Source: an uncultured archaeon (lineage in GTDB: Archaea > Asgardarchaeota > Jordiarchaeia > Jordiarchaeales > Jordiarchaeaceae). Taken from it: a DNA stretch of 15,978 nucleotides. The translations under genes were made by a program, and so were the position numbers. Positions 1 to 15,978 of the stretch are shown here, piece by piece (within the stretch, counting starts at the first letter, position 1; the number at the start of each line of letters is the position of its first letter). The stretch lies in contig CAZECW010000131.1 of NCBI GenBank assembly GCA_964510585.1, forward strand, positions 1-15,978, given 5' to 3'. Below the pieces are notes generated by a model. That model saw nothing but the letters and a program-made list of their open reading frames with translations. It was not told the DNA's origin and did not search any database.

Positions 1-136
1 TGCGTCTTGTTTAGCCCCTTAAAGCCCAAGCCAAACCCTTCAGCTACCAACAACTATTTATATACCATACTTTCAAATAAACTTTCTGGCGATTCATCCC
101 CACGACTAAAGTCGGGGGCTTTCTCGCCAAGGTTTT
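1..136 (-). mobile_element. Left end of an IS200/IS605-family insertion sequence (rest of element lies beyond the left window edge)
   Basis: The minus strand reads TTAC-AAAACCTTGGCGAG-AAAG-CCCC CGACT TT AGTCG T GGGG-ATGAA. This is a target tetranucleotide (TTAC, 137-140), a guide AAAG (119-122) and an imperfect hairpin with one bulged base (98-118). It matches the layout I recall for the IS608 left end (TTAC ... AAAG CCCCTAGCTTTTAGCTATGGGG). An outer stem TGGCGA/TCGCCA (87-92/124-129) extends the hairpin. The boundary is uncertain by about 1 nt and no transposase gene is in the window. Confidence 0.75.
55..64 (-). promoter_or_regulatory. Putative TATA box inside the IS end, pointing off the left edge
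   Basis: TATATAAATA on the minus strand just inside the hairpin. The only open minus frame at the edge reads (TTG 29-27) GFKGLNKT..., too short to identify. Confidence 0.35.
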
Positions 137-241
137 GTAAAAAGAGTATATATCCTCCAATTATTTTGTTGTACTTGTCTAATTTAAATTATATAACCAT
201 ATTTTTTAATTTTTTAACTCTTCGAAACATACAAGTATAAA

Positions 242-249
242 TTTATAAA
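242..249 (+). promoter_or_regulatory. Putative TATA box of the esterase gene
   Basis: TTTATAAA about 57 nt upstream of the TTG start, with SD-like GGGAGAGGA at 291-299. Confidence 0.5.
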
Positions 250-305
250 CTCGGGCTGAGAACACTATTACAACTTAGGTCATTTAGGTTGGGAGAGGAA
301 GCTTA

Positions 306-1430
306 TTGTCTGAAAAAGATTCTAGGGAAAGATTTAGAATAGATGTTATTCACTCCAAGAGCTTGGAGGGTAACCCCATCAATAGCCCTGTGGACCGCGA
401 CTTATCCATTTATCTTCCCCCTGACTATTTTGATTCTGGGGATAAAAGGTATCCTGTGATTTATTTTTTGCAGGGGTATACTGGAAATAATAAGCGTTGG
501 ACTGTGACTTCGCGTCTGGAGGATAACCTGCTTATTCCTGTAGCTTTTATTCCCAAGGATGTTCTTGCAGAAATGGATTTGGACCGGCTGCCTTCATTTG
601 AAAAATTTGACAGACTCATACAAAGCGGAGAACTCGACCCATTTATCTTTGTGCAGCCAGATGGCAGTCTGCATCTGCCAAATAAGGACGGTCTTAAAAA
701 TCCTACTGGGCAGCTGGAAACAAAGGGAAGCTACTATCTTAACTCCCCATACACGGGTAACTTCGAGGACTACGTGGTGAAGGATGTCATAGAATATGTG
801 GATGCAAATTACCGTACTATATCCGATAAACAGCATCGAGGCTTGATTGGCGGTTCTATGGGGGGATATGGAGCTATGGTGATGGCTATTCATCACCCGG
901 AGAAATTTGCGGCCTGTGTGGTTTTAAGTCCTGCGAATTTAACTGCTGATGTGCTTAATTTGAAGGTGGTTATTCCCATCCATGAGAGGCTTTTTGGAAG
1001 GGAGAGAGCTGCAGAGTATGGTTCCCTGTTGTGGAGCGATATTCTGCACACTGCAGACCTGGTATGCTCAAGGGATAAACCACTAATGCCCACAATTAAA
1101 CGAAATAAAAATGGGGAAATCATCGGCTGGGACGAAGAAGCCTACAACAACCTGTACAAACATAACCTCAACTACATGATTAAGGAAAATCCAAACGCCC
1201 TGAAACAGGTAAAATTGATGCTCAAAACTGCAGCCAACGATGAATTCATGATAGCGAGAGTAACCGAAGAAATTCATAAAACATTAGTAGAGCGGGGAAT
1301 AGAACACGAGTATGAAATATACTCTGACCCCAAAGCCGCTCTGTCTCCACACATTATTGGAATCTCATACAATGTTATTCCGGGAATAAAGTTCTGCCTG
1401 CGACAATTCCCAAAGAGAAGAGCATTGTAA
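306..1430 (+). CDS. Alpha/beta-hydrolase, putative esterase (esterase/Fes-like family), 374 aa
   Basis: N-terminal family motif R-x-L-x-IYLPPDY...YPVIYFLQG; nucleophile elbow GGSMGGYG; candidate triad Asp (ANDE) and His (LSPH). TTG start with SD. Substrate unknown. Confidence 0.88.
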   Translation: MSEKDSRERFRIDVIHSKSLEGNPINSPVDRDLSIYLPPDYFDSGDKRYPVIYFLQGYTGNNKRWTVTSRLEDNLLIPVAFIPKDVLAEMDLDRLPSFEKFDRLIQSGELDPFIFVQPDGSLHLPNKDGLKNPTGQLETKGSYYLNSPYTGNFEDYVVKDVIEYVDANYRTISDKQHRGLIGGSMGGYGAMVMAIHHPEKFAACVVLSPANLTADVLNLKVVIPIHERLFGRERAAEYGSLLWSDILHTADLVCSRDKPLMPTIKRNKNGEIIGWDEEAYNNLYKHNLNYMIKENPNALKQVKLMLKTAANDEFMIARVTEEIHKTLVERGIEHEYEIYSDPKAALSPHIIGISYNVIPGIKFCLRQFPKRRAL

Positions 1431-1433
1431 AGA

Positions 1434-1610
1434 TTAGCATCTCACCATACGGGTTTCACACTTGGGACATTTGATATCTTTACACGATTCTCCCTCTTTT
1501 AGTGGCACCATCTCTCCACAGCACAGGCACAAGGCGAGGCCGCCCGGACCCACAGCATAGATGGGACCCCTTAGACAGATTTTGTCTTTTCCCCGGCCTT
1601 TACTACTCAT
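1434..1610 (-). CDS. Small Cys-rich putative zinc-binding protein, 58 aa (not in the ORF track)
   Basis: Hand translation: MSSKGRGKDKICLRGPIYAVGPGGLALCLCCGEMVPLKEGESCKDIKCPKCETRMVRC*. ATG at 1610-1608, SD GGAGGT at 1622-1617, TAA at 1436-1434, 3 nt from the esterase stop (convergent). Resembles the small GPGG-x-C-x-C-P-x-C-G...C...CPxCG-x-x-M-x-R proteins. Confidence 0.8.
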   Translation of the reverse strand: MSSKGRGKDKICLRGPIYAVGPGGLALCLCCGEMVPLKEGESCKDIKCPKCETRMVRC

Positions 1611-1867
1611 AAACCTACCTCCTAAAAATAAATCAACCCAGTAGACCTCAATTACCTATCCATTATGAGAGTTGAATTTTACCAAAAATAATGGAGGAGT
1701 GGTACTAAATAAAATTACCTCTTAAAGTTTACCTTTTAATTGATAATGTTTCGGTTGTGTAAATTAAAAGCAGACTATGGTTTATGAACAATAATTGCTT
1801 TAGGAGTCTTCTTAAAGAGAAGCCCTATTACAAAAATTTGCTACTTTTAATAATTTCACTGGTTTAT

Positions 1868-1916
1868 TGAAATTTTTTCAAATTAACATTGTAAAATTGC
1901 AAAAAATTCACCAAAA
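1868..1916. repeat. AT-rich motif cluster shared (inverted) with 7123-7180
   Basis: 1894-1912 AAATTGCAAAAAATTCACC matches the reverse complement of 7151-7169 at 18/19. 1871-1884 equals the reverse complement of 7165-7178 (14/14). 1891-1901 equals the reverse complement of 7123-7133 (11/11). Confidence 0.5.
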
Positions 1917-2124
1917 CAATAAAAAATTGAAAAAAATAAAATTATGCAATGAGGCATAATAAGGAACCAAATGGAGGTTCTTTGTAGGAATTAAAAGTTC
2001 AGTGCTTCTTAGTTATTTAAAAATTTTTACAACTGAGTATTTTGAAATTTTTGGAAAAAAGTGTTTTTGATTCGTGAAATGAATCAACTATGTAAAATTA
2101 AAAAATTGAAGAAGAATTTTCAGA

Positions 2125-2589
2125 TTAATATCTTCTTCCTCTACTTCTATCACTTCTGTATGGTCTGGATCCCCCATATCTGGATCCTGAATCGCCATAG
2201 CTTGGTCTGTATCGTCTTTCCTGCTCGTAAACCTTGTCCGAGAGGTTGTTTTCGTTGTTTACTTCCATTTCTTCGCCGTCTTCGACTTCCTCGAGGCTTC
2301 CGTATTTGCCAATGTTGAGCCTTAAGGAATTCTTGAATACTGATGTGTAGCCGTTGTTAAGTTTGTAGATGTGGTTTTCTTTCACCTTGTCTATGTCATC
2401 ATTCCAGAGGGACAATAAAATGGTTCCCGAACTGTCGCCCACTAGGGCTTCGGTGACCCTCAAGCTCTCACCGGTTCTTCTTGACACAACTTCTCTTTCT
2501 TCGTTTAGTGATTTTACTTTGAATTTTACATTTATGCTCTTAAGACCTGGTCTTAAGTTCTCAATAATTAAATCTTGTGGTTCAATCAT
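2125..2589 (-). CDS. ssb: Single-stranded DNA-binding protein, single OB fold (crenarchaeal SSB-like) with R/G/Y/S-rich C-terminal tail, 154 aa
   Basis: I-x-x-LRPG-x-x-x-INV-x-FKV, VGDSSGTILLSLWN and GYTSVFKNSLRLNIGKYG are OB-fold features of Sulfolobus-type SSB. Low-complexity tail RRYRPSYGDSGSRYGGSRPYRSDRSRGRRY. Confidence 0.9.
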   Translation of the reverse strand: MIEPQDLIIENLRPGLKSINVKFKVKSLNEEREVVSRRTGESLRVTEALVGDSSGTILLSLWNDDIDKVKENHIYKLNNGYTSVFKNSLRLNIGKYGSLEEVEDGEEMEVNNENNLSDKVYEQERRYRPSYGDSGSRYGGSRPYRSDRSRGRRY

Positions 2590-2685
2590 TTCAATTCATC
2601 TTTTTAAACAAACTTTAGAAAAAGAGTCTATAGGCTAAAAGTCAGCCCTAAACGTTTTTCTATGCATACAATGAAGCACTCCGCG

Positions 2686-2693
2686 TATATAAA
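2686..2693 (-). promoter_or_regulatory. Putative TATA box of ssb copy 1
   Basis: The minus strand reads GAAAAGG-TTTATATA (purine-rich BRE-like run plus TATA), about 97 nt upstream of the ATG. Confidence 0.5.
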
Positions 2694-2808
2694 CCTTTTC
2701 GGAAACCAACACGCAGAACTGAATCCACCCGGAGAAAATGTCCTCACCAGAAATTTTAATACCACTCTTCACCTGCTTAAATACATTAGTGAAATTATAG
2801 GTGTTTAG

Positions 2809-3444
2809 ATGGCTGAATTTGAAATAGTGGTGCCTAACTCAGCAGATAGGTACGATGAGTTTCTGGAACTTTTCGACCGACGAATAAAAATTTCTAGTCT
2901 CAAGAGGGTGGCTAGATTGGGAAGGGCGTCTTGGGATTTCAGTGGAGGCTTTCTTTCTAAGGGGAGTTTGCAAGTTTACCTGAGGGGAAATGATATTTGT
3001 TGTAGGGTAAGCACAGAGATAGAGGCTTTTCTCATAGTTATAGTCATGATTTTAAACTTGTTAATTGGCCTAATTTTTCTGGCCGTCGCCCTGGGAAACC
3101 AGAAAAAAATTGAGAGGGAAATAAGAATAGCCGTGGAGAGTGCAACAACACAAATTTTAATTAGCGCTTCCAAGAAACCCTTCAAAATACCAGTCGTGGA
3201 AGAAGAAAAAACCATGGACTGCCCGGGCTGCGGTAAAGCTTTACCCGAAGATGCAAACTTCTGCCCCCATTGCGGATTCCAACTGAAGTGTATGGTCTGC
3301 AACCTTCCTCTGGGCAGAGACAAAATCATTAGATGCCCCTACTGCTCCAGTCTAGCACATAGAGACCACCTTCTGGAGTATATCAAAGTAAAAGGAAAAT
3401 GTCCAATTTGCGGAAAAAAATTGAAAAAAGACGAATTAGTTTGA
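2809..3444 (+). CDS. Membrane-anchored protein with zinc ribbon and C-terminal RING-like domain (Prok-RING-like), 211 aa
   Basis: Hydrophobic stretch at aa 73-95; zinc ribbon C138/C141/C152/C155; eight-ligand C161-x2-C164-x11-C176-x2-C179-x4-H184-x2-H187-x10-C198-x2-C201. SD-like AGGTG before the ATG. Confidence 0.85.
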   Translation: MAEFEIVVPNSADRYDEFLELFDRRIKISSLKRVARLGRASWDFSGGFLSKGSLQVYLRGNDICCRVSTEIEAFLIVIVMILNLLIGLIFLAVALGNQKKIEREIRIAVESATTQILISASKKPFKIPVVEEEKTMDCPGCGKALPEDANFCPHCGFQLKCMVCNLPLGRDKIIRCPYCSSLAHRDHLLEYIKVKGKCPICGKKLKKDELV

Positions 3445-3480
3445 CTTCACAATTTGGCTTTTACTCTTCCCTGCTTTAGA

Positions 3481-3487
3481 TTTTTTT
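3481..3487 (+). terminator. Candidate oligo(T) terminator
   Basis: T7 run 36 nt after the RING-gene stop. Confidence 0.35.
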
Positions 3488-3666
3488 AAGCTCATCCTCC
3501 ATTGTGATTCTTCGCTAGAGCTAAAATTTATTGAAAAATCAGGTTTGCCTCGTGCATAGGGGCAACTATATTTTTAGGGCTCGTCCCTAATTAAGGTAGA
3601 TTAGAAACTTTTTTAACCAAGAATAAATAGAAATTTTAATAATTTATACCTCGGAGTGGAGATGAA

Positions 3667-4917
3667 TTGAGTTTTGCTGAGACACTGAAATGTTTGGAGT
3701 GCGGTAAGGAATATCCCTTCGATGAAATAATTTACAATTGTGGAAGCTGCGGAAGCAAGGGTCTCTTCCATGGCACTGTTGATGTGATCTACAATTTAGA
3801 GGGAGCAAAAGAGAAAATAGATAGGAAAGTTCTTGAATCCCGCCACCCATCAGTCTGGAAGTACTTTGAGCTTCTACCAATACTCGATGATTCAAACATA
3901 GTTTCCCTCGGCGAAGGTGGAACCCCACTAGTCAAATGCAACGGATACGCTAGGGAAACAAAATCGAAAAGCCTGTATATGAAGAATGAATTCGTTAACC
4001 CCACATTGAGCTTCAAAGACAGAGTTTTTACAGTGAATATTTCCAAGGCTGTAGAGTATGGTGTGAATACCATTGTTATGGCTTCCTCTGGAAACGCAGC
4101 TACGGCAGCCTCAGCCTACTGCGCTAAAGCCGGACTAAACTGCTACATCTTCATACCAGGTGAAGCCTCACTGCCAAAAATCGCAAACATAATCATGAAT
4201 GGGGCGAAAACAATTAAGATTAAGGGAACAGTCGTCAATGCCGCAGTTCTGGCTGTGGAGGCAAGCTGGAAGTGGGGCTGGTACCAGTTAACCACAGCAA
4301 AAGCCCTCAGCCCCTATCAGGGAGAGGGATCAAAAACCATAGCCTACGAAATATGTGAACAGCTAGGCTGGAATGCTCCAGACTGGGTTTTTGTACCAAT
4401 GGGTGGAGGGGACAACATTGGGGGGATATGGAAGGGATTCAAAGAATTCCACGAACTTGGATTCATAGACACCCTTCCAAGAATGGTGGGCGTACAGGCA
4501 GAAGGAGCTGCAACAATAGTAAACACCTTCAACCAGGGAAAAGACTACACAGAAGCACCCATGGAGGAAGCAAAAACAATAGCTGAAGGAATACGCGCCG
4601 GCGTCTGCCCCGGACCATGGCCCCTCATGACTCTCAGAGAGTCTAAGGGAATAGGTGTAGCTGTATCCGACAAGGAGATTTTGGAAGCAGAAAAAATGCT
4701 GGCAAAAACAGAGGGAATATTCTGCGAACCATCCTCAGCAGCGGCAGCAGCTGGCTTCAAAAAACTTAGAGAGCAAGGAAAAATTGACGGAACCGACATA
4801 GTGGTTTGTGTACTAACAGGTGCGGGATTAAAGGACATTGAAGCCGCTATGAAACTCATTGAGGAACCCCCAGAAATAGAGCCAAAAATAACGGAGCTAG
4901 AAAAACTAGTAAAGTAA
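3667..4917 (+). CDS. thrC: Threonine synthase-like PLP enzyme (fold type II) with N-terminal zinc ribbon, 416 aa; exact activity uncertain
   Basis: CxxC...CxxC N-terminus; LGEGGTPL; PLP lysine motif NPTLSFKDR (K117); SSGN; EGxKT; EPSSA; LTGAGLK. TTG start after GGAGTGGAG. Several substrate-binding positions are non-canonical (see findings). Confidence 0.8.
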   Translation: MSFAETLKCLECGKEYPFDEIIYNCGSCGSKGLFHGTVDVIYNLEGAKEKIDRKVLESRHPSVWKYFELLPILDDSNIVSLGEGGTPLVKCNGYARETKSKSLYMKNEFVNPTLSFKDRVFTVNISKAVEYGVNTIVMASSGNAATAASAYCAKAGLNCYIFIPGEASLPKIANIIMNGAKTIKIKGTVVNAAVLAVEASWKWGWYQLTTAKALSPYQGEGSKTIAYEICEQLGWNAPDWVFVPMGGGDNIGGIWKGFKEFHELGFIDTLPRMVGVQAEGAATIVNTFNQGKDYTEAPMEEAKTIAEGIRAGVCPGPWPLMTLRESKGIGVAVSDKEILEAEKMLAKTEGIFCEPSSAAAAAGFKKLREQGKIDGTDIVVCVLTGAGLKDIEAAMKLIEEPPEIEPKITELEKLVK

Positions 4918-4951
4918 CAAGCTCTCTATGCTCCATCATTATCGATCCTAA

Positions 4952-4958
4952 TTTTTTT
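4952..4958 (+). terminator. Candidate oligo(T) terminator
   Basis: T7 run 34 nt after the thrC-like stop. Confidence 0.35.
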
Positions 4959-5592
4959 CTACCGATTCCCCTAAATTCCTGCATCCTAAACTTAAGCTAA
5001 ACAGTTCTGTGAATCGAAACTGGATTCCGTACTAAGAAAAAGAAAACACATAGAAAAAAGAATGAAAAGAGGGGGCAGCTATTTTTCGGATTGCTTATAA
5101 CAAGCCGTTAATACTCCCTACATACAACAAGTGTGCAGGAGAATCAGTTTCGGATGTATTTTTCTCTTGTTTAGTTTGTATATTCTCCGCAGCGTTTATA
5201 GTGTGTTATCTTTTCTTAGACGTTTTAATTGGAGCGGATCTCCCTGGGCTTTTCTTGTGGCAGATCACTAATCTTCCAAGGAGTATCTCCCAGTAGACTA
5301 GTGTTTTTTCCCCAATCGTGATTGTACCCCAGCCTGATTCCACTCAGTCGACTTCTGAGGTAGACATCCCTAAGCAGGTCTCAATAACCTCCATACTACA
5401 AACTTAAAGCTAAGTCTGTAAATGCCCCTCCTTGCCCTCAATAACACGTGAATCTTTTAACAGGCATACTTGAACTATTAGCCACCCTGGGAAATAAAAC
5501 TTATTCGATTCACAAAAAGAGTTAATGATTTCAAGTCTTCTATTTGGGAAGTGGTCTGCAAGGTATGTTGAAACTAAAATAAAAAAGGGGAG

Positions 5593-7038
5593 TTATTTCT
5601 CCCTTGCTGCTTTTCCGGTTTCCCTTACGAACGCTGCCAAGATAGGTATTATTGCCATGAGGATTGTGAAGAACACAGCAGCCCCAAAGAATGTTCCAGG
5701 CATCTGAATTAATGGCGGTGGAGCAATGAGATAGTAATAAACAGGGTTCATGAGCACACTTGACCAGTAATTTGCAAGGATGACATGATTGTAGAACAAC
5801 TCAGCTATGATGTAGGAAAAAGACGATTCCTGGAAGAGGCCCCCCACAAGTGGAAGCACAGCGCTTCCGAGGTGCCCCATAGTGAGCATTATGCCTAGAC
5901 CCAAACCTGCAAGCATAGGTCCCACTGCTCTTAGTTCAACCATCGTTTCGAATAGGACAGGAGCGAGTGCAAGTAGGAAGAAGCCAAAAATCGCAGCCGA
6001 GATGAGGAGAACGTTGCCAGATTGGGTTCCCAAAAGGTAAACCATGGGTATACAGATGATTGGCAGCGTCAGAAGGAAAGGTTTCCTCCTCTGAACTCTG
6101 TCAGAAAACCACGGAATTAAAAGCATACCGACACTTCCGGTGAGGGTGATTACACCCGAGACGAGACCGCCAGTCGTTTGTTCTAAGCGGATGAAAATGA
6201 AGGAGTACTGTGGCGCATACATTGAGATGTAAAGCTCAATCAGCTTCTGAATTAGGGGTGCATTTGACCATGCCATTCGCTCAATGAAGTCGGTTAGGAA
6301 AATGTAGATTCCAAAACCTAAGAAGAAAGCAGATGCGAGCAGCCAGTAGTCTCTAGAACCAGCTATCCTTGAAAGCCCTTCCCTTAGAGGAACAGGTTTC
6401 GTTTCCTCCCAAGGCTCCGGAGGCAGTTCAGGTGCTTCACGAGCTATCACGAAGAATATTACGGTTATTATCGCTGCGACAAAGCCATAGACTAGGAGTG
6501 CATTTTGAAGACTCGTTCGTGGAGCATACTCACCAAACATAGATATGAGCAAGGGTGTGACTATTAGACCCACAACCATTCCCAGATTGTTGGCGAACAT
6601 TCCCAGACCTTGAGCCAGTGCCCTTTCACCTGAGGGGAACCAGTTCACGGCTGCTTTGGTTAGGCTAACAAAGATGAAGGCCATCGCCACTCCTTGGAGG
6701 AACTGGAAGAATAGAAGCCAGTTTATGTCGGGTGAGAAAACCCTGACTATACCCACAGTGGTAGTTAGTATAGCTCCGGCTCCGGTGCAGAAAACCCATC
6801 CTCTCTTGTCCACCAAAACCCCTATGGGAATACTGACGATTATCTCAGCGATGAGAGAAATTATAACTAGAAGTGTTATCGCCGTCTCACTTACCCCGGT
6901 GAGGAAGAATGCCTGTCTTACAGTTGAGGATATGGGTGCGAATGCGAGCCAGATAGGCTGAGCTATAAACCACACCAAGCAGTAGGCAAGAATTGCAACC
7001 CAGCGGTACCTATAAACCTGATACTTAGCAGAAGACAT
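5593..7038 (-). CDS. Major facilitator superfamily transporter, 481 aa (SLC49/FLVCR-like N-terminal motifs)
   Basis: About 12 hydrophobic segments; motif A-like GVLVDKRG and its C-half copy WFSDRVQRRK; WFPSGERA; N-terminal YxVYRYRW. Substrate unknown. Confidence 0.92.
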   Translation of the reverse strand: MSSAKYQVYRYRWVAILAYCLVWFIAQPIWLAFAPISSTVRQAFFLTGVSETAITLLVIISLIAEIIVSIPIGVLVDKRGWVFCTGAGAILTTTVGIVRVFSPDINWLLFFQFLQGVAMAFIFVSLTKAAVNWFPSGERALAQGLGMFANNLGMVVGLIVTPLLISMFGEYAPRTSLQNALLVYGFVAAIITVIFFVIAREAPELPPEPWEETKPVPLREGLSRIAGSRDYWLLASAFFLGFGIYIFLTDFIERMAWSNAPLIQKLIELYISMYAPQYSFIFIRLEQTTGGLVSGVITLTGSVGMLLIPWFSDRVQRRKPFLLTLPIICIPMVYLLGTQSGNVLLISAAIFGFFLLALAPVLFETMVELRAVGPMLAGLGLGIMLTMGHLGSAVLPLVGGLFQESSFSYIIAELFYNHVILANYWSSVLMNPVYYYLIAPPPLIQMPGTFFGAAVFFTILMAIIPILAAFVRETGKAAREK

Positions 7039-7090
7039 TCCACATCATCCACAGGACTAATTTTTAGGAGTGTCATTTGATATCACTTTT

Positions 7091-7098
7091 TATATAAA
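7091..7098 (-). promoter_or_regulatory. Putative TATA box of the MFS gene
   Basis: TTTATATA on the minus strand, within palindromic TTTATATAAA (7089-7098), 53 nt upstream of the ATG. Confidence 0.5.
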
Positions 7099-7122
7099 GA
7101 TTTCTTTTCAATCGCTGTGTTG

Positions 7123-7180
7123 TGCAATTTTACTTTTCGGTTTCGTTTTTGGTGAAATTTTTGCAATTTGAAAAAATTCA
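7123..7180. repeat. Second copy of the AT-rich motif cluster (see 1868-1916)
   Basis: Contains 13-bp imperfect palindrome TGAAATTTTTGCA (7153-7165) and TGAAAAAATTCA (7169-7180); matches 1868-1916 in reverse orientation. Confidence 0.5.
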
Positions 7181-7277
7181 AAAAAGGTAATTAAATTTTG
7201 AGAAAAGTTCTGAAAAAGATTATTTTGAGACTAAAATTCGTCAGGGATATTCTTTCTGAATGAATGGTTTCTAAAAT

Positions 7278-8237
7278 TTATATCCGCAGTCTAGGAAAAA
7301 GTCTGAGTGCATTCCCCTGTTCTATTCGAGTACGCTCCTCGGTGTCAAAACCGTCGTAGCTGTCGAGTTGCTTAATCTGTTCTGCTGTGAGGTTTTCAGG
7401 TGCAAAAGGGTAATCGCTTCCAAAGAGAATTTGGGAAGACTCCACTAATTCTTGGAGGGAACGTAAGGCGTAGGGGGTAGTTGAAAGTGCAGTGTCATAG
7501 TATATTTTTTTGAGGTAACTTATAAATCCTTGAGGAGCATTTTTCGCCGCATCGGTTATCATAAATAGGCCCAGAGAAATTCGCCAAGCAAGGAAGGGGA
7601 TGGTTCCACCTGCATGCGAAAAGATAAATTGGACATGTGGATTGCGTTCAATGGTGCCGCTATAAATAAGATTCGTTATTGTGCGGGTGGTGTCAAAAGT
7701 ATACTCATACAAAGAGTAGGGAACATCGAGACCAATATGTTTAACTCCAGCGGGATCTGTGGGGTGGACAAAGACAACTGCTTTTCTGCGATTAAGTTCC
7801 CTAAAAACCTCATCAAAAAGGGGGTCGCCCAAATATCGGCCGCCAAAATTGGTCATCAATACCACACCATCAAGGCCCAGCGAGTCCATAGCATAATCTA
7901 TTTCCTCTAGGGCAGCGTCCACATCTGGCAGAGGCAAAGTGGCAAAAGCCCCAAACCGCTGAGGGTTACCATGCACCAGATTTGCGGAGAACTCATTGCA
8001 TATCCTTGCCAATTCTTGGGCAAAGGCGGAATCGCCGAAATAAACGCCCGGCGAAGAAATAGAGGTAATCGCTGCCATTATTCCATTACGATCCATCACA
8101 TCAAGCATCATATTCTCAGACCATTGAGGAAAAGTCACTCCAGAAGTTTTGGTGATGCCCAGGCTATTTAGAGCTTTAACATATTCACGGGGAACAATAT
8201 GGTGGTGTACATCAACACGATGAGGTTCAGCAAACAT
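7278..8237 (-). CDS. Amidohydrolase-2 family protein (6-methylsalicylate decarboxylase / ACMSD-like metal-dependent decarboxylase or hydrolase)
   Basis: DVHHH, VFVHP, HAGG, YYDTA and FGSDYPF metal-site motifs. The ORF track starts at GTG 8285. I prefer ATG 8237 (MFAEPHRVDVHHH, 319 aa) because it gives a typical N-terminus and a TATTTAAAA box lies at 8288-8296 on the minus strand. Confidence 0.9.
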   Translation of the reverse strand: MFAEPHRVDVHHHIVPREYVKALNSLGITKTSGVTFPQWSENMMLDVMDRNGIMAAITSISSPGVYFGDSAFAQELARICNEFSANLVHGNPQRFGAFATLPLPDVDAALEEIDYAMDSLGLDGVVLMTNFGGRYLGDPLFDEVFRELNRRKAVVFVHPTDPAGVKHIGLDVPYSLYEYTFDTTRTITNLIYSGTIERNPHVQFIFSHAGGTIPFLAWRISLGLFMITDAAKNAPQGFISYLKKIYYDTALSTTPYALRSLQELVESSQILFGSDYPFAPENLTAEQIKQLDSYDGFDTEERTRIEQGNALRLFPRLRI

Positions 8238-8680
8238 TACAACACTCTCTGAGATGGATTTTTTCTCAACTATAAGGCGGAACACCTTTTTAAATAGTTT
8301 TCACCCCCAAAGTAATCGATGCCAATCGGTTAAATGAACCCATAAAGAATGTGGTAGGGTAGGAACCTACCAGTATTTGATTGTTTGGAGGTTCTCGGTA
8401 ATCATCCTCATTGTTTGCCAGGCTGGGAAGGAAATATTGTGTGAGCAACTCTATGTTTGAGGGGGGTGTTCATGTTTCCGCTAAAAGGGTTTAGGGCAGA
8501 TTTTTTATGTACTGCTGGAATGAGTTGGTTTAGATCTGCTCTTCTCCAAGGTGAGCTATTTTTCCATTAAACATCTCCCGAAATATTTTTTCTGGTCTGG
8601 GAAGGTAGGGCACCATTGCTTAAAGGGGGCGCTTAAATGTTATTCTTTTTCTACGGAACTGAAGTTTTGGGACTAAAAGG

Positions 8681-8686
8681 TTATAA
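8681..8686 (+). promoter_or_regulatory. Putative TATA box of the acx operon
   Basis: AAAAGG-TTATAA, the same purine-run-plus-TATA pattern as upstream of ssb copy 1. Confidence 0.45.
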
Positions 8687-8750
8687 GGGAGATTCTCCAA
8701 ATACTTAGAACTAAAATTATGTTATGAATGGGAGTTTGGAGAGGAAAAAC

Positions 8751-10898
8751 TTGTCTGAATCTAAAGCAGTTAAAAAATATTCTGTGAAAGCCATAGCTTT
8801 GGATACTGGTGGAACAATGTCAGACACATTCATAATCGATGAAAAGGGAAGGTTCGCTGTGGGAAAAGCTTTGACCACCCCCCAAGAGGAATCAGTGGGA
8901 ATCCTAAACTCCATAGCCGACGCCCTAAGCTATTGGAACACTAAACTAGAGGAAGGAGCGGCAACCGTGGAGGCTCTAGTTTACTCCGGCACCCTAATGA
9001 CAAACAGATTATTGGAGAGAAAAGGCAACAGCAACATCGGAGTCATAGTGAATGCGGGATTCGAAGATCTCCACAGGCTGGGAAGAGCCCTACAGTGCTG
9101 GATATGGCTACCCTACTCGGGGCGTCTACACGCCAGAGAACATGAACACCCCAAACCGCTCATCCCAAGAAAAAACATTAAGGGTGTTCGGGGAAGAATC
9201 AATTTCTGGGGAGAACAGTTGATTCCGCTCTACGAAAACGATGTGAGAAAAGCCGTGGAAGAACTTCTCGACATGGGAGTCGATAGCATCTGTGTTTGTC
9301 TCCTCTGCTCCTACATGAACCCCATGCACGAGAGACGGGTGAGAGAGATTGCAGAAGAGGTTATGGCAAAGAAAGGCAAAAAGGTTCCAGTAGTTTTGTC
9401 CTGTGAACACAACCCAGTTAGAGGTGAAACTCCAAGGCTCAACGCTCTAATAATTGAGCAGTACGCAGCTGAACCCTCAAGACAACAGTTGATTAAACTA
9501 TCAGAAACCTTCAAGAAGAAAGGAGTACGCGCGCCCCTAAGGATACTGACGTCTTATGGTGGAACAATTTCTCCGCAGCACAGGCAGTTGATAACCATTC
9601 TTATGTCTGGCCCCATAGGTGGAGTTATAGGCAGCAAGTTCATAGCGGAAAAGTATGGAATAAAGAACTTAGTATCGTCAGATGTTGGGGGAACAAGCTT
9701 TGACGTGGCCCTAATGATGGAGAAATATGTTCCAACCAAGTGGGAGAGCTCCATCGGAAGATATATACTTAACATACCAACACTGGCCCTGGACTCTATA
9801 GGCGCGGGAACCGGGATGTACGTTAGATACAACAAGATTACCGAGAACCTAGAGTTTGGACCAGAAAGCGCGGGATACCGCATAGGAGTATGCAACGAAG
9901 AGTCAGGAGTAACAACGGTAACCATGACCGACTGCAGCTTGATTCTGGGATACCTCAACCCCAAATATTTCCTTGGAGGAAAGGTTCCACTAAACAAGGA
10001 ACGTGCACTTAAAGCCGTAGAGGAACAGTTAGCGGAACCCATGAAAACTGATCCCTACAGCACCGCTAGGGGAGCGTTGGATCTTATAGAGATAAGTATG
10101 AAGAACCACCTCAACGGTATGATAGAAGGATTAGGATTCAGACCCGAAAACTATGCTCTAATATCGTTCGGCGGAGGAGGACCACTACACGTGGCTGGAT
10201 ACTCTAGGGATATGAAATTCCAAGACATACTGATACCGGAGTGGGCTCCTGCCTTCTCAGCCTTTGGATGTGCCTGCGCCGACCACTCCTACAGACACGA
10301 GAAAACAGCGGATCTCATAATAACTCCTAACGGAGCCATGAACCCCATAGTGGCTATGATGCTGAATGCCACCTGGGCTGAACTCAAGCAAAATATAGTT
10401 GAAGAAGTTAAGAGGGAGGGAAGAGACCCCAGCGAACTGGAGTTCAGACCATCAGTTAGGTTGCAGTATCTGGGAATGTTGGACGACTTGGAAGTGAAGT
10501 CACCCTCGGATAACCTGCAGCCCGACGATGTATGGGAGATTGCCAGAAGATACGATGAACTATTTGAGGAAATTTTCTTGAGAGGCACAAAAAGCCCAGA
10601 GCTGGGATACCACGTTACCAAAGCTATAGCCACTGGAGTGGTTCCGGTACCTAAACCTGAACTTCCAACTTATGAGTTAAGCGGAAAGGAGCCGGAGGAG
10701 AAGGCTTCCAAAGGGTACAGAGAAATATTCTGGGGAGCCGGCTGGCATGAAGCTTCAATCTGGGAAATGGAGCTACTCCAATCTGGAAATGTGGTGGATG
10801 GCCCGGCAGTGATTGAAGCTCCGGCAACAACTCTGCTAGTTCCACCAGGTTACCGTGTGACACTGGATGAACATAGAATTTTCCACATGGAGGTATAA
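8751..10898 (+). CDS. acxA: Acetone carboxylase beta subunit (hydantoinase A / oxoprolinase ATP-binding family)
   Basis: ASKHA-type DTGGTMSD and DVGGTSFD, SGPIGGV, FGGGGPLH, and C-terminal GPAVIEAPATT. First of three tightly linked genes. The track starts at ATG 8724; in-frame TTG 8751 has SD GGAGAGG and the same context as the esterase start (715 aa). Confidence 0.88.
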   Translation: MSESKAVKKYSVKAIALDTGGTMSDTFIIDEKGRFAVGKALTTPQEESVGILNSIADALSYWNTKLEEGAATVEALVYSGTLMTNRLLERKGNSNIGVIVNAGFEDLHRLGRALQCWIWLPYSGRLHAREHEHPKPLIPRKNIKGVRGRINFWGEQLIPLYENDVRKAVEELLDMGVDSICVCLLCSYMNPMHERRVREIAEEVMAKKGKKVPVVLSCEHNPVRGETPRLNALIIEQYAAEPSRQQLIKLSETFKKKGVRAPLRILTSYGGTISPQHRQLITILMSGPIGGVIGSKFIAEKYGIKNLVSSDVGGTSFDVALMMEKYVPTKWESSIGRYILNIPTLALDSIGAGTGMYVRYNKITENLEFGPESAGYRIGVCNEESGVTTVTMTDCSLILGYLNPKYFLGGKVPLNKERALKAVEEQLAEPMKTDPYSTARGALDLIEISMKNHLNGMIEGLGFRPENYALISFGGGGPLHVAGYSRDMKFQDILIPEWAPAFSAFGCACADHSYRHEKTADLIITPNGAMNPIVAMMLNATWAELKQNIVEEVKREGRDPSELEFRPSVRLQYLGMLDDLEVKSPSDNLQPDDVWEIARRYDELFEEIFLRGTKSPELGYHVTKAIATGVVPVPKPELPTYELSGKEPEEKASKGYREIFWGAGWHEASIWEMELLQSGNVVDGPAVIEAPATTLLVPPGYRVTLDEHRIFHMEV

Positions 10899-10903
10899 TT
10901 AAT

Positions 10904-13120
10904 ATGTCGAGAAAGTATATTGGATGGGATAAGAAAAGCTTGAAGGAGATGCTTGAGGAGAGCGAGAGGATTTTTAAAGAGACCGGATACTACTGTGGAA
11001 TAGATAAGCTCAGACTTAAAGAAGAAGATCCATTCAGATATGAGCGTGCCTACGCCAGTCTGAGAGGAGCATTAGTCTCCGCCAGAGAAACCGCGCTGCA
11101 TATTGCCGCCTCGCCCATAGTTAGGGAGATTGGTGAGCTCTGCTTCGCCCTTTACACCCCTGAGGGGGACTCCATAGTTGTTTCAACCGGTATTCTGGTT
11201 CACGTGCACACAATGAGCGAGGCCATAAAGTTTATGATTAGGGAGAACTATGAGGAGGATCCGGGAATAAATCCGGGGGACATTTTTCTCAATAACGACC
11301 CGCAGTGTGGCAATGTGCACACTACCGATGTTCAGACCCTTATCCCCATATTCTGGAAAGATGAGCTTATAGGCTGGGCTGGAGGAGTCACACACCAGGT
11401 TGACACGGGAGGAATAGTTCCGGGACACGACCTGACATCCGCAATTCAACGTTTCGACGATGGGGTGTACTATACATGCTTAAAGATTGGTTCCAACGAT
11501 AAGATATGGAAAGACCACTTTATTAACGCTCGGAGATCTGTGAGAACACCCCTCTACTGGGAGCTAGATGAAAAGTGCCGCCTTGCAGGTGACTTGATGA
11601 TTAGGGACGCAGTCTACAAGTTCATAGAGAAGGAGGGAATAGACTACTATAAACGGTTCATAAGGGAGGCCATAGAGGAAACAAGAAGAATCTTCAAAGA
11701 ACGCGTAAAGGAACGACTAATACCTGGAAGATACAGGGCGGCTTCATTCTTTGATATACCCTCCAAGGAAACAGCTTGGCAACCAAGAGCAAAGGTTGAC
11801 AAAATCTCCAATGAACCCATAGAAATCATAGTTAAAGAGGACGGAAGTCTCTCCCTAAGTTTTGATGGGGCCAGCGGACCCGGAGCTAACCCTATGAACT
11901 GTGACAAGGGTGCTATGGAGGGAGGACAATGGGTTCTCCTAACCCAAGTTCTGATTTACGGAGACAAAGTAAACGATGGAGCATACCTTGCTGTAGAAAC
12001 TGATTATCCCTTGGGAACTTGGAGCAATCCCGGGGACCCCTACCTTTCCTATCAGAGTCCATGGGGTAACCTAATTCCCGCCTACACTGGAATGATGAAG
12101 TGTCTGTCTTATGGACTGTTTTCACGCGGCTATAGAGAAGAAGTGGTTCCAGGTTACGGTTTTACTGGAGACGCCATTCAGGGTGGAGGAGTCTACTCCG
12201 CCGGTCCACTTATGGGTCAGAGGTGGGCCCTTTCAACATTCGAAATTAGCGGTCAGGGCTTAGGAGCAAGCGCAGTGAGGGACGGACTGGACTGGGGATA
12301 CGCTATGTGGAACCCCGAAGCAGACCTTGGAGATGTGGAAACCTGGGAACTATTCCAGGGCGGTATACCCTACCTTTCAAGGAGGGTGAAGCCCAACAAC
12401 GCAGGCTATGGCAAGTATCGGGGTGGAGCAAACTATGAGGGCGTAGCAATGATTGCCAACTCCAAGGACGTGGACTTCTTCGGAGCTAGGGAAGGAATGG
12501 TTTTCCATGGAAGCGGAGGCATGCATGGAGGGTATCCCGAACCAACAGCTTATCGCCTATATGCCAAAAAAACAAATATGAAGGAAATAATTGAAAACCA
12601 GAAAGACTATCCTCTTGGAGACCCTGACCCGGCTAACGGTGAGTTTGAGAGACTCTTGAAGGGAGAAATAACAAGGAAGGAATACTGCACCATTTATCCC
12701 ATAACCCTAGAGAACTATGATTTAATTCACTACGCACTAAGTGGAGGGCCCGGATACGGTGATCCCCTGGAGAGAAGGCTGGAGCTGGTGAAGCAGGACC
12801 TTGACGATGGCATCTACACCCAAGACATTGTTTACAAGGTTTATGGAGTGGTGGCAAACTATGATGAGCAGAAGGGTGAGTGGGTAGTGGACGAGAAAGC
12901 TACACAAAAGCGTAGGGAAGAGATTAGAAGGGAGAGGAAGGAAAAATCTATGCCCTTCAACGAATACTGGGAACGGGAGCGGAAGAAAATTGTTGAAGGC
13001 AAGCTCTGCGACGCGGTTAAAATCATGTATTCTGAGAGCCTCAGACTGTCTAAAAAGTGGGCCAAGGAGTTCCGAGAATTCTGGAAGCTGCCTGAAGATT
13101 TCATGGTGGAGGTGAAATAA
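10904..13120 (+). CDS. acxB: Acetone carboxylase alpha subunit (catalytic metal-binding, hydantoinase B family), 738 aa
   Basis: SPIVREIGELCF, STGILVHVHTM, NNDPQCGNVHTTD and GGVTH. E78/H139/D142/H164 have the same spacing as the Mn ligands E89/H150/D153/H175 I recall for Xanthobacter AcxB (constant offset 11). SD GGAGGT; 5 nt after the acxA stop. Confidence 0.92.
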   Translation: MSRKYIGWDKKSLKEMLEESERIFKETGYYCGIDKLRLKEEDPFRYERAYASLRGALVSARETALHIAASPIVREIGELCFALYTPEGDSIVVSTGILVHVHTMSEAIKFMIRENYEEDPGINPGDIFLNNDPQCGNVHTTDVQTLIPIFWKDELIGWAGGVTHQVDTGGIVPGHDLTSAIQRFDDGVYYTCLKIGSNDKIWKDHFINARRSVRTPLYWELDEKCRLAGDLMIRDAVYKFIEKEGIDYYKRFIREAIEETRRIFKERVKERLIPGRYRAASFFDIPSKETAWQPRAKVDKISNEPIEIIVKEDGSLSLSFDGASGPGANPMNCDKGAMEGGQWVLLTQVLIYGDKVNDGAYLAVETDYPLGTWSNPGDPYLSYQSPWGNLIPAYTGMMKCLSYGLFSRGYREEVVPGYGFTGDAIQGGGVYSAGPLMGQRWALSTFEISGQGLGASAVRDGLDWGYAMWNPEADLGDVETWELFQGGIPYLSRRVKPNNAGYGKYRGGANYEGVAMIANSKDVDFFGAREGMVFHGSGGMHGGYPEPTAYRLYAKKTNMKEIIENQKDYPLGDPDPANGEFERLLKGEITRKEYCTIYPITLENYDLIHYALSGGPGYGDPLERRLELVKQDLDDGIYTQDIVYKVYGVVANYDEQKGEWVVDEKATQKRREEIRRERKEKSMPFNEYWERERKKIVEGKLCDAVKIMYSESLRLSKKWAKEFREFWKLPEDFMVEVK

Positions 13121-13618
13121 GTGTCCAAATATGATAGGAAAACATTGGAGAGACTAATCGACGGAGAATTAACTTGGGAAGAGTTGAAACCCATAATCAG
13201 CGGGCCTAAGGATCCAGACAGATTCGACAAAGTATTAGAAATTCTACAGTCTCGTGTGCCATGGAAGGAAAAGATTCTCTTGCCCCTCCACGAGCACCTA
13301 TACGTGGTTTCAAAAGGGGGCCAGAGGATAGTTAAGTGTGACTGTGGATACGAGTTTGGAGACTATCGTGAGAACTGGAAAACCAAATGCCGAGTTAGGG
13401 TTAGAGACACCAGAGAATCCATTGAGGAAATCTACATGAAGTATATGGGAAGCAACCCCGAATGGGAGGAGCTCCGAGAGTACTACTGCCCAGGCTGCCT
13501 AACATTATTGGACGTTGAGTGTGCACCGCCAGGATACCCCACCGTGTTCAACTTTTTACCAGACATCGACACTTTCTACGAGAAATGGCTAAATAGATCA
13601 CCGCCAGACAAAAAATAG
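13121..13618 (+). CDS. acxC: Acetone carboxylase gamma subunit (zinc-binding), 165 aa
   Basis: L-I-D-G-x-L-x-W N-terminus, KDPDRF, LHEHLYVV, C73-x-C75 and C123-x2-C126, F-x-PDIDTFY. GTG start abuts the acxB TAA, with SD GGAGGTGA inside acxB. Confidence 0.92.
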   Translation: MSKYDRKTLERLIDGELTWEELKPIISGPKDPDRFDKVLEILQSRVPWKEKILLPLHEHLYVVSKGGQRIVKCDCGYEFGDYRENWKTKCRVRVRDTRESIEEIYMKYMGSNPEWEELREYYCPGCLTLLDVECAPPGYPTVFNFLPDIDTFYEKWLNRSPPDKK

Positions 13619-13668
13619 ACTCTTCTGCCAATAAAAATTTTAAAAATTCCATTCCCCCACTTTTCCCC

Positions 13669-13675
13669 TTTTTTT
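13669..13675 (+). terminator. Candidate oligo(T) terminator of the acx operon
   Basis: TTTTCCCCTTTTTTT pyrimidine run about 50 nt after the acxC stop. Confidence 0.4.
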
Positions 13676-13933
13676 GAATCTCTTGAAATGAGAAGCAGTT
13701 CTGTAAGAGGGATTTCGAGTACTGAAAATATTTTGAAATCATCATTGACGCTCGATTTTTTATTTGTTGTAATCCCTGCCTGTCTTTTCTGGTTTTTCTG
13801 GTGGGGGATGATGGTTTTTCTTCTTAGAAACGCTGGTTTAGGTTGGCAGCTAGATCCTGGAACCGTTCAGGGGGAGAGGTTCTGGGTTGTTTTGAAGATT
13901 TTTTGGAGCCTTTAACTATTTTTTGGGTTTTTG

Positions 13934-14356
13934 CTATCTTTCTTTGAATTCGTCAGGGATGAGGGTGAAGTAGCTTGGGCAGTTATTGAGACTTCTGAGA
14001 GTTTGGCCGCCAACGTATACTAGAGCTTCTACTTCGCGTCCACTATCAGTTAGCACTCTAACAACTGTTTTTTCAAAAAGTCCCGAGGAGACTCCTTCTA
14101 TCTCGTCTAATTTATTTATTGTTTCCTCCCCTACTGAGTAGTAGACTTCACCCTTCACCGAATGCCCTTGGGAAGCCTTTATGAAGGGGTAATTCTTTGA
14201 GTTACACCATAGCAACTTGTAATTTTTGAGGAGGGCTCTCTCGAACTTGAAGCCTCTTAGAATCTTGGATCTGGAGTGCACTTCGATTTCACCATTTCTC
14301 GGATTAATATACTTGCTCAGAAGTGTACCGTAAACAAAAACATTCCCGCAACTCAA
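13934..14356 (-). CDS. Gamma-glutamylcyclotransferase (AIG2/GGACT-like) family protein, 140 aa
   Basis: VFVYGTL N-terminal motif, VxGEVY, and LDEIEG (catalytic Glu position) followed by F-E-K...V...A-x-V-Y. TTG start. Confidence 0.87.
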   Translation of the reverse strand: MSCGNVFVYGTLLSKYINPRNGEIEVHSRSKILRGFKFERALLKNYKLLWCNSKNYPFIKASQGHSVKGEVYYSVGEETINKLDEIEGVSSGLFEKTVVRVLTDSGREVEALVYVGGQTLRSLNNCPSYFTLIPDEFKER

Positions 14357-14595
14357 AAATTAAAACCCCCAAAAAAATAGAACATTAACCGCAAAATAAT
14401 TTTTGCATCAGCCCATTTAAAACTTGTCGGATACCTTTTCTGGGCAACTTTTCTGGTGAAGCGTTACATCAACTTTTTGGGCAAAATTATAGCAGACATT
14501 TTTGGCGTCATTTCTTGTTTGGCTATCCTTGATTCTTGTCATGGTGTTGCTAATGTTTAAAAGGGTTTTTAGTGGTTTAATGGATTAAGGATTTG

Positions 14596-14602
14596 TATAT
14601 AT
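14596..14602 (+). promoter_or_regulatory. Putative TATA box giving a near-leaderless transcript
   Basis: TATATAT centred about 26 nt upstream of ATG 14625. Confidence 0.4.
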
Positions 14603-14621
14603 TATTTTTTTGTGGGGCTGA

Positions 14622-15452
14622 TTGATGGAGTCTGATTTCGGGATTCTTCCCCTAGGTGTTAGGAGGTATTTGGGTGAGGCTTTTTCTCTGCTTTTTTCCC
14701 ACTTGGGGGAGCGTGGTGTGGTGGGCTTGTATCTTTTTGGGAGTGCCCTTGGTGAGGAGTTTTCTGCCAGTAGCGACTTCGACTTCTTGGTTGTTTTAAG
14801 TGATGGGGTTACCTTAAAGCAGATTCATTATGTTAACAGTTTACTGAATGGTCTCGAGATTAAATATGGACTACGTGAGGAGAAATTTTCCATTCCCAGA
14901 AAAGTATTGAGGACGATAGAGAGGAGTACGGGAATGTTTGAATCACACTTCGTTTGTAGAAAAAGTGATTTGTTGAGGGCGGATTTTCCCCGAATTTTTA
15001 ATACGAGTCACCTCATGTCCAAACTTTTGGCTCCCTCATCAATTGTCCTAGGCAGTGTGCTTGGCAGAATAAAAAAATTGTATGGAGAAGACCTCCACCT
15101 AAAAGTGTCTGTACCGAAACCAACCCCATTCACAATGATAAAAAGCCTAGCCATGAACCTACTCCTAAGCCTCTTTTCAATCATCCTTTACCCCTTCAGC
15201 TCTAGGGCAAACAAGTACGAAATGGAAGCCGCCAAGTGGAGTATCATGGCCTCCTACTACTACCTGAAAGAAAGTAGCCCCACACTAACCCAAGCCGTAA
15301 AATACTTCACAAAACTAGGCATATCCAAATCCTACCTTAAACGGCTACTCCAACTCAGAAACAATTATCACAACGATATACATTTCGGATTAGCCACACC
15401 ACTCCAAGTCCTAAAAATCCACACCAAGACCCTAAAACACAAAAAGCCCTAA
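14622..15452 (+). CDS. DNA polymerase beta-superfamily nucleotidyltransferase with helical C-terminal domain, 276 aa
   Basis: GLYLFGSALGEEFSASSDFDFLVV fits hG[GS]-x9-13-DhDh. The C-terminal half looks helical. Start is TTG 14622 or ATG 14625. Confidence 0.82.
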   Translation: MMESDFGILPLGVRRYLGEAFSLLFSHLGERGVVGLYLFGSALGEEFSASSDFDFLVVLSDGVTLKQIHYVNSLLNGLEIKYGLREEKFSIPRKVLRTIERSTGMFESHFVCRKSDLLRADFPRIFNTSHLMSKLLAPSSIVLGSVLGRIKKLYGEDLHLKVSVPKPTPFTMIKSLAMNLLLSLFSIILYPFSSRANKYEMEAAKWSIMASYYYLKESSPTLTQAVKYFTKLGISKSYLKRLLQLRNNYHNDIHFGLATPLQVLKIHTKTLKHKKP

Positions 15453-15745
15453 CCAAAAAAGACCTAATCATCAATGCCAGCTGAGGATTTTGCGCACAAT
15501 CATCTTATGGGGCATGCCCTACACTCAGTTTTTCCCTTTTCCAGTGTAGACTTCTAGAAGCCCATCCACCTTCTTGGGAAAGGCGGTCTATCATATCTTT
15601 TGTTGATAGATTTTAACCCGTCAATTTAGTTTGTTTGCGCCCACTAATTAAAGAAGCTTTGTTCTCCGGTGCCTGGTCTCTGATTCAGTTCGTCTAAAAA
15701 TAGATTGTAATTGGAGAAGCAAATATTTTCTGAAACACTCTTTCT

Positions 15746-15978
15746 CTACCTTCTACCACCGCCGCGGTAACTGCCTCTGTCTCTCCGGAATGGTTTTCCT
15801 GTGTATTGTGGGCGTTCTCCTCCGCCGTATCTTGGGCGGGGTCGGCGTTCCTGTTCGTATACTCGGTTTGAGAGGTTGTTTTCTGTGTTGACTTCTGCGG
15901 GTGTTTCCTCCTCTATTTCTTCCATTGTTCCGTATTTTCCAAGGTTTAGTCTTAGGGAGCCTTTGAAAACTGTTGTGT
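15746..15978 (-). CDS. ssb: Second single-OB-fold SSB paralogue, 3' part only (5' end beyond window; not in the ORF track)
   Basis: Hand translation: (Y)TTVFKGSLRLNLGKYGTMEEIEEETPAEVNTENNLSNRVYEQERRPRPRYGGGERPQYTGKPFRRDRGSYRGGGRR*, TAG at 15748-15746. Identical to ssb copy 1 at 36 of 52 aligned residues, without gaps. Confidence 0.92.
   Translation of the reverse strand, partial: TTVFKGSLRLNLGKYGTMEEIEEETPAEVNTENNLSNRVYEQERRPRPRYGGGERPQYTGKPFRRDRGSYRGGGRR

Follow-up and report, generated by a model that had tools for sequence, protein, structure and literature searches.

A candidate membrane-anchored RING-type ubiquitin ligase with a predicted KA1-like N-terminal domain in a hot-spring Asgard archaeon

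Background

In eukaryotes, membrane RING ligases decide on the degradation or the ESCRT-dependent vesicle sorting of membrane proteins. They include a series of RING-H2 ligases with a membrane-held finger (RNF24, ATL/EL5, Hrd1/synoviolin, gp78/AMFR and Pex2/10/12) and also the PA-TM-RING family. Asgard archaea are equipped with ESCRT and with a ubiquitin system that comprises ubiquitin, E1, E2 and a small, soluble RING ligase; we know of no described route by which ubiquitin reaches their membrane proteins. Most active RINGs carry a linchpin Arg or Lys directly after the last Cys. The E3 of archaeal ubiquitin operons is a RING protein of about 83 residues, srfp: the srfp of Caldiarchaeum subterraneum is an E3 in vitro, with mutations of I30, W58 and R69 each abolishing or impairing ubiquitylation (PMC5654768), and the operon RING protein of a Helarchaeon is an E3 in vitro too (preprint 10.1101/2023.07.25.550441). 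The large propeller-solenoid proteins IFT144/WDR19, IFT122 and, of GATOR2/SEA, WDR24 and MIOS end in a module that is chiefly a scaffold, a C4 zinc ribbon with a RING-like finger right behind it.

Here we describe P0001, a small protein encoded by a hot-spring archaeon of the Freyarchaeia/Jordarchaeia (Asgard) within a DNA stretch of 15,978 nucleotides, in the following called the window. An earlier note, made from the letters of this DNA alone, had divided ORF 2809-3444 into an N-terminal domain, a hydrophobic segment, a charged linker, a zinc ribbon and a finger; all of these parts are present (Table 1). The membrane RING E3 that it proposed is supported computationally by the fold of the finger, by the ubiquitin genes of the genome and by the conservation of the putative E2-contact positions. 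P0001 is probably a membrane-bound ubiquitin ligase, because its RING resembles the genome's own operon ligase.

P0001 and srfp share a C-x2-C second pair with an extra 'C3B' cysteine, the H-x2-H pair, an aromatic residue four positions past the sixth ligand, the terminal C-P-x-C-G-K and the PHD-like spacing of pairs 2 and 3 (PMC5654768). Unlike srfp, P0001 reaches 211 residues because a predicted KA1-like domain, a membrane segment and the C4 zinc ribbon are added to the finger, and it is encoded outside any ubiquitin operon and in one genus only. With the eukaryotic membrane RING-H2 ligases, which are among both its sequence-profile and its fold matches, P0001 has a membrane-held RING-H2-like finger in common, but there is no similarity outside the finger: its ligands are C4-H2-C2 with PHD-like spacing rather than C3-H2-C3, and it differs further by the extra ribbon, the predicted KA1-like N-terminal domain and, possibly, a re-entrant anchor. 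The order of ribbon and RING is that of the IFT144 and GATOR2 modules, yet P0001 is small and has kept the two His ligands and the aromatic residue, which the IFT144 alignment shows as lost.

Results

The gene and its neighbourhood

P0001 is a real gene under purifying selection. It has 11 orthologues with 45-97% identity, and dN/dS amounts to 0.20-0.27 over the whole protein and to 0.09-0.20 over ribbon and RING, with purifying selection acting on the N-terminal domain and on ribbon and RING alike. All 12 Cys/His ligands of ribbon and RING are invariant across the 11 orthologues; together with the retention of the RING ligands in wider relatives and the low dN/dS this places the ligand pattern beyond chance. 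The reading frame starts with an ATG that is the first start codon downstream of a stop. Two stretches ahead of it can be read as putative expression signals: a TATA-like box rich in A and T (aaattttaata, at about 2752-2762) and a Shine-Dalgarno-like GGTG at 2800-2803, 5 nt from the ATG. A T-run that begins about 30 nt 3' of the stop codon may be a terminator.

The gene order is conserved in two congeneric genomes. The neighbours scanned encode an MFS transporter, a PLP enzyme, an esterase and an SSB-like OB protein, and the ten larger ORFs around P0001 that were scanned in the window gave no match to a ubiquitin, E1, E2 or JAB family, in agreement with the earlier note. Sequencing runs matching window positions 2600-3650 are of hot-spring metagenome DNA, with no RNA run listed. 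Public records annotate P0001 and its relatives as 'zinc ribbon domain-containing protein', and NCBIfam models gave sub-threshold ribbon matches only.

Table 1. Features of the P0001 locus and of the encoded protein (positions in the window)
Feature	Residues	Positions	Strand	Basis and remarks
Putative promoter and ribosome-binding region		2752..2803	+	read from sequence, tentative
P0001 CDS	211 aa plus stop	2809..3444	+	11 orthologues, dN/dS, synteny
N-terminal alpha/beta domain, predicted KA1-like	1-72	2809..3024	+	AlphaFold2 pLDDT 93-98; VIA-align
Apolar segment, predicted membrane segment	73-97	3025..3099	+	25 uncharged residues; conserved [S/T/N]-x3-G motif
Predicted amphipathic helix	98-121	3100..3171	+	motif IE.E[IV]R.A[IV]E.A; corresponds to KA1-like helix alpha2 in TM-less paralogues
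Flexible linker	122-135	3172..3213	+	pLDDT <50 at residues 126-132; poorly conserved
C4 zinc ribbon	136-157	3214..3279	+	Pfam matches; invariant ligands C138, C141, C152, C155
Predicted RING finger, archaeal srfp type	158-211	3280..3441	+	fold matches, identity to operon srfp, Pfam, column statistics
T-rich run, possible archaeal terminator		3474..3488	+	read from sequence, tentative

Ribbon and RING finger

The ribbon of P0001 is matched by the Pfam models Zn_ribbon_3 (35 bits, cut-off 27) and Zn_Ribbon_1 (29.1 bits, cut-off 25). The finger has eight ligands in four pairs, as expected for a RING: C161, C164, C176, C179, H184, H187, C198 and C201, spaced C-x2-C-x11-C-x2-C-x4-H-x2-H-x10-C-x2-C, with a PHD-like distance between pairs 2 and 3. 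These ligands are conserved in 69-71 of 71 wider relatives.

In the AlphaFold2 model of P0001 (pLDDT 90), residues 159-211 superpose on solved RING and U-box domains with an rmsd of 1.0-1.5 A over 51-55 residues: the matches include the U-box of Prp19 (Z 8.3-8.7, rmsd 1.1-1.3 A, 51 residues), RNF4 (Z 7.2, rmsd 1.5 A, 52 residues) and TRAF6 (rmsd 1.0-1.1 A, 53 residues) as well as Ring1B, CHIP and Pex RINGs, and the matched entries of RNF4, TRAF6 and Ring1B are E2 complexes. There is no PHD domain among the fold matches listed. The model thus predicts a cross-brace RING with a central helix, and not the tandem ribbons or PHD-like fold that the earlier note had named as the outcome that would speak against a ligase. 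The PHD-like C4-x4-H spacing had made a PHD finger a candidate, which was rejected on account of the RING and U-box fold matches listed, the aromatic residue and the C-P-x-C knuckle; three sequential ribbons are disfavoured by the fold matches and by a gapless alignment of the finger with the RING-H2 domain of Arkadia.

Sequence profiles agree with the RING assignment to different degrees. A family profile matches the RING-H2 ligases RNF126 (E 3.7e-7), RNF24 (E 3.8e-7) and RNF4 (E 1.8e-6) and, further, Arkadia, EL5, gp78, Hrd1 and RNF38. The RING-type Pfam models that match P0001 best are Prok-RING_1 (PF14446), a search that the earlier note had suggested, and zf-RING_2 (PF13639): Prok-RING_1 reaches 27.5 bits (E 2.9e-6), which just misses the gathering cut-off of 29.1, and zf-RING_2, with 18.2 bits, falls short of its curated cut-off of 27.3. 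Of the 71 relatives, 58 match Prok-RING_1 and 57 match zf-RING_2 at E <= 1e-3.

The putative E2-contact residues V163, Y191 and P199 are present as had been stated, and they are conserved family-wide: V or I is found at position 163 in 68/71 relatives, W or Y at position 191 in 67/70 and P at position 199 in 70/71. Positions 163 and 191 are equivalent to I30 and W58 of the Caldiarchaeum srfp. The linchpin is a different matter, since the last zinc ligand is directly followed by a Gly (G202), again as stated before, and not by Arg or Lys. G202 precedes K203, which is invariant in the P0001 orthologues, and K204; K or R occupies position 202 in 37/71 relatives, and the operon srfp of the same genome likewise ends C-G-K. 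The Gly-Lys of P0001 is not necessarily a difference from the linchpin Arg of the tested srfp. The H-x2-H-L-L-E-aromatic form, which had been thought to resemble Asgard proteins, indeed recurs in the operon RING protein of this genome and in 66-70 of 71 relatives.

The ubiquitin system of the host genome

The contigs of the host genome encode two ubiquitins, two operon ThiF-type E1s, three UQ_con E2s and three JAB proteins, and the possibility that the genome lacks a ubiquitin system, raised in the earlier note as a reason to reject a ligase, no longer applies. One RING-Ub-E2-E1 operon is located on contig C60, with an 83-residue RING protein as its first gene (G000:C60:392-643); a second, remodelled Ub/E2/E1 cluster is on contig C157, and the third E2 is encoded besides. 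The operon RING protein passes the Prok-RING_1 cut-off of 29.1 (30.3 bits) and is 52% identical to the P0001 finger over 52 residues.

Among 81 Asgard genomes, an operon E2 and an srfp-type RING were found together in 62 and both were undetected in the other 19, without any discordance; part of this co-occurrence is trivial, as the operon RING is itself one of the proteins that the query finds, and the 19 negative genomes belong to only five families. The copy number of srfp-type RINGs varies between 1 and 28 per genome.

Membrane segment and N-terminal domain

The hydrophobic segment, previously placed at residues 73-95, is part of a slightly longer uncharged run (Table 1) with a mean Kyte-Doolittle value of 3.15 over 21 residues; the equivalent runs of ten orthologues have 23-25 residues and values of 3.15-3.5. 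By its composition, the segment is long and apolar enough for a place in a bilayer. In the amphipathic helix that follows, R106 and E110 are invariant in the P0001 orthologues. The helix was also considered as part of a general 'TM-helix-ribbon-RING' cassette, but type-I relatives lack its motif. Hydrophobic segments ahead of a C-terminal ribbon and RING are present in 94 of 131 relatives with the RING motif, and a membrane context is the rule in this RING family; 21 of the 94 are laid out as type-I proteins whose ectodomains are large, and Ig-like, beta-helix and DUF2341 ectodomains occur among the relatives. There are variants too: TM-less paralogues lack the membrane segment, and one relative of P0001 is devoid of the RING.

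KA1 domains bind acidic membrane lipids. The N-terminal domain of P0001 has the order strand-helix-four strands and is, in its model, similar to KA1 domains: VIA-align superposes residues 1-72 on the KA1 domain of SAD-B with a Z of 8.1 and an rmsd of 2.0 A over 69 residues, with Z values of 7-8 being common among unrelated models, and Chk1, AMPK-alpha, Kcc4 and MARK KA1 domains reach Z 6.1-7.3. The model of a TM-less paralogue reaches Z 9.5 over 88 residues, including the equivalent helix 75-96, and several KA1 domains are among the top fold-match rows for both proteins. The strand-helix-four strands-helix fold would be common to P0001, to the KA1 domains of MARK, SAD and Chk1 kinases and to the KA1-like domains of METTL16 and TUT1. 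Differences to KA1 domains are the low sequence identity of 4-9%, with Z in the middling range, and the apolar insertion of 23-25 residues in the loop ahead of the last helix. Residues 1-125 have no Pfam match even at E <= 10, and hence none to KA1, and their look-alikes in the ESM Atlas, unnamed bacterial clusters only (scores about 0.9), are uninformative. The predicted KA1-like nature of the domain is a new observation, and so are the place of the apolar segment in a variable loop of this fold and the relatives that lack the membrane segment or, in one case, the RING.

Two topologies have to be considered. The acidic flank before the membrane segment, the K-K after it and the [S/T/N]-x3-G motif are compatible with a single pass that leaves the C-terminus inside. 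Three other observations are compatible with a re-entrant anchor: the segment lies within a variable loop of a compact fold, TM-less forms exist, and one paralogue has an insertion of 40 residues. A re-entrant anchor, with both the N-terminal domain and the RING part in the cytoplasm, has slightly better than even chances in our estimate; for a single pass with the N-terminal domain outside, they are somewhat below even.

Discussion

Our preferred explanation, which we regard as probable though far from certain, is that P0001 is a candidate membrane-anchored RING-type E3 of the eukaryote-like Asgard ubiquitin system. From the computational data, we infer its binding of zinc and of an E2, its activity as a ligase, its substrates and its topology as follows. 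The C-terminal finger would fold as a cross-brace RING, with C161, C164, H184 and H187 as zinc site 1 and C176, C179, C198 and C201 as zinc site 2, and the C4 ribbon ahead would buttress it. Through V163, Y191 and P199 the RING would dock a ubiquitin-charged E2, most likely that of the C60 operon, and P0001 would promote ubiquitin transfer onto lysine residues of proteins on the membrane or close to it. The enzyme itself would be kept on the membrane by its apolar segment, and the KA1-like domain and the amphipathic helix are the likely part for recognition of a substrate, a lipid or a signal. Such a ligase may serve signalling or the quality control of membrane proteins, as the earlier note suggested.

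There are observations that point away from a ligase: P0001 stays below the cut-offs of both RING models, has Gly at the linchpin position and has no adjoining gene of the ubiquitin system, and its closest two-domain matches, IFT144 and GATOR2, are scaffolding and not catalytic RINGs. Ribbon and RING could form a non-catalytic assembly module for oligomerisation or docking, as in IFT144/IFT122 and GATOR2, that does not activate an E2. The top two-domain matches of the P0001 tail in Foldseek are IFT-A and GATOR2/SEA modules (E 2.8e-4 to 4e-3), the top family-profile matches are WDR19/IFT144 (E 2.2e-11) and WDR24 (E 1e-5), and the conserved [S/T/N]-x3-G of the membrane segment hints at self-association. 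However, the alignment printed for IFT144 shows neither the two His ligands nor the aromatic residue, whereas all eight ligands and the three E2-contact positions are retained in P0001 and in 67-70 of 71 relatives, this type of RING was undetected in any E2-less genome among the 81 Asgard genomes, and the nearest paralogue within the genome is the operon RING, a type shown to be an E3 (PMC5654768). We consider an assembly module unlikely. Even less probable, and in fact very improbable, is a membrane-associated protein with three sequential zinc sites, a binder of nucleic acid or of some other ligand that is unconnected to ubiquitin. Such a protein would agree with its public name and with the match to Pfam DZR (PF12773) at residues 138-179, which, with 32 bits, is above the cut-off of 27.3; the best single-sequence match among solved chains is the small archaeal protein aS34 (E 0.0011), and the KA1-like folds of METTL16 and TUT1 were, by the titles of the entries, solved with U6 snRNA. 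But DZR covers the ribbon and only half of the RING, the first: we take it as a partial description and not as the fold, because the four invariant ligands H184, H187, C198 and C201 are left unexplained. Fold matches to RING and U-box domains at about 1 A, the gapless Arkadia alignment, the RING model matches of 57-58 of 71 relatives and the strict co-occurrence with E2 also argue against tandem ribbons.

P0001 could also serve as E3-like adaptor of another conjugation route, either that of the C157 cluster or that of another modifier, and might be a fast-evolving protein for conflict or surface sensing instead of housekeeping quality control. The genome would provide for this, since it has Ub-E2-E1 sets at two separate places and one more E2. 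P0001 orthologues of congeners are 69-76% identical, in comparison to 80-98% for the flanking genes; a full-length orthologue was not found in one congeneric genome, while another has tandem copies, and both the variable RING copy numbers and the ectodomains of relatives would suit such a role. Against this, no PADLOC defence model matched P0001, its dN/dS corresponds to ordinary purifying selection, and of the paralogues in this genome, the operon RING on C60 comes nearest to its own finger (54% versus 43% and 40%). We regard another route as rather unlikely, with a probability between those of the assembly module and the tandem ribbons.

A ligase of the membrane-anchored RING type would fit into a wider picture, which we put forward as a speculation that, taken as a whole, is more likely wrong than right by a good distance: Asgard archaea may have a large, undescribed family of membrane RING ligases built from one zinc-ribbon/RING cassette, which tag membrane proteins for a ubiquitin-ESCRT pathway, with P0001 as the minimal member; the cassette may be ancestral to the IFT-A and GATOR2/SEA modules, and P0001 may be a monotopic ligase on the membrane surface, owing to a hydrophobic loop that its lipid-binding, KA1-like domain would have gained. 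We know of no described counterpart to a monotopic ligase that combines a KA1-like domain with a RING. No description of a membrane-anchored Asgard RING was found in the literature searched, although Burroughs, Iyer and Aravind 2011 may hold a prior account, and a link of the Asgard ribbon and RING to IFT144 or GATOR2 was likewise not described there.

P0001 is convenient for biochemistry because it has just 211 residues and because nature offers variants of it that lack the membrane segment or the RING. It would bring an operon-type RING to the membrane, in a layout otherwise known from eukaryotes. If active, the P0001 family would represent forerunners, in prokaryotes, of E3 ligases of the membrane and receptor types.

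P0001 carries a predicted RING of the archaeal operon type

The open reading frame of P0001 is real, and its product reads as the earlier note had described it: an apolar run (residues 73-97; 25 uncharged residues, mean Kyte-Doolittle 3.15 over 21), four ribbon cysteines (C138, C141, C152 and C155) and eight finger ligands (C161, C164, C176, C179, H184, H187, C198 and C201). All twelve ligands are kept in 11 of 11 full-length orthologues (45-97% identity to P0001). Comparison of three congeneric genomes gives a dN/dS of 0.20-0.27 overall, 0.09-0.20 for ribbon and RING and 0.13-0.36 for the N-domain; the membrane segment has 0.43-0.63, yet its apolar character is kept. The gene is flanked by a GGTG motif, an A/T-rich box and a T-run (see the table) and therefore seems, from its sequence, to be transcribed as a separate unit, divergently from the SSB-like gene.

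Pfam searches place a zinc ribbon at residues 138-156 over the cut-offs. Prok-RING_1, one of the models proposed for the finger, gives the best RING-type match, but with 27.5 bits this remains below the cut-off of 29.1; zf-RING_2 (18.2 bits, cut-off 27.3) is also under its threshold, and the double ribbon model DZR covers residues 138-179 only. Among 71 relatives aligned with P0001, 58 are matched by Prok-RING_1 and 57 by zf-RING_2 (E <= 1e-3). In the AlphaFold2 model of P0001, built on 71 sequences (pLDDT 90), residues 135-156 form the ribbon and residues 160-205 a domain whose helix spans 185-195. Solved structures that Foldseek matches to it include the RINGs of TRAF6, Rad18, Ring1B and TRIM37 (rmsd 1.0-1.6 A over 53-55 residues); an independent all-against-representatives alignment returns the Prp19 U-box (Z 8.3-8.7), RNF4 in complex with E2~Ub (Z 7.2) and the RINGs of Ring1B, CHIP, TRAF6, Pex and Slx1. 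The alternatives of a PHD-like fold or tandem ribbons are not represented among the listed structural matches, which are RING and U-box domains instead.

The family profile matches the RING-H2 ligases RNF126, RNF24, RNF4, Arkadia, RNF165, EL5, gp78, Hrd1 and RNF38 (E 4e-7 to 1e-3). The alignment with the Arkadia RING is gap-free: H184 and H187 correspond to the fifth and sixth RING-H2 ligand, Y191 to the conserved Trp and C-P-I-C to C-P-I-C. The second ligand pair of P0001, C-x2-C, is displaced by two residues relative to Arkadia, a deviation known from the small RING finger protein (srfp) of Caldiarchaeum (PMC5654768). We assign the finger to the archaeal operon-type RINGs, with a cross-brace predicted by the model.

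The top single-sequence match of residues 159-205 to a solved chain is 9fhl_a (depositor name aS34, 72 aa, E 0.0011), which has P0001-like knuckles and a K-G-K-C-P-x-C-G end, without the His pair. Further matches of the ribbon+RING profile (P0001 133-211, family alignment A2) are the zinc modules at the C-termini of IFT144/WDR19 (E 2.2e-11), IFT122, WDR24 and MIOS, and these modules are also the top Foldseek matches of the P0001 ribbon+RING. Residues ahead of the zinc module, aligned with low confidence, contribute part of the profile score. The matches are a hint that the tails of eukaryotic IFT-A and GATOR2 subunits share their origin with the P0001 module.

Coordinates of P0001 and of related features
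Feature	Location	Strand	Remark
P0001 gene	window 2809-3444	+	211 residues
GGTG motif	5 bases before ATG of P0001 gene	+	read from sequence
A/T-rich box	~50 bases upstream of P0001 gene	+	read from sequence
T-run	downstream of P0001 stop codon	+	read from sequence
Hydantoinase A, hydantoinase B and acetone-carboxylase-gamma-like genes, with gamma-glutamyl cyclotransferase-like gene	window 8724-13618 and 13934-14356		first three co-oriented, the last on the opposite strand
Region compared with congeners	window 2125-7038 vs L035, L036		SSB-like, PLP and MFS genes 93-98% identical
Putative start of C60 operon E2	L015:1058-1060 (G000)		no ATG/GTG/TTG before conserved first helix
Polytopic ribbon+RING protein	L020:787-1671 (contig C136)		294 aa
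Paralogues without membrane segment	L038:323-910, L038:2932-3489 (G007 contig C197); L037:6829-7410 (G006)		185-195 aa
RING-less paralogue	L039:3386-3943 (contig C82)		185 aa

The genome encodes a ubiquitin system

The genome has three UQ_con E2s, two ubiquitins, three JAB proteins and four ThiF-family proteins over cut-off, two of which adjoin a ubiquitin and an E2; an organism devoid of ubiquitin, E1 and E2, which would have spoken against a ligase, is thus not what we find. Matches to zf-RING_2 occur at seven places, compared with none in 14 control prokaryotes. On contig C60 the gene order is RING (83 aa), ubiquitin, E2, E1, with 52% identity between this operon RING and residues 160-210 of P0001. 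Both share A-H-R-D-H-L-L-E-[WY]-x-K-x-K-G-x-C-P-x-C-G-K, in line with the Asgard-like form named in the earlier note. Operon RINGs of this kind are needed for ubiquitylation in vitro; mutation of the first-knuckle Ile abolishes the reaction, and mutation of the helix Trp or the linchpin Arg impairs it (PMC5654768). A Helarchaeial operon RING ubiquitylates UEV-Vps23 (preprint 10.1101/2023.07.25.550441).

The proposed E2-contact residues V163, Y191 and P199 are in place, and in the 71-sequence alignment these positions are V/I in 68/71, W/Y in 67/70 and Pro in 70/71. The linchpin position directly after the last Cys is, as noted before, a glycine (G202), followed by Lys-Lys; of the 71 sequences, 37 have K/R and 20 have Gly at the linchpin position. 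Searched separately in the same 81 Asgard genomes, the operon E2 and the P0001 RING type are found in the same 62 and undetected in the same 19 (five families), with the reservations that related genomes are not independent and that some of the coupling is inherent in the search, since the operon RING itself matches the P0001 RING query. RING copy number reaches 28, and extra RING copies without the E2 occur in none of the 81.

Most other Asgard E2s start with Met-Leu-Ser; this genus has ATA (Ile) at that position, preceded by GGTGG. As the usual start codons are missing, the C60 E2 likely starts at ATA; an automatic call from the first ATG would remove its helix 1.

Predicted KA1-like N-domain and proposed modes of membrane association

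In the model, P0001 residues 1-72 form a strand, a helix and four strands, with the KA1 domain of SAD-B as best structural match (Z 8.1), followed by those of Chk1, AMPK-alpha, Kcc4 and MARK. Several relatives have no apolar segment: P0011, P0015, P0016, a 193-aa protein encoded by the complete Freyarchaeum genome and, in another congener, two tandem copies. Such paralogues occur two to three in tandem in one congener and once in the complete Freyarchaeum genome. The model of the 193-aa form (pLDDT 89.7) matches KA1 over residues 1-92, helix 75-96 included (SAD-B Z 9.5 over 88 residues; METTL16 and TUT1 KA1-like domains Z 8.1-8.7). This helix aligns with P0001 residues 99-120, and its amphipathic motif is kept in forms with and without membrane segment and missing in type-I relatives, which have a large ectodomain and a late membrane segment. 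The RING-less C82 paralogue combines a P0001-like N-domain and the amphipathic helix with an apolar insertion of 40 residues and a C4 ribbon.

Because the helix after the apolar run belongs to the predicted compact KA1-like fold, the run would sit in the loop between last strand and last helix. Across relatives this loop has 0, 6, 20 (polar), 23-25 (apolar) or, in the RING-less C82 paralogue, 40 (apolar) residues. This pattern favours an insertion with both ends on the same side, hence a re-entrant anchor that leaves all soluble parts in the cytoplasm. Other features speak for a conventional single pass whose C-terminus lies inside: local charges are acidic ahead of the run with Lys-Lys behind, the run has a conserved [S/T/N]-x3-G motif, and the spacing between segment and RING (~64 residues) equals that of type-I relatives. 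Membrane association itself is well supported; of the two arrangements, which are nearly equally probable, the re-entrant one is slightly the likelier.

P0001 belongs to a large, mostly membrane-bound family

At E <= 1e-3, an exhaustive search yielded 1,488 representatives. Among the first 162 proteins retrieved, 131 have the eight-ligand motif, which in nearly all cases stops ~10 residues short of the C-terminus; in 94 of these 131 it is preceded by one or more strongly hydrophobic 19-mers: one segment in 46, two in 16, three or more in 11, and a signal-like N-terminus with a late segment in 21. Long members, from Freyarchaeia and Lokiarchaeia MAGs, bear DUF2341, NosD/beta-helix, Ig-like and fn3 domains. 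In the papers searched we found no description of membrane-anchored Asgard RINGs; the 2011 survey of prokaryotic RINGs lay outside this set.

The genome also encodes a polytopic protein on contig C136, with a soluble N-terminal part, several hydrophobic segments and a P0001-like ribbon+RING tail (motif F-H-R-D-H-L-L-E-W-I-K-I-K-G), from its sequence a second membrane RING candidate. A 280-aa membrane protein on contig C98 has a degenerate finger.

Genomic setting and distribution

The assembly (3.78 Mb, 217 contigs, 96% complete) includes the window as contig C131, and DNA of this stretch occurs in hot-spring metagenomes; the sequencing runs listed for it include no RNA run. Public names of P0001 relatives are Candidatus Freyarchaeota, Freyarchaeum deiterrae and Lokiarchaeia MAGs. 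Esterase, SSB-like OB protein, PLP enzyme, MFS transporter and amidohydrolase genes were scanned as neighbours in the window, along with a hydantoinase/acetone-carboxylase-like cluster; no ubiquitin-system gene is among them, in agreement with the first reading. The hydantoinase cluster, with a gamma-glutamyl cyclotransferase-like gene just downstream on the opposite strand, resembles an oxoprolinase- or carboxylase-type module.

The order of the P0001 gene and its neighbours is preserved in two congeners, where P0001 has 69-76% identity versus 80-98% for the neighbours, and it diverges much faster than the SSB-like, PLP and MFS genes. Full-length orthologues are found in the same genus only, and one congener has only partial matches. 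RING-less proteins of the C82 type match in both families of the class, a wider spread than that of P0001.

A candidate membrane RING ligase

The predicted RING fold, the homology to the operon RING, the ubiquitin, E1 and E2 of the genome and the apolar segment support the interpretation of P0001 as a candidate membrane RING E3, with an architecture new for archaeal operon-type RING ligases. The RING, braced by the ribbon, would recruit charged E2 and promote ubiquitin transfer onto proteins at the membrane, and the putative KA1-like domain may select the substrate or sense lipid. With two Snf7 genes in the genome, ubiquitylated membrane proteins could conceivably be passed on to ESCRT. P0001 matters mainly as a small, tractable representative of a large membrane-bound family.

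Follow-up and report, generated by a model that had tools for sequence, protein, structure and literature searches.

The DNA analyzed here, a window of 15,978 nucleotides from an uncultured archaeon, carries a complete operon of the acetone carboxylase type. Its three genes encode an ATP-dependent carboxylase of the (alpha-beta-gamma)2 type that belongs to the acetone carboxylase family and probably acts on acetone or on an aliphatic methyl ketone of similar size. Judged from the sequence comparisons, the family membership is certain and the substrate is not. To our knowledge, work on acetone carboxylases has been confined to bacteria, for the most part aerobes, denitrifiers and phototrophs that are able to pay 2-4 ATP equivalents per turnover. 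Our literature search found no characterized archaeal enzyme, as the earlier reading of this DNA from its letters (hereafter the sequence-only reading) had supposed, and no paper on acetone carboxylase or hydantoinase in Asgard archaea.

Family assignment and catalytic residues

Open reading frames at 8724-10898, 10904-13120 and 13121-13618, all on the + strand, encode the beta, alpha and gamma subunits in this order (Table 1). The beta subunit, composed of the Pfam domains Hydant_A_N, Hydantoinase_A and Hydant_A_C, matches the acetone carboxylase beta chain 5m45_B over its full length with 687 bits (E 1e-205), the alpha subunit matches 5m45_A with 615 bits (E 1e-183), and the gamma subunit matches 5svb_C with 165 bits (E 1e-47) and contains the Acetone_carb_G domain (PF08882, 141 bits, 2e-41). 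With E-values this low against chains of known structure, chance similarity is ruled out. All three subunits are nearer to these chains than to acetophenone carboxylase (366/130/41 bits for beta/alpha/gamma; NCBIfam cut-offs 1500/1500/250), to oxoprolinase/hydantoinase (PDB 6YRA; 234 bits for beta and 46 bits for alpha) or to caprolactamase (profiles CapA with 330 bits and CapB with 70 bits, the cut-off of each being 1000). The complete operon that had been read from the letters is thus of the acetone carboxylase type, and its proteins do not group with the hydantoinases and oxoprolinases against which they were to be compared.

Table 1. Coordinates of the features in and around the operon, numbered along the window
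Feature	Position	Strand	Remarks
Block of about 11 kb: ThrC-like PLP enzyme, MFS transporter, amidohydrolase_2, operon, GGACT gene	3445..14621	.	syntenic in G120 and G121, 83-91% nucleotide identity
TTATAA, candidate archaeal TATA box	8681..8686	+	purine-rich AAAAGG ahead; unchanged in three Jordarchaeia loci
GGAGAGG, Shine-Dalgarno-like	8738..8744	+	6 nt ahead of TTG 8751; invariant in window, L002 and L003
Beta subunit, HyuA-like, ATP-binding, ASKHA fold	8751..10898	+	715 aa from TTG 8751; 724 aa from alternative ATG 8724
Alpha subunit, HyuB-like, with the metal site of C-C bond formation	10904..13120	+	738 aa; PF02538 (Hydantoinase_B)
Gamma subunit, small, Zn-binding, marker of ketone carboxylases	13121..13618	+	165 aa; GTG start abuts alpha stop
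T7 run after C-rich stretch, candidate archaeal oligo-T terminator	13669..13675	+	CCCC-TTTTTT(T) kept downstream of gamma in window, L001, L002 and L003

Two other assignments within the superfamily were rejected. Acetophenone carboxylase (PDB 5L9W) and the Rhodococcus Acr type share a homologous small Zn subunit with the window, but they comprise five genes, including two HyuA-like subunits and epsilon, whereas the window has three genes, of which one is HyuA-like, no fifth gene, and NCBIfam scores far under the cut-offs. A two-component or fused HyuA/HyuB hydrolase lacking gamma does not agree with the gamma gene or with the CapA/CapB scores below cut-off. The related proposal of an ATP-dependent lactam or hydantoin hydrolase (5-oxoprolinase-like) is very unlikely. 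Besides the superfamily membership, it could draw on the convergent GGACT-family gene 316 nt downstream of the operon (13934-14356), a gamma-glutamyl cyclotransferase-like gene that perhaps provides 5-oxoproline and is kept at two related loci (L001, L002), but this neighbor is confined to Jordarchaeia, the bit scores to oxoprolinase/hydantoinase chains are low, and the gamma subunit is a mark of carboxylases (PMC13677872; PMC4959651). Moreover, the same genome has a separate gamma-less HyuA/HyuB pair on contig C46, which resembles caprolactamase with 664 bits.

The best known relative, AcxABC of Xanthobacter autotrophicus Py2 (PDB 5SVB, 5SVC, 5M45; EC 6.4.1.6), likewise has three subunits in the same gene order and can be aligned over its full length at about 40-50% identity. 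Metal ligands, the Cys4 Zn site, nucleotide motifs and the adenine-stacking Phe are common to both. The alpha ligands E78, H139, D142 and H164 correspond to Xanthobacter E89, H150, D153 and H175, of which E89 is essential by mutagenesis (PMC12250083). Gamma has the cysteines C73, C75, C123 and C126 (reference C74, C76, C124 and C127), conserved in 47-51 of 52 homologs, and beta has the nucleotide site motifs DTGGT (27-31) and DVGGT (320-324) together with T402 (Xanthobacter S391, a conservative Ser-to-Thr change), the adenine-stacking F416 (F405) and D587 (N578). The alignment to solved chains hence upholds the intact ATP-binding motifs, four metal ligands and four gamma cysteines of the sequence-only reading. 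Since the four alpha ligands are also invariant in more distant clades of the wider family, they do not discriminate the substrate. Beside them Xanthobacter has HPCD, HV and PGSM, while the window has HTTD (with T140/T141), HQ (Q165) and PGHD (H175/D176). The cross-subunit latch alpha-E85/beta-N578 described for the Xanthobacter enzyme (PMC5543143) is replaced in the window by Arg/Lys plus Asp, and Trp408, part of a proposed metal-access patch (PMC10865871), appears as Tyr394 of the window alpha subunit by hand count on the alignment.

If the enzyme works like its Xanthobacter counterpart, ATP binding and the phosphorylation of the enolized ketone and of bicarbonate would take place in the beta subunit, and the intermediates would travel along an internal channel to the Mn/Fe site formed by the four alpha ligands, where the 3-oxoacid (acetoacetate) would be made. 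Gamma would hold a structural Zn. The product could then be activated by the acetoacetate-CoA ligase of the genome or by a CoA-transferase and be cleaved by thiolase to acetyl-CoA.

Operon layout and candidate expression signals

The coupling of the beta-alpha-gamma trio, with gaps of 5 and 0 nt and a Shine-Dalgarno sequence at each junction, was recovered from the coordinates. The beta stop TAA (10896-10898) precedes the alpha ATG at 10904 by 5 nt, with GGAGGT at 10889-10894, and the alpha stop TAA (13118-13120) is directly followed by the gamma GTG at 13121, with GGAGGTG at 13108-13114. Among 56 related loci, beta lies alongside in 52 and gamma in 46, and the unit is kept wherever the contig permits. 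Both gene order and translational coupling speak for an acetone-carboxylase-type unit. The Cupriavidus metallidurans (L060) and Paracoccus (L061) acx operons, canonical proteobacterial operons that served as stand-ins for characterized enzymes, have the same architecture at 42-43% (alpha), 40-43% (beta) and 41% (gamma) identity.

The archaeal-type TATA box of the sequence-only reading can be kept as a candidate. TTATAA is invariant among the three Jordarchaeia loci, in intergenic DNA that is otherwise conserved to only about 65%, and from its position the transcript would be expected to start near 8710. Likewise, TTG 8751 is preferable to ATG 8724 as the start of beta, as had been proposed, because the ATG is deleted in the Jordarchaeum locus L003 (90% identical) while GGAGAGG, TTG and TTATAA are unchanged in all three loci. 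The T7 run downstream of gamma is a candidate archaeal oligo-T terminator. Profile searches found no regulator gene within the window, in line with the reported absence of a sigma54 activator. The window has a candidate archaeal promoter, no AcxR-type activator and no adjacent alcohol dehydrogenase, whereas the Paracoccus locus has both an activator and an alcohol dehydrogenase. Neither the Rfam scan nor the tRNA scan of the window gave a match, and the sole repeat detected in the 438-nt upstream spacer is a 33-nt, 73% duplicate of a promoter-like segment.

Sister clade, pathway partners and the probable substrate

In the alpha trees the window operon falls into a clade (clade B, support 100/100) sister to the clade of canonical proteobacterial acetone carboxylases (clade A, 100/99), and not inside the latter. 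Clade A contains Cupriavidus, Paracoccus and a paralog from contig C139 of the window's own genome; clade B contains Asgard archaea, haloarchaea, Hadarchaeales, Thermoproteota and Dehalococcoidia, with the Asgard sequences as a clade of their own (100/100). The two are united with 100/100 support. The beta tree does not resolve the node between them, and the node joining the clade-B lineages is a polytomy from which the direction of transfer between lineages is not readable. The solved Xanthobacter chains stand outside the trees, their nearness to clade A being given by bit scores. The residues beside the metal ligands are fixed throughout clade B (HTTD versus HPCD, HQ/HE versus HV, PGHD versus PGSM), and an R/K plus D pair replaces the alpha-E85/beta-N578 latch in every member, which fits a retained gating contact. 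We know of no clade-B member that has been tested. Bacterial hosts are represented by Dehalococcoidia MAG homologs (L040-L042, L049) with 59-60% alpha identity and the HT[TA]D, HQ and PGHD motifs. Acetone carboxylases have been predicted in the marine-sediment Dehalococcoidia DEH-C11 and RBG-1351, the function in DEH-C11 being inferred from sequence (PMC4959651); our comparison is based on the MAG homologs.

The window's genome contains two more beta-alpha-gamma operons, on contigs C139 and C52, and the three paralogous operons are about 45% identical. The C139 operon is nearer to the canonical enzymes (690 bits versus 615 for the window operon), so the window operon is not the best acetone carboxylase candidate of its own genome. 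Two BKACE genes, a CoA-transferase pair and thiolase-fold genes lie within 20 kb of the C139 operon. This suggests that the paralogs divide substrates among themselves. An alternative with the same chemistry, namely that clade B carboxylates a carbonyl compound other than acetone, such as a longer, branched or functionalized methyl ketone, and the three paralogs split the substrates, is possible but less probable. The sister position, the clade-wide His-Asp (PGHD) and Thr-Thr/Gln replacements by the metal ligands and the diverged paralogs with C139 nearer to the canonical type agree with it, as do the differing substrate ranges within the family, in which an Apc-like enzyme of Rhodococcus accepts longer ketones as well as acetone (PMC13677872), and the Asgard genomes, which show no linkage or co-occurrence specific to acetoacetate. 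On the other hand, no set of residues has been defined that determines the substrate in this family, and the motif changes of clade B are therefore not readable as a change of substrate. Furthermore, non-Asgard clade-B loci lie beside a true acetoacetate-CoA ligase, a thiolase-like or an ADC-family gene. At L047, a Thermoproteota locus, the genes after gamma encode a true acetoacetate-CoA ligase (TIGR01217, 667 bits against a cut-off of 521), acyl-CoA dehydrogenases and two thiolase-like proteins; at the bacterial locus L044 the gene immediately ahead of beta belongs to the ADC family (PF06314), and at the haloarchaeal locus L045 an ACS-type ligase follows gamma. The context of the non-Asgard members points to acetoacetate.

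For acetone or a similarly small ketone as the probable substrate, the downstream enzymes are present in the window's genome. On contig C193 an acetoacetate-CoA ligase gene (835 bits) lies next to a pair of CoA-transferase genes, and the genome has 27 thiolase-like, 18 CoA-transferase and 6 BKACE matches and one ADC-family gene. The sequence-only reading had placed the CoA ligase or transferase and the thiolase outside the window, and indeed genes for acetoacetate activation, thiolase, secondary alcohol dehydrogenase and an acetone-responsive regulator are absent from it. The search for such partners, which it had proposed, succeeded for acetoacetate activation and thiolase at the level of the genome but not of the locus: in about 50 Asgard loci no acetoacetate-related, alcohol-dehydrogenase or regulator gene was linked to the operon, and the genes that recur nearby encode peptidase M29, an aminotransferase and an ADP-forming acyl-CoA synthetase. 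Operon holders of the large Asgard family f20 show no enrichment of acetoacetate-CoA ligase (50/67 versus 44/68, p = 0.26), and three of the four operon holders in the genus (G118, G120, G121) have none. The proposal that this archaeon assimilates ketones while fixing bicarbonate is accordingly favored by the enzyme type, the intact sites and the genes leading from acetoacetate to acetyl-CoA, and it is weakened by the sister-clade position, by the more canonical C139 paralog and by the missing linkage in Asgard loci.

Energetics also weigh against acetone carboxylation. The cost of 2-4 ATP equivalents is considered more than strict anaerobes with little energy can afford (PMC4103992), and a fermentative or acetogenic metabolism has been inferred for Jordarchaeia (PMC9723677). 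The role is probably ketone assimilation or salvage rather than energy-yielding growth on a ketone. Operation in the decarboxylating direction or in a cycle is very unlikely; here acetoacetate, formed from acetoacetyl-CoA via a CoA-transferase or BKACE, would yield acetone with nucleotide phosphorylation, or acetone from spontaneous decarboxylation of acetoacetate at hot-spring temperature would be recaptured. The reverse reaction was proposed as one reason why acx was expressed at very high levels in an anoxic aquifer (PMC5264521), and the hot-spring habitat, the many acetoacetate-forming enzymes of the genome and the ADC-family gene in the same gene string at L044 are consistent with this reading, but we know of no in vivo precedent. 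Reasoning from the stoichiometry of the known enzyme, which yields AMP plus 2 Pi (PMC5543143), ATP synthesis by reversal is implausible, and most holders of the Asgard-type operon appear, from NCBI labels and contig names only, to be sediment MAGs and not thermophiles.

We tentatively hypothesize, as an idea with a rather low probability, that clade B is a distinct, mostly archaeal ATP-dependent ketone carboxylase, marked by the PGHD loop, HTTD/HQ and the Arg/Lys-Asp latch and transferred among energy-limited anaerobes (the large Asgard family, Jordarchaeia, Hadarchaeales, Thermoproteota and Dehalococcoidia). Its task could be another ketone, or salvage of acetone leaking from the acetoacetate pool, and not growth on acetone, while the three paralogs of Jordarchaeia could belong to a wider ketone-carboxylating metabolism tied to the BKACE/thiolase-fold island on C139. 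If the substrate is acetone, the operon gives Asgard metabolic models a ketone sink and a bicarbonate-fixing route into acetyl-CoA, neither of which we found mentioned there. If it is something else, clade B and the two paralogs provide a ready set with which to map what determines the substrate in this family of enzymes. Its origin in a hot-spring organism may also make the enzyme a stable protein for structural work.

Host and distribution

The contig belongs to Jordarchaeia ("Freyarchaeota") of the Asgard archaea, and its habitat is hot springs (nine DNA sequencing runs and no RNA run were listed). The host taxonomy was taken from near-identical contigs of named MAGs, and no 16S gene was found in the assembly. 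Contamination or a chimera was rejected, the whole window being syntenic with independent Jordarchaeia MAG contigs (L002, G120, G121); the archaeal context read from the letters, for which taxonomic placement had been advised, is confirmed and the contig is not bacterial. The Asgard-type operon also occurs on Asgard contigs of up to 912 kb.

The operon is less unusual than the sequence-only reading implied. An alpha match was present in 76 of 400 Asgard species genomes, in two of them to paralogs only, and public records already name the gamma subunit. The description of Jordarchaeia makes no mention of acetone (PMC9723677). In family f20, 67 of the 135 genomes sampled have a match, and its version of the operon is conserved at 75-86% identity. 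The presence of this operon in the family, and of related versions in other subsurface anaerobes, indicates that energy-limited organisms commit ATP to the biotin-independent carboxylation of some small carbonyl compound. Within the genus, the block of about 11 kb around the operon looks accessory. The operon is absent from the closed genome G117 of the same genus, where the homologs of the Zn-ribbon (38% aa) and NTase (63% aa) genes lie 1.3 kb apart.

Family membership and active site

The sequence-only reading of a complete three-gene acetone-carboxylase-type operon was confirmed by the coupled ORFs, their Pfam domains and the intact catalytic residues, and we regard membership in the Acx-type ketone carboxylase family as secure. 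Scores of beta/alpha/gamma were 687/615/165 bits to solved Acx chains, 366/130/41 to acetophenone carboxylase and 234/46 (beta/alpha) to the oxoprolinase/hydantoinase entry 6YRA, and the NCBIfam acetophenone-carboxylase and caprolactamase models scored far under their cut-offs. NCBIfam has no acetone-carboxylase model, thus the large subunits appear in public records as "hydantoinase/oxoprolinase family protein".

Two alpha trees, one with 116 rows and one with 34 rows and bootstraps, agree on a 100/100 clade with two branches, clade A (100/99) and clade B (100/100). The canonical enzymes of Cupriavidus metallidurans and Paracoccus belong to clade A, with Natronorubrum, a Solirubrobacterales cluster and a paralogue from the window's own genome (contig C139); clade B consists of a 100/100 Asgard clade including the window, together with haloarchaea, Hadarchaeales with a Thermoproteota MAG, Dehalococcoidia and one unclassified bacterium. 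In the tree of beta sequences the Asgard clade appears again (100), but the A/B split is not resolved. Grouping with hydantoinases/oxoprolinases is ruled out by this placement, but the window proteins are sister to the canonical-enzyme clade and not inside it. The clade-B operon is an uncharacterised, sister-clade member of a known enzyme kind, partly named already by public annotation; in the searchable literature we did not find it discussed for Asgard archaea. Identities of 75-86% across Asgard classes, with the Jordarchaeia pair nested among the Asgard sequences, suggest that the operon was passed on within the phylum.

With residue roles taken from the Xanthobacter enzyme (PMC5543143, PMC12250083), all the motifs and ligands that had been read from the sequence are present: the four alpha metal ligands (E78, H139, D142, H164), the gamma Cys4 site (C73, C75, C123, C126) and both beta DxGGT motifs, together with the adenine-stacking F416, and the ribose-contacting Ser position is occupied by Thr. 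The Xanthobacter cross-subunit contact alpha-E85/beta-N578 gates metal access (PMC5543143). It is kept as an E plus N pair in Cupriavidus, Paracoccus and Natronorubrum, and alpha-R/K74 with beta-D587 takes its place in every member of clade B, a paired change that would fit a retained inter-subunit latch. Beside the metal ligands, clade B shows fixed replacements relative to canonical alpha subunits, namely HTTD for HPCD, HQ/HE for HV and PGHD for PGSM, and the alignment confirms the last as a clade-wide trait. The substrate is probably acetone or another small methyl ketone like it; the main alternative, a different ketone, we consider rather unlikely.

Gene layout and host genome

Features of the operon and its surroundings
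Feature	Coordinates	Strand	Remarks
Beta ORF	8724-10898	+	Three hydantoinase-A domains (Pfam)
Alpha ORF	10904-13120	+	Hydantoinase_B (Pfam)
Gamma ORF	13121-13618	+	Acetone_carb_G (Pfam)
GGACT/AIG2 gamma-glutamyl cyclotransferase-like gene	13934-14356	-	Convergent to operon; conserved only in Jordarchaeia loci
Ssb-like OB-fold protein ORF	2125-2589	-	PF21473

Both gene junctions were located as first read: TAA 10896-10898 precedes ATG 10904, with GGAGGT at 10889-10894, and GTG 13121 abuts TAA 13118-13120, with GGAGGTG at 13108-13114. For beta, TTG 8751 is preferred over ATG 8724, because homologues have 10-17 residues ahead of their DTGGT motif, codons around the ATG are deleted in L003 (Jordarchaeum madagascariense, 90% identical), and GGAGAGG (8738-8744), the TTG and TTATAA (8681-8686) are invariant in 3/3 Jordarchaeia loci, where the rest of the spacer is poorly conserved. 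A conserved C-rich stretch and a T7 run (13669-13675) lie 3' of gamma. The beta start, promoter and operon end are predictions from sequence. The spacer to the divergent amidohydrolase_2 gene is unusually long (438 nt) and contains, 192 nt upstream of the promoter-like segment (CTAAAAGG-TTATAA-GGG, 8673-8705), a 33-nt copy of it (8481-8513, 73% identical).

The contig is archaeal, as claimed: nearly identical proteins and contigs (97-98%) occur in MAGs that carry the names Candidatus Freyarchaeota and Jordarchaeia, and independent Jordarchaeia MAGs are syntenic with the whole window, which rules out a bacterial or chimeric origin. The next relatives (73-86%), some on contigs up to 912 kb, are from MAGs mostly labelled Asgard (Lokiarchaeia, Thor-, Hod-, Hermod-, Promethearchaeota). 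The window DNA was found in hot-spring metagenomes of several studies.

Distribution and paralogues

An alpha match (E <= 1e-100) occurs in 76/400 Asgard species genomes, two of which (G116, G119) have paralogue-type copies only (45-47% identity), and in 67/135 genomes of the large Asgard family f20. The gamma search returned nearly the same genome set, and genomes from outside the Jordarchaeia order had one copy each. Within the genus, the window type is present in its own genome and 3/5 others. The operon is absent from the closed same-genus genome G117, where the Zn-ribbon and nucleotidyltransferase homologues are 1.3 kb apart vs 11.2 kb in the window; since the operon-bearing block is missing between the same flanking genes, it looks accessory in the genus. 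Short dispersed repeats lie at 1822-1962 and 46-144. A ~125-nt segment (1828-1949) has dozens of matching places in the same-genus genomes G119, G120 and G121, often on both strands at one site, and is a palindromic, MITE-like element.

The window's genome carries two further beta-alpha-gamma operons, C139:972-5889 (minus strand) and C52:894-5836, and a gamma-less HyuA/HyuB pair on contig C46. Against the Xanthobacter chain, the C139 alpha scores 690 bits, the window alpha 615 and the C52 alpha 537; the C139 alpha is thus nearer and falls in clade A, and therefore the window operon is not the nearest acetone-carboxylase orthologue of its own genome. Two BKACE genes, a CoA-transferase pair and thiolase-fold genes lie within about 20 kb of the C139 operon. 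The same contig has a metallo-beta-lactamase gene, an MtmB-like gene and an OYE/FadH-like reductase.

Pathway context and possible role

An acetoacetate-CoA ligase gene (TIGR01217, 835 bits, cut-off 521), divergent from an adjoining CoA-transferase A/B pair, makes C193:9046-12949 look like an acetoacetate activation locus in the same genome, which totals 18 CoA-transferase hits, 27 thiolase-like hits, six BKACE hits and an ADC-family gene. With ligase, CoA-transferases and thiolases present, the genome encodes a route that leads from acetone via acetoacetate and acetoacetyl-CoA to acetyl-CoA, but nothing ties it to the window operon, and the ligase locus is not linked to any of the genome's three carboxylase operons. 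Across f20, the ligase occurs in 50/67 operon holders vs 44/68 non-holders (p = 0.26, ignoring relatedness), with no co-occurrence signal.

The operon's flanking genes are conserved within Jordarchaeia only; the genes that recur next to it in Asgard loci encode peptidase M29, an aminotransferase, an ADP-forming acyl-CoA synthetase and DRTGG, cyclophilin and GNAT proteins. The GGACT product would be 5-oxoproline, a substrate of related oxoprolinases, and its link to the operon is probably coincidental. Three non-Asgard clade-B loci speak for acetoacetate chemistry. In L047, gamma is immediately followed by genes for a bona fide acetoacetate-CoA ligase and for acyl-CoA dehydrogenases, along with two thiolase-like genes; L044, from an unclassified bacterium MAG, has an ADC-family gene (824-1501) directly upstream of beta in the same orientation; and L045 has an ACS-type ligase 3' of gamma. 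In L044, a MerR regulator precedes the ADC-family gene and a TRAP solute-binding protein follows, and a decarboxylase-family gene paired with a carboxylase operon is an odd combination.

Acetone carboxylases cost 2-4 ATP equivalents, an expense proposed as the reason why sulfate reducers do not use them (PMC4103992), and the lifestyle inferred for Jordarchaeia is that of fermentative, methylotrophic acetogens (PMC9723677). Given this cost and lifestyle, a catabolic, energy-yielding role is doubtful, and assimilation or salvage appears more plausible.

In about 22 f20 genomes, the acetoacetate-CoA ligase gene has one in-frame TAA within a 30-nt insertion (e.g., L063:1040-1110 in G173:C1 and L064:1040-1110 in G184:C49), which is absent in G188 and the window's genome. 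The insertion forms a hairpin and has ATG codons on both flanks, with the TAA one codon past the first; the gene could be split, or the insertion could be a mini-intron or a site of programmed translational bypass.
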